Assembly: GCA_963813155.1 (NCBI GenBank) | Contig: CAWEYG010000005.1 | Location: 128,001 to 192,000 of the forward strand | From: an uncultured Acidobacteriota bacterium | GTDB taxonomy: Bacteria > Acidobacteriota > Thermoanaerobaculia > UBA5066 > DATFVB01 | DNA length: 64,000 nucleotides | Reading direction: 5' to 3' | Shown here: positions 1 to 64,000 of the stretch, piece after piece | Layout: each line of letters opens with the position of its first letter | Numbering within the stretch: position 1 is the stretch's first letter | Program-made: the position numbers and the translations under genes | Notes under the pieces: model-generated | The model's input: the letters and a program-made list of their open reading frames with translations, nothing else | Database searches by the model: none | What the model was told of the DNA's origin: nothing

Positions 1-350
1 CGGTGTACCCGATCTCGCTGCGGGCGATCTCGAAGATGAAGGCTCCCGCCGAGATCCTCTCGGGCGGTTCGAAAGACGGCGCGCGCGCAGTCGTAAGTGA
101 GAGCCCGGAGGTTGAGCGCAGGAACGGTGAACCCGCCGATCTCGCCCCGGCCGCGGGCCTCGTAGAGGGGCAGGATCGACGCCGGAAGGATGCCGCGATC
201 GGCCGCGAGACGGCGGATGCGGGCGCGCGCGGCCCGCTTTTCCGCTTCCCCTTCGAAGACGGCGCTCCAGACCAGGTTGTCGACCTCGCGGGCGCCATAG
301 CGGAGCTCGCCGACGGAAAGCGGTTCCTTCGACGCCTCGATCGTGCTCAT
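1..350 (-). CDS. Class II fructose-bisphosphate aldolase family protein, 5' part (runs off the window; frameshift near nt 55)
   Basis: Hand translation from ATG at 350 (GGAGGA RBS upstream): MSTIEASKEP...FTVPALNLRALTYDCARAVFRTAR, then in a shifted frame ISAGAFIFEIARSEIGYT, an N-terminus typical of this aldolase subfamily. Confidence 0.7.
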   Translation of the reverse strand, partial: MSTIEASKEPLSVGELRYGAREVDNLVWSAVFEGEAEKRAARARIRRLAADRGILPASILPLYEARGRGEIGGFTVPALNLRALTYDCARAVFRTAREDLGGSLHLRDRPQRDRVH

Positions 351-412
351 CGTGCTCCTCCGATTCCGGATTCTATCCGCCCGGGAAAACGGGCGCTTGC
401 CGGCGGCCGGAT

Positions 413-1383
413 TCAGGGCTTGCGGAAATTCTCCTCGCTCCACGGAATCGAGACGTTGATCGTGTACTCGCCGCGGCGCTTTCCGGAGAGACGGCGCGAG
501 ATCGCGAAAGTCCCGGCCGGGGTGATCTCGGCAGGAGTGATCGTGACGCTCTGCTCGTCGCCGCTTTCCATCGAGATGATTTCCGTCGACAGGTTCTTCA
601 GGTTCAGGCGCAGGGGATGCTCGAGTCCCGCCAATCCGATGACTTCCGCCGCGAACGAGGTTGAGTCGCCCGTGTGGATGATCGGGCGCGGCGGGGTCAG
701 TCGAAGGCCGACGGTGCGAAAATCCCCCGAAACCCTGTCGGTACCGTTCTGGAATTCGATGCGGGTTTTGCCGATCGGGTCCTTCGGAACGTCGAAAATG
801 CACGCACGCGGCGATTCCGCGACGATATGAGCCGTCAGGCCGCCGATCGTGACTGAAGTTTTCGTGAGATCGCCGTCGAACGGGCCGACAACGAGCGCCC
901 GGTTGAAGACGAGGCCCTCGCTTCGGCAGGATGAAGCTCGGGCTGTTGAGAAGCGTCGTCACTTTCGGGAACCGACAGCGTTTGGCTCGGAGATCGCCTT
1001 CGCCTCCAGCTCGAGGGTCAACCAGGAGCCCGTCGACCGGAGACTCCGGGGACAGACGAAGATGCCCATGTCGACCCGAAAAGTCGCGCCGCAGATATCG
1101 ACGCTCAGCGACTGCAGGGCCGCGTTGTTCGCGGCGCGCTCGGGCTCTTTCGTTCCCTTCGGGAGCGTCGCGAAGGTCCCCGAAATGTGATCGCCGGGCG
1201 CCATGTCGCTCGGAAAATTCGCGTAGACGTTTCCGAGGTTCGTTCCGAAATTCGCGGAAAGGACTCCCGGGCCGATCTCCACGATGCGCGACTCGATGAG
1301 GATCTGGGGAGTCGGTTGTCGAGCCCCCTTCCATACGCGAAGACAGGCCACATCAAAGCCGCCGACATCCACGCTCTCTTCAT
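413..1383 (-). pseudogene. Secreted protein with Ig/IPT-like domain; frame disrupted (pseudogene or sequencing errors)
   Basis: ATG at 1383 with AAGGAGAGG RBS and signal-like MKRAWMSAALMW. Continues in ORF 959-1372, then GPFDGDLTKTSVTIGGLTAHIVAESPR...FRKP to 413. Shifts or stop near 1330 and 930-1000. Confidence 0.5.
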
Positions 1384-1453
1384 TCGGAACCTCTCCTTAA
1401 TGCTATCAAGGGAACAGGTTTCTGCTACGCTTCCCTTCCGTCCGGAGGGAACC

Positions 1454-1867
1454 TTGATCCGACTTTCCCGGCAAATCCATTTCAACGCCTCCCGCCATCT
1501 CTGGCGTTCCGACTGGAGCGAAGACCGAAATCGTTCCGTGTTCGGCGAAGAATCCCCCCACGGATACGGGCACAACTATCGTCTGGAGGTGGAGATCGCG
1601 GGCGAGATCGACCCGGAGAAGGCGATGGTCGTGAACCTCACCGATCTCGACCGGATCCTGAAGGAGGAGGTCGACCGCCCCCTCGACCACCGGAACCTCA
1701 ACCTCGACGTGCCCGGGTTCGAAACGACGATTCCGACGTTCGAGAACCTCGCGCGGTGGATCTGGGAGCGCGTTTCGGCGCGGATCGAGAAAGAAAAATG
1801 GCCCTGCCGCATTTCGCGGCTGCGGCTCTCTCCGACGCCGGAGATCACCGTCGAGATCGAGGAGTGA
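1454..1867 (+). CDS. 6-pyruvoyl/6-carboxy-tetrahydropterin synthase (QueD/PTPS) family protein with atypical active site
   Basis: TTG start after GGAGG; motifs GHNYRLEV, MVVNLTDLD, LDHRNLN, PTFENLARWIW. Confidence 0.8.
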   Translation: MIRLSRQIHFNASRHLWRSDWSEDRNRSVFGEESPHGYGHNYRLEVEIAGEIDPEKAMVVNLTDLDRILKEEVDRPLDHRNLNLDVPGFETTIPTFENLARWIWERVSARIEKEKWPCRISRLRLSPTPEITVEIEE

Positions 1868-1868
1868 G

Positions 1869-2819
1869 GTGCGCTACCTCCAGGTTACCGCCTCGCCCGC
1901 CGGCTATTCTTCGCATCTCGCCGAAGCGGCGCTCCCGTCGCCCTCGGCGGGCGAAGTCCTCGTCCGCGTCGTCGCATCCGGCTTGAACCGGGCCGACCTC
2001 TCGCAGATCGCCGGAAAATATCCTCCTCCGCCGGGCGAGTCGGAGATTCTCGGGATGGAGATTTCCGGAACCGTCGAGGGAACAGGCGAGAAAGTCTGCG
2101 CGCTCCTGGCGGGCGGCGGCCACGCCGAATACGCCTGCGTTCCCGCAGGCCAGCTCCTGCCGGCCCCGAAATCGCTCGACCTCGTGTCCGCGGCCGCCAT
2201 CCCGGAGGCCTTTCTCACCGCGTTCCTGAATCTTCGGATCGAGGGCGGGTTGAAGGCCGGCGAACGCGCCCTGATTCACGCAGGCGGTTCCGGAGTGGGC
2301 CTCGCGGCGATTCAGGTCGCCAGGCTCAGCGGCGCGGCCGTCGCCGCGACGACCCGAACGGCGGGCAAGCTCGCCAGGCTCGAGGAGGCGGGCGCCGAGC
2401 TCGCGATCGACACGTCGGCCGGGCGCTTCGAGGACGCGATCGAGAAACGGTGGGGGAAAGACGCGATTTCCGTCATTCTCGACCCCGTCGGAGCCTCGAC
2501 GCTCGCGGGAGACCTTGCGGTGCTCTCGGTCGGGGGCCGGGTGATCGCCCTCGCGACGATGTCCGGATCGAACGCGGAGCTCGAGATCGCCCTGCTGATG
2601 AAGAAACGAGCCCGCCTGATCGGTTCGACACTGCGCTCCCGCTCCCGCGCGGAAAAGGCGGAGATCGTGCGCCGATTCTGCGAGGAGGTGCTCCCCGCTT
2701 TCGACACGGGCGCGCTGTCGGTCTCGATCGATTCGATCTACCCGACCGAGCGCGCCGCGGAAGCGTTCACCCGGATGCGCGAGAACAAGAACATCGGGAA
2801 AATCCTGATTTCCTGGTGA
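1869..2819 (+). CDS. NAD(P)H-quinone oxidoreductase (PIG3/zeta-crystallin family)
   Basis: GLNRADLSQIAGKYPPPPG, ILGMEISG, IHAGGSGVG, NIGKILI. Confidence 0.92.
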   Translation: MRYLQVTASPAGYSSHLAEAALPSPSAGEVLVRVVASGLNRADLSQIAGKYPPPPGESEILGMEISGTVEGTGEKVCALLAGGGHAEYACVPAGQLLPAPKSLDLVSAAAIPEAFLTAFLNLRIEGGLKAGERALIHAGGSGVGLAAIQVARLSGAAVAATTRTAGKLARLEEAGAELAIDTSAGRFEDAIEKRWGKDAISVILDPVGASTLAGDLAVLSVGGRVIALATMSGSNAELEIALLMKKRARLIGSTLRSRSRAEKAEIVRRFCEEVLPAFDTGALSVSIDSIYPTERAAEAFTRMRENKNIGKILISW

Positions 2820-2848
2820 CGAGCGCAGCGAGAGGATCGCCTCGCGAG

Positions 2849-3289
2849 CTATGCTCGCCGGTGGTCCGCCCGCCAGTTCTTGACCCGCTTCTTGACTTCC
2901 TTCCTCGCGAGCTTCTCCGAGACGGCGGCGCGTGCGAGCTCGGCGAGCTCGGCATCGGAAGCGAAGCGCAGCCCGATCAACTGGTCGTCCGACAGCTGGG
3001 TTCCGGCGTCTTTGCCCGCCGCACCGATTACTTTTTCCAGCCGAAGTCTTTCTTCCAGCCCGATCAGCCGATCCTGCACGGCAAGCGGATACAGGCGCGT
3101 CTTCAGAGTGTTGATCGCGAGCGCGAGCGCCACGACGACGATCACGCCGCTCTGGGGAGTCGGATGCCGAATGACGTGGATGATCGAGTAGATCGGAAAC
3201 AGCAGCAAGAGCACCGGGAGCGCGAAGAAATGGAAGATCGGGTCCCATCGGGCGTGATTGGCAAAACTCTGGGATTTCGGGTCGCTCAT
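2849..3289 (-). CDS. DUF6526-like small membrane protein
   Basis: QSFANHARWDPIFHFF, QDRLIGLEERLR, QLIGLRFASDAEL, WRADHRR; AGGAG RBS. Confidence 0.75.
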   Translation of the reverse strand: MSDPKSQSFANHARWDPIFHFFALPVLLLLFPIYSIIHVIRHPTPQSGVIVVVALALAINTLKTRLYPLAVQDRLIGLEERLRLEKVIGAAGKDAGTQLSDDQLIGLRFASDAELAELARAAVSEKLARKEVKKRVKNWRADHRRA

Positions 3290-3380
3290 GTTCAACTCCT
3301 TATGACTTCGCCGGCGATCTTACCGGATAGAGCCGATGGAAGAGAAAGAACATTAGCGCGCGAACCGCAAAGCGCGAGCG

Positions 3381-4856
3381 ATGTTCCGTCCGGAGGAGTA
3401 CTCTCGGCGGGTGAGTTCCCCCGGAATCGGCGGACCGATCGCCGATCCTTCGTCGATTCGGGCGCTCTTCGAGCGCCACAGTCTGGCCCTTGCCCGCGAA
3501 CCTCCCTCGACGGCGAGGGAGAGGATCGAGAAGCTCGAACGGCTCGGGCGAGCCATCGAATTTTCGAGAAACGAGATCCTGGCGGCGGTCCATGCCGATT
3601 TCCGGAAGTCCCCGGCGGAGGCGCTGTTGTCCGAGATCTTCGTGGTCGCGACCGAGATCCGCAGCGCCCGTCGTTCGTTGAGGCGGTGGATGAAACCGCG
3701 CCGGGTGCCGGGCCGCCTCTCCTATCTCGGAGGCCGCGGCGAGATCCGACGGGAGCCCCGGGGCGTGGTCCTGATCCTTTCGCCCTGGAATTTTCCGTTT
3801 CAGCTCGCGGTCGGGCCCCTGGTCTCCGCCGTCGCCGCCGGAAACCGGGCGATCGTGAAGCCGTCGGAGTTCACTCCTCGCACCTCGGCAGCCTTGAAAA
3901 AGATTCTGGCGGACGTCTTCCCCGAGGACGAGGTCGCGGTCGTCGAGGGAGACGCGACCGTCGCCCAATCGTTGCTCGAGTTTCCGTTCGACCACATTTA
4001 TTTCACTGGAAGCGCGTCGATCGGCCGGAGAGTTCTCGCCGCTTCCGTCAAGCATCTCTCCTCCGTCACGCTCGAGCTCGGAGGCAAGTGCCCGGTCCTC
4101 GTGGACGAGGGGGCGGATCTTCGCGAGGCGGCGAAGAAGATCGCGTGGGGAAAGTTTCTGAACGCGGGCCAGACTTGCGTCGCGCCGGACTACGTCGTGA
4201 TTCCACGACCCCGGCTCGACGAATTCGTCCGCGAGATGAAGTTCGCGATCCAGGATCTCTACGGGCCCGACGAGGGGATTTCGACCAACCCCGACTATTG
4301 CCGGCTTGTCGACGCGCGTCATTTTGCGTCGGTTCGGGGCCTGCTCGACGATGCCTTGAGATCCGGCGCGAGCATCGTCGCGGGCGGCCAGGTCGATGCG
4401 TCCGACAACTTCGTCGCCCCGACGCTCGTCACCGGCGCCGGCGCGGACTCCCGCCTGCTTCGGGAGGAGATCTTCGGGCCGGTCCTGCCGATCGTCGCCG
4501 TCGAAGGGTTCGACGGGGCGATCGAATTCGTGAAGAGCCTCCCGCCTCCGCTCGCCCTCTACGTTTTCAGCCGGGACAGCGCCCGCATCGCGGCGGCGAT
4601 CGACCGGATTTCGTCGGGAAGCGTTCTCGTGAACGACGTCGTCAGCCACTTCTGCCACCCCGATCTCCCTTTCGGCGGGATTCGGGACAGCGGACTCGGG
4701 AGGTCCCACGGCGAGGCGGGCTTCCGGGAATTCTCGCGCGAGCGGGCGATCTTCCGGCAGCCGAAGCGGACGATGATGGGGCTTCTCTACCCGCCGTACA
4801 CGGCGACCACGAGAAGACTCCTCGGCCTTGCGGTCCGCTTCCTTTCCGGACGCTGA
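3381..4856 (+). CDS. Aldehyde dehydrogenase (ALDH3/coniferyl aldehyde type)
   Basis: PWNFP, FTGS, LELGGKCP, NAGQTCVAPD, EEIFGP, LPFGG. Confidence 0.95.
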   Translation: MFRPEEYSRRVSSPGIGGPIADPSSIRALFERHSLALAREPPSTARERIEKLERLGRAIEFSRNEILAAVHADFRKSPAEALLSEIFVVATEIRSARRSLRRWMKPRRVPGRLSYLGGRGEIRREPRGVVLILSPWNFPFQLAVGPLVSAVAAGNRAIVKPSEFTPRTSAALKKILADVFPEDEVAVVEGDATVAQSLLEFPFDHIYFTGSASIGRRVLAASVKHLSSVTLELGGKCPVLVDEGADLREAAKKIAWGKFLNAGQTCVAPDYVVIPRPRLDEFVREMKFAIQDLYGPDEGISTNPDYCRLVDARHFASVRGLLDDALRSGASIVAGGQVDASDNFVAPTLVTGAGADSRLLREEIFGPVLPIVAVEGFDGAIEFVKSLPPPLALYVFSRDSARIAAAIDRISSGSVLVNDVVSHFCHPDLPFGGIRDSGLGRSHGEAGFREFSRERAIFRQPKRTMMGLLYPPYTATTRRLLGLAVRFLSGR

Positions 4857-4912
4857 TTCTGTCTCGCTCCGGCCGAGGGGCGGGTTAAGATCCGTCCGCA
4901 GGAGAAACGATC

Positions 4913-6454
4913 ATGACGAGTTGGAAACAAGCCACGGCGGCGGTGTCGATCCTTTTCGCGCTTTCTCTGTCGGGCGGGACGTCGCGGGCGCAGGACGGAA
5001 AGGGCGACGAGAAAAAAGAAGAGAAGAAGGACGCGCCGAAGCCGGCGCCGGAAACCAAGCCGGTCGTCACGCAACACGAAATCCAGCTCGGCGGGAAGCC
5101 TCTCCGTTACACCGCGACCGCCGGCTATATGCCGATGAAGGATGAAGAGGGCAAGCTCAAGGCGAACATCTTTTTCGTCGCCTATACCCGCGACGGAGGC
5201 GATTCCTCCCGCCGCCCGGTGACGTTCGCCTACAACGGGGGACCCGGTTCCTCCTCCGTCTGGCTTCACCTCGGCGCCCTGGGTCCCAAACGAGTCGCGA
5301 TGCAGGATGAAGGCTGGGCGCTTCCTCCCCCGTACCGCCTCGTCGACAACGAACAGACCTGGCTCTCGTTCACGGATCTGGTGTTCATCGACCCGGTCAC
5401 GACCGGGTTCAGCCGCCCCGCGACCGGCGAGAAACCGGAGCAGTTTCACGGCCTGCGGGAGGACGTCGAGTCGGTCGGCGATTTCATCCGTCTGTACACG
5501 ACGCGCTACCACCGCTGGGCGTCGCCGAAATTCCTCGCCGGGGAGAGCTATGGCACGACGCGATCCGCAGGGCTCGCCGGCTATCTCCAGCGCCGACAGG
5601 GCATGTACCTCAACGGGATCACGCTCATCTCGACCGTGCTGAACTTCCAGACGCTCGAGTTCAATCCGGGAAACGACCTGCCGTACATCCTGTTCCTTCC
5701 GTCCGAGACGGCGGCGGCGTGGTACCACAAGAAGCTTCCGGCCGACCTGCAGGGGAATTTCGACGCGGCGCTCGCGGAGTCGCGAAAGTTCGCGGCGGGC
5801 GACTATTCGCTCGCGCTGCTCGCGGGGGACCGGCTGCCGGCGGAAAAGAGATCTGCGGCCGCGAAAGAGCTTTCCCGGCTCAGCGGCATCTCCGAGAGAT
5901 TCATCGATCAGCACGACCTTCGTTTCACCGAGGGCGAGTTCTTCGCCGAGCTTCTCCGGGACCAGGGGAAGACGATCGGGCGTCTCGACGCGAGATTCAC
6001 GCGTCCGCTGCTCACCGATTCGGAGCGGGAGTTCGGGACCGACCCGAGCTACGAGGCGATCTACGGCCCCTACACGGCGCTGCTGAACAACTACGTCCGC
6101 GAAGATCTCAAGTACGAAAACGACCTGCCCTACGAGATCCTGACGGGACGCGTTCAGCCCTGGAAGTTTCCGGAGGGGCAGTACGCCAACGTCGCGCAGA
6201 CCCTGCGCGACGCGATCGTTCAGAACCCGGCACTTCACGTTTTCGTCGCGGCGGGATATTTCGACTTTGCGACGCCGTTCTTCGCCGCCGAGTACACGAT
6301 CGACCACCTGGGGCTCCCTCCCGCGCTTCGGGGGAACGTGTCGCTCGACCACTTTCCGGCGGGGCACATGGTCTACATCCAGAAGCCTTCGCTCGACCGT
6401 CTGACGAAGGACGTCGAGACGTTCTACTCCACCGCGAACTCCGGCAAGCCCTGA
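4913..6454 (+). CDS. Secreted S10 family serine carboxypeptidase
   Basis: Signal peptide; NGGPGSSS, DPVTTGFS, GESYG, AGHMVY. Confidence 0.92.
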   Translation: MTSWKQATAAVSILFALSLSGGTSRAQDGKGDEKKEEKKDAPKPAPETKPVVTQHEIQLGGKPLRYTATAGYMPMKDEEGKLKANIFFVAYTRDGGDSSRRPVTFAYNGGPGSSSVWLHLGALGPKRVAMQDEGWALPPPYRLVDNEQTWLSFTDLVFIDPVTTGFSRPATGEKPEQFHGLREDVESVGDFIRLYTTRYHRWASPKFLAGESYGTTRSAGLAGYLQRRQGMYLNGITLISTVLNFQTLEFNPGNDLPYILFLPSETAAAWYHKKLPADLQGNFDAALAESRKFAAGDYSLALLAGDRLPAEKRSAAAKELSRLSGISERFIDQHDLRFTEGEFFAELLRDQGKTIGRLDARFTRPLLTDSEREFGTDPSYEAIYGPYTALLNNYVREDLKYENDLPYEILTGRVQPWKFPEGQYANVAQTLRDAIVQNPALHVFVAAGYFDFATPFFAAEYTIDHLGLPPALRGNVSLDHFPAGHMVYIQKPSLDRLTKDVETFYSTANSGKP

Positions 6455-6455
6455 T

Positions 6456-7433
6456 TCAGCGCGGGAGCGACTGCCCGAACGGCGGGCGGTGCACCCCTCG
6501 TTCGGTGACGATCGCGGAGATGTACCGCGCGGGAGTGACGTCGAAGGCGGGATGGCGCGCCGAGACGCCGGCCGGCGCGACGGCGACTCCGGCGATGGAG
6601 GTGACTTCGCCGGACGAGCGTTCCTCGATGGGAATCCCCGATCCGTCGGCGATCGAAAGATCGAGCGTCGTCATCGGCGCGGCGACGTAGAACGGCACGC
6701 CGTTCTCTTTCGCGAGGACGGCGAGGGAGTAGGTCCCGATCTTGTTCGCCGTGTCCCCGTTCGCCGCGATGCGGTCCGCGCCGACGATCACCGCCGAGAC
6801 TTCCCCGCGCGAGAGAAAGTGCCCCGCCATTCCGTCCGTGATGATTTCGACGGGGATTCCGTCCCGCTGAAGCTCCCACGCCGTCAGGCGCGCGCCCTGC
6901 AGGAAGGGACGAGTCTCGTCGGCGAGCACGCGGATTTGTTTTCCGTCCTCGACCGCGCCGCGGATGACGCCGAGAGCCGTTCCGTACCCGGACGTCGCGA
7001 GCGCGCCCGCGTTGCAGTGCGTGAGGACGGTCGCGCCGGTGGAAAGCAGCTGCGCCCCGTGCCGCCCGATCGCGCGGCAGGCTTCGATTCCCTCCTCGGA
7101 GAGTTTGCGGGCCTCTTCCGGGAGGTCTTTCCGGAGCGCGAACGCCCGTTCCATCCGCTCGACCGCCGCGAAAAGATCGCGGGCCGTCGGCCGGGCGGCC
7201 CGGATCACCCGCGCCGCATTCGCGAAGCTCTCGTCGCCGCTTCCGGCGAGGGCCATGCCGAATGCCGCGGCGGCGCCGATGGCCGGCGCTCCCCGGACGG
7301 CCATGTCGCGGATCGCGGCGGCGACCTCCTCGGGCGTCTCGAGCTCGAGCCAGACTTCCTTTCCGGGCAGCAGGCGCTGGTCGAGAAGCTTCAGCTTCCC
7401 CGCTTCCCAGTAAAGCGGGCGGAAGAGGTCCAT
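6456..7433 (-). CDS. mtnA: S-methyl-5-thioribose-1-phosphate isomerase
   Basis: [51 protein letters not shown]. Confidence 0.95.
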
Positions 7434-7484
7434 GCGAGGGATCATAAGGCGAATAGAAATTCGCTCGGCCGACGAGGGTCCTGT

Positions 7485-7752
7485 CATGGGAGTCGCCCCG
7501 CTTTTCCGCTCGCTGCGAATGTGAGGACTTTGCTACGACTCCGCGCCGCGAGCGGCAAAAGGGGGTCTCCTCCCATGCCACCCTTCCGGCCTTCGCTCAG
7601 GTGGGGGCTCCGCCTCTGAGCAAAGATCCGCGAGGGTCCGGGTCAACGCGCCGGCGCAGGCTGGTCTCTGAGATCCCGAGGGAAAGCGAACTGCGGCCGA
7701 GGGTCGAAGAGACTTGCCGAGACCGGCGCTGGGGCTTGACCGCGAGCGGATC
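7485..7752. other. Structured intergenic element (three imperfect hairpins): palindromic repeat or ncRNA
   Basis: Pairings CATGGGAG/CTCCCATG, CCGCTCGC/GCGAGCGG, GCTCAG/CTGAGC, GATCCGC/GCGGATC, GGTCAA/TTGACC, GCGCCGG/CCGGCGC. Confidence 0.5.
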
Positions 7753-7783
7753 GAGCGAAGCTCCCTGCGCTAAGATTCGCCCG

Positions 7784-8956
7784 ATGAAGACCCTCGACGA
7801 CGTCGACCTCCGCGGGAAGACCGTTTTCCTCCGCGTCGACTTCAACGTGCCGCTGAAAGACGGGCGCGTCGCCGACGACATGCGGATCGTCGAGACCGTG
7901 CCGACGATTCGCCGGGCGATCGAGGCCGGCGCGAAACTCGTGCTCGCGAGCCACCTCGGAAAGCCGAAGGGGAAGAGGGACGAAAAGCTCACGCTCCGAC
8001 CCGTTTCGCTCCGCCTGGCGGAGCTCCTGAAGCAGCCCGTCTTTTTCGCGACGGATTGCGTTGGCGAAGAGGTCCGCGCCCAGGTCGCGAAGCTCGCGCC
8101 CGGCGACGTGCTCCTGCTCGAGAACCTCCGTTTCCACGCCGGCGAGGAGAAGAACGATCCGGAGTTCGCCGCCGCGCTCGCGGAAGGAATCGAAATCTAC
8201 GTCGACGACGCCTTCGGCGCGGCGCATCGGGCCCACGCGTCGATCGTCGGCGTTCCGAAGCGCGTCGCCGTCCGCGCCGCGGGGCTCCTCATGGCTTCCG
8301 AGGTCCAACACCTTTCGGCGCTGCTCGAGCCCGAGCGGCCGTTCGCCGCAATTCTCGGCGGCGCGAAGATCTCGACGAAAATGGAGCCCCTGCACGCGCT
8401 CGCCGGCCTGGCGGACATGCTGCTCCTGGGCGGCGGAATGGCGAATCATTTCGTTCGGGCCATCGGACTGCCGGTCGGAAAGTCGCTGCTCGAGGAAGAC
8501 CGCGTTCCGGTCGCGCGGGAAATCCTCGACCTGTGCAAGGAAGAGGGAAAGACGATCGCCCTTCCCTCCGATTTCGTCGTGGCGAAAGACCCCGCGGACG
8601 GAAAGAACGCGAAGACCGTGTCCATCCAGGGAATTCCCCCGGACAAGATGGCGCTCGACATCGGCCCGAAGACCGTCGAGCAGTTCACCCGCCTCCTCGG
8701 CGACGCTCGGACGATCTTCTGGAACGGTCCGATGGGGGTTTTCGAAAGCCCTCCGTTCGACAAGGGGACAATGGCGGTCGCCCGCCTGCTGGCGGAGTCG
8801 GGCGCGGTGACGGTCGTGGGCGGCGGCGAATCCGTGCAGGCCGTCCGCCGGGCCGGAGTGGCCGGGAAGATCACCCACGTTTCGACGGGCGGCGGGGCTT
8901 CGCTCGAGTTCCTGTCGGGCGTCGAGCTTCCGGGGCTGACAGCGCTGGAAGAGTAA
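7784..8956 (+). CDS. pgk: Phosphoglycerate kinase
   Basis: RVDFNVPL, SHLGKPKG, LLENLRFH, DAFGAAHRAHAS, WNGPMGVFE, STGGGASLE. Confidence 0.98.
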   Translation: MKTLDDVDLRGKTVFLRVDFNVPLKDGRVADDMRIVETVPTIRRAIEAGAKLVLASHLGKPKGKRDEKLTLRPVSLRLAELLKQPVFFATDCVGEEVRAQVAKLAPGDVLLLENLRFHAGEEKNDPEFAAALAEGIEIYVDDAFGAAHRAHASIVGVPKRVAVRAAGLLMASEVQHLSALLEPERPFAAILGGAKISTKMEPLHALAGLADMLLLGGGMANHFVRAIGLPVGKSLLEEDRVPVAREILDLCKEEGKTIALPSDFVVAKDPADGKNAKTVSIQGIPPDKMALDIGPKTVEQFTRLLGDARTIFWNGPMGVFESPPFDKGTMAVARLLAESGAVTVVGGGESVQAVRRAGVAGKITHVSTGGGASLEFLSGVELPGLTALEE

Positions 8957-8960
8957 GACC

Positions 8961-9674
8961 GTGAAGAAGCTTTTCGTCGCGAACTGGAAGATGAACAAGA
9001 CGCGCGCCGAGGCGCTGGAGTTCCGGGAAGCGCTTTCGGGCCGCGCCGCGGAGCTCGGCGGGGTCGAAGTCGCGATCGCTCCCGCTTTTCCGTTTCTCCT
9101 CGAGCTCGTCGATTCCCGCGGCCGCTGGTCGACCGCGGGGCAGAATTGTTCGGCGGAGGCGGCCGGGGCATTCACCGGCGAGGTCTCGGCCTCGATGCTC
9201 GCCTCGTGCGGTTGCCGGTACGTGATCCTCGGCCATTCGGAACGGCGCAGGGATTTCGGCGAATCGGAGCCGCTCCTCGCTTCCAAGCTCGCGCGGGCGC
9301 GAGACGCGGGGCTCGTGCCGGTCTTCTGCGTGGGCGAGACCCAGAGGGAGCGGGGCGAAGGCCTGACCCGCGAAGTGCTCGTTCGCCATCTCGAGGCGCT
9401 GAGAAACGACCCTCCGCGCCTACCGCTCGTCGTCGCCTACGAGCCGGTCTGGGCGATCGGCACGGGGCAGAACGCGACGCCCGAACAGGCGGGGGAGTCG
9501 ATCGCCGAGATCCGGCGGCTCCTGCCGGGCCGCGCGGAGCTTCGAGTGCTGTACGGCGGCTCCGTGACTCCCGGGAATTCCGCCAACCTGCTGCGGCAGC
9601 CGGGAATCGACGGCTTCCTGATCGGGGGCGCGTCCCTCGACGCGGTGTCTTTCTGCTCGATTTGCCTGTCTTGA
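8961..9674 (+). CDS. tpiA: Triosephosphate isomerase
   Basis: ANWKMNK, GAFTGEVS, GHSERR, AYEPVWAIGTG, LYGGSV. Confidence 0.97.
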   Translation: MKKLFVANWKMNKTRAEALEFREALSGRAAELGGVEVAIAPAFPFLLELVDSRGRWSTAGQNCSAEAAGAFTGEVSASMLASCGCRYVILGHSERRRDFGESEPLLASKLARARDAGLVPVFCVGETQRERGEGLTREVLVRHLEALRNDPPRLPLVVAYEPVWAIGTGQNATPEQAGESIAEIRRLLPGRAELRVLYGGSVTPGNSANLLRQPGIDGFLIGGASLDAVSFCSICLS

Positions 9675-9691
9675 CTCCGTTTCGGAGTGTC

Positions 9692-9721
9692 TTGACCCCG
9701 TTTCGGCCCCCGGGCTATGAT
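9692..9721 (+). promoter_or_regulatory. Sigma70-type promoter for secG / tRNA-Leu
   Basis: TTGACC-N18-TATGAT. Confidence 0.6.
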
Positions 9722-9759
9722 CTGCGGCTCCCTCGGAAGGGGGACCGGAAAGGTCGCTG

Positions 9760-10107
9760 ATGTTTACATTTCTCGTGGTTCTCTACATTTTCGTCTGCCT
9801 GTTCCTCATCCTCGTCGTGCTCCTCCAGCAGGGGCGGGGCGCCGACCTCGCCGGGGCCTTCGGCGGCGGAGGATCGCAGCAGACCTTCGGCCCGCGCGGG
9901 GCGGCGACTTTCCTGCACAAGCTGACGACCGGATTCTTCGTGGCTTTCATCGTGCTCGCGCTCGCGCTCGCGGTTGTCGAAAGCCGCCCGCAGTCGTCCG
10001 TGATTCGAGAAGGAACGAAGAATCCGAAGACCGCTCCGAAACGGCCGGCTTCGTTTCCGGTTCCCGCGCCCACTCCCGCTCCGGCTCCGCCGAGCACGCA
10101 GAAGTAG
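9760..10107 (+). CDS. secG: Preprotein translocase subunit SecG
   Basis: [29 protein letters not shown]; tpiA-secG-tRNA-Leu synteny. Confidence 0.95.
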
Positions 10108-10115
10108 GTTCCCAT

Positions 10116-10200
<85 letters not shown>

Positions 10201-10217
10201 GACCTATCTTTTCCGGA

Positions 10218-12689
10218 TCAAAACTCCCAGCTGAGTCCCAGGCGCGCGACCCGGGGAGCGACGGTTTCGACCGCCTCCTGGTAAGCGGGGCCCGTGACGT
10301 CGAAGTTCCGGGTCTTCGTCTGCGAATTCGCGAGGTTGAAGACGTCGAGCCGGGCGGAGAGGGTCCCGGCTCCGGCGCGAAACGATCTTTCGAGCCCGAG
10401 ATCGAACGTCATTACATGCTCCGTGCGGGGGCCGTTGCGAATGTCGATTCCGGCGAGCGTGAGATTTCCCCGTTGCGCGGCGAACACGTAGAACGGCCCC
10501 TGGTTGAGGCCGGTCACGACGACCTTTCGCGCGTATGGGGTCCCGTCGTAATACCGCCCCACGCAGCCGAGGCGAAACCCCGCCGGGAGACGGTAGAGAG
10601 CCCGGGCTTTCGCGATGTAGCCCCGGTCGTAGAAGAGGCGGCCGTCCGCATGAATGAGGGTGTTGGGGTTGTCGAACAGCGTGCCGATCACGCCCTCGTC
10701 GTACTCCTGGGACGTCAATCCCTGGCTCGCCTCGCCGACGATTGCGAACCCGGTGAATGACGCTTCCAGCTGAAGCCTTTCCCGGGCGTCGTTCCATCGC
10801 AGGAGAATCTGCGCCCCCCGATGAAAAGCGCGAAAACCCCGCGGGTTCGTCAGGAAGAAATGGTCGTCGCCGAGGGTCGCGGGATCCTGGTCGTAGACCG
10901 TGATCGTCTGGTCGTCCCCGGTTCCCGGGATTCCGTCCCGTCCGGGGTCGACGTAGGAGACGGGGGTATAGCTCGACGCCGGCACGCCCGTGTTCACGGT
11001 TTCGAGCAGGTTCTTCTCGTAGCTCTGCCGCAGGGTGACGCCGAGCGCGAGGCGGGGTCCCGGCCGCCATTGTCCGAGAAACTCGAATGCGTCCGTGACG
11101 GGCGCCTGCAGATGGGGATCGAGGCTCGTGTTCCGGCCGCCGAAAACCCGGAGCGTCGTTGCGTCTTCCCCCGGCTGGTACTGCGAGTCGCCGTTCGCGT
11201 CGACCCAGGTCGCGACGCGCCCGCTCGGGGCGCGCGGATCGGCGGTCTCGAGCTGCTGCCCGAGCAACTCGTGCGCGTAGCGGGCGTAAGAGCCCTGGAA
11301 CAGGAAGTGCTTGCCGGCGGGAACCGTGATCGCGATTCTCGGAGAGACCGTCGTCCAGCGAACTTCGCCGACGGAGGTCCCCGGAAGCCAGCCGGAAGTG
11401 GATTCGAGCCGTGCTCCCGCGGAAAGCGTGAAGAGATCTCCCGCGCGCGTCTCGGTCTGGACGAACAGCGACAGGTTCCGAACCCGCTGGCGGCTGCGAG
11501 GATCCGGGTCGAACAGGGTAACCTCGGATGGCGAACCGTTCAGGAACTGAAGATTGACGTCGTCGAGAACGCGAAACCGGTTCGACGACGCGTTCTCCTT
11601 CCAGCCGAGCCCGACGCTCGCGGTGACGGACAGCGGAATGTCCTTCCCGAACCACGCGGCGCGCGAGTCGTATTCCCGGAGGCCCGTGAGGTTCATTTCG
11701 TACCGGCTTCGCCTGCCGTCCGCGGCCATCGGCGCGGCGCCCGAGAGGTTTCCCGTGAAGAGCTCAATCCCGCTCTGCAGGGATGCCCCCGAGGGAAGAC
11801 GGTTGTCGACGGAGACCGAGCTGTACCCGAGCCGGCCCTCGATGACGGTCGACGGGCCGATCACGAAGCGGTCGGCCGCGGACACGAAGGTGCCAGATCG
11901 AGTCGAATCGAGCGTCGAGGCGGGCGGTTGCAGGGGGGACGCGTCGAGCGCGGAGTCGTGCTGCTTTTCGAAAATGCCGAACGCTTCGAGAGCGTGGCTT
12001 CCGATCTCGTCGGAAAGAGAGAGAGCCCCGGACGTGTGGTTCCAGCGCTCGGGGTCCGACACGTTCTCGGCGTACCGGACGAGCCGATCCGTCGCAAGGC
12101 TCGCGAAATATCTCGGACCGTCGGACCCGAGCGGTCCCCCCAGGCGCGCCTCTCCCTGGACGTATCGCCCGAAATGCTCGGGAGACGCGATTCCGGCCTC
12201 CCGCTGATCGGCCGTCAATCTCCCGCTCTGGAAGTTGTGGTCCGTGTAGGAGAGATCCGCTCCCGCGTGGAGCTCAGCCTCGCCCCGCCGGGGGACGAGG
12301 GAGACGACGATGCCGGGCGCGGCGATCTGCGCGTCGTGCTCGTCGACGAGATAGCGGACCGGGGCGAAAGCCCGAACGTCGGGATCGACTAGCGGAGCGC
12401 CGCCCGAATAGGGATCCGTCAGGTCGATCGAGCCGATCGTAAACGCGTTCTGCGTCCACGTCGTTCCGAATCCGCCGAAGTGGGACGGCAACATGCTTCG
12501 AAGCCCTCCGACGTCGATGCGGCCGGAGACGACGCCCGCAACCTGGGTCTCGAGAGGAGCCCAGACGTTTTGGGCGCCGGGAAGATCGAAAAAATCGGGA
12601 AATTCCTGCGAGAGCGCGACGGCGGGCGAGAGGAAGACCGCGAGAGTTAGAACCGGAATTGCAGGGTTGTTCCTCACTCGCGGCGGCAT
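10218..12689 (-). CDS. TonB-dependent receptor-like outer-membrane protein (Oar-like)
   Basis: Signal peptide, plug-like segment (IDLTDP), LDVFNLAN, C-terminal [12 protein letters not shown] ending in Phe. Confidence 0.8.
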
Positions 12690-12744
12690 CGTACCACGCG
12701 AATCCTGCCGCTATAATCCCGCAAATGTCTTCGGGTGAGCTCGG

Positions 12745-13890
12745 TTGAACTCGGATCTTTTCAGCGCGTGCGTTTTTTGCGCCTCGTGGCTCCTCGGCGG
12801 AGATCATCCGGCGCCGCCTTCGTTTTCGGCGGAGCTCGCCGCTGCTTACGCGTCGATGCAGCGCCAGAACGTCACCGCGGGAGCGAGCTCGGACGATCGT
12901 TCCGACGTCACGGCGAAGTTCACGGCCGTGGGCCTGCGGGACGCGCGTCCGGCCGCACCCGGGCTCGGCGCCGGCACTCCCGAATCGGAGCTTCGGCTGT
13001 TCGTTTCGTTTCCGAATTCCCACGACGAGGCGGACGAGGGAGCGGGAGCGCCCGGGCGAATCGTCGCGACCGGGGGAGGCCGCTACGAGAATTACAGCTT
13101 TCTCGCTCGCCGCCGGATCACTGCGGCCGACTCCGTCGAGATCGGATTCGAGCAGAGGCGGCACAAGATCACCGATCTCGTCGATCTCGGCGGTTCGAAG
13201 TTTCAGGTTTCCGAAGAGCGCGATCTGATCGCCGAACGAATCGATTATTTCGCGGGAGCTCGCCACCGCTGGAGGGGCCTCGAGCTGGCCGCGGCGTGGA
13301 ATCACGCGACGTTCCAGGGAAAGACGAACACGGCCGAGAGTGTGATCTCCGCGCGCGGCCATCTCGACGGGGGAGTCGTCGAGGTCCGGGGGCGAAAGGG
13401 AGACTGGGGCGCAGCCCTCTCCGCGGAGGCCCTGGCCGGCTCTCTTCCGGTCGCGGCCGAGTTTCAGCCCGATTTCCAGTCGCGGACCCGGGACTCGACG
13501 GCGTGGACGGAGGCGCTCTCGGCGACGTTGTCGCGCGAGGCGGGAAAGTGGGACGGCTTCGTGTCGGTCTTTCTCGACCGTTCGCGCCTCCCTTTCGTCT
13601 CGCTCGCCGTGCTCGGCGCGGAGACGCGGGCCATGGACGCGGGCAGCCGGGTCGACTCGCGCACGCGGGAGTGGGGGTACGAGCTCTCGATTCGCCGGGA
13701 AGTCGCGCCGGGCGTCTGGCCGAGAATCTTTTATCGCGCCGTCCACGGAAATGAGACCGTCGACCTCATCCCGGACGGCGCGGCCGGAAGCGAGCTGCGC
13801 GTCCGCCGCGGCGGCCGTTTTCCGGGAACCCAGTTCGTCGTGGGTCTCGCGGCGCAATTCCAGATCGGCAGATCGGCCGAAGCGAAGTGA
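12745..13890 (+). CDS. Hypothetical protein, probable outer-membrane beta-barrel
   Basis: Long ORF with alternating amphipathic strands (e.g. QFVVGLAAQFQIG); overlaps next gene by GTGA; start uncertain. Confidence 0.55.
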   Translation: MNSDLFSACVFCASWLLGGDHPAPPSFSAELAAAYASMQRQNVTAGASSDDRSDVTAKFTAVGLRDARPAAPGLGAGTPESELRLFVSFPNSHDEADEGAGAPGRIVATGGGRYENYSFLARRRITAADSVEIGFEQRRHKITDLVDLGGSKFQVSEERDLIAERIDYFAGARHRWRGLELAAAWNHATFQGKTNTAESVISARGHLDGGVVEVRGRKGDWGAALSAEALAGSLPVAAEFQPDFQSRTRDSTAWTEALSATLSREAGKWDGFVSVFLDRSRLPFVSLAVLGAETRAMDAGSRVDSRTREWGYELSIRREVAPGVWPRIFYRAVHGNETVDLIPDGAAGSELRVRRGGRFPGTQFVVGLAAQFQIGRSAEAK

Positions 13891-14435
13891 AGATTCTCGC
13901 TTTCGCGGCGGCGCTCGCGGCCGCCGCTGCGGCATCCGCTGCGTCCGGTTCGGGCATCCTGTTGACGGCCGGGGAGAAGATCCAGGGATCCAACCAGGGG
14001 AACGCCCGGTTCGTTTCCGTGGGAGTCTTCTTCGAAAAGCCTGTCTCCCGCGCGTTCGACACGCGGCTCGAAATTCTTCCCGTCCAGGTGTTTCGCGAGC
14101 GGGCGCGCCCCGAAAGGCAAGGCCCCGCGGACCAGGTCGACGTCGTGACTTCGGCGGCCTGCCTCATGGCGCGGTACCGCTGGCGGGAGGGGTCCCGAAC
14201 CTCGTTTTTCGCGGAAGCGGGCGCCGGGCCCTTCTATGCTTACTCGCGGCCCGTGCCCTCCGGCGGGACGAGGGGCAATTTCTTCGACCAGGTCGGCGTC
14301 GGGGCGCGGCGAGGGCGCTGGGCGTATTTTCTCCGCTTCACGCACGTCTCCAATGCGAACATCGGCCCCCAGCGGCACCGGGGGAATCCCGGCCTCTCGT
14401 TCGCGGCCGCCGGAGCGAGCTGGGCGTTCCGCTGA
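13887..14435 (+). CDS. Lipid A 3-O-deacylase (PagL-like) / acyloxyacyl hydrolase
   Basis: Signal peptide; FAEAGAGP, NFFDQVGVG, HVSNANI...NPG (PagL His-x-Ser-Asn motif). Confidence 0.75.
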   Translation: MKILAFAAALAAAAAASAASGSGILLTAGEKIQGSNQGNARFVSVGVFFEKPVSRAFDTRLEILPVQVFRERARPERQGPADQVDVVTSAACLMARYRWREGSRTSFFAEAGAGPFYAYSRPVPSGGTRGNFFDQVGVGARRGRWAYFLRFTHVSNANIGPQRHRGNPGLSFAAAGASWAFR

Positions 14436-14494
14436 CGAAAATCGGAACGACGGGAATTTCGGCCGTTGCGCCGCTGGTTGGATAGAATCCGCGC

Positions 14495-15442
14495 ATGTCC
14501 GCAAAGAAAACCCATTACCGCATCGCGATCATCGGTTCCGGGCCCGCCGGCTGGACGGCGGCGCTCTACGCTTCGCGCGCGGAACTGGAGCCTGTCGTCT
14601 TCGAGGGTCCGCAGCCCGGCGGCCAGCTCACGATCACGACCGAGGTCGAGAATTTTCCGGGGTTCGTTCACGGCATTCAGGGGCCGGAGCTGATGGACGT
14701 CTTCCGGGAACAGGCCAAGCGCTTCGGAACGGAGGTCGTGCAGGAGACGGTCGTCGAGGTCGATTTCTCGCGCCGCCCGTTCCGGCTGAAGCTCGATTCC
14801 GGCGCTTCGGTTTCGGCGGATGCGGTCATCGTCTCCACGGGAGCCTCCGCGAAACTTCTCGGGCTCGAATCGGAGAAATCGCTGATGGGTTACGGAGTCT
14901 CGGCGTGCGCCACGTGCGACGGGTTCTTTTTCAAAGGGAAAGAGGTCGTCGTCGTGGGCGGGGGCGACACGGCGATGGAAGAAGCGACTTTTCTCACGAA
15001 ATTCAGCTCGAAGGTCACGGTCGTTCATCGCCGGGAAGAGTTCCGCGCTTCGCGGATCATGCTCGACCGGGCGCGCCAGAACCCGAAAATCGCCTGGGTC
15101 CTCGACTCGACGGTCGAAGAGATCCTGGGAGAAAAGAATGCTGTGTCGGGCGTCCGCCTTCGCAACGCGAAGACCGGGCAGACGACCGATTACCCCGCGC
15201 AGGGCGTCTTTGTCGCGATCGGTCACGAACCGAACACGGAACTCTTTCGGGGAAAGCTTGCCATGAACGACGTCGGGTACCTGATCGTCGAGAGTCCCTC
15301 GACCCGGACCTCCGTCGAAGGCGTCTTCGCTGCCGGCGACGTCTGCGACCCCACTTACCGACAGGCTGTCTCGGCCGCGGGGGAAGGGTGCAAGGCGGCG
15401 ATCGACGCGGAGCGGTGGCTCGCCCACCAGGGGATCCACTGA
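14495..15442 (+). CDS. trxB: Thioredoxin reductase
   Basis: [48 protein letters not shown]. Confidence 0.97.
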
Positions 15443-15604
15443 GCGAGCCCGCGGGGGAACCCCCGGGCGAGCCCCCTCAGAGCGCAGATTTCGGTGGGAC
15501 CGTGAGATGGATGGCCGCCCTCTTCGCCGTCATTGCGCTTCTCGCCGCTCTGGCAGGATGGTTGTTGAAGAGATAAAGAGAAGCAAACAAAGTCCTTATT
15601 CTAC

Positions 15605-15660
15605 TTGACAGGCCTGTCGAATCCCGTTAAATTCTAAATCGTACTGATTTGGTCCTGTTT
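15605..15660 (+). promoter_or_regulatory. suf operon promoter with probable Rrf2 operator
   Basis: TTGACA-N17-TAAATT (15605-15633), then imperfect palindrome AAATCGTAC-N7-GTCCTGTTT (15636-15660). Confidence 0.65.
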
Positions 15661-15680
15661 TACGGGACGCGGGAGTCGAG

Positions 15681-16127
15681 ATGATCCGAATGGCGAAACT
15701 GACCGATTACGCGAGCGTGCTGACGACGTATTTCGCCCGCGAGGAGGGGCGCGCCTACACGGCCCGGGACCTCGCGGCCGAAGCCCATCTGCCGCTGCCG
15801 ACCGTGAGCAAGATCCTGAAGTCGCTCGCGAGGGGGGGCATCCTGACGTCTCACCGCGGGCTGAAGGGCGGCTACACGCTCGCCCGCTCCCCCGAACAAA
15901 TCTCCCTGACGGACATCATCGCCGCCATGGAAGGACCGATGACGCTCACCGAATGCGGCGAAGACGTGGGCCACTGCCCCCACCAGTCGCTCTGCCCCAT
16001 CACGGCCAACTGGCAGCGAATCAACTTCGTCCTTCGCCAGGCTCTCTCGACGATCAGCCTGGCGGAGATGACGCACCCGCTTCCCCGGGAGCTGCGCTTC
16101 GGCGGACCGAAGCTGAGGAGCCTCTGA
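15681..16127 (+). CDS. SUF system Fe-S cluster assembly regulator (Rrf2 family)
   Basis: [19 protein letters not shown], three Cys in [16 protein letters not shown]; heads the suf operon. Confidence 0.92.
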
Positions 16128-17575
16128 TGTCTTCCCGTCCCAACGCGATCGAAGAATTCACCTCGAGCGAATACAAGCACGGGTTCGTCACCGATATCGA
16201 GCAGGAGAGCTTTCCGAAGGGCCTCTCCGAGGAGACGGTGCGCCTGATCTCGAAGAAGAAGAACGAGCCCGAATTCCTGCTCGAATGGCGGCTGAAGGCG
16301 TATCGCAAGTGGCTCACCATGAAAGAGCCGGCCTGGGCCAACGTGCACTACCCGCCGATCGACTATCAGGAGATCGTGTATTTCTCGGCGCCGAAGTCTC
16401 CGAAATCGGCCCCGAAGAGCCTCGACGAGGTCGATCCGATTCTTCTCGAAACCTACGAGAAGCTCGGAATTCCCCTGCGGGAGCGGGAGATTCTCGCCGG
16501 CGTGGCGGTCGACGCGGTGTTCGACAGCGTTTCCGTCGCGACGACGTTCAAGGAGAAGCTCGGCGAGCTCGGAATCATCTTCTGTTCCTTCTCCGACGCG
16601 GTGGCGAATCACCCGGACCTGATCCGGAAATACCTCGGCACGGTCGTTCCGTACAGCGACAACTACTTCGCGACCCTGAACTCGGCCGTCTTCTCCGACG
16701 GCTCGTTCGTGTACGTGCCGAAGGGGGTGCGCTGCCCCATGGAGCTCTCGACGTATTTCCGGATCAACGCGAAGAACACCGGCCAGTTCGAGCGAACGCT
16801 CATCATCGCCGACGAAGGTTCGTACGTCTCCTACCTCGAGGGCTGCACGGCCCCGATGCGGGACGAGAACCAGCTCCACGCCGCCGTCGTCGAGCTCGTC
16901 GCTCACGACGATGCCCGGATCAAGTATTCGACCGTGCAGAACTGGTACCCCGGCGACAAGGAAGGCAAGGGCGGCATCTACAATTTCGTCACGAAGCGCG
17001 GCAAGTGCGAAGGCCGGCGGTCGAAGATCTCCTGGACCCAGGTCGAAACGGGCTCGGCGATCACGTGGAAATACCCGAGCTGCATCCTGATGGGGGACGA
17101 CTCGGTGGGCGAGTTCTATTCGGTCGCCGTCGCGAACAACTACCAGCAGGCCGACACCGGAACCAAGATGATCCACATCGGGAAGAACACGAAGAGCACG
17201 ATCATCTCGAAGGGAATCTCGGCCGGCCACGGTCAGAACAGCTACCGGGGAATGGTGAAGATCCTGAAGGGGGCCGACAACGCGCGCAACTATTCGCAGT
17301 GCGACTCTCTCCTGATGGGCGACCGGTGCGGCGCGCACACGTTTCCGTACATCGACGTCGCGAATTCGACCGCGCAGATGGAACACGAGGCGACGACTTC
17401 GAAGATCGGCGAGGACCAGATTTTCTATTTCCAGCAGCGCGGGATCTCGGCCGAGGATGCCGTCTCGATGATCGTCAACGGGTTCTGCAAGGAAGTCTTC
17501 CGCGAGCTGCCGATGGAGTTCGCCGTCGAAGCGCAGAAGCTGCTCGGCGTTTCGCTGGAAGGGAGCGTCGGATGA
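16127..17575 (+). CDS. sufB: Fe-S cluster assembly protein SufB
   Basis: [45 protein letters not shown]. Confidence 0.98.
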
Positions 17576-18330
17576 GCCTGCTCGAGATCCAGAATCTCCA
17601 CGTTCGCGTCGGAGAAAACGAAATCCTGCGCGGCCTCGATCTCGCCGTCGAGGCGGGTCAGGTTCACGCGATCATGGGACCGAATGGCTCGGGCAAGTCG
17701 ACGCTCGCGCACGTACTCGCGGGGAAACCGGGGTACGACGTCACGGCGGGGCGCGTGCTCTACCGGGGACAGGACCTGCTCTCGATGAGCCCGGAGATCC
17801 GCGCCCGGGAAGGGATTTTCCTTGCGTTCCAGTATCCCGTCGAAATCCCGGGAGTCTCGAACACCTATTTTCTCAAGGCCGCGGTCAACGCGGTTCGCAA
17901 GCACCGCGGGCTCGAAGAGCTCGACGCGATCGACTTCTTGGCGATGTTGAAGGAGAAGATGAAGGTCATCGAGATCGACCAGGAGCTCGTCAACCGGCCC
18001 GTCAACGAAGGGTTCTCGGGCGGCGAGAAGAAGCGCAACGAAATCTTCCAGATGGCGGTGCTCGATCCGACGCTCGCGATCCTCGACGAGACCGACTCCG
18101 GGCTCGATATCGACGCGCTGCGCGTCGTCGCCCGGGGAGTCAACGCGCTTCGCTCGCCGGAGCGCGCGACCGTGCTCGTCACGCACTACCAGCGCCTCCT
18201 CGACTACGTGGTCCCCGATTTCGTCCACGTTCTCGTCGACGGCCGGATCGTGCGTTCCGGCGCCAAGGAGCTGGCGCTCGAGCTCGAGGAGAAGGGCTAT
18301 GCCTGGCTGGAGGGGGCCGCGGCGCGATGA
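17572..18330 (+). CDS. sufC: Fe-S cluster assembly ATPase SufC
   Basis: [38 protein letters not shown]. Confidence 0.98.
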
Positions 18331-19634
18331 TCGCGACGGAGCCCTCCCTGGGGGTTTTCTCGGAGCTCGACGCTCGTCGCGCGGACGATCCAAAGGAAGT
18401 CCGGGAGTTTCGGCGGTCTGCTCGCGAGCGTTTCCAGAAGCGCGGGTGGCCGACCGCCCGCGAAGAAGACTGGCGCAACACGAACGTTTCGCCGATCGCG
18501 TCGCGGGAATTCCGGCCCGGCCCCGCGGCTCCGACGCAGATTCCCGCTTCCCGGATCGATTCGATCGCTCCGAGGACCGCTCCTCGCGCGGTCTTCGTGG
18601 ACGGAAGGTTCGCGGCCGAGCTCTCGACGCTCTCCGCAGAGCTCTCGATTTCGCCGCTGCGCGACGTCCTCGCGAAGGATCCGCAGAAAGTCCTGCCGTG
18701 GCTCTCGCGGCTGTCGGCCTCGAACGACCCGTTTGCGATGCACAACGACGCCTTCCTCGAAGAGGGCGTGGTTCTCGAAACCCCGAAGGGAAGCGTCGTT
18801 CCGCAGCCGATTCATTTCGTCTATTTTTCGACCGGAGAGACTGGACGCCTGTCTGCCGTTCGAAACCTCGTCCTGGCCGGCGAGAGCTCCCGCTTCACCC
18901 TCGTCGAGACTTTTGCCGGCGCCGGATCGGAGCCGACTTTGACGAACGCAATCACGCAGATCGCGGCGGGAGAGAATTCTGCCGTCGAGCACCTCAAGGT
19001 GCAGCGGGAAGGGCCCGGCGGCTTTCACGTCGGGACTCTCTCGGTCGTGCAGGCGCGCGACAGCCGCTTCACGTCTCACCTGTTTTCGACCGGCGCGGCC
19101 CTCGCGCGAAACAACGTTCACGTCGAGCTCGCCGCGGAGGGCGCGGAGTGCTCTTTGAACGGCCTCTTTCTCGCCGGGGGCTCGCAGCACGTCGACAACT
19201 TCACGGTGATCGACCACGCGAAGCCGCACGGGACGAGCCGCGAGCTCTACAAGGGAATTCTCGACGGAGCCTCGCGCGGCGCTTTCACCGGACGGGTCCT
19301 CGTCCGCGCCGGCGCGCAGAAGACCGACGCCCAGCAGTCGAGCAAGAACCTCATCCTCTCCCGCGACGCGCTCGTCAACAGCACTCCGCAGCTGGAGATC
19401 CGGGCCAATGACGTGAAATGCCGGCACGGCGCGACGACCGGGCAATTGGACGAGGACGCGCTCTTCTACCTGCGGTCGCGCGGCATCTCGGAAGACGCCT
19501 CTCGAAATCTGCTCACGTACGCGTTCGCGGCGGAGCTCGTCCAGAGGGTCGCGCACCCGGATCTGCGCAGGGCCGTCGACGCGGTCCTTCACGAGATCCT
19601 GCCGTTCGCGCCGGAGATTCGGGAGATCGCGTGA
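18327..19634 (+). CDS. sufD: Fe-S cluster assembly protein SufD
   Basis: EEDWRNT, PQLEIRANDVKCRHGATTGQLD, LFYLRSRGI. Confidence 0.95.
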   Translation: MIATEPSLGVFSELDARRADDPKEVREFRRSARERFQKRGWPTAREEDWRNTNVSPIASREFRPGPAAPTQIPASRIDSIAPRTAPRAVFVDGRFAAELSTLSAELSISPLRDVLAKDPQKVLPWLSRLSASNDPFAMHNDAFLEEGVVLETPKGSVVPQPIHFVYFSTGETGRLSAVRNLVLAGESSRFTLVETFAGAGSEPTLTNAITQIAAGENSAVEHLKVQREGPGGFHVGTLSVVQARDSRFTSHLFSTGAALARNNVHVELAAEGAECSLNGLFLAGGSQHVDNFTVIDHAKPHGTSRELYKGILDGASRGAFTGRVLVRAGAQKTDAQQSSKNLILSRDALVNSTPQLEIRANDVKCRHGATTGQLDEDALFYLRSRGISEDASRNLLTYAFAAELVQRVAHPDLRRAVDAVLHEILPFAPEIREIA

Positions 19635-20887
19635 GCAGCGTCCGGTCGGCCGAAGCTCCCGCGCAGCCCCTTCTGGACACCCGCAGGATCCGACGTGATT
19701 TTCCGATTCTCGGGCAGAAAATCCACGGACACGACCTCGTGTACCTCGACAACGCGGCGTCGAGCCAGAAACCGACCGACGTCATCGATTCCGAACGGGA
19801 CGTCTACACGCACTACTACTCCAACATCCACCGGGGCGTTCACTGGCTCTCCGAGCAGTCGACGAAAGCCTACGAGGACTCCCGCAAGACAGTCCAGAGA
19901 TTCGTGAACGCCCGCGAATGCCGGGAAATCATTTTCGTCCGGGGCACGACGGAAGGAATCAATCTGGTCGCGCAGACGTACGGCCGCCGGCATGTGGGAT
20001 CGGGAGACGAGGTCCTGATCACGGCGATGGAGCATCACTCCAACATCGTTCCCTGGCAGATGCTCTGCGAAGAAAAGGGCGCCCGGCTCCGGGTGGCCCC
20101 GATCGACGACCGCGGCGACCTGATCGTCGAGGAGTTCGAGCGGCTTCTCGGCGACCGGACGAAGATCGTCGCTCTCTCCCACGTGTCGAACTCCCTCGGA
20201 ACGATCAATCCGGTGCGGGAACTCATCGCCATGGCGCACCGCCGGGGAGTGCCGGTCCTCGTCGACGGAGCGCAGGCGGTTCCACATCTCTCCGTCGACG
20301 TCGTCGAACTCGACTGCGATTTCTACGTCTTTTCGAGCCACAAGGTCTACGGCCCGACCGGCGTCGGCGTCCTGTACGGCAAGGCCGCGCTGCTCGAAGC
20401 CATGCCTCCCTACCAGGGGGGAGGCGACATGATCAGCTCCGTGACGTTCGAGAAGACGACCTACAACGTGCTGCCGTACAAGTTCGAGGCGGGAACGCCG
20501 AACATCGCGGGAGTGATCGGGCTGGGGGCGGCGATCGACTACGTCGAGCGGATCGGGCTCGCGAGGATCGCCGCGCACGAATCGGACCTCCTCGCGTACG
20601 CGACGGAACGCCTCTCCTGCGTGGCGGGACTGCGAATCGTCGGGACCGCCCGGGAGAAGGCCGCCGTGATCTCTTTCGTCCTGGAGGGCATCCATCCTCA
20701 CGACGTGGGCACCGTGCTCGACCAGGAGGGGATCGCCGTGCGCACGGGCCACCACTGCGCGCAGCCGGTGATGGACCGGTTCGGCGTGCCGGCGACCGCC
20801 CGCGCGTCCTTTGCGGTCTACAACACCCGGGACGAAGTGGACGCGCTCGTTTCGGGCCTCGGAAAGGTCCGCGAGGTTCTCGGCTGA
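19631..20887 (+). CDS. sufS: Cysteine desulfurase SufS
   Basis: YLDNAASSQKP, SSHKVYGPTG, FEAGTPNI, RTGHHCAQP. Confidence 0.96.
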   Translation: MSSVRSAEAPAQPLLDTRRIRRDFPILGQKIHGHDLVYLDNAASSQKPTDVIDSERDVYTHYYSNIHRGVHWLSEQSTKAYEDSRKTVQRFVNARECREIIFVRGTTEGINLVAQTYGRRHVGSGDEVLITAMEHHSNIVPWQMLCEEKGARLRVAPIDDRGDLIVEEFERLLGDRTKIVALSHVSNSLGTINPVRELIAMAHRRGVPVLVDGAQAVPHLSVDVVELDCDFYVFSSHKVYGPTGVGVLYGKAALLEAMPPYQGGGDMISSVTFEKTTYNVLPYKFEAGTPNIAGVIGLGAAIDYVERIGLARIAAHESDLLAYATERLSCVAGLRIVGTAREKAAVISFVLEGIHPHDVGTVLDQEGIAVRTGHHCAQPVMDRFGVPATARASFAVYNTRDEVDALVSGLGKVREVLG

Positions 20888-21348
20888 TGTCGGACCTGAA
20901 GGCCCTCTACCAGGAGGTCATCCTCGACCACAACCGGAACCCCCGCAACTTCGGAAAGCTCGAGAGCGCGAACCACCGGGCAGACGGGCACAATCCCCTC
21001 TGCGGCGACCGCCTGACGGTCTACGCCGACCTCGAAGGAGACCGCATCGCGGACCTCCGATTCGAAGGCTCGGGGTGCGCGATCTCCAAGGCGTCCGCGT
21101 CGATCATGACGACCGAGCTCAAACAGAAATCGACGGCCGAGGCGAACGCGATCTTCGAGAAATTCCACCGCATGGTGACGGGCGAAATCCCGGAGTCGGA
21201 GGTGGAGTCGCTCGGCAAACTCGCGGCGTTTTCCGGGGTTCGCGAATTTCCGGTGCGGGTGAAGTGTGCCAGCCTGCCGTGGCACACGCTGCAGGCGGCG
21301 CTCCGATCTTCGTCGTCGGCCCCCGAGCCGGTTTCGACCGAAGAATAA
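20887..21348 (+). CDS. sufU: SUF system NifU/SufU family protein
   Basis: LYQEVILDH, NPLCGD, GCAISKASAS, RVKCASLPW. Confidence 0.95.
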   Translation: MSDLKALYQEVILDHNRNPRNFGKLESANHRADGHNPLCGDRLTVYADLEGDRIADLRFEGSGCAISKASASIMTTELKQKSTAEANAIFEKFHRMVTGEIPESEVESLGKLAAFSGVREFPVRVKCASLPWHTLQAALRSSSSAPEPVSTEE

Positions 21349-21352
21349 TCCC

Positions 21353-21475
21353 TCAGAGCCTCTCGAGAAGCCTCCACGCGACCATCGCGAAGGTGAAGGC
21401 TCCGACGGCCATCGTGAGCACGAAGAGACAGCCCGACATGGCGGCGCCGATCTCGGGGTTCATCGTCCGTCCCAT
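21353..21475 (-). CDS. Putative small single-TM protein (40 aa)
   Basis: MGRTMNPEIGAAMSGCLFVLTMAVGAFTFAMVAWRLLERL*, downstream of and co-oriented with the ABC permease; too short for the ORF track. Confidence 0.35.
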   Translation of the reverse strand: MGRTMNPEIGAAMSGCLFVLTMAVGAFTFAMVAWRLLERL

Positions 21476-21505
21476 TGAAAGTCGGCTCTCGCGGGATGCA
21501 TTTCG

Positions 21506-22435
21506 TCAGATCGGTTCCCGGTAGCGTCGCAGCCGCACCGCGGCCGCCAGACAAACGGCGGCGAACGCGAGCCCGATCCAGAAGCCCGGGCTTGCGAGGA
21601 ATTGACCCGGGCTCGCGGAAGGCATCGAAGACATCGACATGTTCTTGCCGGCGGAGGCCATGTCTTCGGGACCGCCCACGAAGCGGTGCCGGAGCAGGTC
21701 GGCGAAATGCGACGTGTTGAACGCGATCTTTTCGACGAGGCCGATCGTGAGCGGCGGCAGCACGGCCCAGAGAAATGGGGCGCGCCGCGACCAGGCCGAG
21801 ACCAGCAGCAACCAGCCCCAGAACGGCGCCCACCAGAGGGCATGGACCGCGACGAGGTGATAGAGCAGCCTCAGCCCGTCGGGAAAAAGATCGAACCGCG
21901 CCCACGTCGTGGCGGCAAGACCGCTCGGCAGCAGGACGAGGCTGCTCCAGAGCATCATCACCAGTTGCAGGGTGACGGTGACGGCGAACGTGATCAGCGG
22001 GAGGACCACGAACGGAATGCTCGCCTTCGAGAGAACGGTCGTCAGATCGGAAACCGGCAGCGACTTCCAGAACAGGATGCTCCGATCGCGGCGTTCGCCG
22101 TGCAGCGCGTCGAGACAGTAGAACACGCCGACGACCATCGTGATGAACATGATCAGGAGCGCGGCGAAGTTGTACGGCTGCCCGATGGCGGCCCGCTGCT
22201 GCGCCGCGTTGAGCAACAAGACGGCGCGGCGACGGGACGGCATGCCGACCGCGCTCACGACGAACCCGATGAACGCGACGGCAGCGGCAACGAGCGGCGC
22301 GATGTAAAGCGAACGGTTCTCCCACAGTTCGCGCCGCACCGACCAGTACAGGGGTCGAGTTTCCGACAGGGTCGAGGGAGCGGTCTCTTGCGGGTCGACC
22401 GCGGACCCGGCCGCGGTGCTGGCTGGAAAATTCAT
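21506..22435 (-). CDS. ABC-2 type transporter permease
   Basis: SVRRELWENRS, YCLDALHGERRDRSILFWKSLPVSD, multiple TM segments. Confidence 0.88.
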   Translation of the reverse strand: MNFPASTAAGSAVDPQETAPSTLSETRPLYWSVRRELWENRSLYIAPLVAAAVAFIGFVVSAVGMPSRRRAVLLLNAAQQRAAIGQPYNFAALLIMFITMVVGVFYCLDALHGERRDRSILFWKSLPVSDLTTVLSKASIPFVVLPLITFAVTVTLQLVMMLWSSLVLLPSGLAATTWARFDLFPDGLRLLYHLVAVHALWWAPFWGWLLLVSAWSRRAPFLWAVLPPLTIGLVEKIAFNTSHFADLLRHRFVGGPEDMASAGKNMSMSSMPSASPGQFLASPGFWIGLAFAAVCLAAAVRLRRYREPI

Positions 22436-23314
22436 GCGGTCACTCCTTGTCCGAACCCCGTTCCGGCCGGATTGCCCATCACGGCCACGAACACGTCGGC
22501 GATGCCGGGTGTGCGGACGTCGCCGAGCTCGGCGAGCTTCTGACGATCGGCGCGATCGAACAGGAGGAGGGTGCGGCCGATCGCCTGACGCTCGTGGATG
22601 GGCTTGAGCGCCCTTGCCGCCGCCATGTGATCGGGATGCACCATCACTTCCACGATAACGCGATTCGAAATCTTCCATGCTGCATTCGAGCACGATGCGG
22701 CCGCGGTCGATGAACATGAGGTCGGTGAGGACGTCCTGGATCTCCTCGACCTGATGCGTCGTGACGACGATCGTGCGGCTGCGATCGAAGTAATCGTTCA
22801 GCAGCGAGTCGTAGAACTGTTTGCGGTAGAGGATGTCGAGGCCGAGCGTCGGCTCGTCCAGCACGAGCAGTCGCGCGTCGATGGCCATGACCAGCGCGAG
22901 GTGCAGCTGGGCCACCATGCCCTTCGACAGCTCCCGGACCTTGCTCGCGCGCGGGATCGTGGTTCTTGCGAGAAAGCCCTCGGCCTTCGCGCGGTCGAAT
23001 CGCGGATGCACGCCGGCGACGTAGTCGAGGGCTTGCGAGACTCGAATCCAGCGCGGCAGCACCGCGACGTCGGCGATGAAGCAGACGTCGCGCATGACCC
23101 GGTCGCGCTCGGTCCAGGGATCGCGTCCGAGCACCCTCAGTTCGCCCTGATACGAGGTGAGGCCGAGGATCGCGTTGAGCGCGGTCGTCTTTCCGGCGCC
23201 GTTGGGGCCGACGATCCCGAGGATGCGGCCCTCTTCGACGCGCAGGTCGATGCCGTCGAGGGCGACGGTCGCGCCAAACGCCTTCCGGAGCCCGCGGGCT
23301 TCTATCGTTGCCAT
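22432..23314 (-). CDS. ABC transporter ATP-binding protein (one extra base near 22655)
   Basis: GPNGAGKTT, LSKGM, LDEPT; natural C-terminus (VEVMVHPD...IADVFVAVMG) lies in another frame; span 883 nt = 3n+1. Confidence 0.85.
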
Positions 23315-23318
23315 GGCT

Positions 23319-23690
23319 TCAACGCTCCTTCTCTGGGACTATCGGCGGCTGCAGCAGTTCTTCCGGTGCCAGGCCGAGTCGCTGGATGGTCGCGTGAACC
23401 CTCGGCCATTCTTCCGCCAGAAACTTCCGGCGCTCGCTCTGCACCAGCAGGTCGCGCGCGCCGGCATTGATGAACATTCCCAGGCCCCGCCGGCTCTCGA
23501 CGATCTGTTCGTCGACCAGCTGTTGATAGCCCTTCAGGACCGTGAGCGGATTGACCCGATACTCCGCCGCGACGTTGCGCACCGACGGCAGCGGATCGCC
23601 CTCCTTGAGGACCCCGTCGAGGATCATCGCGACGACGCGGTCCCGCAGCTGGCGGTAGATCGGCTGGCTGTCATTCCACTCACGGTCCAT
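23319..23690 (-). CDS. GntR (YtrA-like) transcriptional regulator
   Basis: PIYRQLRD, LPSVRNVAAEYRVNPLTV, RRGLGMF. Confidence 0.93.
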   Translation of the reverse strand: MDREWNDSQPIYRQLRDRVVAMILDGVLKEGDPLPSVRNVAAEYRVNPLTVLKGYQQLVDEQIVESRRGLGMFINAGARDLLVQSERRKFLAEEWPRVHATIQRLGLAPEELLQPPIVPEKER

Positions 23691-23710
23691 TCTGGCTTCC
23701 CGGACAGTCC

Positions 23711-24307
23711 TTACCAGAGTTCCGTTTCCGTGGCTTTGGTTCGCTGCAAGTCGAAGTGGGCGTGGATCGGCTTGTCTCCCATCATGAAGGTCCAGTCTTC
23801 GGAGTGATGGTTCGCGTCGATGAGGGTAAACACCGCGTGGTGCATGTGGTACTTCGGGTTCCCGCTGATGTCCGCGAACTCGAACTCGACCGTCTTGCCG
23901 TCGGGTGACATCTTGCCGGTCATACGCGGGCGATTTCCGGCGTCGCAATAGTGAATGAGCGTCAGCTGATCCCCATCCAGATAAAGCATCGTGACCGGAT
24001 GGTCGAATTTTGTCGGATCCAACGGCGTTCCGCCTTCCTGCAGCTCGTGTACGAGCGTGTTTCCCCGGGAGGTCACTCGCATCGAGAGATGGATCGGTTT
24101 TCCGCCCGACATCGCCGGCACTTCCGGGACGTTGACCGGGCCTTCCCACTTGCCCGCGAGGGTTTTCAGGGTGTCGAAGGAGATCTGCGCGTCGGACCTG
24201 GGCGCGGCGGACTTCGGCATGTCCATCTTGTGGCCCTCGGACTGGGCATAGGCCGCGGCCGCCAGCGACATGAGGACGACGGTCAGCACGGGACGAAGGG
24301 ATTTCAT
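23711..24307 (-). CDS. Secreted hypothetical protein
   Basis: AGGAGG RBS; signal peptide; LKTLAGKWEG, LIHYCDAGNRPRM. Confidence 0.75.
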   Translation of the reverse strand: MKSLRPVLTVVLMSLAAAAYAQSEGHKMDMPKSAAPRSDAQISFDTLKTLAGKWEGPVNVPEVPAMSGGKPIHLSMRVTSRGNTLVHELQEGGTPLDPTKFDHPVTMLYLDGDQLTLIHYCDAGNRPRMTGKMSPDGKTVEFEFADISGNPKYHMHHAVFTLIDANHHSEDWTFMMGDKPIHAHFDLQRTKATETELW

Positions 24308-24409
24308 GTTCGATCCTCCTGAGGAGATTCCGGTTCGTTTCTTTCTTGCACCGCTGCGTCTTGCCGAAAGGTCATCGCGGGCGGTGTTGACTTCGCGAGC
24401 GCTCATCAC

Positions 24410-24429
24410 TGCTATAGTTAACTATAACA
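24410..24429. promoter_or_regulatory. GntR/YtrA-type operator palindrome
   Basis: TGCTATAGTT|AACTATAACA, one mismatch from perfect, upstream of the GntR-ABC operon. Confidence 0.7.
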
Positions 24430-24542
24430 CTGATGGCAATGCAAGCTATTTTTTAGCCTTTCTGAAGCGTGCCGCTCTTAATGTCTATCTAATTAGAAGA
24501 ATGACTGTTACAGGTAGCACTAGAAGTAAGATATACTAAACA

Positions 24543-24560
24543 ATATCAGTATGATATAGT
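24543..24560 (+). promoter_or_regulatory. Operator palindrome overlapping the extended -10 of the Xre gene
   Basis: ATATCA-GTA-TGATAT perfect inverted repeat; TGaTATAGT 6 nt before ATG 24567. Confidence 0.6.
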
Positions 24561-24566
24561 AACCTA

Positions 24567-24866
24567 ATGCTAGATTCTGTAGTCTACGCCCGACGGAAAG
24601 CCGGTCTCTCCCAAAGAGCGCTTGCGGAACGGGCGGGGATCACCCAGGCCACGATCGCGAGGATCGAGAAGGGCGAGATCGACCCGCGTTCGGACACGGT
24701 TGTAAGGCTTCTGCGGGCGTGCGGCTTCGAGCTCGAGGTGATGCCGCTGTCCGGAGTTGGCGTCGACCGGACGGCGATCCGGGAGTTGCTCAAGCTATCT
24801 CCCGCGCAACGCGTGCGCCTCGCGACGCAGGAAGCCCGAAATCTCGAACGGTCGCTCGGCCGATGA
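24567..24866 (+). CDS. Xre/Cro HTH protein (putative antitoxin/regulator)
   Basis: ARRKAGLSQRALAERAGITQATIARIEKGEIDP. Confidence 0.9.
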   Translation: MLDSVVYARRKAGLSQRALAERAGITQATIARIEKGEIDPRSDTVVRLLRACGFELEVMPLSGVGVDRTAIRELLKLSPAQRVRLATQEARNLERSLGR

Positions 24867-25360
24867 AAGGGCCGGCGGTTTTCGATCCGCTCCTGGCATT
24901 CGGGGCCTTGTCGAAGCAGGGCGTCCGGTTCGTCGTCGTCGGAGGTTTCGCGGGGCGGATCTGGGGCTCCCCGACCGTGACGAACGACGTCGACATTTGC
25001 TACGCGCGCGACCGGGCCAACCTGGAAAGGCTCGCGACTGCGCTCTCGAGCCTTCACGCTCGCCTGCGCGGAGCTCCGGAGGCTGTCCCATTCCAGTTGG
25101 ATGCGCGAACGCTCGAGGCTGGCGATCACTTTACTTTCGTCACGGACGCCGGAAATCTCGACTGCCTCGGCGTTCCCGCCGGATCCAACGGCTACGACGA
25201 TCTCGCGAGCACGGCGGCGGAATTCGACGTCGGAAAGGTCAAGGTCAAGGTCGCGGCGCTCGAGGACCTGATCCGGATGAAACGAGCCGCCGGCCGGCCG
25301 AAGGACCGGATCGAGGTCGAGGTGCTGAAAGCCCTGCAGGAAGAGATCGAGGGGCGTTAA
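24863..25360 (+). CDS. Nucleotidyltransferase-family protein (putative TA partner)
   Basis: [26 protein letters not shown]; ATGA overlap with the Xre gene. Confidence 0.8.
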
Positions 25361-26703
25361 CGGGCCTTCGCGTACTGCGGGTTCTGGGCGCGAAGCGCCG
25401 AGACCGCGCGGACTACCTCGCCGATCGTGTAATCGACCTCTTCTTCCGTGTTGAATCGGCCAAGGCCGAACCGCACGGAAGAAAATGCGAGCTCGTCGGG
25501 AACGCCGATCGCCTTCTGCACGTGCGACGGCTCGATCGAGGCCGATGTGCATGCAACCGTGTAGTCGACCTCTTCCTCCGTGTTGAAGCGCCCGAGTCCG
25601 AACCGCACGGAGGAGAACGCGAGATCGTCGGGCACGCCGATCGCCTTCTGCACGTGCGACGGCTCGATCGACGCCGACGTGCACGCGGCGCCGGAGGACA
25701 CGGCGACGTCGCGGATGCTCGTCAGGAGCGCTTCTCCCTCGACGTAGCCGAACGAGAGATTGAGATTGCCCGGCAGGCGCCGTTCTTCGGACCGGAGATT
25801 TCCGTCGGCGTCGATCTCCGGAAGCAAGGCGCCGTTCAGGTGCACTTCGTCGAGCTGCGAGGTGATTCCTTCGTGAAGCCGGTTTCGCAGCCGCCGCAGG
25901 CGGGCTGTTTCCGCGTCGAATTCCGCTTTCGCGAGCTCGCACGCTTTCGCGAGACCGACGATCCCGGGGACGTTCAACGTTCCCGACCGAAGGCCGTGCT
26001 CGTGGCCGCCGCCGTAGAAAATCGGCTGAAGCCGGACGCGGGGATTCTTGCCGCGAACGTACAGCGCCCCGGCTCCCTTGGGTCCATAAATCTTGTGGGC
26101 TGTGATAGATACAAGGTCAGCATGAAATTCTTCCACGTGGAACGGTAGTTTTCCGACGCCCTGAACGGCGTCGCTGTGAAAGAAGACTCCGCGCTCCCGG
26201 CAGAAAGCCGCGATCTCCTGGATCGGATGAACCGTTCCGATCTCGTTGTTCGCGAGCATCAACGTGACGAGGATCGTCTGTTCCCGGAGGGCGCCCCGGA
26301 CCTGGTCGGCCTCGACCCTGCCGAATCGATCCGGCGAGAGGTACGTGACCTCGAAGCCTTCCTTCTCGAGCTCTTTGCACGAATCGAGCACGGCCTTGTG
26401 TTCCGTGAGGCACGTGACGATGTGGTTTCCCTTTTCGCGGTAAAGGCGCGCGACGCCGAAGATCGCGAGATTGTCCGACTCCGTCGCTCCCGACGTGAAC
26501 ACGATTTCTTTCGCGGAGGCGCCGAGGAAATCCGCCACCCTCTCCCGGGCCTGGTCCACCGCGGCTTCCGCCTCCCAGCCGTAAAGGTGATTGCGGGAGG
26601 CCGCGTTTCCGAACGACGTCGTCAGGTACGGCATCATGGCGTCCAGGACTCTGGGGTCGATCGGGGTGGTCGCGTGGTTGTCCATGTAGATCGGGGTTTT
26701 CAT
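25357..26703 (-). CDS. iscS: IscS-type cysteine desulfurase with internal 44-aa tandem duplication
   Basis: [44 protein letters not shown]. Confidence 0.92.
25423..25686. repeat. Tandem 132-bp diverged duplication within iscS
   Basis: 25555-25686 vs 25423-25554: about 16 nt differences by hand count, nearly all at third codon positions. Confidence 0.95.
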
Positions 26704-26763
26704 GTTCCTCGCTCCGGACGCGATTTTACGCCCCATTTTCTAAATGGTAATCTTACGCTTCAG

Positions 26764-28353
26764 ATGTCCACGGTCCACCTGCCCGAAGACAAGGCGTTTT
26801 CGTTTCTCTCCGCTCCGCCGCGGGTGCAGCTCTCCCATGCGTTTTCGAGGCCGTTCGAGAACGTCGTCGCGGCGGCGAGGACGTGTTATTCGAGCAAGGG
26901 TGTCATCGACGAGGACCAGGCATCCCGCAATCCGGAGCGCCGGGACGCTCTCGCCCGCTCGATCTACGCCGCCGGGCACCACACGACGTTCCAGCACGCG
27001 AGCTTTCAGTTCACGATGTCGAACGTTTCGCGCCAGTTCCTGTGGTCGTTCCTCCACAGCCATCCTTTCTACAATTCCGAGCAGGTTTCGCAGAGGTACG
27101 TGGAGGTCAAGGCGGGCAACTTCGCGGTCCCGCCGCTCTTGCCGCGGGACCGGGAGCTCTACGAGGCCTGCGCGCGGCTTCAGAACGAGAATTACGCGAA
27201 GCTCACTCGGCTCCTCGTTCCGATTTGCCGCGAGCGGTATTTCGAGCTCTTCCCCGGCCGACTGCGCGGCGACGGGCCTCAGCGCTTCCAGTCTTCGGTC
27301 GTCAAGCGGGCGCAGGAAATTGCCCGTTACGTGCTTCCCGTCGCGACGTTCGCGTACCTGTACCACACGGTTTCCGGGATAACGCTCTTTCGCTACCACC
27401 GGCTTTGCGAATCGTTCGACGCTCCGACCGAGCAGAAATACGTCGTCGGCCGGATGATCGAGGAAGTCCTCGCGTTCGACCCTCTCTACGCAAGCGTCCT
27501 GGAAGACCCGATCCCGCTGGAGGAGACGCCCGAGTACCTCGTGTTCGAGCGCCTCGCGAATCGGAGCTCCGGCTCGGCGGAATTCCGCCGCGAATTCGAC
27601 GCTTCGCTCGGCGGGCGAACGTCTCTTCTCGTCGACGCGAAGGCGCGCAACGAAGAGATCCTGGCGTCGTCCGTGCGAGAGGTTCTCGGCCTCGCGAGCG
27701 CGGAAATGACCGACGACGAGGCGATCGCGCTCTGCCTCGACCCGGGCAAAAACCGGCTGCTCGGCGAGACGCTGACGTTGACGACCCACGGAAAGCTGTC
27801 GCGCGCGATGTTCCATCCCGGTTACACGTTCCGCAAGAAGCTCTCCCACACGGCCGACTCGCAGGACCAGCGCCACCGGATGACGCCCGCCTCGCGCCCC
27901 GCGCTCGGGGCATACCTGTCCGACGAGCCCGATTACCTCGTTCCGATGCTCGTCGACGAAGTTCCGGAGGCCGCGGCGCTCTACCGTGAAACGATGGAAG
28001 AAACGTGGAACGCGATCGGAAGACTGCGCGCGGCGGGCGTCGCGGACGAGTTCGCGGCCTATCTCCTGCCCAACGCCGTGCCGATCCGGTTCACCGAATC
28101 GGCCGACCTGCTGAACCTCCACCACAAGATGGCGATGCGCCTCTGCTACAACGCGCAGGAAGAGATCTGGAAGGCGTCCGTCGAAGAGGCGACGCAGATC
28201 CGCGAGGTGAACCCGCGCATCGGCAAGTGGCTGCTTCCTCCGTGCGGCCTGCGCCACGCCGCGGGCGTGCGCCCCGTTTGCCCGGAAGGGGACCGCTTCT
28301 GCGGCGACATCGTGTGGAAGAAGGACTTGCCGGAGTACCGCCGCAAGCTGTAG
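26764..28353 (+). CDS. thyX: FAD-dependent thymidylate synthase (ThyX) family, tandem two-domain form
   Basis: AARTCYS, GHHTTFQH, VSRQ, EQVSQRYV, QEIARYVLP; second domain QDQRHRM, YLLPNA, RLCYNAQEEI. Confidence 0.8.
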   Translation: MSTVHLPEDKAFSFLSAPPRVQLSHAFSRPFENVVAAARTCYSSKGVIDEDQASRNPERRDALARSIYAAGHHTTFQHASFQFTMSNVSRQFLWSFLHSHPFYNSEQVSQRYVEVKAGNFAVPPLLPRDRELYEACARLQNENYAKLTRLLVPICRERYFELFPGRLRGDGPQRFQSSVVKRAQEIARYVLPVATFAYLYHTVSGITLFRYHRLCESFDAPTEQKYVVGRMIEEVLAFDPLYASVLEDPIPLEETPEYLVFERLANRSSGSAEFRREFDASLGGRTSLLVDAKARNEEILASSVREVLGLASAEMTDDEAIALCLDPGKNRLLGETLTLTTHGKLSRAMFHPGYTFRKKLSHTADSQDQRHRMTPASRPALGAYLSDEPDYLVPMLVDEVPEAAALYRETMEETWNAIGRLRAAGVADEFAAYLLPNAVPIRFTESADLLNLHHKMAMRLCYNAQEEIWKASVEEATQIREVNPRIGKWLLPPCGLRHAAGVRPVCPEGDRFCGDIVWKKDLPEYRRKL

Positions 28354-28430
28354 ATCCCTTCCCCTCAGAGACTTTGAACCACTCATTCCCGGATTAGTAA
28401 AAAGTCATAAAATGTGCTAAAAAGTTCTGA

Positions 28431-28973
28431 ATGGGCGCCCTCACAATTATCGCTGGAGAACGGCTGGGAAAGGCCACGCTGGCGAAACGACGGAAGCTAA
28501 GAATCAGGCTGGAGACGATCGACACGGCTGCGACCCGCCTGACCGGCGTTCGTAGAACTCAAGAGTACGCGACACACGTTGCAGAGATTGACGAGGTTCT
28601 TTTCGAATACGCCCGCGAGTCTGACTCCGACGAACGGAAGAATATTCTGCGGACGCTCGAAGAGATCGTCGAGGATGAACCGTTGGCTCTGCCGACTCAG
28701 AGCATCGAAGAATGGAGCGATCAGCTCTCGCCCGGTGACGTGCGGAAGAAGGGCCTGCGACTCCGCGGCGGACGAGAAATTCGACCTTTCCTGAAGAGAT
28801 ACTTCTCGCTCCGGGCCAGGTCGGGGATGCGCACGCAGGCCGACGTCGCGAAGAAGGCCGGTCTCTCACGGACTCACGTTGCCTCTCTGGAATCAGGAAA
28901 TCACTATCCGCAACAGAAGACGCTTCAGAAGCTGGCGAAGGCCTTTCGCGTGGACGTTACCGATCTGATGTAG
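28431..28973 (+). CDS. Protein with C-terminal Xre HTH domain
   Basis: LRARSGMRTQADVAKKAGLSRTHVASLESGNHYPQQKTLQKLAKAF. Confidence 0.85.
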   Translation: MGALTIIAGERLGKATLAKRRKLRIRLETIDTAATRLTGVRRTQEYATHVAEIDEVLFEYARESDSDERKNILRTLEEIVEDEPLALPTQSIEEWSDQLSPGDVRKKGLRLRGGREIRPFLKRYFSLRARSGMRTQADVAKKAGLSRTHVASLESGNHYPQQKTLQKLAKAFRVDVTDLM

Positions 28974-29357
28974 TCACCGCCACGGGGGCTGGCCGTCCGC
29001 CAGCGCTTGTTTCAGTTTTCGAATTCGATGATCTGCGCGGATTCGGTCCGCTTTTGAGATCGCGTTGGTCTTTTTCCAGAACAGGTCGACTACGTAGATC
29101 GTTTTCGATTTCTCGTGGATCCAGAAAATGGCTCGGAGCCAGCCCCGTTTTCCGATCGCAGGGTGCTCGACCCGGAGTTCCATTCCTTCCCCGCACGGCT
29201 CGATTTCCAGCTCGGAAGTATTCGGGTAGAAGTGCAGCTTTCTTACTAGTTTGATTCCTTCGCGGAGTTGATCTTCAGAAAGCTCCTTCGATGCCCATCG
29301 CTGGACTATTGGGAGAGGCAGAACAACATACTTTGCGTCCAGGGGATTCTTGTTCAC
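28974..29357 (-). CDS. RelE/ParE (Gp49/HigB-like) toxin family protein
   Basis: MELRV...WLRAIFW...IYVVDLFWKKTNAI pattern; 127 aa, basic. Confidence 0.7.
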   Translation of the reverse strand: MNKNPLDAKYVVLPLPIVQRWASKELSEDQLREGIKLVRKLHFYPNTSELEIEPCGEGMELRVEHPAIGKRGWLRAIFWIHEKSKTIYVVDLFWKKTNAISKADRIRADHRIRKLKQALADGQPPWR

Positions 29358-29837
29358 GACTCCGACGGTCCCCTCTTATTCGAGTTTGTGTACTCGTCGA
29401 CGAGCCGCTCCGCCTGTGAGGTCGCGTAGTACTGATCGCCTTTCTTGCCCAAATAACCCATGATGACCGCGCGACCGTACTGGGATTGAGCGGGAAGCTT
29501 TCCCTCTTTAGCATCCCGGAAGGCAGCGGTGATGTCCTTGAACCCAAATGTCTTGAGTTGCTTCTCCCTTTCCAGGTAAACCGCCAGCACCGCGATGCGC
29601 TTCGTCATTATTTTGTAGGCGAACTTCCGCAAGTATTCCTGAGGTGAGACGGGCTTTGAGAACATGGAGGCGATTCGCGGGGCGGTTCTTCGGCGCTTCG
29701 CCCCGTTCCTCCGCCTGAGGCTTTCCCCCGAAGGCGTCAAGGGCGTAAGTCAGGACGCGGAATCGGGAGGACTCGCTGAGCGGAGTGAGGATCTCGATGA
29801 GTTTCTTCAGAGCTTCGACTTCATCAGTAACATTCAT
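29354..29837 (-). CDS. Hypothetical protein, possible winged-helix C-terminus (frameshift near 29680-29720)
   Basis: MNVTDEVEALKKLIEILTPLSESSRFRVL joins PVSPQEYLRK...RIAVLAVYL...GYLGKKGDQYYATSQAE in another frame; GTGA overlap with the toxin gene. Confidence 0.55.
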
Positions 29838-29938
29838 AACATGGAAATAAGTATCATAAGTACTATGTACAGTCAAACTCGTGATCTGCTCGCCGGCGGA
29901 AGGGACATGCAAGAGAGAAATCGAGGATTCTCCGGCCC

Positions 29939-29968
29939 AAAAAAAAGGCGGGCCCTCGTGGGCCCGTT
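29939..29968 (-). terminator. Rho-independent terminator
   Basis: Minus strand: CGGGCCC-ACGA-GGGCCCG hairpin, then CC and T8. Confidence 0.85.
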
Positions 29969-29990
29969 TCGGGAAGGAAAGGAAGGATAC
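29939..29990 (-). ncRNA. Candidate sigma54-dependent small RNA (~52 nt)
   Basis: Between a -24/-12 promoter and an intrinsic terminator: GUAUCCUUCCUUUCCUUCCCGAAACGGGCCCACGAGGGCCCGCCUUUUUUUU. Confidence 0.6.
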
Positions 29991-30001
29991 CTACTAGTAC
30001 G

Positions 30002-30016
30002 GCAAAAGCCGGGCCA
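30002..30016 (-). promoter_or_regulatory. Sigma54 (-24/-12) promoter
   Basis: Minus strand TGGCCCGGCTTTTGC: TGGC-N7-TTGC with exact GG-N10-GC spacing. Confidence 0.65.
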
Positions 30017-30096
30017 GGTTTCGATTTCGTCTTTTCAGTAATTTAGGAACGTCAGGCGACTGCCGTTTTGGCGATTCAGGACAAATCGTCCGATTT

Positions 30097-31578
30097 TCAG
30101 ACCACCGCGATCTCGTAGTGGGCGGCCGGAAGGTTTTCCTCTTCGCGAATCTCGATCGACGCCTCGAGGTCCCGCTCGAGGCCGTCGAGAATTCCGAGCT
30201 CTCCGCGCAAGGCCTTCACGACTTCCGGCGTCGAGCGGACGAGAACCGTCTCACCCGGAGTGAGAGAGCCCGAGAGCTTCAGAATTTCGCGCCGGATCTC
30301 GAGCGCGACGGTGAAATCGTTCTTGACCCGGCCGTTGCCGCCGCAGCACGGGCACGACCGCGTGAGAACGCGCTCGAGCGAGGGTCGCGAGCGCTTGCGC
30401 GTGACCTGGACGAGCCCGAACTCCGAGATCTGCAGGATTTTCGACTTCGCCCGGTCCTTTTTCATCTCGGACTCGAACGCTTCGAAGAGCGTCCGCCGGT
30501 GCTCCTCGTCCTCGAGATCGATGAAGTCGACGACGAGGATCCCGCCCAGGTCCCGCAGGCGGATCTGGCGCACGATCTCCCGGACGGCCTCGAGGTTCAC
30601 GGCGAGCACCGTGTCTTCGAGGCTGTCTTTCCCGACGAACTTTCCGGTGTTGACGTCGATCGAGACGAGGGCTTCCGTCGGGTTGATCACGAGATATCCG
30701 CCCGATTTGAGCCAGACCTTCGTCTTCAGGGCCTTTTCGATCTCGGCTTCGACGCCGAATTCTTCGAAAAGGGCGTCTTTCCGGTGGAGCTTGACGCGCG
30801 GAACGACGGACGGCTCGGTGACGTGAAGAAAATCGACGATCCGCCCGAAGGCCTCGTGGTCGTTGACCCGGACTGCCGCCACGTCCTCGGAAACGAGGTC
30901 GCGCAGCGAACGAAGAAGGAGGTCCTGCTCGCCGTGGAGCAGCGCCGGAGGCTTGCTGGAGTGGGACCGGGAGAGAATCGACTCCCACAGGGCCGAGAGG
31001 TAGATCCGGTCGGTTTCGAACTCCTCGGTTCCCCTTCCCTGCGCCGCCGTCCGCGCGATGAACCCGCGGCCGCCGGGAAACGCCTCGAGCGCGGCCCGCA
31101 GCCGCTCCCTCTCGGGCTCGTCCTCGATTCGGCGCGAAATCCCCGCCTTCGACGAGAAGGGCGTGTACACGAGGAGCCGGCCGGGCAGCGAGATGTTCGT
31201 CGAGACGCGCGCGCCTTTGGCTCCCATCGATTCCTTCACGACCTGGACGATGATGTGCTGCCCTTCCTTCAGGAGCGTGTCGATCGAGACCGCCGGGCGC
31301 GCGGATTCTTCTTCGGGCGGTCCGTCGTCGTCCACTTCCCACTCTTCGCGGACGTCGGCGACATAGAGGAACGCGTCCTTCTCCAGGCCGATGTCCACGA
31401 ACGCGGCCTGCATGCCGGGAAGCACTCTCGATACCTGCCCGAGGTAAATGTCGCCGACGGAGCCCTGCTTGCGGGGGCGCTCGAAGTACAGCTCCGCGGC
31501 GCGGCCGTTCTCCAGGAACGCGACCCGGGTCTGGTACGGGTTGCAGTCGATCAGGATTTCGCGGACGGTTTCAGGCAT
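30097..31578 (-). CDS. rng: Ribonuclease G (Rne/Rng family)
   Basis: GDIYLG, PGMQAAFVDIG, IDVNTGK, RQIRLRDLGG; no long RNase E tail; follows rodA. Confidence 0.9.
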   Translation of the reverse strand: MPETVREILIDCNPYQTRVAFLENGRAAELYFERPRKQGSVGDIYLGQVSRVLPGMQAAFVDIGLEKDAFLYVADVREEWEVDDDGPPEEESARPAVSIDTLLKEGQHIIVQVVKESMGAKGARVSTNISLPGRLLVYTPFSSKAGISRRIEDEPERERLRAALEAFPGGRGFIARTAAQGRGTEEFETDRIYLSALWESILSRSHSSKPPALLHGEQDLLLRSLRDLVSEDVAAVRVNDHEAFGRIVDFLHVTEPSVVPRVKLHRKDALFEEFGVEAEIEKALKTKVWLKSGGYLVINPTEALVSIDVNTGKFVGKDSLEDTVLAVNLEAVREIVRQIRLRDLGGILVVDFIDLEDEEHRRTLFEAFESEMKKDRAKSKILQISEFGLVQVTRKRSRPSLERVLTRSCPCCGGNGRVKNDFTVALEIRREILKLSGSLTPGETVLVRSTPEVVKALRGELGILDGLERDLEASIEIREEENLPAAHYEIAVV

Positions 31579-32662
31579 TCGCGAACCGCCGGGCTTCGAC
31601 GCTCAAGATCAGGCCGATCGCGGCGAGCGTCGTCGCGACCGAGGTTCCCCCGTAGGACAGCAGCGGCAGGGGAATGCCGGTCGTCGGAAAGAGCCCGATC
31701 ATCATTCCGGTGTTGAGAACGACCGACGCGAACAGGCTCGAGATCAGGGCGAGCACGAGGAAGGCTCCGCCGCGATCGCGCGCGTGCGACGCGAGCCGAA
31801 GGCCGCGAAGAACGACCGTTGCGTAGAGGGCGAGCACGACGAGAACGCCCATGTACCCCCATTCCTCGGCCAGCACCGCGAAGATGAAATCGGTGTGGCG
31901 GACGGGGAGGAACCGCAGCTGGCTTTGCGTGCCGCGGCGATATCCCTTCCCGAAAAGGCCGCCGGATCCCACGGCGATCTTCGACTGGCGAAGCTGGTAC
32001 CCGGCTCCCGAAACGTCCGCCTCGGGATGCAGGAACGTCGTGATCCTCTGCCTCTGGTAGTCCTTCAGGAGAAACCACCCGACGGTGCAGGCGAAGAGGC
32101 CGGCGAGCAGCAGCGCGGTCCAGTATTGCCAGCGCATCCGTCCGAAGTACATCCCGACGAGAAGCATCGGCAGGAACGTCAGCGCGAGACCGAGATCCGG
32201 CTGAAGAAAAACGAGCAGGAACGGGGTCAGGACGATCGCGAAGAGCTTGAACAACGCGGCCGGGCGCAGCCGCCGGTCCTGTTCGTTTTCGAAAAGGTAG
32301 GCGACGAGCAGCGCGGTCGCGACCTTGGCGAGCTCGCCCGGCTGAAACTGGTAGCCCCCGACCCGGATCCAGGAGCGCACGTGGGCGATTTTCCGGCCGA
32401 AAGTCAGCAGGTAGACGAGGGGAATGAGCGAAAGAAGGTAGATCGGAAACGAGAATTTGAGGAGGACCCGGTAATCGAGCGCGAGCATGATGAGCAGGAG
32501 CGCGAGCCCGACCCCCATCCAGATCGCCTGGCGGGCGGTGAGGTCCGCGTTTCGTCCCCCGAGGGTCGAGGAGGCGACGAGAAGGAGACCGATCGAGAGG
32601 AGCGCGAGGACGGCGAGAAACAGGGTCATGTCGAGGCGCCGCCGCTGGAAGATCCCTCTCAT
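31571..32662 (-). CDS. rodA: Rod shape-determining protein RodA
   Basis: FQPGELAK, QPDLG, QSKIAVGSGG, HTDFIF, GIPLPLLSYGG. Confidence 0.95.
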   Translation of the reverse strand: MRGIFQRRRLDMTLFLAVLALLSIGLLLVASSTLGGRNADLTARQAIWMGVGLALLLIMLALDYRVLLKFSFPIYLLSLIPLVYLLTFGRKIAHVRSWIRVGGYQFQPGELAKVATALLVAYLFENEQDRRLRPAALFKLFAIVLTPFLLVFLQPDLGLALTFLPMLLVGMYFGRMRWQYWTALLLAGLFACTVGWFLLKDYQRQRITTFLHPEADVSGAGYQLRQSKIAVGSGGLFGKGYRRGTQSQLRFLPVRHTDFIFAVLAEEWGYMGVLVVLALYATVVLRGLRLASHARDRGGAFLVLALISSLFASVVLNTGMMIGLFPTTGIPLPLLSYGGTSVATTLAAIGLILSVEARRFANA

Positions 32663-34536
32663 CGCGCCTCGGCTCTTTCGCCGGAGGGCCGGGCGGAGGC
32701 GACCTGCTGCGGTGCGGACGTTGTCTCCGGGATGGGAATGCCGAAGTAGGTGGCGATCAGTTGCCGGGCGAGAGGCGCGGCCGCGGAAGCGCCGTGCTGG
32801 CCGTGTTCGACGAAGACCGCGACGACGATCTTCGGATCGGTCTTCGGCGCGAACCCGATGAACCACGCGTGGTCCCTCTTTTCGAACGGGAGCGAGCCTT
32901 CCTTTTTCGTGTCCTTCTGCCCGACGACCTGCACCGACCCGGTCTTGCCGCACATTTCGAGGCCGGGGATGCGGGCGGCGGTCGCCGTGCCGCCCGGTTC
33001 GTTGACGACGGCGGACATCGCGTCTTCGATCTGCTTGCGGATCTCGTCGGGAATCGTGAGGCGGCGCTCGCTCTGGTCGACGTATTCGTAGCGCGAGCCG
33101 CTCTGCGGGTCCTCGGCCGAAAGAAAGAGGTGCGGTCGCGGAAAGACGCCTCCCTCGAGGAGGCCCGAGAGCCCCCGCGCGAGCTGCACGGCGGAAACGA
33201 GCAGGGGCCCCTGCCCGATCGCGACGGAGATCGTTTCGGAGGGGTACCAGTGCGCCTTGCGAACCTTGCGGCTCCACTCTTCCGACGGGACGAGGCCGCC
33301 CTTCTCGTTGGGGAGATCGAGGCCCGTGGGCTCGCCGAAGCCGAAGAGGCGGCCCGTTTCGGCGATCTTGTCGATGCCCATCCTTCGGCCGAGCGTGTAG
33401 AAGTAGACGTCGCACGAGCCGCGGATCGCGTCATGGAGATTTACCCAGCCGTGCCCCTCCTTCTTGTGGCAGCGAAAGGTCCGACCGTAGAACGTCGCGT
33501 ATCCGGGACAGAAGACTTTCGTGTCGGGCGTCACGTATCCGCCGGCGAGCCCCGCCTCGGCGAGGAAGACCTTGAAGACCGAGCCGGGCGAATAGACGTT
33601 CTGGATCGCGCGATTCTGGAGCGGGCGATACGGATTCTCGATGAGCTCCGACCACTGCGAGGACGTCATCCGCCGCGAAAAGACGTTCGGATCGTACGAG
33701 GGCGCGGAGACGATCGCGAGAATCTGGCCGGTCTTTGGATCCATCGCGACCGCCGAGCCGACGCGGTCCTTGAAGTATTCCTCGGCGACGTGCTGCAGCC
33801 GCCCGTCGATCGTGAGAGTCAGGTTTCTTCCGGGAATCGGATCTTCGCGGCTCTCTTCGGCGGTTTCGTGCCCGAATGAGTCGACGATGATCCGCCTCTC
33901 GCCGTCGCGCCCGGCGAGCATCTCCTGGTAAGCGCTCTCGACTCCCCGCTGGCCGATCGAGTTGCCCGGGCGGTATCGATCGGGCTGGGCGGCGATCTGC
34001 TCCGGCGTCGCTTCGGAGAGATAGCCGAGCGATTGCGCGGCGAAGGGGCCCTTCGTGTAGAGGCGGCGCTGTCCGACTCCGACCGCGAACTCCGGGTGTT
34101 CCGCGGCGCGCGCCTCGATCGAGGCGACCTCGCCGATCGTGAGGTTTTCGGCGAGGGCGATCGGAACGAAGTCGAAATACATGCGGTACCGGGCGACGCG
34201 CCGTTCGACGTCGTCCCGCGGAAGGTTGAGAAGCGAAATCGCGGTTTCCAGCGATTGCTTCAGATCTTTTGTTTCGCGGCGGTAGAGAAAAAGGCTGTAG
34301 GAGGGCTCGTTCTCGACGAGAACCTGGCCCTGCCGCTCGTAGATCACTCCCCGGGCGGCCGTGACCGCGACGGATCGAAGCCGGTTGTTTTCGGAGAGCT
34401 TGAAGTAATAGTCGCCCCGCACGATCTGGACGTACCAGTACGAGACCGCCATCACCCCGAAAAGACAGGCGGCGGCGACGAAGAGGATCTCGACGAGCCG
34501 TTGGAACGACTCCCGGTCTTCGGAGACGCTACCCAT
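32659..34536 (-). CDS. mrdA: Penicillin-binding protein 2
   Basis: SENNRLR, PGSVFK, SCDVYFY, GKTGSVQ. Confidence 0.95.
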   Translation of the reverse strand: MGSVSEDRESFQRLVEILFVAAACLFGVMAVSYWYVQIVRGDYYFKLSENNRLRSVAVTAARGVIYERQGQVLVENEPSYSLFLYRRETKDLKQSLETAISLLNLPRDDVERRVARYRMYFDFVPIALAENLTIGEVASIEARAAEHPEFAVGVGQRRLYTKGPFAAQSLGYLSEATPEQIAAQPDRYRPGNSIGQRGVESAYQEMLAGRDGERRIIVDSFGHETAEESREDPIPGRNLTLTIDGRLQHVAEEYFKDRVGSAVAMDPKTGQILAIVSAPSYDPNVFSRRMTSSQWSELIENPYRPLQNRAIQNVYSPGSVFKVFLAEAGLAGGYVTPDTKVFCPGYATFYGRTFRCHKKEGHGWVNLHDAIRGSCDVYFYTLGRRMGIDKIAETGRLFGFGEPTGLDLPNEKGGLVPSEEWSRKVRKAHWYPSETISVAIGQGPLLVSAVQLARGLSGLLEGGVFPRPHLFLSAEDPQSGSRYEYVDQSERRLTIPDEIRKQIEDAMSAVVNEPGGTATAARIPGLEMCGKTGSVQVVGQKDTKKEGSLPFEKRDHAWFIGFAPKTDPKIVVAVFVEHGQHGASAAAPLARQLIATYFGIPIPETTSAPQQVASARPSGERAEAR

Positions 34537-34548
34537 GACCCGTCGCCC

Positions 34549-35049
34549 TCATCGGAGCCTCCGATGCCGTCTTCGACGCCACCATTCCTTCCAGGGGAAC
34601 CTCCACGCCCAATAGAATATGCCCCCCGCGCCTCCCGTGAGCGCGCAGCGGCCCAGGTCGGAGAATTCCAGCAGAAAGGGCGTGCCGAGCAGGACGCGCC
34701 CGAGGACCGCCACGATCACCGTGTTGAGCAGCTCGGCGACGGCGAGAGTGGAGGCGACCACGAGCGCTCCGCCGAAAACGACGCGCAGGGAGACGACCGT
34801 CAGGAGGTAGCCGAGGAGCGCCTTCGCGAACGCGTTGGCGCCCTTGAGGGGATGTAGCAGAACGTCCTCGAGGAGCCCGACGGCAGCTCCTCCGAGCGTC
34901 GCCGCCGCGAAACTGCCGGACGCCGCCTGGTAGGCGACCGCGAGAAGAAACCAGTCGATCGCCGCCAGCCCCGGTATACGCGAGGTTCCGAAGAGCCAGG
35001 TGAGGGCCGCCGCGGCGCCCGTGGAGAACAGGAAGCGGACCGACTTCAA
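34549..35049 (-). CDS. mreD: Rod shape-determining protein MreD
   Basis: Hydrophobic, GLLEDVL motif, between mreC and mrdA. Confidence 0.8.
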   Translation of the reverse strand: MKSVRFLFSTGAAAALTWLFGTSRIPGLAAIDWFLLAVAYQAASGSFAAATLGGAAVGLLEDVLLHPLKGANAFAKALLGYLLTVVSLRVVFGGALVVASTLAVAELLNTVIVAVLGRVLLGTPFLLEFSDLGRCALTGGAGGIFYWAWRFPWKEWWRRRRHRRLR

Positions 35050-35900
35050 GGGGCCTCATCCGCGACGACCGGCGAGGGGTCCAGCACGAGCACGTCGGAG
35101 AGCCGCGACACGGGAGCCGCCGGCGCGATCTGCACTTTCAGGAAGAGGGATTTTCCGCCGGAGATTCCGGTGACCCGTCCGACCGCGATTCCCCGGGGGA
35201 AAATCCCGTCGATCCCCGCGGTTTCGATGACGTCGCCGGCAACGACGCGCGACAGCGTGCTGAGGTACTCCATCCGGAGGCTCTCCCCTTCGCCTCGCAC
35301 GACTCCCTGGTCGCCCGTCCGGACGACCCTCCCGCCGACCGCGCAGTCGGCATCTCCGATCAAGATGACCTTCGAGAGGTGCGGAGTGACCGTGACGACG
35401 CGGCCCACGAGACCCTCGGGGACGGCGAGGGGCGAGCCGGGCCGGACGCCGTCGGCAGAGCCGGCGGCCAGGAGGGCGCGGCGATAGCCGCCCCGAACTT
35501 CGATCGAGACGATCGGCGCTGCGAGCCGGACCGACGGCAGGAACGGCTGGATCTTGAGCAGCTCGCGCAGCCGCACGGAGTCCTGAGCCCCGGCCCGGAG
35601 CAGGAAGACCTCGCGGTGAAGGCTCGCGATCTCGGTGCGGAGCCGGCGATTTTCGGTCCGCGCTCCGAAATACGACGCGAGAGTCTCCGCGACGCTTTTT
35701 TTCGCCCGGACGGCCTCCTCGGCCCCGCGCACGGCCGGCGACGCGATGGCGAGCCCGAGACGCTCGAGCAGCGAGGGGCCCTTTCCCCCCTCTCTCGCCT
35801 GGGAGGACATGAACAGGAGGCAGGCGGCGAGGGTGCCGGCCAGCAGGAATTTTTCGGACCGGGTCGACGAGTTCGACGAAAAGATTCGGGGCTCAGGCAA
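35046..35900 (-). CDS. mreC: Rod shape-determining protein MreC
   Basis: [27 protein letters not shown]. Confidence 0.9.
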
Positions 35901-36918
35901 TCGAGATCTTTTTCAACAATCCGAAATCGGTCAGCATGGCCCCGGTGCCGAGAGCGACCGAAGCGAGCGGATCTTCCGCGTACGAGATGGGGAGTCCGGT
36001 TTCCTCGCGCAGCCGGCGGTCGAGATTCTTGAGGAGGGAGCCTCCCCCGGTAATCACGATGCCGCGATCCATGATGTCGGCCGAGAGCTCGGGAGGTGTT
36101 CGCTCGAGAGCCACGCGGACCGTCTCGACGATCGCGGCGACGACTTCCGAGAGCGCTTCGCGAATCTCCTCGTCGGAAAGGAGCAGGGTCTTGGGCACGC
36201 CTTCGACGAGGTCTCTTCCCTTGACTTCCATGGAGATGGGCTCGTCGAGCGGATGGGCGGAACCGATCTCGATCTTGATCTGCTCGGCCGTTCGTTCGCC
36301 CACGAGCAGGTTGTACTTTCGCTTGATGTACTGGACGATGGCTTCGTCCATCTCGTTGGAGGCGATGCGGACGCTTCGGGAATACACGATTCCGGCGAGC
36401 GAGATCACGGCCACGTCCGTGGTTCCTCCGCCGATGTCGACGATCATGTTTCCCGCAGGCTCGGTGATCGGCAATCCTGAACCGATCGCGGCGGCCATGG
36501 CCTGTTCGATGATGTAGACCTCCGAGGCTCCTGCCCTCATCGCGGAGTCCTGCACGGCCCGCTTCTCGACCTGGGTGATGTCGGAGGGCACTGAAATGAC
36601 GATTCGCGGCCTCACGAACAGCGAGCGTCCGTGGGCCTTCTTGATGAAATAGTCGAGCATCTTTTCGGTCACTTCGAAGTCGGCGATGACGCCGTCCTTC
36701 ATCGGCCGGATCGCGACGATGTTTCCGGGCGTCCGGCCCAGCATGTCCTTGGCCTCTTTGCCGACGGCTTCGACGCGGTTCGTGAGCTTGTTGATCGCGA
36801 CGATCGACGGCTCTCGAAGGATGATGCCGCGGTTCAAGGCGAAGACGAGCGTATTGGCGGTGCCGAGATCGATCGCCAGATCGGACGAGAACAGCGAGAA
36901 CAGCGATTTCCAGCCCAT
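35893..36918 (-). CDS. mreB: Rod shape-determining protein MreB
   Basis: [40 protein letters not shown]. Confidence 0.98.
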
Positions 36919-36938
36919 GGATCTCCTTACTCGGGACG

Positions 36939-38387
36939 CTAGTAGAGTTCCACGAAAACGCGGATCCGTTTGACGGTCTCGCGGCCCGCGGCATCGGCAG
37001 CCTTGACGACGATCTGCGATTCTCCCTCGGTTTCCACCGTAACGGTCGTCTTGAAGGATCCATTGGGCTCCACGTCGGCCCGTTTTCCATTCACCGAAAC
37101 GGAAGCCGACGGGTCTGTCTGACCGAAAATCAGGAAGAGATTTCCCATCTGCTGGGGCGCCTGCAGGGTGAGGGGAGGAGGGGCGCCGCTGGGCGCTCCC
37201 GCCTTCGCGGCGTCGGTCACGATGCGGAATCGCCGGTAGGGGCTCCAGTCCGACGACACGCCGGTTCGGGTGACTCCCGCGACTCTCCAGTAGTAGGACC
37301 CTTCTTCGTGGGGCCGGATCGAGGCCGAGACGCCGGTGCGGTTGGGCAGGTCCAGCGGCGTCGCGTCGGGAATGAACAGTCGGGAGCGAGAGACCTGCAG
37401 CCGGTAGCGGGCGATGTCCTTGACCGCGGTCCAGCGGAGAAGGATGTCGGCGTTGTTCTTGAGGTCGAAAATCCGGTTGTCCGCCGGATCGATGAGCGCG
37501 GGCGAGTCGGGAAGAACGACTTTCGACCCCAGGCTCTGGGTCGACACGTCGGCGCGGACCTTCTCCCGTTCGGAGAGGACGACGCTCTCCTTTCCCGTCC
37601 GCAGCACGGCCTGCCCCCGAAAGTTCGACACGTCGGTATTCTGGTTGACGGGATCGATCGAGAGGCCGACCTGCGAATCGCGCTGGATTTCCGTGTTCAC
37701 CGCCTTCGTCCTGACGGTGGACGACGCGTTGGACGTATAGACCTGAATGGAGCCCGACACCATCTCCACGGCGCTCGATTTCTCCGACTCCCGGTGCTGA
37801 CCGGTTTTCACCTCGAAGAGCGAATCCGGCCGAAGCTGGTACAGCGTGCCGTCGAAGAACATGATTTCCGCCGAGCCGGCCCTCGAGGTCTTGACGAAAT
37901 CGCCGTCGTAGAGCGATTGCCGCAGCTTGCACTCTTCCCATGTGCCCCGGCCGGCGCGCTGGAGGGTGACCTCGCCGTCGAGAGCGACGAACGTCGCGTC
38001 GCCGATCTCGGACCGGCCGGCGCGGCCGAGAGCCCTGCGAGAGAGCGATTCCGACTCGACCGCGAGCGAATAGGCCTGTTCGTATTTGGGCGCGACGTAC
38101 GCCTCGTGCGCTTCGTTCAGGCGGTCTTTCGCCTGGGAGAGAGTCACCGCAAAACGGGAGGAGTCCTGGCTCGATTGGGCGTTCTTGAGCGCGGCCTCTG
38201 CCTGTTCGATCTGGTGTTGCGCGCGGACCTGGGGCGACTGGTGATTGCGCTGGTAGAGATAGACGCCCCAGACGACACCGGCTGCGGCCAGCAGCAGGAT
38301 CAGCAGCCAGCGACGGATGCTCTTGTAGGAGAAAACGATCCAGTCGATCTCTCCCTGGCTCGTCTTCCGTTTTTCCGTTTGTGCCAT
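36939..38387 (-). CDS. Membrane-anchored FecR-domain protein with Ig/FN3-like C-terminus
   Basis: N-terminal TM; [24 protein letters not shown]; YYWRVAG...SDWS. Confidence 0.7.
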
Positions 38388-38532
38388 AAAATGAAGAATA
38401 TCCGGGATTTAGTGTCGGTGCCTTATAACATAGCCCGATTCTGCGGGCAAACCGACCGATTTTTGCGATGCCCCGGGCGCATTGTTAATATATCAAGTTC
38501 GCCCCGAATCTCGGGAAGGAGAGGTTACCTCG

Positions 38533-40470
38533 ATGCTCAAAATGATGCGGCAAAGCTTTCGGCACCTCAAGTGGATCCTCTGGTTCGTCGTGTTCGTCTT
38601 CGTGGCGTTCATCTTCGTGAGCTGGGGAAAGGGCGGAATCGGCAACGATCGCGCCGCCAGCGGCGAGGTCGCGACGGTCGGCGGCGACAGAATCACCGCG
38701 GTCGATTTCAGCCGCCAGTACCAGCAAACCCAGGAGCGGTACCGCCAGATGTACAAGGACAACTGGACGCCGGCGCTCGCGAAGGCGCTCGACCTCCCGA
38801 ATCAGGTCCTGAACGGAATGATCGAACGGCGGATGTTGATCGACGCGGCGCGTCGAAGCGGCGTGCGGGTGAGCGACACGGAGCTCTCCGAGAAGATCCA
38901 GTCGCTTTCGGCCCTCCAGCGCAACGGCCAGTTCATCGGCGCCCGGGAGTATTCCAGTCTTCTGGCGGCCAACGGCATGACGCCGGACCAGTTCGAGCGC
39001 GATTTCCGCGACGACATGTTGATCGAGAAATACAATCGTCTCGTCGCCGCGAGCCTGATCGTGCCCGATTCCGAGGTCGAGAACCAGTTTGCACGCCAGA
39101 GCGAAAAGGCGAAAATCGACTACGTGTTGATTTCGCCCGACCACTTCGACGCGAACGCGGCTCCGACGGAAGCCGAGCTCCTGGCCGCCTTCGAGAAGAA
39201 CAAAGAACGGTATCGCCAGCCGGAAAGGCGCAAGCTCAAATACCTGCTCGTCGACGAAACCCGGCTGCGGGAAAAGATCCGGCCGACCCCGGCGCAGCTG
39301 CGCGCCTATTACGACTCCCACCCGAACGACTTTCCGGTGTCGGACCGCGTTCACGCCGCGCACATCCTCATCAAGATCGACCGGGATGCGAAGCCCGACG
39401 TCGACGCCGCCGCGAAGAAGAAGGCAGAAGATCTCGCGGCCCGGGCCCGAAAAGGAGAGGACTTCGCGAAACTCGCGGAAAAATACTCGGAAGACCCGGG
39501 GTCGAAAGATCGCGGGGGCGACCTGGGGCCGTTTGCGCGCGGCGCGATGGTGAAGATCTTCGAGGACACCGCCTTCTCCATGACCCCGGGACAAATCAGC
39601 GATCCGGTGAAGTCGCCGTTCGGGTATCACGTGATCAAGCTCATCGAGAAGCTTCCCCCCGGGAAACAGACATTCGAGGAGGCGGCTCCCAAGATCATCG
39701 CCTCTCTCCAGCAGAGCTCCGTGAAAGCGGAGGAGACGCGCCGCAGCGAAGCCCTCGAGAAGGCCGTCAACCGCAAGTCGAGCGACGAGGACCTCCGCAA
39801 GCTCGCCGACGACGTCGTCTCTTTCGACGCGACCGACTGGGTGACCGCGCAGTCCGTCGTGCCGGGCGTCGGGTACGCTCCCGGGTTCTCGAAGGCGGCC
39901 TTCGAGCTCAAGAACGGAGAGGTCTCGCCGCACGCGATCTCGACCCCTCGCGGTCCCGCCCTCGTGAAGGTCGCGGACGTGAAGGCTCCGGGGATACCCG
40001 ATTTCGCGGAAGTGAAGTCGAGGGTCGCGGCGGATGTGAAGGGCGAGCGGACGCAGCAGAAGGCCCTCGACGCCGCTCGGCCGATCGAGGCCGAGCTCCA
40101 GGGCGGGTCGACGCTCGAGGCGGTTGCAAAGAAATTCGGCGTGACGGTCCAGTCTTCCCCGGAATTCGCGAAGGGAGCGCCGGTCCCGGCACTCGGGAAC
40201 TCGGCGGCGCTCTCCGAGGAGGTCTTCCGGACCGCCGTCGGAAAACCGGGCGGTCCCGTGTGGGTCGGGCCGCAGGGTGTCGTGCTCTTCCGGGTCGCGT
40301 CGAAGAACGAGTTCGACCCGGCGGCATTCGAACGCCAGAAGGGAACAATTCGGGAGTCGATCCGGCAGCAGGAAGCGCAGAAGCTGATCCAGGCGGATCT
40401 CGCGCGGCGGCGCGCCGGGGAGAAGATCGTCGTCAACGACGAGCTCCTCGGGCGCTACAACGCGGGTTGA
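38533..40470 (+). CDS. SurA/PpiD-type parvulin peptidyl-prolyl isomerase
   Basis: N-terminal TM, SurA_N region, HAAHILI, FAKLAEKYSEDPGS..GGDLG, SPFGYHVIK. Confidence 0.9.
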   Translation: MLKMMRQSFRHLKWILWFVVFVFVAFIFVSWGKGGIGNDRAASGEVATVGGDRITAVDFSRQYQQTQERYRQMYKDNWTPALAKALDLPNQVLNGMIERRMLIDAARRSGVRVSDTELSEKIQSLSALQRNGQFIGAREYSSLLAANGMTPDQFERDFRDDMLIEKYNRLVAASLIVPDSEVENQFARQSEKAKIDYVLISPDHFDANAAPTEAELLAAFEKNKERYRQPERRKLKYLLVDETRLREKIRPTPAQLRAYYDSHPNDFPVSDRVHAAHILIKIDRDAKPDVDAAAKKKAEDLAARARKGEDFAKLAEKYSEDPGSKDRGGDLGPFARGAMVKIFEDTAFSMTPGQISDPVKSPFGYHVIKLIEKLPPGKQTFEEAAPKIIASLQQSSVKAEETRRSEALEKAVNRKSSDEDLRKLADDVVSFDATDWVTAQSVVPGVGYAPGFSKAAFELKNGEVSPHAISTPRGPALVKVADVKAPGIPDFAEVKSRVAADVKGERTQQKALDAARPIEAELQGGSTLEAVAKKFGVTVQSSPEFAKGAPVPALGNSAALSEEVFRTAVGKPGGPVWVGPQGVVLFRVASKNEFDPAAFERQKGTIRESIRQQEAQKLIQADLARRRAGEKIVVNDELLGRYNAG

Positions 40471-40477
40471 TTCGCCG

Positions 40478-41062
40478 ATGATCGCCCGGCTCGCCGGGAT
40501 CGTTCTCGAAAAGCAGCCGGACCGCGTCGTTCTCGACGTTCGGGGAGTGGGCTACCTGGTTTCGATCTCGTTTCAAACCTACCAGGAGCTGCCGGCCGCC
40601 GCGGCGGAAGCGGCCCTCTGGATTCATACGCATGTCCGGGAGGATGCCCTCTCCCTTTTCGGTTTCGCGACGGAAAAGGAGCGGCGGCTCTTCGAGATGC
40701 TGATCGGCGTCTCCGGCGTGGGGCCGAAACTCGCCCTGACGCTGCTTTCCGGCATTCCGGCCGCCGAGCTCGTCGCGGCGCTCGCGCGCGGCGACGCGAA
40801 GCGGCTCACTTCGGTGCCCGGAATCGGGCGCAAGACGGCGGACCGGCTCGCGCTCGAGCTGCGGGAAAAGGCGGAGAAGCTCCACACGCCGACGGACCCG
40901 CTCTCGGGCATCGATCCCGAGGACGTCGTGTCCGCTCTCGTCAACTTCGGCTACAAGAAGTCCGAGGCGGACCGGGCCGTCGAGGGCATCTCCCGCCGGG
41001 GAGCCCCGCCGGAATTCGCCGACTTCCTGAAAGAGGCGCTTTCGGCGCTGTCGGGTTCCTGA
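40478..41062 (+). CDS. ruvA: Holliday junction branch migration protein RuvA
   Basis: [40 protein letters not shown]. Confidence 0.97.
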
Positions 41063-41063
41063 C

Positions 41064-42101
41064 GTGGCCGAGCCCGTCTCGCCGGAGCATTCGTCCCTTC
41101 TCTCGCCCGCGGCGCTGGCGGAAGAAGCCGCTGTCGAGCCGAAGCTCCGGCCGCAAAAGCTCGCGGAGTACATCGGGCAGAACAAGGTCCGCGAGAACCT
41201 CGACGTGTTTCTCAAGGCGGCCCGCGCCCGCGGAGAGTCGCTCGATCACGTTCTCCTGACGGGGCCGCCCGGCCTCGGCAAGACGACTCTCGCGCACATC
41301 ATCGCGCGGGAAATGGGCGTGGGCCTTCGCGTGACGGCCGGCCCCATGATCGCCCGCGCGGGGGACCTCGCCGCGATCCTCACGAACCTGCAGCCGGCCG
41401 ACGTGTTTTTCATCGACGAGATCCACCGCCTTCCCACGGCGGTCGAAGAGGTCCTCTACTCCGCCATGGAGGACTTCGTGCTCGACGTCGTGATCGGCGA
41501 AGGCCCGTCCGCCCGCACGCACCGGATCGACCTGAAACCGTTCACCCTCGTCGGCGCGACGACGCGCCCCGGGCTTCTGTCGCAGCCTCTCCACGCGCGA
41601 TTCGGAATCCACCACCGCCTGGACTTCTACGACCCGGAGGCGCTCGCGACCATCATCGACCGGTCGGCCCGAATCCTCTCCGTCCCGATCGAGCCCGACG
41701 CGGCCCAGGAGATCGCCCGGCGCAGCCGCGGGACCCCGCGGATCGCGAATCGCCTCCTTCGGCGGGTGCGCGATTTCGCGCAGGTCGCGGGACACCCCCG
41801 GCTCGATCTCGAGGCCGCGCGCGAGGCGCTCGGCAAGCTGGAGGTCGACCAGTACGGGCTGGACGAGCTTGACCTTCGAATCCTCACGGTTCTGATCGAG
41901 AAATTCGGCGGCGGTCCGGCGGGGATCTCTTCTCTCGCGTCTTCGCTCGGCGAGGATCGCGGAACTCTCGAAGATCTCTACGAGCCCTTCCTGCTGCAGG
42001 CCGGGTTTCTCCAGAGAACTCCGCGCGGAAGGGTCGCGACCGCCCGCGCCTACAAACGGCTGGGGGTCGCGCCTGGCCGCAACGAAAACTCGCTCTTCTG
42101 A
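41064..42101 (+). CDS. ruvB: Holliday junction DNA helicase RuvB
   Basis: [38 protein letters not shown]. Confidence 0.98.
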
Positions 42102-42102
42102 A

Positions 42103-42990
42103 ATGAAGAAGGGCGTGCTCATCTACAACCCCACCGCCGGCCAGAAGGATCGGCGGGGGGCGATGAGCAGCCTGATCGACTCGCTGCGGGGCGAGGGCCT
42201 CGAGCTCGCGAACGCGCCGACGCACGGCCCCGGGCACGCGACGAGGATCGTCCGCGATTTTCTTCCGGCGAATCCGTCGGTCATCGCCGTGTGCGGCGGA
42301 GACGGGACGATCTCGGAAGCCGCCGCCGCGCTGCTCGGGACCGACGTCCCGCTCGCGATCCTTCCGGCCGGAACGTCTAACGTGCTCGCGCTGGAGCTCG
42401 GAATCCCGTTCGAGCTGACGGAGGCCAGGAGACTGATCTTCGACGGGGAGCCGAAAGTCGTTCGGGCCGGAATCGCGAACGAGCGCCCGTTCCTGCTGAT
42501 GGCGGGCGTCGGGTTTGACGCGCGCGTCATGGGGAAGATGAGCCTTTTCCTGAAACGGTGGCTCGGTCGCGCCGGGATCGGGTTCACCGTCGCGCCGGAA
42601 TTCCTGCGCTACGAGTTTCCCAAGCTCGATGTCGAAGTCGACGGCCAGCACCATCCCGCCACTTTTGCGGTCGTCTGCAACTCGAAGCACTATGCCGGCG
42701 ACTGGATCGCGGCGCCGGACGCCTCCGTGGAAGACGACGCGCTCGACACGGTCATTTTCAACTCGCGGAGCCGGCGAGACTTCTCGAAGTTCTTCCTCGG
42801 CATGAAGGCCCGGGACGGCCAGCACTTGCGGGACGGCTACGCGAAGGTCGTGCGCGGCAGCAGCGTGAAGATCACGTCGCTCGAGCCGTACCAGGTCGAG
42901 ACGCAGGTGGACGGCGACTGCGTTCTCGAGACGCCGGTCGAGTGCCGAATCTCGCAGCGCACGCTGAAAGTGCTGGCCCCGCGTGGGTAG
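42103..42990 (+). CDS. Diacylglycerol/lipid kinase family protein (YegS/BmrU-like)
   Basis: IYNPTAG, GGDGTI, LPAGTSN, GVGFDA, QVDGD. Confidence 0.9.
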   Translation: MKKGVLIYNPTAGQKDRRGAMSSLIDSLRGEGLELANAPTHGPGHATRIVRDFLPANPSVIAVCGGDGTISEAAAALLGTDVPLAILPAGTSNVLALELGIPFELTEARRLIFDGEPKVVRAGIANERPFLLMAGVGFDARVMGKMSLFLKRWLGRAGIGFTVAPEFLRYEFPKLDVEVDGQHHPATFAVVCNSKHYAGDWIAAPDASVEDDALDTVIFNSRSRRDFSKFFLGMKARDGQHLRDGYAKVVRGSSVKITSLEPYQVETQVDGDCVLETPVECRISQRTLKVLAPRG

Positions 42991-42999
42991 GTTTCCTCG

Positions 43000-43096
43000 C
43001 CTCTCCCCTTGAGGGAGAGGCCGCCGCGAAGCGGCGGGTGAGGGGGCGCGCCCGGGGCCACCCCTCACCCCAACCCTCTCCCACAGGGGGAGAGGG
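43000..43096. repeat. REP-like palindromic intergenic element between convergent genes
   Basis: Two CCTCTCCC-N-GGGAGAGG hairpins flanking the GGGTGAGGGG/CCCCTCACCC inverted repeat. Confidence 0.75.
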
Positions 43097-43102
43097 AGAA
43101 GA

Positions 43103-44686
43103 TTACCGGCTCGCGACGACAGGCGGCGCGGGCGGGGGCTTCTGGAAGACGGGGTCCTTGAGGTAGAGGAACATCACGGCCATCGAGTCCTGATTTTCCT
43201 TCGACGTGTTGTTGTACGTCGAAATCAGCTCGTAGTGGTGGTCGTGGTAGATCGGCACTCCGGCCTCGCTCGAGAAGGTGTCCACGCGGTCGAGGCCGAT
43301 CCGGTCCACGGGGTTCTTCGCCGTGCTCTTCCACACGCTCTTGTTCGCCGTCTTGTCGTACAGCTCGAGCGATTCGGCGAAGGGGTGCAGGTGCACGGCG
43401 ATGTAATGAATCGTCGTGTCCTGCGAGAGGCGCAGCATCGCGTCGACGGGCGTCCGGTTGACCTCGCGGCCGGGCCCCACGACCCAGTGGCCGGTGAAGG
43501 TCCGGTTGTAGGCGTCGTGGTACTCGTACGACGCGGCGTTCTGCCCGGGCAGGCAGCTCGCCATGTCGTGGCCCTCGTGCGAGGCCGGGTCGATTCCGTA
43601 GCGTCCGTCGGTGGCGGAGAGGACCTTGAGGCCGTAAACCGCGTCTTCGAAAAGCGGAGTCATGGCAAACGGCAGGTCGGCGTCGCGGACGTAACGGATC
43701 CTCGTGCGGTGCCGCACGTTCAGGCCGCAGTCCGCATAGTTGAGGTTCAGGACCTGCGTCGTCAGCGAGAGCTTCTCGTCCGACAGCATCGGGACTCCGA
43801 ACCCGGCCGGGAAGTCGATGTTCATCTGGCCCTGGGAAAGCGTGAACAGACGCGGGTTGACGTCGTGGGAGATCTGCAGCCGGCGCAGATGCTCGCCCGG
43901 ATCGAGGTCCAGGTTGCTGTGGCACATGAACTGGTCGAGGCCGCTCGGGTCGCCGGCGTCGCCCACGACATCGGCCGAGTAGCCGACGATCCAGAGGAGC
44001 TCCGGTGCGCCGGGCTCGAGCGAAACCTGCCTCGTGCTCTGGGGCCCGGTCATCGACCGGTACACTTTGTCGATGTTGTAGTACTCGGAGAGGTCCTCGA
44101 ACGTGCGTTCCCTGGCGGCGATCACCGCGCGCCGGTCGGGCTCGCGCTCGACGCGGGCCTGGACGATCGCGGCGGAAGGCTTCGGAGTTTCCGCGATCTT
44201 TCCGACGGTCTCCATCCCCGAGACGACGCGCCCGAAGACCGTGTACCCGTAGTGCGCGGGGTCGTCGCCCGTGTGGTCCAGATGAGCGTTGTCCTTCAAG
44301 TTCACGTAGAAGTAATTCGCGCCGCTCGCGAGATCGCTTTCTCGCGCAAGCCCGACCGTGCCGGCGAGGTTCTTGAGGCCGTTGGCGGCTTCCGAGGGAA
44401 TCGGCGGAAAAGAGGCGCGGATGCTGCCGTCGGCCCCGCGGCCTCCCGCTTCGATCAGGAAATTCGGCTCGACCCGGTCGAACACGATCCCGTCGTAGTA
44501 GCCGGACCGGACGTACTGAAGGAAATTCTCCACGGTCCGGGGAGCCTCGGAGGCGTACAGCTCGATCTGGATCTTCCCGCGGTCGGTTTCGAGCGAGACG
44601 AGGGGATTCGGGGCGCTTGCGGCCGAGGCCAGGACCGGAAGTGAGAGAAGAAGCAGGACGAAAAGCTGTTTCCGAACGACACACAT
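43103..44686 (-). CDS. Secreted fusion: cyclophilin-like domain plus copper-monooxygenase-like domain
   Basis: Signal peptide; ETDRGKIQIEL..APRTVENF..YTVFGRVVSGM; C-terminal IHYIAVHLHPF...YNN...DSMAVM. Confidence 0.7.
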   Translation of the reverse strand: MCVVRKQLFVLLLLSLPVLASAASAPNPLVSLETDRGKIQIELYASEAPRTVENFLQYVRSGYYDGIVFDRVEPNFLIEAGGRGADGSIRASFPPIPSEAANGLKNLAGTVGLARESDLASGANYFYVNLKDNAHLDHTGDDPAHYGYTVFGRVVSGMETVGKIAETPKPSAAIVQARVEREPDRRAVIAARERTFEDLSEYYNIDKVYRSMTGPQSTRQVSLEPGAPELLWIVGYSADVVGDAGDPSGLDQFMCHSNLDLDPGEHLRRLQISHDVNPRLFTLSQGQMNIDFPAGFGVPMLSDEKLSLTTQVLNLNYADCGLNVRHRTRIRYVRDADLPFAMTPLFEDAVYGLKVLSATDGRYGIDPASHEGHDMASCLPGQNAASYEYHDAYNRTFTGHWVVGPGREVNRTPVDAMLRLSQDTTIHYIAVHLHPFAESLELYDKTANKSVWKSTAKNPVDRIGLDRVDTFSSEAGVPIYHDHHYELISTYNNTSKENQDSMAVMFLYLKDPVFQKPPPAPPVVASR

Positions 44687-44703
44687 GGCAGAGCTCCCAA
44701 AAA

Positions 44704-45813
44704 TCATGTTATACCCAACAGCGCCCCCAGGATCCCCATTCCCCCGAAAAACACGAAATTGACGGCCGTGAAACGTCGAAAGAACACCGGATCGGGGCCC
44801 GACTCGCGGCGATAGATCTGCCACCCGAGGAGGTTCGCGAGCGAGGCGACGATCGTTCCGCATCCTCCCGCGTTGACGGCGTACAGGAGCGTTCGAAATC
44901 TCCCGCCCGCGAGGGGAGCGAGAAGAACGGCGGCCGGAACGTTGGATATCGCCTGCGGAAAGAGAGCTCCCGCGAGGTAGAGCTTGAGCCCGGGGCTGCC
45001 CGGCAGCCGGGCATACGCCCCCGAGAAATTCCCGGAGTGGAGCGCCGCGATGTCGATGAAGACGAAGAAGAAGAGAGCGACGATCGAAAAGTCGGTCCGA
45101 AGGACGCGGGCACCGAGCACGATCAGCGCGGCAAGCAGCGCAAACGCGACCGGGAACCATTGCGGGACGAGCCCGCCGATCTCGAGCACGACGAGGCTCA
45201 CTCCGAGGGATCCGAGGAAGGCGCCCGGCAGCCCGACTTCCGGCACGGGGGACTCGGCCGGCTGGATCGCGCGGCGCGGTTCCATGACGAAGAGAGCGAG
45301 AAGGAGAAGCGCCGCGGAGGCCGCGACGAACGGGGCCATCTCGGCGATGAATCGCGCCGAGCTCATCCCGGCGAGCCGAAAGAGAAACAGATTTTGCGGG
45401 TTGCCGATCGGAGTGAGGCAGCCAAGCAGGTTCGCGGCGATCACTTCCAGGATCACGGCGTTGCGAACGCGAAAATTCGAGTGCCGCCCCGCCGCGACCG
45501 TGATCGGGATCACGACGAAAAGCGCCACGTCGTTTGTCACCGCCGCCGCGAGACCGCCGGACAGGACGATGAGCGCGAAGCCGAGCGACCGGGCGCGAAC
45601 GAACCGCGAGACGGCCTTTCGGACCAGCGCGTCGAGCAGCCGGGAATCGCGCACCATCTCGACCGAAAGGAGAAGCGCGAAGAGCGTCGAGAGGAGGCGC
45701 CAGTCCTCGAGGGACGAGATTCGCCCGGCGGGGACGCGGCCCGAACCGACCGCGGCAACGGCGAGAATCGCCGCGGCGGCGAGAAAGGCGTGCCGGCGAA
45801 GCGCTTCGAGCAC
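44704..45813 (-). CDS. SLC13/ArsB-NhaD (YbiR-like) anion permease
   Basis: TNDVALF, AANLLGCLTPIGNPQNL, ISNVPA, SLANL. Confidence 0.85.
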   Translation of the reverse strand: MLEALRRHAFLAAAAILAVAAVGSGRVPAGRISSLEDWRLLSTLFALLLSVEMVRDSRLLDALVRKAVSRFVRARSLGFALIVLSGGLAAAVTNDVALFVVIPITVAAGRHSNFRVRNAVILEVIAANLLGCLTPIGNPQNLFLFRLAGMSSARFIAEMAPFVAASAALLLLALFVMEPRRAIQPAESPVPEVGLPGAFLGSLGVSLVVLEIGGLVPQWFPVAFALLAALIVLGARVLRTDFSIVALFFFVFIDIAALHSGNFSGAYARLPGSPGLKLYLAGALFPQAISNVPAAVLLAPLAGGRFRTLLYAVNAGGCGTIVASLANLLGWQIYRRESGPDPVFFRRFTAVNFVFFGGMGILGALLGIT

Positions 45814-45837
45814 GCGCGAATGGTAGGATGCCTGACG

Positions 45838-47979
45838 TTGGCGCGCCACAGGAACGCGGAATCGACCGGACCCCGCGGCCTCGACGCCGTGTTCCGGCCC
45901 CGGTCGGTCGCGGTCGTGGGGGCATCGACGCGCGCCCACTCGATCGGGGGAAATCTCCTCTCGAACCTGTTCCGCTCCGGTTTCACGGGAAAGATCTTTC
46001 CGATCAACCCGCACGCCGAGGTCCTCCATTCGGTGAAGTGCTACGCCTCGGTTCGGTCGGTGCCGGACGAAATCGACTGCGCGATCGTGTCCGTTCCGAA
46101 AGAACGAGTCCTCGAAGTCGTTTCCGAGTGCGGCCGCAAGGGAGTGCGCGGGCTCGTCGTCATCACGGCCGGCTTCAAAGAGATCGGTTCTGCGGGCGCG
46201 GCGCTTGAGGAGCGGCTGAAGAAGCTCGTCGCGCGGCACGGGATGCGGATGATCGGACCCAACTGCATGGGCGTCATCAACGCGGAGCCGGAATATTCGA
46301 TGGACGCGACGTTTTCTCCCACGCCCGCTTCGTTCGGCCCGCTCGCGTTCGCTTCCCAGTCGGGCGCGCTGGGGGTCGCGATCCTGAACGTCGCGGAGGC
46401 GCTGAAGCTCGGCTTCACGCAGTTCGTGTCGATGGGGAACAAGGCGAACGTGTCCTCCAACGACATGCTCGAATACTGGGAGAACGATCCGCGCACGAAG
46501 ATCATCGCGCTCTACCTCGAGTCGTTCGGCAACCCGCGGCGGTTCGTCGAGATTACGCGGCGCATCTCGAAGAAGAAGCCGATCCTCGTCGTCAAGTCCG
46601 GCCGGACGGTCGCGGGCGCCCGCGCCGCGTCTTCCCACACGGGCGCGCTCGCCGGCTCCGAAGTCGCCATCGACGCCATTCTCGAGAGCTGCGGCGTGAC
46701 CCGGTCCGAGACCATCGAGGACCTCTTCGATCTCGCGGCCGCTCTCGCTTCGCAGCCCCTTCCGAAAGGGGACCGGGTCGCGATTCTCACGAACGCCGGC
46801 GGGCCCGCCATCATGGCGACCGACGCCGCCGTCCAGTACGGGCTGCGGCTCTCGGAGCTCTCCGCCCGGACCCGGAAGCGCCTTTCGTCTTTTCTGCCGC
46901 CCGAAGCCTCCGTCGCGAACCCGGTCGACATGATCGCTTCGGCGACCGACGTGAACTACGGGAGGGCGGCTTCGATTCTTCTCGAAGATCCCAACGTGGA
47001 CGGCCTTCTCGTGATCAACGTCACGCCCGTGCTCTACGGGCCAAGGTCCGTCTGGGACGCGCTTCTCGCCTCGACGCGCGGCGCGAAGAAGCCCGTTCTT
47101 TCCGTGTTCATGGCGAACGAGGAGTTCTACGACGAGGCCCGCTCGATGCCCGCTCATCCCCCGATCTACCGGTTTCCCGAGCCGGCCGCCCGCGTGCTGT
47201 CGGAGATGTGGAAGATCGGAAAATGGCAGAAAAAACCGCGGGGCGTCGCGCCCCGCTTCGCGATCCGGAAGGCCGCGATCCGCCGGATCCTCGACCGCCG
47301 CAGGCGCCGGGGGGGCGGGTATCTCGATCCCGACGCGGCGTTCTCGGTGCTCGAGGCGGCGGGCATCCCGGCCGCGCGGCCCGCCTTCGTGCGGCGCGAG
47401 TCGCAGTTGATAGCCCGGGCGGCCGAGGTCGGCTACCCGCTCGTCCTGAAAGCCGCCGGCGAAAAGATCGTGCACAAGTCCGACGTCGGCGGAGTCGCGA
47501 CGGGGCTGCGCAACGCAAAGGACCTGGCCGCCGCGCTCGCCCGGATGAAGAAGGATCTCGAACGCCACGGCGCGGCCGACGAGCTCGAGGGGTTCATCCT
47601 CCAGCGCGAGGCGCGCGGACGCGAGCTCGTCGTCGGGGCGACGAACGACCCGCGGATCGGGCCGCTCGTTATGTTCGGCCTCGGAGGGCGCTACGTCGAG
47701 GTCTTCAAGGACGTGAAGTTCCTGCTCCCGCCGGTCACCCGCGAGGACGTCCTCGAGGCCCTTTCGCAGTTGAAGGCGGGCAAGCTCCTCGGGGGCGTTC
47801 GCGGGGAGCGGCCGGGCGACACTGCATTTCTCGTCGAGACGGTGCTTCGCGTCTGCCGGCTTGCCTTCGAGTTCCCGGAGATCGCCGAGATGGACATCAA
47901 TCCCCTGTTCGTCGCGGACCGCGGCCGCCGCGGCGTCGCTGTCGACACGAGGATCCGCGTCGCCGGCCCGGGAGCCTGA
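45838..47979 (+). CDS. Acetate--CoA ligase (ADP-forming) family, alpha/beta fusion
   Basis: PRSVAVVGAS, IGPNCMG, SQSGA, SSHTGALAG, HKSDVGGV, EMDINPL. Confidence 0.93.
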   Translation: MARHRNAESTGPRGLDAVFRPRSVAVVGASTRAHSIGGNLLSNLFRSGFTGKIFPINPHAEVLHSVKCYASVRSVPDEIDCAIVSVPKERVLEVVSECGRKGVRGLVVITAGFKEIGSAGAALEERLKKLVARHGMRMIGPNCMGVINAEPEYSMDATFSPTPASFGPLAFASQSGALGVAILNVAEALKLGFTQFVSMGNKANVSSNDMLEYWENDPRTKIIALYLESFGNPRRFVEITRRISKKKPILVVKSGRTVAGARAASSHTGALAGSEVAIDAILESCGVTRSETIEDLFDLAAALASQPLPKGDRVAILTNAGGPAIMATDAAVQYGLRLSELSARTRKRLSSFLPPEASVANPVDMIASATDVNYGRAASILLEDPNVDGLLVINVTPVLYGPRSVWDALLASTRGAKKPVLSVFMANEEFYDEARSMPAHPPIYRFPEPAARVLSEMWKIGKWQKKPRGVAPRFAIRKAAIRRILDRRRRRGGGYLDPDAAFSVLEAAGIPAARPAFVRRESQLIARAAEVGYPLVLKAAGEKIVHKSDVGGVATGLRNAKDLAAALARMKKDLERHGAADELEGFILQREARGRELVVGATNDPRIGPLVMFGLGGRYVEVFKDVKFLLPPVTREDVLEALSQLKAGKLLGGVRGERPGDTAFLVETVLRVCRLAFEFPEIAEMDINPLFVADRGRRGVAVDTRIRVAGPGA

Positions 47980-48023
47980 AAGCTCGATTGGATAAGCCGG
48001 CCCCGGCGGCCGTAGAACCGGCA

Positions 48024-49448
48024 GTGGTGAGAGTTTCACCGAGAGTCTGGGCGGCGATCGCGCTTCTCGCGGCCGCGGTTCGCGTCTATCGCCTCGACCA
48101 CTTTTCCTACTGGCTCGACGAGGTCCTTCAGGCCTACGCGATTCACGATTCCTGGCGCGGGCTGTGGGCCTCTCTCCGGTGGCAGGGGCTCCAGGCGCCG
48201 CTGGACTACGTCGTTGGAAAACTGGTCGACGGCGCCGGTCCTTCGGATGCCGTTCGAAGGCTCCCGGCCGTGCTGTGGGGCACCGGTACCGTGGTCGCGA
48301 TGGGCCAGCTCGTCGCGCGGCGGGCGGGGCACGTGGCGGGCATCGTCACGGCCGCGCTCCTGGCTCTCTCGCCCTTCCACGTTCACTATTCGCAGGAGCT
48401 GCGCCCGTATTCGCTCGGGCTCTTTCTGCTCGCGCTCTCGCTCCTCTCGCTCGATCGTTATCTCGCCGTGCCCGATCCGGGGCGCCTCGCGGCTCTCTAT
48501 CTTTCGTGTCTCGCGACGGCGTACGCGCTCTACGTGTCGGCCTCGGTTCTCGCTGTCGCCGCGGGAGCGCTCGTCGTCGAAGACGTCTTCGCGTCCGAGG
48601 TCTGCCGGCGCCGAGCGGCGCGCCGATTCCTGAGAATGAGCCCGCTGTTCGCCGCGGCCCTCTGGCTCGGATACCTTCCGTGGTGGCGCACCTTCCTGAT
48701 CGGGTTGAGAAGCCCGGCGGTCGGCACTGTCCCGGCGTTTTCCGCGGCGCGAGTCGTTCGGTTTTTCTCTTTCTTCGGTTTCGGCCATTCCGATTGGCAG
48801 CCGCTCGGGGTCCCCGGCTTTCTGTTCCTCGGGGGCACGATCCTCGGGGCGGCGCTCGCCGGTCGAAAAGAGGGCGCCCGCTTCCTCCTCGCCTGGTCCG
48901 CCGGTGGGCTCGGTTTGATCGAGGCGATGGAGCATCGGCACCCGGTTTTCGATTCGATCTTCCACTACCTTCCGGCGGGGGTCTCCCTGGTCGTGCTCTT
49001 TTCGATCGCTCTCGCGTGGCTCTTGAGCCGGCCGAGATGGCTCGGTGCCGGCGTGGCGTTGCTGCTGCTCTCTTTCTCGTTCGAGATCGCTTCGCTCTCG
49101 GCGTACTTTCGAAGCGGCCGGCCGGACTGGAGGCCGGCGGCGGCGTTCCTGCTCGCGCATCACGGGAACGACCGCATCGTCACGGACAGCCAGTGGACGC
49201 AGCTGTGCGTGGCGTATTACGTCTTCGGGCCCGGATGGCTGTGTTGCGGGGGCGGTCATGGGATCGTCTCTCTCGCAGGCGACCCGGCGCCGATCGCGTG
49301 GCTTCAGGAGCCGGGAAAAAGTCTCTGGCTCGTGACCTCGAACGCGGCGGGAAACTCCGCGCGGCTGACCCGGCTCGCGGAAAGCCTCGCCGTGGCCCGT
49401 TTCCCCCGCGCGGAAGACGCGATCGTCGCGAGAATTCCTTCGCGGTGA
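48024..49448 (+). CDS. GT-C (family 39/PMT-like) membrane glycosyltransferase
   Basis: SYWLDE, APLDY, RLPAVLWG, YSQELRPYS; many TM segments. Confidence 0.8.
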   Translation: MVRVSPRVWAAIALLAAAVRVYRLDHFSYWLDEVLQAYAIHDSWRGLWASLRWQGLQAPLDYVVGKLVDGAGPSDAVRRLPAVLWGTGTVVAMGQLVARRAGHVAGIVTAALLALSPFHVHYSQELRPYSLGLFLLALSLLSLDRYLAVPDPGRLAALYLSCLATAYALYVSASVLAVAAGALVVEDVFASEVCRRRAARRFLRMSPLFAAALWLGYLPWWRTFLIGLRSPAVGTVPAFSAARVVRFFSFFGFGHSDWQPLGVPGFLFLGGTILGAALAGRKEGARFLLAWSAGGLGLIEAMEHRHPVFDSIFHYLPAGVSLVVLFSIALAWLLSRPRWLGAGVALLLLSFSFEIASLSAYFRSGRPDWRPAAAFLLAHHGNDRIVTDSQWTQLCVAYYVFGPGWLCCGGGHGIVSLAGDPAPIAWLQEPGKSLWLVTSNAAGNSARLTRLAESLAVARFPRAEDAIVARIPSR

Positions 49449-49464
49449 CGAAGCGGAGAACCGT

Positions 49465-51384
49465 TCAGGCGCTGCGGAGTTTCCAATAGACCGCGTACCG
49501 CTCGTCGAAGATCGAGGCGAGCGGCGAGAGGCGAATCTCTTGCTTCTTGCCGGCGGCGAGCCCTTCCGCCCGGAACTCGAGCGGCTTCCCGGCTGAGTGC
49601 ATCGAGGTGGCCGGGTCGCCCGGCCCGAGAGACAGCTCCGGCGCGGACACGGCGTCGACCCTGTACTCCGGAACGGTGCGGGGTTTCGTCGGCTCGGCGC
49701 GAAGGGTCGCAGAAGTGAGCCCTTCGGTTCCGAGCCGTCCGGCGAGCACGATCGGCCCGTACATCGCCGCGGCGGTCGCCGGGTCGTCGGGCGCTCGCTC
49801 GATCCGAAGCGCCATCGGCAGCCGGAGCTCGACGCGGTCCCCGTTGCTCCAGATCCGGTCGAGAACGAAGGAACCGCCGGGCGCGGCAAAGCCGTCCAGA
49901 GCCCGGCCGTTGAGCCGGACCCCGGCCCCCTTTTCCGTCCAGGAAGGAACTCGCACGCGGACCTCGGCCCGAACCGGGCGGAGCGTTCGAAACGTGAAGG
50001 ACGTGGAGGATTCCTCGGGGAACCGCGTTTCCTGGACGACCCGGAGTCCCTTCTCCTTCCAGTCGAGCTCCGACGAGACGAACTGGTCCACCATCAAAGC
50101 GTCGCCCGCATGAAAGTAGACGCCCTCCCCGAGCTTCGCGAACGACTCGCTGCCAGTGCCCGTGCAGCACCAGAAGTCGTGGAGAGGCGTCCCAAAGAGC
50201 TTCCAGTAGCCGGACGCGAGCGGCACGTAGTAGAGCTTCGAGCCGTCGGCCGGGTGCTGCGTCCCGAGAATGCCGTTCCACATCGCCCGTTCGGTGTACT
50301 CGGCGCAGGCGGGGTCTCCCGTCCACGCGCGAACGTGCCGCGCGAGCTTCAGCAGGTTGTAGGTCACGCAGCACTCCTGCGTGTAGCCGGACAGCTCGGA
50401 GGCGACGGCGCCCGGCTCGGCGTTCCAGCTCTCGCCGTTGCTCGTTCCTCCGGTGCAGTACGCGCGGCGGCTGACGACCTCGCGCCAGAAGTATTCGGCG
50501 ATCCGGCGATCCCGCGCGTCGCCGATCAGCTCGTAGCGGCGCGCCGCGCCGAGGATCTTCGGGATCGTCGTGTTCGCGTGAAGGCCTTTCAGCTCGTCGC
50601 GCCCTTCGGCGAGGGGGGCGAAGATCCTCTCGTGGTCGAACCGGTGCGCGAGCTCCCGGTGGGCCTCGTCTCCCGTGATCACCGACAGGTTGTACAGCGC
50701 CTCGTTCATTCCCCCGTACTCGCGCTCGAGCACTCGCGCCATTGCCGCGTCCCCGAGCGGCTGTGTCCAGCGCGAGATCCAGGATGTCAACCCGGCGGCC
50801 ACTTCGAGCGCCCGGGCGTTTCCCGCCAACGTGTGCATGTCGAGAAGTCCCGCGAGAATCTTGTGGAGCGTGTAGAACGGCGCCCAGACGCGCTGGTCCG
50901 CCCGGAGACGGTCGAAGAGTTCTTCCGGAAAAGCCGAGAGATAGCCGTTCCCGTGCTCTTTCTGGCAATGCGCGAGCTCCTCGACGATCCGGTCTCCGCG
51001 CACTTTCGCTTCGTCGTCGGCGAAGCCCGCGGCGCGCATCGCGCAGGCCGAAAGGTAATGTCCCGTGAAGTGGCCGCGCAGCTCGTTGTCCGGCGCCTCC
51101 CACCCTCCGAGCGGGGCGGCGTCGGAGCCCAGACCGGCGGTTACGCGGAACATGTGGAGCAGCCGGCTGGGTTCGAGATTCATCAGGAAGCGTCGGTTCA
51201 CTTCCGCCGCGTCGAGGAACGGCCCGGGCAGGAGCCGCACGCGGGACAGGCCGAAGGGAGAAAAGGGAACGCGGCTTTCCGGTCCCGCCGCCGGGATCGC
51301 CGCGGCGATCCGGGAGAGCGGCAGGGCGGCGACCGCCGCCGCGGCCGAGCCGACGAATTCCCGGCGAGTGAGGCCCCTCTTCAC
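49465..51384 (-). CDS. GH127/GH146 beta-L-arabinofuranosidase-like glycoside hydrolase (Tat signal)
   Basis: TRREFV; GGWE, GHFTGHYLSA, EYGGMNE, HANTTIP, ECCVTYN, FWCCTGTG. Confidence 0.9.
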   Translation of the reverse strand: MKRGLTRREFVGSAAAAVAALPLSRIAAAIPAAGPESRVPFSPFGLSRVRLLPGPFLDAAEVNRRFLMNLEPSRLLHMFRVTAGLGSDAAPLGGWEAPDNELRGHFTGHYLSACAMRAAGFADDEAKVRGDRIVEELAHCQKEHGNGYLSAFPEELFDRLRADQRVWAPFYTLHKILAGLLDMHTLAGNARALEVAAGLTSWISRWTQPLGDAAMARVLEREYGGMNEALYNLSVITGDEAHRELAHRFDHERIFAPLAEGRDELKGLHANTTIPKILGAARRYELIGDARDRRIAEYFWREVVSRRAYCTGGTSNGESWNAEPGAVASELSGYTQECCVTYNLLKLARHVRAWTGDPACAEYTERAMWNGILGTQHPADGSKLYYVPLASGYWKLFGTPLHDFWCCTGTGSESFAKLGEGVYFHAGDALMVDQFVSSELDWKEKGLRVVQETRFPEESSTSFTFRTLRPVRAEVRVRVPSWTEKGAGVRLNGRALDGFAAPGGSFVLDRIWSNGDRVELRLPMALRIERAPDDPATAAAMYGPIVLAGRLGTEGLTSATLRAEPTKPRTVPEYRVDAVSAPELSLGPGDPATSMHSAGKPLEFRAEGLAAGKKQEIRLSPLASIFDERYAVYWKLRSA

Positions 51385-51418
51385 GAAGGGAGTCTACGCC
51401 GGCCGGGGGAGAGGTCTG

Positions 51419-52327
51419 CTAGGGCTTGCCCGTCGCGGGCAGGGTCTCGTAGACGGTCCGAACGAAAGCGTCGGCCTTGACGAAGCCGTTTGCCCATTTC
51501 GCGTCCAGCGAAGCCGTTGGCCGGGCGGCCACGACGTCTTCCTCCGAATCTCCCTGCGCCTTCATGCGGGCGATCCGTTCCCGCGCCTGCTTCAACATCT
51601 CTCCGAACGCCGCGAGCTCGCCGCGGGTGCCGAGGATGCCGTGTCCCGGCACGATCTTTGTCGCGGGGCCGGCCAGGTTCAATCCTTCTTCGACCGCCGC
51701 GATGTAGCCGTCGATCGTCCCGCCCGTTCCCGTGTCGAGGATCGGATACATACCGTTGAAGAAGCAGTCGCCCATGTGGAGAACGTCGGCCTGGAGGAAG
51801 TGGACGAGCACATCGCCGTCGGTGTGCGCGTTTTTCACGTGGATCAGGTGGATCGTCTCGCCGTTCAAGTGCAGCGTCGCCCGGTCGTTGAACGTCACGA
51901 CGGGCAGCGCCCCTTTCGGCGAGGCGGGGACCGTCCGGTTCAGGTGCTTGATGAACTGTTCCGTGCTCATCCGCTGGTACACGTTGTCCTGCGCGACGAC
52001 GACCGCGCCGTCGGCCGCGAACTTGAGGTTCCCGCCCGTGTGATCGCCGTGCCAGTGCGTGTTGAGCACGAAGCGAAGAGGACGGTCGGAGAGCTTCGCG
52101 ATCGCGGCCTTGATCTTGTCGTGGAGCGGCTCGAACTGGTCGTCCACGAGGATGACGCCGTCGTCGCCCGCGGACACGACGACGTTGCCGCCCGCGCCGG
52201 CGAGCATCGCGAGGCCGTGGCCGAGCGGGGTCGTCACGACCTGGACCTTTTCGAAATCGGTCTGCGCGAACGAATATCCCGCGAGGACGAAGAAGGCGGC
52301 AAGAGAACCGGCGAGCGTCCTTTTCAC
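51419..52327 (-). CDS. Secreted MBL-fold metallo-hydrolase (cyclase-like)
   Basis: NTHWHGDHTGGN, AHTDGD, HMGD, PGHG. Confidence 0.9.
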   Translation of the reverse strand: MKRTLAGSLAAFFVLAGYSFAQTDFEKVQVVTTPLGHGLAMLAGAGGNVVVSAGDDGVILVDDQFEPLHDKIKAAIAKLSDRPLRFVLNTHWHGDHTGGNLKFAADGAVVVAQDNVYQRMSTEQFIKHLNRTVPASPKGALPVVTFNDRATLHLNGETIHLIHVKNAHTDGDVLVHFLQADVLHMGDCFFNGMYPILDTGTGGTIDGYIAAVEEGLNLAGPATKIVPGHGILGTRGELAAFGEMLKQARERIARMKAQGDSEEDVVAARPTASLDAKWANGFVKADAFVRTVYETLPATGKP

Positions 52328-52335
52328 GCTGCGGC

Positions 52336-54444
52336 TCAGAACTTCGCGACTTTGTCGATCGCGGCCTCGATGTCCTCGATCTGGGGAAGGATGAACTTCT
52401 CGAGCGGTGGAGCGTAGCCGACAAAAGTATCCGTCGCCGAGACGCGCTCGACCGGCGCGTCGAGCCACGCGAACAGTTCGTTGCCGATTCGCGCCGCGAT
52501 CTCCGAGGCGTATCCCCAGGAAATCGGGTCTTCGGAGCAGACGACGACCCGGTTCGTCTTCTTCACCGATTCGGAAATGGCCTCCCAGTCGTACGGCGAG
52601 AGCGACCGCAGGTCGAGGATCTCGGTCGAAACGTTCGATTTTTCGGCGATCCTCGCGGCCGCGACGATCGACCGCTGCACCTGAGCGCCGTAGCAGATCA
52701 GCGTCACGCCGGTTCCCGCCTGCACGAGCCGCGCTTTCCCGAACGGGATGCTGTAGTCCGGGCCCGGGTAGAGCCCCTTGTTGTAGGTCTGGCGGTAGAG
52801 GTGCTTGTGCTCGAGAAACATCACCGGGTCGTCGCAGCGGATGGCCGTGCGCAGGAGGCCGTTGGCGTCCTGCGCGTTGGAGGGAAGGACGACGCGCAGG
52901 CCCGGGATGTGCGTGAACATGGTGGGATCGCACTGCGAGTGGTAGAGAGCGCCCGCGATGTAGCCGCCGACGGGAACGCGCACGACGAGGGGGGCGGAGA
53001 ACGTCCCCCCGGAACGCCACCGCATCGTGGCGAGCTCGTTTCGCAGCTGCATGTACGCCGGCCAGATGTAGTCGAAGAACTGGATCTCGACGACCGGCTT
53101 CAATCCGCGCACCGCCATCCCGACCGCGCGGCCGATGATGTTCGCTTCCGCGAGCGGCGAGTTGAAAACGCGGTTGTGGCCGTAGAGCCGCTGCAGGTTG
53201 TGCGTGACCTTGAAGACGCCCCCTTTTCCCTTGACCTCCCCGAGCACGGCCTCGCGGGAGGCGTCCGCGACGTCTTCGCCGAACATCACGATGCGGGGGT
53301 CCCGCGCCATCTCGTCGCGCATGCAGGCGTTGAGCAGGTCGACCATCGTCTGCGGGCCGCCCTCCTCCTTCTTCGGCGTGTCGAACGAGGGAGACGTCGG
53401 GTCGATCGTCTCGGAATAGACCCAGCGAAGCGCGCTCTCCGGTTCGGGCAGGGGGGCCGCCACGGCGCGATCGGCGTCCTCGTCGATCTGCTTTTCGATT
53501 TCCTTGTGGATCGCCGCCAGGTCCGCCTCGGTCGCGATCCCTTCGGCGACGAGGAACTTCGGAAAGGTCGTCAGCGGGTCGCGAGCGAGGTCCTTCTCGC
53601 GCTCGAGCGCGGGGCGGTAGCTCTTTTCGTCGTCGGAGCCGGAGTGCGAGTAGGGGCGGATGACGTGGGCATGGACGAGCGCGGGTCCCTTGCGCTGGCG
53701 GCAGTATTCCGCCGCGAACCGGAGCGCGTCGTACGATTCGAGAAAATCACACCCGTCCACTTCCGTGATGAACAGGTTGGGAAAACCGCGGACGAGCTTC
53801 GAGATCGAGCCGCCCGCCGTCGTGACCTCGACGGGAACCGAAATCGCATAGCCGTTGTCCTCGATGAGGTACAGGACCGGGAGCCTCAGGTTGCAGGCGG
53901 TGTTGAGGGACTCCCAGAATTCGCCTTCGGCGATCTGCCCATCCCCTCCGGAGACGTACACGATCTCGTCTTTGTGGAACTCCCCGTGCGTTTCGACCGT
54001 CGGGAGCTTGGCCATCCGCATGCCCGCTTCCGCGAGGCCCACGGCGTTGAGGAACTGCATTCCGGTGCAGGAGGATTTCGACACGAGATTGAGTTTCTTG
54101 TGTCCCCAGTGGGCCGGCATCTGGCGGCCCCCGGACGCGGGATCATCCTTGGAGCCCGTCCCCTGGAGGAACATCTCGTAGGGAGTCATTCCGAGCGCGA
54201 GGCACAGCGCGCGGTCGCGGTAATACGCGATGAACCAGTCATGGGCGGGGCGCAGGACCATGGCGGCCGCCGTCAGAACCGCTTCGTGCCCGACGCCGTT
54301 GATCTGAAAGTACGTCTTGTTCTGGCGCTTGAGCTGAATTTCCTTGTCGTCGACCTTCCGCGAGAGGTACATGTTCCGGTACGCGGACAGAAGGGCGGAG
54401 GCCTCCAGGCCGTGGTATTTTTCCACCTGCGTTTCAGACGCCAT
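52336..54444 (-). CDS. 2-oxoacid dehydrogenase E1 alpha/beta fusion
   Basis: [43 protein letters not shown]. Confidence 0.93.
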
Positions 54445-54498
54445 CAGGAGCCCTCCGTTGGCGCATTCTAACAAAAGGTGAGGGCTCTCGACCCGCTT

Positions 54499-55563
54499 CT
54501 ACTTCCCTTCCGCACCCTCCGCGTTGATGGAGTCCTGCACCTCGGTCTTCTCGGAGAAGTCGTGCGCCGCGGCCATCGCCTTGTCGAACTCCTCCTTCGC
54601 CCGGGCGTGATCCCCTTTCGCGACGTACGCGTCGCCCAGCCCAGCGTGGACGCGCCAGAGCTCTTTGCTCTCGGGGTGCTTCGCCGCGAAGTCCGACAGG
54701 TACGCGACGGCCTCGTCGTATTTCTTTGCCGCCATCAGGGGCGCGACCGTGACGTTGATCGTCTCGGCCTCATTCGCGACGAGCGCGGCGCGCTTCCGGA
54801 GCTCCGCCGCGCCTTTCGCGTCGCCGTTCTTCTCGAGCACGGCGGCCTTCGTCCGCAGCGCCGTAAACGACGAGCCGATCGCGAGCCCGTGATCCGCGTA
54901 CTCCAGCGCCGTCTTCGCGTCGCCGGCGCGAAGCTCCCAGCGCGCGGCAGCCGCCCACGCGTCGGAGCTCCAGTGCTTGCCCCCGCGCAATTCCTCGCGG
55001 ATCGACGCGCGGATCGTCGCGGGCAGGTCCACGTCGATCCGGAACGGAACGCGCAGCTTCTCCCATCGCAGGGAAGCGACGGCGGAGGCGTCCGCCAGGT
55101 CGTCGAACGTGTAGAGGAGGCGCTCCTCCGCTTCGGCGAGCGGGCGGGGAGAAACGGGCACGCGGAGGGCGTCCTCCGACGGCTCGTAGTTGTAGGTTCC
55201 CCAGTCTCCCGTGAACCTGCTGAGAACGAGAGTCCACTGGGAAGGGCCGGGAATCATGTAGAGCGCGTAGGTCCCCGCCGCGACCGGTTTTCCCTCCACC
55301 TGGACGGGAGTCGAAAAGGAAATCGTCGTGTTCTCGTTCGCGCCCGCCCGCCAGAGGACCCCGTACGGCACGAGGCCGTCCCAGATCTTCCGCTTGCTCA
55401 CGGCCGGGCGGTGATAGCGGATCTCGACGTCGGTGACGCCAATCGTCTCTCCCGCGGAGGCGGTCGGGCTCGGCCGCGGAAGCCGAATGGCGGATTGCGC
55501 GAACGCGACAGCAGGCGCGAACGCCCCGACAAACAGGGCCAGACGGGTGAATTTCGATCGCAT
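54499..55563 (-). CDS. DUF2911 domain protein with TPR-like C-terminus
   Basis: PRPSP, YHRPAV..RKIWDGLVPYG..WRAGANE, AGTYALY. Confidence 0.85.
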   Translation of the reverse strand: MRSKFTRLALFVGAFAPAVAFAQSAIRLPRPSPTASAGETIGVTDVEIRYHRPAVSKRKIWDGLVPYGVLWRAGANENTTISFSTPVQVEGKPVAAGTYALYMIPGPSQWTLVLSRFTGDWGTYNYEPSEDALRVPVSPRPLAEAEERLLYTFDDLADASAVASLRWEKLRVPFRIDVDLPATIRASIREELRGGKHWSSDAWAAAARWELRAGDAKTALEYADHGLAIGSSFTALRTKAAVLEKNGDAKGAAELRKRAALVANEAETINVTVAPLMAAKKYDEAVAYLSDFAAKHPESKELWRVHAGLGDAYVAKGDHARAKEEFDKAMAAAHDFSEKTEVQDSINAEGAEGK

Positions 55564-55686
55564 GAGACAAACCTCCCCGCGGTTCGGTACGAACCGGTTT
55601 GGGCATTGTTTCACGCCAGGTCGGGCGCGGGCGGTGTTTCAGGATCGTGAAACGGGCGTGCGAGGCCTTACGGACAAAAGCCTTCC

Positions 55687-56538
55687 CTAGGGGTTGAACC
55701 CGGAGTACGTACTGACCGCCCCGGAGCTGTTCACGCAGTACAGCTGACCCCACAGAGCCGCGCCCCCTGCATCCTGGGTGACGTCCAGGACACCGTCTGA
55801 TAGTGACACGCCGCCGAGCTGGCCGCCGATATCGGGGACAAAGAGATTCGCACACCCTTCGGAGAGAAATGGTGCGCTCTCAGTGAAAAGGCAATCACCG
55901 CTCAAGGTGGAGACCGTCGTCGAGCCGAGTACTTGACCCGCTGGATTTCGGAGCTTCACCGTGGCCGTGAGGTTGGTTACGCTGAAGTTGGAATTGATGC
56001 TCGTTAGGACGAGGTTGCAATGCTCACCTTCATTTTTTGATATTCCCGGGAACGTGAGTTGCGTTGGCCGGGAACGCGAGAGAATCGCCGGCACGCTCAG
56101 TGCCGGGAATTCAGTTTGTGCGTTCGACGCGCGATTGACCGCGTGCACATGGACGACCGGCAGCAGCGCGGGCGATCCGGCGCATGACGCACAGGACGCG
56201 ATGAAGAGAGTAAAGACGTGGTCCTGGGCGAGCGCGGCGATCTGAGCGATGTTGTCCGGATTGATAACGCCGTTCGGGATGCTGAGCGTTTGGCTGCCAT
56301 GTGGAGGAAGTGTCACACTCGTCGTGTTGCAGCCAAAATCGCAGCCACCGATAGCGTTGAAGGCGAATTCCGAGATCACCACAACCATCGGCTCGTCGAA
56401 GGGGTTCGCAAGTTCCACCTGGCTGTCCCACAGCCCGAGTGATCCAACGCCTGCGGCAACGAGCGCGTTTTGGGCGCGTGCCGACGTCGCCACCAGAAAC
56501 CCGATGGACAGTAAGGCCAGCAAACTGTTCTTCCTCAT
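55687..56538 (-). CDS. Secreted hypothetical protein with Cys pairs
   Basis: GGGAGG RBS; signal peptide; GVGSLGLWDSQVELANP; codon usage less GC-biased than core genes. Confidence 0.7.
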   Translation of the reverse strand: MRKNSLLALLSIGFLVATSARAQNALVAAGVGSLGLWDSQVELANPFDEPMVVVISEFAFNAIGGCDFGCNTTSVTLPPHGSQTLSIPNGVINPDNIAQIAALAQDHVFTLFIASCASCAGSPALLPVVHVHAVNRASNAQTEFPALSVPAILSRSRPTQLTFPGISKNEGEHCNLVLTSINSNFSVTNLTATVKLRNPAGQVLGSTTVSTLSGDCLFTESAPFLSEGCANLFVPDIGGQLGGVSLSDGVLDVTQDAGGAALWGQLYCVNSSGAVSTYSGFNP

Positions 56539-56573
56539 CGACGCCTCCCTCACGGACCCCAACGATCTTAGAC

Positions 56574-58556
56574 TTATGGCAGCCTTCCCGAGACCGGAAC
56601 TGCGTTCGGAGGCTTGACAGGGGAGATGGGGCGATCGACGTGGATGTCCGAGAGCGCCAACCGCTGGACTCCGTTGCCAAGGAAAAAAGCATAGAGCGAG
56701 TCCCCGGTGGCCTGCAGCCCGAGCGGGTAATCGCTCAGGATCCCGCCCAGAAGCGCCTGCCAGTTGCCGCCAGAGAGCGGCTTCGCGAACACGCTGCTGC
56801 CGAGGCCGGGCCCGAGTCCGAAGAGGAAATGATCACTCGACGCCTCCACCGCTCCAACCTCGGCCGCCGCAGATGCCGTCGGGCGCCAGGTCTGTCCGAG
56901 GTCATCGGTCTGAAGCAGGCCTCCGCCAGTCGCGACATAGAGCATTCCACCCACGCCATAGACCTTCCAGGCGCCGCTGTCCGGCTGGAGAACCGCTGAC
57001 CACGAGGCGCCGCCGTCGGTCGATCGGAAGACCGAGTAGTTGTCGGCGACGAAAAGCGCGTTGGCGACGACTGCGATCGCACACGTGGAGCTGGCCGGGA
57101 CCGCGACGGTCACCCAGTCGGCGGGACCGGACTTTCGATAGAGGCGCGGGCTTCCGCCGAAGGTGCCTGCATAAACGACCCCGTCCCCGGAATAGAGAGC
57201 GCAGATCTCGGGATAGGGTCGCTCGATTCCGGAACTGAAGGCGGCCCAGGTGGCGCCCTGGTCGGTGCTTCGAAAGATCCCGTCCGTCTGAGTTCCCAGG
57301 AGGAGCGACCCATCCGGATGATGCAACAGGGAAGCAGGCGAGTCGCCCGGTGTTGGGAAACCTGCCCAGGTCGAGCCGCGATCGTGGCTCGCGAAAAAAT
57401 TTCTTCCGAGATATCCGTAGACCGAGTCTCCTTCGGCAACCGCCGGGCTGAGAGTCCCGATCGGTCCTGAGTTGCTGGGTTCCCAATTCAAGCCGCCGTC
57501 CTCCGTCGCGAAGACCCCCGCGTAGATGCTGCCTGCCAGAAATCGGTCTCCGACCGAGAGAAAGGCGTTGGGAGCGTCAAGACGCAGGCCAGAGGGAGTC
57601 GCCGGAGGAGCCGGCGACCAGTTCGCCCCGCCGTTCACGGTGGAATACAGCCGCGTACAGGGAGGATCCGGGCAAGGTCCTCCGTAACCGGTCACCTCGA
57701 AGAAGGTATTTCCTGAGCCGTAGACAACTTGAGCCTCCCGGTCTGGAACCGTGGGAATAGGGGACCATGAATGACCTCGATCGAGGCTCCGGTAGAAACC
57801 GCCGGGCGTGCGCGCATACAGGGCATCCGTCCAGAGGAGCGAAAAAACGTACTGGCCCGTCAGGCCCGCGGGCTGGAAAGTTACGCCGCCGTCGTCGGAG
57901 CGCACCACTCCATTGTCGGTTCCTGCGAAGAGGGCTCCGTTGGCCCAGAGCAGGGAGTAGGGGATCCCCAGATCGGCTGGTTGTCGTGCCCATGTCGCTC
58001 CCCGGTCGGTCGACCGGTAGACGCCGCTCGTGTCTCCGCAAGGACCCGTCGGGCAGCCCGGTGGCGGAGTCGCCACCCAAATCGTCGTCGGCGAAGCGGC
58101 GACTGCGTTGATCTCGGAACTCGGGCCCTGAGACTTCGTCCACGTCGAGGAGCCGTCGAAGCTCGCGTAGAGAGTTCCAAAGACATCGGCGAAGACGACG
58201 GTGTCGCCCGAGGCAGCGAGGAGCGGCCCGGCGTAGTTCTCGGAGGGAATCTGGCCTCGCGACACTGGTGTCCATGTCCGTGCTCCATCGGTGCTTTTGA
58301 AGACGCCGGCCTCCAACAGATAGACGTAAACGGCGTTCCCCGAAGCTGCAAAGGCCATAGCGTCCCCGCCGGGTGGACTCAGAGGCGGGCCCCAGGTTTG
58401 GCCAGACGTGGCGACCGTCACGAGCAGGAAGACCGCGAGGAGACAGCAGCGAGTCGTCCTCGATGGCACCGCCGGAAATGCTGAACGGGGAGCAGCCTTC
58501 TGGGAATTGCCGAGGAGAGCAGGGATCAAACGGTCTCGTGATCGATACGGGCTCAC
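56574..58556 (-). CDS. Secreted BNR/Asp-box repeat (VPS10-like beta-propeller) protein
   Basis: Many S/T-x-D-x-G-x-T/S-W repeats; signal-like LLAVFLLVTVA; start uncertain. Confidence 0.85.
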   Translation of the reverse strand: MSPYRSRDRLIPALLGNSQKAAPRSAFPAVPSRTTRCCLLAVFLLVTVATSGQTWGPPLSPPGGDAMAFAASGNAVYVYLLEAGVFKSTDGARTWTPVSRGQIPSENYAGPLLAASGDTVVFADVFGTLYASFDGSSTWTKSQGPSSEINAVAASPTTIWVATPPPGCPTGPCGDTSGVYRSTDRGATWARQPADLGIPYSLLWANGALFAGTDNGVVRSDDGGVTFQPAGLTGQYVFSLLWTDALYARTPGGFYRSLDRGHSWSPIPTVPDREAQVVYGSGNTFFEVTGYGGPCPDPPCTRLYSTVNGGANWSPAPPATPSGLRLDAPNAFLSVGDRFLAGSIYAGVFATEDGGLNWEPSNSGPIGTLSPAVAEGDSVYGYLGRNFFASHDRGSTWAGFPTPGDSPASLLHHPDGSLLLGTQTDGIFRSTDQGATWAAFSSGIERPYPEICALYSGDGVVYAGTFGGSPRLYRKSGPADWVTVAVPASSTCAIAVVANALFVADNYSVFRSTDGGASWSAVLQPDSGAWKVYGVGGMLYVATGGGLLQTDDLGQTWRPTASAAAEVGAVEASSDHFLFGLGPGLGSSVFAKPLSGGNWQALLGGILSDYPLGLQATGDSLYAFFLGNGVQRLALSDIHVDRPISPVKPPNAVPVSGRLP

Positions 58557-58605
58557 GATGCGTCGATCATACCCTTCCCCGCCTTATCGCCCCGCCCATC
58601 GCGAG

Positions 58606-58711
58606 TTGGGAGCAGGAGGTCCCCGGTTCGCATTCAGGAAGACCCCCAGAGAAAGTTCCCGCCCTGAATTGCAAGCCTCGACGCAGGCGAGGTGAAGCGC
58701 AATCCGGGCGC
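58606..58711 (+). repeat. tRNA-Pro 3'-half copy with 71-nt T-loop insertion (copy 1, upstream of the tRNA)
   Basis: TTGGGAGCAGGAGGTCCCCGGTTC-[58630-58700]-AATCCGGGCGC. Confidence 0.9.
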
Positions 58712-58729
58712 ATGCCATAATCGCGATCA

Positions 58730-58806
58730 CGGGGCGTAGCGCAGTCCGGTAGCGCTCCTGCTTTGGGAGCAGGAGGTCCCCGGTTCAAATCCGGGCGCCC
58801 CGACCA
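58730..58806 (+). tRNA. tRNA-Pro(TGG)
   Basis: CGGGGCG/CGCCCCG acceptor stem plus ACCA, CCTGC-TTTGGGA-GCAGG anticodon arm, CCCGG-TTCAAAT-CCGGG T-arm. Confidence 0.97.
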
Positions 58807-58941
58807 ACCTTTTCTTTCGTTTAGCCTCGCGTAGCGCGAGGACCATTTCTGACGAGTTCAAAAATGAGTTCAGAGCGTCTCGATTTCAAATCGCTTTCGG
58901 GAGCACAGCGTTCTTAGCGAAGACGGAGACGTGCCGCTGAG

Positions 58942-60063
58942 TTACCGCTCCCGGGCACGCATTATCGATACGACACGAGCTGGCACGACGGGAGAGATGC
59001 ACCTACGTGACGGAGGGCAGCCCAGATCGATTACGAAAACACCGGCGTTCGTCGCGGCGAGCAGACGCCTATCGGCGGCATCAATAGTCAGTTGAACGTA
59101 TTTAAGATCCACGGGCATGCCGCCCTCGAAGAGAGACCACGTCTTCGCGCCGTCCTCGCTGCGAAGGATATGCATAACGTCCGTGGCTGGATCAAAGCTC
59201 ACCGCGTACATGACGCCCGTGCGAGCAGGATCAGCGAGCAGAGAGATCATCCGTAGGGTGCCGAACCCATTGCTCAAGGGAACCCGGTTTGCGGATGTCG
59301 TGTCGGTCCGCCACACGGCGTCGGGCGTTACGGCGTAGAGACCGGTGGAATCCCAATCGCTCTCGCACAGCGAAGAGATCCCATGAAGCGGGCCGGTCGA
59401 TGAATTGTTGAAGAGATGCCACGTCGTTCCCCCATCGATGCTTCGGGACATGTCGGTTCCTCCCGCATAGACAATTGCGGGATCACTTCGATCAACAAGA
59501 ATGGCCTGCAGATAGAAGTCCGTTAAGGGAAGTTCCTTCCACGAACTCATACCTAGCGTGAACTTAAAAGTCCCATCGCAAGGCGGAGGAGTAAGGTGGA
59601 AAGATGCCACCGCCGTTCCGATGTAAATATGGCCGGGAGGCGTCGAGTCGAGCGCAAAAGCATTATTGGGGAAGCATGGAAGGGTCCCGCTGATATCAGT
59701 CCACTGGAATCCGCCATCGGTGCTCAGAAACACGGCGTCGCCGCTGACGGCGACGACAAGCGAAGGGTTGACGGAGCTTACGGTTAGGGAAAAGACCCCT
59801 TCGAAGAACTCGATGCCGTTATCAGACTCCAACCAGGTTAACCCCGAATCGGAGCTTTTGTAGATATGTTCCGACGAGGTATTCCGTACCGAAGCGTAGA
59901 GAACTGTCGGGTTGGAAGGATCGAGGGCAATCGCATCAACGTAGCTACCTTCGAATGCTAGGCTCCTCCACTGGTTGGCGGCGGAAAATGCCACGCGACC
60001 ATCTCCCAAGAATCCGAGTAAGCCGAGAGAAAGCGCGACCACACCTCTCTTCAGCTTCATCAT
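58942..60063 (-). CDS. Secreted BNR/Asp-box repeat protein
   Basis: Signal peptide; SSDSGLTW, STDGGFQW, SIDGGTTW, SEDGAKTW. Confidence 0.85.
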   Translation of the reverse strand: MMKLKRGVVALSLGLLGFLGDGRVAFSAANQWRSLAFEGSYVDAIALDPSNPTVLYASVRNTSSEHIYKSSDSGLTWLESDNGIEFFEGVFSLTVSSVNPSLVVAVSGDAVFLSTDGGFQWTDISGTLPCFPNNAFALDSTPPGHIYIGTAVASFHLTPPPCDGTFKFTLGMSSWKELPLTDFYLQAILVDRSDPAIVYAGGTDMSRSIDGGTTWHLFNNSSTGPLHGISSLCESDWDSTGLYAVTPDAVWRTDTTSANRVPLSNGFGTLRMISLLADPARTGVMYAVSFDPATDVMHILRSEDGAKTWSLFEGGMPVDLKYVQLTIDAADRRLLAATNAGVFVIDLGCPPSRRCISPVVPARVVSIMRARER

Positions 60064-60171
60064 CAGACCTTCTGTACGGACCAGAAGGCGCGGCTGTTTG
60101 CCTTGCTGGATTCCCATGCTGGAATTGCTGAAGATAGAAGAGTTCAAAATCGAGTCCTAGGTGGGGGAATG

Positions 60172-60287
60172 TGCTTTGGGAGCAGGAGGTCCCCGGTTCG
60201 CATTCAGGAAGACCCCCAGAGAAATCCCGCCCTGAATTGCAAGCCTCGCCGCAGGCGAGGTGAAGCGCAATCCGGGCGCCCCGACCA
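60172..60287 (+). repeat. tRNA-Pro 3'-half copy with 69-nt T-loop insertion (copy 2, attR-like)
   Basis: TGCTTTGGGAGCAGGAGGTCCCCGGTTC-[60200-60268]-AATCCGGGCGCCCCGACCA. Confidence 0.92.
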
Positions 60288-60397
60288 ACCTTACTTACCG
60301 CTTTAGCCTCGTGCGCGAGGAACACTTGCGGCTGTTCCTGTGTTTGAGTTGACGACATGAGATGGCTGCCCCTCAAGCTCCGTACAAACATCAGCGC

Positions 60398-62473
60398 ATG
60401 AAATTTTTGAGACGATTGTCTTGCCTTTGGATCGCCTGTTTGATCTTACCCACGACCCTTCAGGCCGGGCGGGGACACTGGACCGGGAACGGCCCTTTCG
60501 GTGCCTGGATCACCGCAATTGCGGCGACAACGGACGGCCAGGTCATTTACGCGGGTACCGATCTCGGCGAAGTCTTTCGGAGCTCGGATGGCGGAGCGCA
60601 GTGGGATGCCGCAGATCCTAGCCTTTACGCCTATTCGTACCAAAAAATTACTTCGATCGCCATCGAGCCCGGAAACTCTTCCACGGTCTTCGTCGCTGCC
60701 GACGGGCGCGGTATCTTCAAGAGCACCGATGCAGGGAACTCCTGGATTCAGGTGAACAGCGGCTTCACTTCGCCGCCGTCGCTCTGCAGCGATATTGGGG
60801 CCTGCTCGCCGAACGTTCTTGCTGTTGATCCGTCCAACGGCAATACGGTTCTGGCGGGCACCGATAACGGCCTGTTTCGGACGACGGATGGAGGTGAGAG
60901 CTGGTCGCTTCTCGAGCCGGACGGCTACCCAAGCGACGTCGTCCAGACAATCGTTTATGACCCGGCTGACACGAACACTATCTACGTGGGCGAGTCGCTC
61001 GGGCTCTACAAGACAACCGACGGAGGAGAGACCTGGTCGGCGCAGGACGGAGGGCTGATCGAGCCCAGCGTCACAAGCCTCGCCATCGATCCTGCTGATC
61101 CCTCGGTTCTTTGGGCCGTCGATGAAGTTCGAGGTGCGTTTCGGATCAACGGAGGCGGCGCCACTTGGACCCCGATTCCGGCGCCGCTCGGTACTCGAAG
61201 GATTCTGGTCGATCCGGCGACTCCCTCGACGCTCTACGGGTTTGGCCCAAACGGTATTTTCCGCAGTGTAAACGCCGGAAATTCCTGGCGCTCGGCTGGG
61301 TACACGGCATCACCTCCCGATTCCTTCCAGGTGGTCCTCTTTGCCGGATCGCCCCCGACGCTTTTGGCGGGCACCGCGTCAGGATTCCTCGAGAGCTCGG
61401 ACCAGGGGACGACGTGGCAGGGCAGGAACCAGGGCATCAGGGAGGTGTCGGTCTCCTCGATCGCCGTCGGGCCAATCGCTCAGCCATCGATCTTTGCGGC
61501 GGTCTCCACGGGCTCCCTGGAAACGATGGGCGCCGGTTGGATCGCCGGCAGCCCCGTCAATGCGAACGACTGGTCGGCGTTGTCCGGTACGGTTGACGGT
61601 CTTGCAACGTCGGTTGTGATCGACCCAGTTAGCCCGATGAACGTCTATGCCGTCGTGGGTCTCAATTTTCTCAGGAGCACCGATGGCGGCCGGACTTGGG
61701 AGCTGATTTCCAACGGCAACTTCTCTTTCGGCTGGCTAGCCGTTGGGCCGACCAACCCGGTGACGATCTACAGCGCCATCAGGGTTGCCACGCGTATTGA
61801 CCCAATCGTCCGCTCGACCGACGGAGGGAACACATGGGTTAGTCTCAACTTTCCTTTCGACAACAGTCGCGGTCCTTTACTGCCGGCTGTCAATAGTGGG
61901 GTCGTCGTCGACCCGAACCGCGCCGGCAGGGTCTATGTTGCCGGAGACTTCGGCATTGCGCGAACGACCGACGACGGTGGAACCTGGGTGAAGTTGAGCA
62001 ACGGATACCCGAATGCTTCAGCGCTGGCGATCGCCATCGATCCGAAGCAGACCTTGACGCTGTACGCAGGGACTCTCATTGGTGTTTTCAAAACCGTCGA
62101 TGGCGGTGATCATTGGGTGAAGGTCAACGGAAATTCCCAACTAATCTTTGTCCAATCGCTCGCGGTAGATCCTGCGGACTCGCGCATTGTTTATGCAGGG
62201 ACGCAGACGGGAATCCAGGTCAGCCGCGACGGAGGAGACACATGGTCGGACCTGAGTTTGGGTCTCCCGCACCCGACGATGGTTTTCAGCCTTGCGGTCG
62301 ATCCGGCCGGCGAACGTGTTTTTGCAGGGACCGACCGCGGCGTCTACGAGTTCACGATGTCGCCGGATCTTAGCCCTGTTCCTTCTCCCGTTATTCAATC
62401 CATTCCGGGTCACTGGCGGGCGAGCGCTACCATCCATGGGCCGCGAAGACAATCCACGGAAAAACCGCGATAG
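60398..62473 (+). CDS. Secreted BNR/Asp-box repeat protein
   Basis: Signal peptide; about ten S/T-T-D-G-G-x-T/S-W repeats with AIDP motifs. Confidence 0.88.
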   Translation: MKFLRRLSCLWIACLILPTTLQAGRGHWTGNGPFGAWITAIAATTDGQVIYAGTDLGEVFRSSDGGAQWDAADPSLYAYSYQKITSIAIEPGNSSTVFVAADGRGIFKSTDAGNSWIQVNSGFTSPPSLCSDIGACSPNVLAVDPSNGNTVLAGTDNGLFRTTDGGESWSLLEPDGYPSDVVQTIVYDPADTNTIYVGESLGLYKTTDGGETWSAQDGGLIEPSVTSLAIDPADPSVLWAVDEVRGAFRINGGGATWTPIPAPLGTRRILVDPATPSTLYGFGPNGIFRSVNAGNSWRSAGYTASPPDSFQVVLFAGSPPTLLAGTASGFLESSDQGTTWQGRNQGIREVSVSSIAVGPIAQPSIFAAVSTGSLETMGAGWIAGSPVNANDWSALSGTVDGLATSVVIDPVSPMNVYAVVGLNFLRSTDGGRTWELISNGNFSFGWLAVGPTNPVTIYSAIRVATRIDPIVRSTDGGNTWVSLNFPFDNSRGPLLPAVNSGVVVDPNRAGRVYVAGDFGIARTTDDGGTWVKLSNGYPNASALAIAIDPKQTLTLYAGTLIGVFKTVDGGDHWVKVNGNSQLIFVQSLAVDPADSRIVYAGTQTGIQVSRDGGDTWSDLSLGLPHPTMVFSLAVDPAGERVFAGTDRGVYEFTMSPDLSPVPSPVIQSIPGHWRASATIHGPRRQSTEKPR

Positions 62474-62515
62474 GCTCCAGGGATGAAAAACCCGGCCCGG
62501 CTTGGCGCCCGGCGT

Positions 62516-62908
62516 ATGCGCTCGGCCGCCTTCGCCCTTTTCGTGGCGTCACTCTTCCTCTCCGGCGGCTGCGCGAGCGTCGCGCAGGTGACGAACATTT
62601 CGGAGGACGCTTGCCACCGGAGCTTTCAGAACGCGCTCGCGTCGATTCTGACCGCCGAAGGCGAAAAGCCCGAAGTCGCCGAGAAGCTCGTCTCGCACGC
62701 GCTCTCGATTCTTTCGACCGGAATCGTCGGCCCGCGGCCCTTCCTCGTGTCGTCGCCGTCGGGCGCCGACTACGAGCTGTTCGTCCAGGCGAAGAAGCCG
62801 GGATGCCTCCTGCGGCTCTACGCGCGGCAAAAGGGGTTCGTCCGGTACACGAACAACATGACCTACCTCCAGACGCGGCCGCTCCCGGCGTGCGCCTGCG
62901 CGGAGTGA
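62516..62908 (+). CDS. Putative lipoprotein
   Basis: MRSAAFALFVASLFLSGG-C lipobox-like signal; additional Cys residues. Confidence 0.65.
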   Translation: MRSAAFALFVASLFLSGGCASVAQVTNISEDACHRSFQNALASILTAEGEKPEVAEKLVSHALSILSTGIVGPRPFLVSSPSGADYELFVQAKKPGCLLRLYARQKGFVRYTNNMTYLQTRPLPACACAE

Positions 62909-62929
62909 ATTTCTTCCGGTCGTAACTCC

Positions 62930-63575
62930 TCAGGAAAGATAGCCGGCCTTGACGGCCTGCAGGACGGCGCGCGTGCGGTCGCGCACGCCGAGCTTCGAGA
63001 GGATGCTCGACACGTGGTTCTTCACCGTGCCCTCGGCGACGCCGAGCGCCCGGGCGATCTCACGGTTGCTGTAGCCGCCGGTCATCAGGCGCAGCACGTC
63101 GACTTCACGCTCCGTCAGGGGATCGGGGGGATCGAGGTGGGGAAAGCTGCTGTTCGTCGCTTCGAGGCCTCGGATCACGCGCTCAGATACGACCGGTTGA
63201 ATGGCGGTCCCGCCCGATGCGACGACCCGGATCGCCTGGACCAGCTCCTCGAGGGAGATGTCCTTGAGCAGGTAGCCGCGAGCGCCGGCGCGCACGCCTT
63301 CCAGGACCGCGGCTTCGTCGTCGAACGTCGTGAGGATGATGACGGGCGGGAGACATCCCGCTTCTCCGAGCCTCCGGAGCACGTCGAGGCCGGAGAGCCG
63401 CGGCAAGCCTCAAGTCCAGGAGCACGACGTCCGCTGCCGATCGAGGAATCGCCGCGAGCGCTTCCTCGCCGTCCGATGCCGTGCCGACAACCGCGATTTC
63501 CGCGTCGAGCGCGAGGAGGTTCCGGATTCCCTCGCGGACGAGCGCCTGGTCTTCGACGAGAAAGACGCGGATCAC
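62930..63575 (-). CDS. NarL/LuxR-family response regulator (one extra base near 63407)
   Basis: VIRVFLVEDQALVREG..DVVLLDLR | LPRLSG..LTTFDD..LTEREVDVL..GTVKNHVS; span 646 nt = 3n+1. Confidence 0.88.
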
Positions 63576-64000
63576 GGCGCCGTGCCGGGGATCGGAAGAA
63601 TCGCCGTCAGCGAAAACCCCCGGCCGGGCGCCGTTTCGACGGAGAAGCCCCCGCCTCGCTGCTCGACCCGGTCCCGCATTCCGGAGAGGCCGCCTCCCGC
63701 GTGAACGGCGCCGGCCCCGCGGCCGTCGTCGCGCGCGCGGATCTCGACGTCGTCGGCCCTCCTCACGACTCCGATCCACAGGTTCTCGGCCTGGGCGTGT
63801 CGGACGGTGTTCGTGACGATCTCCTGGGCGCACCGCAGAACGACCTCTCCGATGGCGGGATCGTCGAGAGTGAAGCCGGGCACGACGTCGACGTGAATGC
63901 GGAGGCGGGGAATTCCGTCCGCGAGCTTCTGGAGCGCCGCCGAAAGGTCGAGGCCCCTTTCCTGGCGCAGCGCCCCGACGACCGCGCGCACGTCGCCGAG
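63572..64000 (-). CDS. NarX-type sensor histidine kinase, C-terminal part
   Basis: QEIVTNTVRHA, DDGRG, GGGLSGMRDRV. Confidence 0.88.
   Translation of the reverse strand, partial: LGDVRAVVGALRQERGLDLSAALQKLADGIPRLRIHVDVVPGFTLDDPAIGEVVLRCAQEIVTNTVRHAQAENLWIGVVRRADDVEIRARDDGRGAGAVHAGGGLSGMRDRVEQRGGGFSVETAPGRGFSLTAILPIPGTAP

Follow-up and report, generated by a model that had tools for sequence, protein, structure and literature searches.

A candidate sigma54-driven small RNA with a CU-rich 5′ end at the 3′ end of rng in uncultured Thermoanaerobaculia

Introduction

Does the short stretch that follows the RNase E/G gene rng in an uncultured acidobacterium hold a gene of its own and, if so, from which promoter would such a gene be read and on what would its product act? 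Thermoanaerobaculia, like Acidobacteriota in general, are abundant soil bacteria and are almost wholly uncultured. The organism analyzed here is known from metagenome-assembled genomes (MAGs) only, and its genome comprises 3.8 Mb with 66% G+C. In the 64,000-nucleotide stretch of DNA that was analyzed as a whole (hereafter, the window), rng is the final gene of a mreB-mreC-(mreD)-pbp2-rodA-rng row. The original prediction, made from the sequence of the window, placed a sigma54-dependent, trans-acting small RNA (sRNA) with a seed resembling the anti-Shine-Dalgarno sequence directly downstream of this row. We examined the locus and its counterparts in related genomes, and weighed this reading against three other explanations.

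Results

The unit downstream of rng

Every element named in the original prediction was found where it had been placed, on the minus strand. In the feature list below, G000 is the window genome, which together with G001 (91% identity over the stretch) and G002 (81% identity) makes up the genus g1; g2 denotes the sister genus, and f1, f2 and f3 denote families of the same order.

30097..31578, minus strand: rng, RNase E/G family, 493 aa (Pfam PF10150, 7.8e-98; NCBIfam Rne/Rng family, 9.9e-144)
30079..30091, minus strand: GGAC-N5-GTCC palindrome GGACGATTTGTCC of the original prediction; left half lost in G002
30060..30088, minus strand: upstream block CGATTTGTCCTGAATCGCCAAAACGGCAG, conserved in G000, G001 and G002
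30032..30046, minus strand: A+T-rich block CTAAATTACTGAAAA at −56 to −42, conserved as CTAA.T.A.TGAAAA
30002..30016, minus strand: sigma54-type −24/−12 element TGGCCCGGCTTTTGC, present in all three congeners with exact GG/GC spacing
29998..30022, minus strand: ECF-like motif GAAAC-N16-CGTA, a rival promoter that overlaps the −24/−12 element and is also present in g2
29939..29990, minus strand: predicted 52-nt transcript, from the fold and covariance-model matches in relatives; 5′ end placed by promoter geometry only
29971..29989, minus strand: seed UAUCCUUCCUUUCCUUCCC, invariant in G000 and G002, with one additional C in G001
29939..29966, minus strand: intrinsic terminator from the terminator scan, with a 7-bp G-C stem, the loop ACGA, then CC and T8

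The rng stop codon ends at 30097 on the minus strand, upstream of the sRNA unit. Because the terminator scan found no convincing terminator between this stop codon and the sRNA, the terminator of the unit probably also ends the mre-rng transcript. A 125-aa open reading frame on the opposite strand (29664-30041) is without a Pfam match.

With the C of the GC at 30002 counted as −12, transcription would start near 29990. The promoter element is followed by GTATCCTTCCTTTCCTTCCC, which includes a 17-base pyrimidine run (29987-29971, minus strand), and then by the terminator, with the stem CGGGCCC/GGGCCCG at 29966-29949 and the T8 tract at 29946-29939. The centroid structure of the 52-nt RNA consists of about 25 unpaired bases at the 5′ end and the terminator hairpin. 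The claim that no reading frame fits this RNA was borne out: it lacks ATG and GTG, and its sole TTG starts in the U tail. Genome-wide, a pyrimidine run of at least 10 bases followed by a terminator-like hairpin and a T run occurs in nine places, and the longest of these runs is the one at this locus. In a set of 85 distinct family members, pairing in the terminator helix amounts to 99.7%, and three of the seven pairs have changed on both sides; the underlying alignment was fitted to the model and thereby favors the structure. Two further structures were considered and rejected, namely an RNA hairpin CGGC-UUUU-GCCG that the promoter block might form in place of serving as a promoter, in which a change in G002 breaks a pair and is uncompensated, and a structured element in the long upstream RNA, which folds no better than shuffled sequences (z −0.53).

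Conservation and gene neighborhood

About 150 bases align among the three g1 genomes, covering the upstream blocks, promoter, seed and terminator, and the flanks do not align. This alignment begins at CGATTTGTCC, roughly 98 bases ahead of the predicted start, and stops where the T run ends. The neighboring genes vary: in G001, the unit is located between rng and a convergent gene with a Thy1 domain, and in G002, it is located between a divergent, unrelated 306-aa gene and the Thy1 gene, with rng absent from the 3-kb locus. In a further relative (G048), the unit and rng converge from opposite strands. Altogether, 16 loci were searched, and rng adjoins 10 of the 11 that hold the unit; at nine of these 11, the unit lies downstream of rng in the same orientation.

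Promoter, seed and terminator are thus kept as one unit in all three congeners, so that the case in which only the terminator is conserved, raised with the original prediction, does not apply. These comparisons support an independent sRNA-like unit, as opposed to a mere terminator of the mre-rng operon. Because the genus is represented by three genomes, two of which are 91% alike, its conservation rests essentially on one comparison. The sole match from a metagenome scan for more copies of the genus type proved, on alignment, to be a chance match outside the conserved pattern and was discarded.

The putative promoter

Sigma54 recognizes GG at −24 and GC at −12 within TGGCAC-N5-TTGC(A/T), a consensus that agrees with the best sites of the genome itself. 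In TGGCCCGGCTTTTGC, GG and GC are 10 bases apart, which is the exact sigma54 spacing, and 10 of the 12 consensus positions are matched. The strict pattern TGGC..G....TTGC has one match in the 64-kb window (both strands) and 16 in the 3.8-Mb genome. Sites that match at least 10 of the 12 consensus positions number 161 genome-wide; 26 of these score 11/12 and mostly read TGGCAC...TTGCT, compared with a score of 10/12 and the sequence TGGCCC...TTGCC for the window site. Promoters of the canonical form TGGCAC-N5-TTGCT are found upstream of genes in other parts of the host genome. The −24/−12 motif by itself is not significant genome-wide, and the case for it therefore rests on position and conservation. 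Among the congeners, changes in the motif are confined to TGGCC[C/T]G[G/A]C.

The components that sigma54-dependent transcription and an Hfq-type sRNA would call for are encoded in the host genome: rpoN (PF04552, 1e-66) and hfq (PF17209, 3.8e-14), for both of which a search had been suggested, were detected, along with about 20 genes for enhancer-binding proteins (26 matches to PF00158, including 16 full-length ones with E-values below 1e-60). A search near the locus found no enhancer-binding-protein gene on this contig. Because rpoN occurs in 40 of the 41 relatives, the promoter class at this locus is independent of rpoN presence.

Upstream elements

The palindrome had been proposed as the site of an upstream activator. 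It is present at 30091-30079, but as an activator site it is not credible because it is neither conserved, its left half being lost in G002, nor rare, with 250 copies in the genome; accordingly, we rejected it as an enhancer. A different candidate activator site may be seen in the genus-conserved block CGATTTGTCCTGAATCGCCAAAACGGCAG, which contains, at −84 to −70 relative to the predicted start, the dyad-like motif TCGCCA-WWW-CGGCAG. The longer pattern CGATTTGTCC..ATCGCCA-WWW-CGGCAG is conserved at −98 to −70 throughout the genus, and the block is kept in G002 despite a different upstream gene. When its 12-mers were compared with the regions upstream of 160 sigma54-like sites, matches did not exceed 11 of 12 bases except at the locus itself. 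The element CGATTTGTCC occurs six times genome-wide, against roughly four expected from base composition by a rough estimate.

The A+T-rich block between this site and the promoter is a candidate DNA-bending site. Its reverse complement, TTTCAG-TAAT-TTA, has one mismatch to what we take to be the IHF consensus, WATCAR-N4-TTR, and the corresponding block of G002 reads TTTCAA-TGAG-TTA, with changes at degenerate positions of that consensus.

Related RNAs in the order

A first covariance model (R1), derived from the three g1 sequences, yielded weaker full-length matches in the sister genus g2, including all three g2 genomes that carry the unit, and in family f3. The next model (R2), which was based on 11 sequences, gave full-length matches in all 17 sampled f3 genomes and in two of the three sampled f1 genomes; in f3, 16 of these had E < 1e-9, and the match in G008, an unpublished genome, was weak (E 2e-5). 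Outside the order, R2 gave marginal matches only. With both models, one copy of the sRNA was found in the host genome. The f3 RNA starts with CAGCACGCGAUACCUUCCUUCC and passes directly into the terminator, and the 22-mer CAGCACGCGATACCTTCCTTCC from its 5′ end is found exactly at 85 loci in a collection of species-representative genomes, all 85 in MAGs titled Thermoanaerobaculia or Acidobacteriota. The seed sequence differs among g1, g2, f2 and f3, yet is CU-rich in all of them.

The Rfam search suggested with the original prediction returned nothing relevant: Rfam 15 detected just two tRNAs in the window, the best match at the locus had an E-value of 0.31, far below the gathering threshold, and the loci of eight relatives gave no relevant match. 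A search of the literature found no description of such an RNA, nor any small RNA described for Thermoanaerobaculia. Taking together its sequence conservation and architecture, the unit is very probably a real sRNA gene. As far as can be judged from sequence, it represents a previously undescribed family that adjoins the 3′ end of rng across an order of Thermoanaerobaculia and spans well over 100 species-level genomes.

Promoter classes across lineages

In the 77 unique f3 loci, the invariant RNA is preceded by G[G/A]AAT and GTT, the latter without variation, with a variable spacer of 18 bases between the two and 10 variable bases from GTT to the RNA start. This G[G/A]AAT/GTT pattern is of the type that PMC6338062 describes for SigH, an ECF sigma factor of Corynebacterium glutamicum, with the consensus GGAA(T/C) at −35 and GTT at −10. 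The g2 promoter reads GAAAT-N18-GTT in all three genomes. Over the 27 bases AAACC...CCGTACTA, five positions distinguish G000 from g2: both bases of the −24 GG, the TG within the −12 TTGC and the G of the ECF-type GTT.

Family f2 shows another arrangement. Five f2 genomes were examined downstream of rng: in three, all of genus g3, a CU-rich RNA with a terminator was found, preceded by TGGCA[C/T]G-N4-GTGC, and in the two others, of genus g9 and examined by synteny, a different gene follows rng. BLAST within f2 located the unit in 16 of 63 genomes (13 of 29 in g3, 2 of 8 in g9 and 1 of 17 in g13). Dropping the g13 hit, a 39-base match to the terminator only, adding G019 by synteny and counting two copies in G123 resulted in a set of 17 sequences. 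All 17 rng-adjacent copies carry TGGCA[C/T]G-N4-[G/A]TGC, in which T, G, G, C and A at positions 1-5 and T, G and C at positions 13-15 are fixed and the bases between vary, and the conserved RNA start GCGCAC follows 12-14 bases after the GC of −12. By its sequence, this is a textbook sigma54 promoter arrangement, and as a predicted promoter it clearly parallels the sigma54 reading for the window genus. The f2 dyad GCGCCGWTTCGGCGC, 8-9 bases upstream of TGGC, resembles by eye the TCGCCA-WWW-CGGCAG of g1, but is located at a different distance. It was synteny and BLAST within f2 that led to the f2 units, and their orthology to the window RNA rests on position, size and architecture; searches with R1 and R2 did not detect them, and the partial R2 matches in f2 were rejected, given that they lie at other loci and appear to be plain terminators.

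The proposed sigma54 dependence thus fared unevenly. The motif is present in all three congeners and in 17 of 17 f2 copies, but the g2 and f3 orthologues carry an ECF-type promoter, so that the sigma54 reading is, to judge from these predicted promoters, not universal across the sRNA family. For the window genus, it appears somewhat better than an even bet that sigma54 drives the sRNA: because g2 and f3 carry the ECF-type promoter and an ECF-like motif overlaps the element in the window, sigma54 is likely rather than settled.

Seed and candidate targets

The likeness of the seed to the anti-Shine-Dalgarno sequence was confirmed, in that UCCUUUC is common to the seed and to the 3′ end of 16S rRNA (GGAUCACCUCCUUUCU) and the seed is predicted to be unpaired. 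With this unpaired seed, a terminator with a U tail and an hfq gene in the genome, the unit shows the features of an Hfq-type trans-acting sRNA. Together, these predictions make it reasonably probable that the RNA acts by pairing at ribosome-binding sites.

The longest complement of the seed in trans in the genome is the 16-base AAGGAAAGGAAGGAUA (G000, contig C2:475977-475992), to which seed bases 29989-29974 are perfectly complementary. It covers the Shine-Dalgarno region and ends six bases before the ATG of a 96-aa gene of the HU/IHF family (PF00216; the best NCBIfam match is IHF-alpha, below the cut-off). For nine control seeds, the longest matches spanned 11-15 bases, with 15 bases reached by two of the nine. 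By duplex energy, the ribosome-binding window of this gene ranks 4th of 2,856 (−29.7 kcal/mol versus a mean of −13.9, sd 4.5), among windows that were crudely called and of which three others score as well or better. The 16-base site is identical in all three congeners, an identity that provides no test of covariation because both partners are invariant there. In g2, f2 and f3, the HU/IHF-family ribosome-binding sites pair weakly, by eye, with the respective sRNAs; we therefore rejected this gene as a family-wide target and retain it as a candidate for g1 only, where the predicted duplex leaves it a possible but doubtful true target.

Other searches for targets gave negative results. In five f3 genomes, complements of the seed with up to three mismatches were about twice as frequent as for the controls, and no site at a start codon was shared between genomes. 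For rng, rodA, pbp2, mreD and mreC, no notable duplex with the start region was obtained (best −17.9 kcal/mol), and no target common to the different lineages was found.

Discussion

Considered as a whole, the observations are best explained, in our assessment and with moderate confidence, by a putative sigma54-driven, trans-acting sRNA of about 52 nt encoded at the 3′ end of rng. From the comparisons described above, we infer its transcription, 5′ end, sigma factor, activator, mode of action and targets. Under this model, sigma54 RNA polymerase would start near 29990 from TGGCCCGGCTTTTGC, activated by an enhancer-binding protein that may bind the conserved block (about −84 to −70) or a site upstream of it, and a bend at the A+T-rich block would assist the activation. 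The transcript would stop at the shared terminator. Its unpaired, CU-rich 5′ portion of 20-25 bases, similar to the anti-Shine-Dalgarno tail of 16S rRNA, would then base-pair with ribosome-binding regions rich in purines and prevent initiation, with Hfq probably attached to the terminator and its U tail. Of the predicted targets, the strongest would be the mRNA of the HU/IHF-family nucleoid protein.

Among the other explanations, the one that comes closest to this model retains the sRNA and exchanges its sigma factor: the RNA would be transcribed by an ECF-type sigma from GAAAC-N16-CGTA, and the −24/−12 element would either have arisen by chance in the spacer or act as an additional, conditional promoter that overlaps the first. 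Much in the relatives speaks for such a promoter. The 77 unique f3 loci give a sharp G[G/A]AAT-N18-GTT logo, with a variable spacer and a fixed 10 bases to the RNA start, which corresponds to the −35 GGAA(T/C) and −10 GTT documented for SigH in PMC6338062. The g2 genomes contain both GAAAT-N18-GTT and GAAAC-N16-CGTA, and the two promoter readings of the window predict about the same start. In addition, AAAC-N17-CGTAGA precedes another sRNA-like locus of the host genome, likewise CU-rich (minus strand of contig C1:451379-451494; seed GAUCUCCUCCUCCUUCCC). Comparable loci are present in g2 and g5 (BLAST matches to it outside the genus were mostly pyrimidine tracts in coding regions and were disregarded), and because this locus and its relatives carry them, AAAC...CGTA promoters are plausibly in use in the host. 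However, the window itself fails the f3 consensus, in that GAAAT is displaced by two bases and, with N18, leads to TTG in place of GTT, and G002 lacks GAAAT altogether. The alternative GAAAC-N16-CGTA has a spacer of 16 bases as opposed to the 17 of the other AAC...CGTA promoters, and in G002 it reads AAAAC. Moreover, spacers of ECF promoters vary freely, as in the ECF-type promoter of the second sRNA-like locus, which serves as a control and in which G000 and G002 disagree at 7 of the 17 spacer positions, whereas the stretch between GAAAC and CGTA (30017-30002) differs at 1 of 16 positions in the same pair of genomes. The conserved upstream blocks, which extend to about −98, are unneeded by ECF promoters, and f2 appears to have sigma54-type promoters at rng-adjacent sRNAs within the same order. 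On balance, we regard transcription by an ECF-type sigma as unlikely, with the qualification that, by analogy with glmY, both sigma54 and ECF promoters may be used.

Two further explanations question the gene or its mode of action. The stretch could represent no separate gene at all, being simply the 3′ untranslated region and terminator of mre-rng, from which a small RNA would arise by processing only, as might be suggested by the location of the unit downstream of rng in the matching direction at nine of 11 loci and by the lack of a convincing terminator after the rng stop codon. The G002 unit without rng upstream and the G048 unit on the strand opposite to rng are at odds with such an origin. 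So are the conserved promoter-like motifs that lie, in the correct geometry, just upstream of the RNA start in all three families, and the variability of the bases between promoter and start, which the RNA does not share. We consider this explanation very improbable. The possibility that the RNA is real, with a 5′ part that does not pair at ribosome-binding sites and instead binds a protein or acts as a sponge, for instance for a factor that recognizes pyrimidines or, in view of the conserved neighborhood, for RNase G itself, has at most a marginally smaller probability of holding, in our view a slim one. The 22-base identity at 85 loci exceeds the need of a typical seed of 7-10 bases, the linkage to rng extends across three families, and the lineages have no common target, all of which would suit such an element. 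Its architecture and composition are nevertheless those of base-pairing sRNAs, the drift of the seed among g1, g2, f2 and f3 within a CU-rich composition is a better fit to drifting sets of targets than to a fixed protein site, and there is no complementarity to the start regions of the operon itself.

Returning to the sigma54-driven sRNA, the most instructive comparison is with GlmY and GlmZ. According to PMC3045617, these sRNA genes of Enterobacteriaceae are dependent on sigma54 and GlrR, with upstream activator sites and a requirement for IHF; at glmY of some species, a sigma54 and a sigma70 promoter overlap and share one start, and in other species the sigma54 promoter has been replaced. 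The window resembles this situation in that candidate promoters overlap with one predicted start and orthologues carry another promoter class. It differs in the absence of sequence or structure similarity (no Rfam match) and in the alternative class, which is of ECF type here, not sigma70. GlmY and GlmZ are also longer, at about 150-200 nt, and function via RapZ and glmS, whereas the window RNA has a CU-rich seed and a predicted length of about 52 nt.

The Qrr sRNAs of Vibrio, which depend on sigma54, LuxO and Hfq and act in trans, likewise combine a −24/−12 promoter and an intrinsic terminator with a short RNA, as does the window. Unlike the window RNA, with its single hairpin and the one copy found, they contain several stem-loops and are multicopy, and there is no Rfam match between them. 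Transcription of sRNAs by ECF sigma factors is represented by the sigmaE-dependent MicA, RybB and MicL and by the sigmaT-dependent GsrN; the f3 and g2 orthologues share with these an ECF-type −35/−10 promoter and, in the manner of MicL, a terminator common to the upstream gene, but they are not homologous to them, and the window itself misses the f3 ECF consensus. With respect to the seed, the closest counterparts are RsaE/RoxS, AbcR and CcsR, whose unpaired CU- or C-rich seeds occlude Shine-Dalgarno regions. The likeness consists in a pyrimidine-rich, unpaired seed directed against purine-rich ribosome-binding regions; the difference is that their seeds are mostly in hairpin loops, whereas that of the window RNA is a linear 5′ end, in Acidobacteriota and without an Rfam match.

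The distribution of promoter classes invites a more specific, and rather improbable, scenario, in which an orthologous sRNA has been rewired, with sigma54 in f2 and g1 and an ECF sigma in f3 and g2, the switch between g1 and g2 amounting to five point changes in a conserved 27-base scaffold, and in which the g1 RNA would repress the HU/IHF-family protein. HU/IHF-type DNA bending is needed by sigma54 promoters, and such repression would constitute negative feedback. More generally, the family offers a natural case for the study of an sRNA body that is kept while its input signal is exchanged; to our knowledge, GlmY/GlmZ is the only well-studied parallel for such an exchange.

Among the sequencing runs that hold the window at 29400-31600, RNA runs were not found; all 20 are DNA-type metagenomes from soil or rhizosphere. 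Because its promoters are clear, the sRNA family could be used as a marker of sigma54/ECF stress signaling in soil metatranscriptomes. A minor observation concerns the other flank of the unit: in the window genome, an island of small open reading frames, including those for a Gp49-like protein and an HTH protein, is inserted between the sRNA unit and the Thy1 gene.

Neighbourhood of the sRNA gene

Beside the sRNA gene, the window holds the following features:

26176-28353, plus strand: ORF with two Thy1 (ThyX) domain stretches; listed length 725 aa
28431-29912: island of small ORFs that separates the sRNA terminator from the gene with the Thy1 domain

The Thy1 ORF, which is of unusual length, is convergent with the sRNA locus, and the linkage of the two is kept in family f1. 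The island includes a Gp49-like (PF05973) ORF and an HTH_3 ORF, which together look like a toxin-antitoxin-type pair, as well as an A+T-rich promoter region at approximately 29840-29900; it is missing at the corresponding place in G001, another species of the same genus.

Of the ribosome-binding windows scored, the one with the most favourable duplex energy with the sRNA seed (−30.6 kcal/mol) is at approximately 38503-38547 of the window, on the plus strand (C5:166533 in the source genome, G000). It precedes a reading frame of 645 aa, and the distance to the sRNA gene is roughly 8.5 kb.

Related signals in the source genome and its relatives

Outside the window, the source genome contains a second sRNA-like locus:

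C1:451379-451494 (L232:130-245), minus strand: second sRNA-like locus

It displays a promoter-like motif, AAAC-N17-CGTAGA, a seed, GAUCUCCUCCUCCUUCCC, that is close to the 16S anti-Shine-Dalgarno tail, and a hairpin, GGGCCGC/GCGGCCC, followed by T6. The locus is kept in both G001 and G002, a further congener in which its terminator is duplicated, and similar loci were detected in the relatives G004, G014 and G040 (L226-L228).

The terminator downstream of the HU/IHF-family orthologue in G040 (C4:253557-253596, L005) matches that of the window sRNA at 83% over 41 bases (E 7e-4), a likeness that G+C-rich terminators probably share by chance.

The sRNA loci of f2, a second family of the order (L266:2737-2871; L268-L284), carry the perfect dyad GCGCCG-WTT-CGGCGC, with 8-9 bases between it and the sigma54 −24 element downstream. 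This position is unusually close for an enhancer, and the dyad may be bound by a repressor or may form an RNA hairpin where rng ends.

The source genome also has sigma54-type promoters of interest outside the window:

C3:3383, plus strand: sigma54-type promoter
C3:355336, minus strand: sigma54-type promoter

Downstream of each comes a strong ribosome-binding site and then a small gene, the N-termini being MGNDVRIKL and MANDVRIKL, and one of the two loci adjoins an enhancer-binding-protein gene. A similar small gene, with the N-terminus MANEVKIKL, is present in the relative G010 (L216).

Follow-up and report, generated by a model that had tools for sequence, protein, structure and literature searches.

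Decayed tRNA-Pro fragments beside a variable islet in an uncultured Acidobacteriota genome: signs of island turnover at a tRNA gene

Background

When a tRNA gene is accompanied by two broken copies of its own 3' half, do those copies hold the neighbouring DNA in place, or are they what is left of earlier insertions? The question arises for a stretch of 64,000 nt (the window; contig CAWEYG010000005.1, positions 128,001 to 192,000) from the 3.8-Mb bin of an uncultured soil bacterium of the class Thermoanaerobaculia (Acidobacteriota), referred to here as G000. An initial annotation of the window had described a tRNA-Pro(TGG) gene, two partial copies with nearly the same T-loop insert, and one gene in between, and had read them as a minimal cassette mobilised in trans, locked in place because its excision would rebuild the tRNA with an interrupted half.

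An intact tRNA-Pro(UGG) gene and two interrupted halves

The intact tRNA-Pro(UGG) gene (58730..58806, + strand) is called as tRNA-Pro(TGG) by both ARAGORN and Rfam (RF00005, 68.5 bits), and is followed by a 3' flank with a GC-rich hairpin (AGCCTCGCG..CGCGAGG; 58807..58848, + strand). According to genome-wide ARAGORN analysis it is the sole canonical tRNA-Pro(UGG) gene in the 90.8% complete bin, where a second intact one was sought and none found. The other ARAGORN tRNA-Pro(tgg) call, at C5 c15370-15444, is not a proline tRNA; it has stem mismatches, lacks CCA, and is a decayed copy of tRNA-Arg(TCG), aligning to the gene for that tRNA 3.8 kb away with its anticodon changed from TCG to TGG. Homologues of this locus in G001, G002, G004 and G005 are tRNA-Arg(tcg), and the fifth homologous locus checked, in G003, yields no tRNA call. 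The case illustrates that an 'extra tRNA-Pro' call may turn out to be a mutated tRNA-Arg pseudogene.

Alignment and repeat search agree on the two partial copies, both on the + strand. The upstream copy (58606..58711) corresponds to tRNA positions ~33-68 and matches the gene from the anticodon (TTGGGA) to CGC, the first three bases of the 3' acceptor strand; it has no 5' half, no CCA and little of the 3' acceptor strand (positions 1-32 and 69-76 are missing). The last 5 nt of this copy (GGCGC) also match the native flank of G001, a genome of the same genus. The downstream copy (60172..60287) covers positions ~29-76 plus CCA: its match opens with the final 3 nt of the anticodon stem's 5' strand and extends through CCA, positions 1-28 being absent. 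It shares with the intact tRNA locus a 28-nt block on the 5' side of its insert (58759-58786 / 60172-60199) and a perfect 24-nt repeat on the 3' side (58788-58811 / 60269-60292). Similarity runs on past CCA for ~40 nt, as had been noticed at the outset: the hairpin-containing flank at 60288..60330 (+ strand) is 81% identical to 58807-58848 (E=4.4e-8). Of the two flanks, 60288-60330 is probably the older one and native to the tRNA gene; its CCGCT stretch is closer to the G001 flank than the tRNA-side flank is, a weak comparison made by eye.

Both copies have a T-loop of the form TTC-[insert]-AAT, and they are 97% identical to each other over 104 nt. Between the inserts, 71 nt upstream (58630-58700) and 69 nt downstream (60200-60268), the differences are a 2-nt indel and a single substitution, as described originally, and a whole-genome search places insert-bearing copies at these two sites of G000 only. 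The further claim that the insert replaces one A of the T-loop would need correcting if the ancestor read TTCGAAT; in that case the insert sits after G57 and no base was replaced. TTCG is present in the tRNA-Pro T-loop of G026, a genome of the same order. No complete cloverleaf can form around the insert, as neither of these copies, nor a third in G002 (below), has both acceptor strands, and none of the insert-bearing copies receives an ARAGORN or Rfam call. They look like dead, non-functional tDNA fragments, scars of past gene-island traffic. Both G000 copies begin in the anticodon stem-loop and each lies just upstream of a + strand gene. A segmental duplication comprising a BNR gene plus a half copy was considered and rejected, the two BNR proteins being only 23% identical; the DNA preceding the two copies shows no alignment beyond one 28-nt match of 79%.

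The variable region and its genes

Upstream of the tRNA lies a gene for a BNR/Asp-box (sortilin-Vps10-like) secreted protein (56574..58556, - strand; Pfam BNR 2.2e-14, Sortilin-Vps10 1.3e-13) whose true start is likely near 58475. It is syntenic with G001, at 91% DNA identity up to 58596, and is context outside the variable DNA. G001, whose flanking genes are 86-91% identical, keeps this upstream gene and the tRNA, lacks both half copies, and carries 0.96 kb of other DNA at the site of G000's 3.69 kb. The variable region of G000 extends over 58816-62504, with G001 synteny resuming at 62505. Between the tRNA and the downstream copy it contains the cargo, a gene for a 374-aa secreted BNR/sortilin-like protein (58942..60066, - strand; DNA of 54-59% GC) with a weak Pfam Sortilin-Vps10 match (4.6e-5, below cut-off). 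The cargo is missing from G001, and no orthologue was found in G001, G002, G004 or G005 (best 33-37% identity); a search of 5.8 billion proteins returned 36 matches, one of them above 35% identity, at 54%. Beyond the downstream copy a second BNR/sortilin-like gene (60362..62473, + strand, 703 aa; Pfam Sortilin-Vps10 1.1e-27, PSII_BNR 1.7e-13) is also within the stretch missing from G001. GC content stands at 54-59% over 58750-60749, compared with 66% genome-wide. The DNA of 58816-62504 is probably either foreign or subject to rapid turnover. For the cargo, neither a circular nor an empty-site junction was found, and no joint across 58807-60171 appears in Logan contigs, which is a weak observation.

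Recombinases and other displaced tRNA fragments

That the window contains no integrase was borne out by Pfam analysis of the ORFs of 54478-63997, among which there is no recombinase. A genome-wide PF00589 search finds as tyrosine recombinases XerC, XerD and an integron integrase frameshifted over two frames, and no phage-type integrase in the 90.8% complete assembly. At least four other tRNA genes of G000 have displaced 3' fragments: those for tRNA-Glu(ctc), Arg(tct), Ala(cgc) and Gly(ccc), with fragments 5-15.5 kb away. The PF00589 search gives nothing in the intervals of these four tRNAs, and no recombinase was seen among 10 ORFs scanned of the 33 listed there.

The same locus in related genomes

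Additional tRNA-Pro pieces occur in 3 of 40 relatives (G002, G023 and G026). In G026 the tRNA-Pro(UGG) gene is followed by a truncated integrase that retains only its C-terminal half (PF00589, 5.5e-11) and, 1.7 kb downstream, by a 45-nt repeat that runs from the anticodon loop to CCA and has no insert. G002 (unpublished) carries an insert-bearing piece upstream of its tRNA that lacks the 3' acceptor strand; because this genome has the piece without the cargo of G000, the insert is older than the cargo. Contig L005/L033, from a genome other than G000, shows the upstream copy together with a complete 5' half. In a related strain, a contig from sequencing run X3 (upstream gene ~95% identical) contains a deleted version of the insert-bearing piece, 93 nt of the upstream copy being replaced by 19 nt that retain the insert's last bases, and one low-depth contig from run X2 departs from the downstream copy exactly where the insert starts.

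Between species, conservation of the interrupted half far exceeds that of the DNA around it. The insert-bearing pieces of G000 and G002 are 96% identical over 110 nt and the inserts alone about 93-96% (hand count), with all differences but one in the loop of the first insert hairpin, P1, while identity between the two genomes is 79-86% in coding DNA and only roughly two-thirds in the adjacent spacer (by eye). A long-dead fragment should drift more than this, which points to selection, gene conversion or recent transfer. The 5' T-stem strand of the G002 copy is of the G000/G001 type and not that of G002's own tRNA, a difference of one base. If more genomes confirm the conservation, either a tiny exchanged module or a constrained structure would be indicated.

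Fold and repeat-family likeness of the insert

The insert folds as two hairpins, given here for the downstream copy: P1 (60200-60208 / 60231-60240) and P2 (60243-60250 / 60254-60261). Folded alone and compared with shuffles, the three copies give z=-3.3 (the downstream copy), -2.3 and -1.3; for the complete T-arm with its insert, z=-1.7. The left-arm-like part of the insert together with T-loop AATC (60236..60272, + strand; 58668-58704 upstream) resembles a left-arm unit from a family of dispersed palindromic repeats, TGTCATTGCGAG..hairpin..GAAGCAATC, the two hairpins differing by one compensated C-G to T-A pair. This family, which can be written out as TGTCATTGCGAG...GAAGCAATC...CTCGC(A/G)ATGACA, has ~9 copies in G000 and is also found in other Thermoanaerobaculia genera; a literature search by sequence words found no paper on it. 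With the insert as BLAST query, matches of 31-32 nt at 87-88% identity turn up in at least 6 genomes from a different family within the class, with a best E for those units of 1.2e-4 per genome across 401 genomes. An nhmmer profile of four units ranks the two inserts as the top two matches in the genome (E=1.8e-5 and 3.6e-4), a partly circular result because the units came from searches with the insert as query, and a 17-unit family profile has no match to the insert at E<=10. As a palindromic element the insert is incomplete, with a single left-arm-like unit behind the short stem P1 and no right arm. Judged by this likeness, it probably derives from the small palindromic repeat family that is scattered in the genome and in other genera of the class. 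A REP-like family based on the P2 hairpin was tried and dropped, GC-rich hairpins of such form being generic in the genome and forming no family.

Rfam at E<=10 finds only the tRNA in 58400-60500, a sigma-70 promoter scan gives 0 sites, and terminator-like sites are no commoner than in shuffles. An 18-mer from the insert has 8 matches in all species genomes, one of them real (L033, whose sequence is the same as L005), 9 in JGI metagenomes, none real, and 0 in IMG/VR. The insert-bearing piece was found in three copies in total, and 1 of 400 other genomes of the class carries one.

Discussion

We consider it reasonably probable that the locus is a worn tRNA-Pro island relic, the product of ordinary island turnover at a tRNA gene, and not a purpose-built lock. 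The tRNA-Pro(UGG) gene would be a hot spot of recombination and integration, at which a tyrosine-integrase element would have crossed over in the anticodon loop, restored the gene with its own 3' half and displaced the old half. The variable DNA after the tRNA would have lost, or never had, a recombinase of its own. Both partial copies would stem from one ancestral fragment that, as neutral DNA, gained the ~70-nt two-hairpin T-loop insertion; copying or conversion would have followed, with trimming that differed between lineages. We infer both the integrase origin of the islet and this order of events.

The upstream 3'-half copy is not a product of the standard integration model. Under that model the displaced native half bore the insert, so that the insertion would have followed displacement, with subsequent copying upstream, or else conversion would have taken place. 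Integration sublocations reportedly form the classes set out by Williams in 2002, namely anticodon loop, T-loop and 3' end. The histories tried were crossover in the anticodon loop, in the T-loop and at the 3' end, reversed polarity, and tandem duplication; none fits the boundaries of all three copies, so no single one is adopted here.

Among the alternatives, it is conceivable, at an appreciably lower probability, that the insert-bearing half is a small mobile module still circulating in the genus, or serves as attachment region for an integrative element so far unseen, and that it inserts at or beside tRNA-Pro, the two G000 copies and that of G002 being recent arrivals. The high identity of the insert between genomes of much lower coding identity would suit such a module, as would the shared anticodon stem-loop start of the two G000 copies, the clean presence of the upstream copy in G000 and its absence in G001, the one-base T-stem difference in G002, and the X2 contig, which diverges as if it had a different insert at the same T-loop point. 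However, the known copies number three, the 18-mer scans brought no further real one (0 of 8, 0 of 9, and none in IMG/VR), the genome offers no recombinase candidate, copies are decaying in relatives, and the right junction of the upstream copy has a 5-nt microhomology, which suggests illegitimate and not site-specific joining. The one-gene cassette of the initial annotation, mobilised in trans and retained by a T-loop insert selected as a toxin-free lock that makes excision lethal, we regard as unlikely. The layout is indeed that of a tRNA-linked insertion, with low-GC foreign DNA after an intact tDNA and a displaced 3' fragment beginning in the anticodon stem-loop, and the annotation's logic is sound: crossover in the 28-nt block would join the 5' part of the bin's only canonical tRNA-Pro(UGG) gene to an interrupted half, and the cargo is species-specific and low in GC. 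Mobilisation in trans and selection for a lock find no support in the data. There is no phage-type integrase in the assembly to perform excision, the single cargo relative above 35% identity and the lack of a circular or empty-site junction give no sign of mobility, and the insert-bearing piece is older than the cargo, is found without it in G002, is partly deleted in a related strain and is absent in G001. The 24-nt perfect block 3' of the insert also makes possible a harmless deletion that removes the cargo and leaves the tRNA intact, and integrase-less tRNA islets without an insert are common in the genome, so that no lock is needed to explain retention. That excision in the anticodon loop would break the tRNA is evident from the sequence; we take this to be at most a by-product of decay, and not a selected retention device. 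Equally doubtful is a combination of the two ideas, in which the half is a small horizontally exchanged module, the attachment region of an unseen element family of the genus, whose T-loop insert makes anticodon-loop excision non-restorative and so fixes DNA caught between it and the only tRNA-Pro(UGG) gene; if this is true, a recombination-site 'ratchet' would domesticate cargo with no need of a toxin.

A function for the insert-bearing piece itself, as a structured RNA or DNA signal derived from tRNA and held by purifying selection (such as a leader, or an element for processing or protein binding, ahead of the tRNA and of the 703-aa gene), appears quite improbable. The stems are conserved with changes restricted to a loop, both G000 copies lie just upstream of + strand genes, and the insert folds better than shuffles in two of the three copies; against this, the third copy folds no better than shuffles, the whole T-arm with its insert reaches only z=-1.7, no Rfam family or promoter-like site was found within the limits given above, the three copies show no compensatory changes and end differently, and G001 lacks the piece while the X3 strain has it in deleted form. 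It is more improbable still that the three-copy layout is an assembly artefact, made when reads from co-binned strains were wrongly joined at the repeated tRNA sequence. The bin does hold contigs from a second related strain, which match parts of its large contigs at 76-99.9% identity; Logan contigs from the likely source run break at the repeats, no listed piece from runs X1-X4 spans them, the only contig over 58681 carries the downstream copy's base, and the downstream copy is present in one assembly alone. Yet the position of the upstream copy is independently backed by L005/L033 and by the X3 contig, which bridges upstream gene, upstream copy and tRNA; all 30 of 30 bins of the stretch are covered in run X1; and the two copies differ and have different unique flanks.

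Under the relic reading that we prefer, the geometry would still make site-specific excision lethal and could offer a simple route to fixing acquired DNA. We claim selection neither for this geometry nor for the conservation of the interrupted half.

Comparison with known systems

The insert invites comparison with REP/BIME and MITE-like repeats, in that its 3' 37 nt align with a left-arm unit; it differs in being incomplete and undetected by the 17-unit profile, and in belonging to a genome without a RAYT (no RAYT/Y1 transposase, PF01797, was found genome-wide). The islet as a whole resembles CIMEs (the Streptococcus thermophilus ICESt1/ICESt3 family) and mobilisable genomic islands, which are integrase-less, att-flanked and mobilised in trans: a small cargo lies between att-like repeats and has no recombinase of its own. 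Unlike those elements, it has no helper element or cognate integrase in the assembly, one of its att-like repeats is disrupted, and there is no sign of excision or of the cassette elsewhere.

There is likewise a resemblance to genomic islands in tRNA and tmRNA genes, which, as summarised for Islander, combine a tyrosine integrase, a regenerated tDNA and a displaced 3' fragment (PMC4383910). The locus has the same intact tDNA at one end and, at the other, a direct repeat of the tDNA 3' part from the anticodon stem-loop; the DNA between the repeats is low in GC, species-specific and absent at the site in G001, and tRNA-Pro is accompanied by an integrase remnant in the relative G026. It differs in having no integrase, with 1.37 kb and one gene between the repeats, in a displaced fragment broken by a 69-nt insert, in an extra truncated copy upstream of the tRNA, and in variable DNA that runs 2.2 kb past the displaced fragment. 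Read as a tRNA-linked island relic, the locus is useful mainly as an illustration of att relic decay through small-repeat insertion, truncation and copying.

Structure of the tRNA-Pro locus

We read this locus, with moderate confidence, as an eroded islet without an integrase, located where tRNA-Pro serves as a hot spot of integration, and in which two tDNA fragments would share the old insertion of a small repeat. The intact tRNA-Pro(UGG) gene (58730-58806, a single call made by both ARAGORN and Rfam) is accompanied by two partial copies delimited by alignment and repeat search: an upstream copy (58606-58711) that spans tRNA positions ~33-68 without CCA, and a downstream copy (60172-60287) that spans positions ~29-76 with CCA present and beyond which flank similarity extends ~40 nt (81% identity, E=4.4e-8). 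The T-loop of each reads TTC-[insert]-AAT, the insert being 71 nt long upstream (58630-58700) and 69 nt long downstream (60200-60268), one substitution and a 2-nt indel apart. Both the gene with its two interrupted copies and the near-identity of their 69-71 nt inserts, as described in the initial annotation, are thus borne out. The insert folds as two hairpins, with z-scores of -3.3, -1.3 and -2.3 for the three known copies folded alone and -1.7 once the T-stem is added; Rfam searched even at E<=10 returned tRNA as the sole match.

A second tRNA-Pro(tgg) call by ARAGORN (contig C5, c15370-15444; Rfam 50.6 bits) was rejected: it aligns over its full length with a tRNA-Arg(TCG) gene 3.8 kb off on the same strand (the pair spans C5:11561-15444, locus L049, outside the window), has anticodon TGG in place of TCG, mismatches in three stems and no CCA, and its homologues in four related genomes (G001, G002, G004, G005) are tRNA-Arg(tcg). 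Judged from these alignments it is a decayed tRNA-Arg copy, which leaves the gene at 58730-58806 as the sole canonical tRNA-Pro(UGG) found; no second intact gene came to light. About 100 nt away from the decayed copy there is a match to the Guanidine-II riboswitch, at 33.6 bits against a gathering threshold of 32. An 87-nt ARAGORN 'tRNA-Pro(cgg)' at C3:675832-675918, with its anticodon at position 31 and an odd sequence, is probably spurious or else a tRNA-like element.

The layout at the upstream copy has two independent supports, and the downstream copy is seen in this assembly alone; no piece spanning the repeats occurs among the listed Logan contigs. The source bin (3.8 Mb in 23 contigs, completeness 90.8%, contamination 3.76%, GC 66%) includes contigs of a second related strain: the small contigs C7-C23 except C11 are variants of parts of the large ones at 76-99.9% identity (C10, for instance, corresponds to C6:150785-159300 and C12 to C3:993116-999737). 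The bin is therefore a mixture of two or more related populations, which accounts for duplicate calls of tRNA-Pro(ggg), tRNA-Pro(cgg), tRNA-His and tRNA-Arg(ccg). Three tmRNA genes with identical tags (C7:6315-6673, C8:7244-7602, C19:34200-34558) lie on contigs that each match the same end of C2 at 86-93% identity, which suggests strain-variable DNA beside the tmRNA gene, or co-binned strains.

Origin of the insert

Outside the source bin the whole insert was found only in the unpublished genome G002 (contig L005, identical in sequence to public locus L033), one of 400 other genomes of the class. An 18-mer scan of all species genomes gave 8 matches, 1 of them real; none of 9 matches in JGI metagenomes was real, and IMG/VR gave none. 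The search for other copies thus added one in G002 and, across the whole source bin, none further, and every claim about a second insert-bearing species depends on that single contig. There the insert-bearing tRNA-Pro copy has a full 5' half and ends at the same acceptor-strand CGC; 31 nt farther downstream comes an intact tRNA-Pro, and then unrelated DNA.

A 76-nt query was made of the insert with 5 nt and 2 nt of flanking sequence. Its positions 42-73 found matches of 31-32 nt, 87-88% identical, in six or more genomes from a different family of the class; these often lay at the ends of contigs and in tandem arrays. The general form of the repeat they belong to is GTCATTGCGAG-hairpin-CGAAGCAATC, with one hairpin pair changed relative to the insert and compensated, C-G to T-A. 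The source genome itself contains ~9 palindromic elements of 75-135 nt with arms TGTCATTGCGAG...CTCGC(A/G)ATGACA (C1:551731, C1:648973, C1:850651, C2:173104, C4:59423, C6:528, C6:30895, C6:33547, C11:43743). Members of this family are present in further Thermoanaerobaculia genera too (L059-L065), where they form tandem arrays and lie at the ends of contigs. A profile of four units from the matching sub-variant, run against the source genome, returned the two inserts as its top two matches (E=1.8e-5 and 3.6e-4); because the sub-variant was itself found with the insert as query, the relation of insert to family is only probable. A profile built from 17 units of the wider family did not reach the inserts. 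No gene associated with the family was identified, the source genome has no Y1/RAYT transposase, and searching the literature by sequence words found no paper on it.

Variable DNA and conservation at the locus

All three genes around the locus are BNR/sortilin-like: one upstream (56574-58556, reverse strand), the cargo between tRNA and downstream copy (58942-60066, reverse), and one downstream (60362-62473, forward). GC drops to 54-59% over 58750-60749. Relative to the same-genus genome G001, flanking genes are 86-91% identical and synteny is intact as far as 58596 and restored from 62505. G001 has the tRNA-Pro with the upstream copy cleanly absent, and in place of the 3.69 kb after the tRNA (58816-62504) it has 0.96 kb of DNA with no relation to it; the variable stretch thus exceeds the 'cassette', and the downstream copy sits midway in it. 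G001, G002, G004 and G005 lack an orthologue of the cargo (best identity 33-37%), and among 5.8 billion proteins the cargo found itself, one 54% relative and 34 matches at <=35%. Another 6.7-kb stretch (C5:190908-197628, from 62908 past the window end) is missing from G001 between otherwise syntenic genes.

A contig from another study (run X3), ~95% identical in the upstream gene, extends from that gene across the upstream copy to the tRNA, with 19 nt in place of 93 nt of the copy; these retain the insert's last bases, which marks this version of the copy as derived by deletion. A single contig of low depth from run X2 agrees with 60169-60200 and then diverges exactly at the insert start. These two cases, together with complete absence from G001, indicate that the insert-bearing piece is dispensable. 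Its sequence, however, is 96% identical over 110 nt to that of G002, all but one of the differences falling in the loop of the first hairpin, P1, whereas the two genomes share 79-86% identity in coding DNA and only about two-thirds in the neighbouring spacer. This conservation of the interrupted half is at odds with simple neutral decay and is the one unexplained feature of the locus; its cause must involve gene conversion, recent exchange or constraint.

Retention of the cargo

The initial annotation had proposed that the insert locks the cargo in place. A 28-nt block is common to the tRNA and the downstream copy (58759-58786 / 60172-60199), and from the sequence it is a valid inference that crossover there would join the tRNA 5' part to the interrupted half, making excision lethal. 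That part of the idea stands, while selection of lethal excision as a retention device finds no support. There is no integrase; 24 nt repeated perfectly on the 3' side of the insert (58788-58811 / 60269-60292, by repeat search) would allow a harmless deletion dropping cargo and insert with the tRNA left whole; the insert occurs without this cargo in G002; and insert-free, integrase-less islets persist elsewhere in the source genome.

tRNA genes as integration sites

Four other tRNA genes of the source genome, Glu(ctc), Arg(tct), Ala(cgc) and Gly(ccc), have displaced 3' fragments (C1:605212, C1:858600, C2:371298 and C3:187442, respectively) 5-15.5 kb from the gene. The intervening islets encode kinases, transporters and a beta-lactamase-fold protein; no recombinase was found in them by genome-wide PF00589 search, nor among 10 ORFs scanned of 33 listed. 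The tyrosine recombinases that this search returned are XerD, XerC and an integron integrase; the last is divided between two overlapping frames (C3:294944-296120, L077 945-2121, outside the window), and its parts match TIGR02249 at 1-192 (N-terminal, 1.3e-70) and 185-315 (C-terminal, 1.3e-62). Integrase-less tRNA islets are accordingly the rule in this genome, and the assembly offers no candidate helper for the mobilisation in trans that had been claimed for the cassette.

Extra tRNA-Pro pieces occur in 3 of 40 relatives searched (G002, G023, G026). In the related genome G023 the intact gene stands at the end of one contig, and a separate contig carries a 3' half. In G026, of the same order, tRNA-Pro(UGG) is directly followed by a tyrosine integrase reduced to its C-terminal half (PF00589, 5.5e-11), and a 45-nt repeat running from anticodon loop to CCA, free of the insert, lies 1.7 kb downstream. 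tRNA-Pro(UGG) is an integration site in this lineage.
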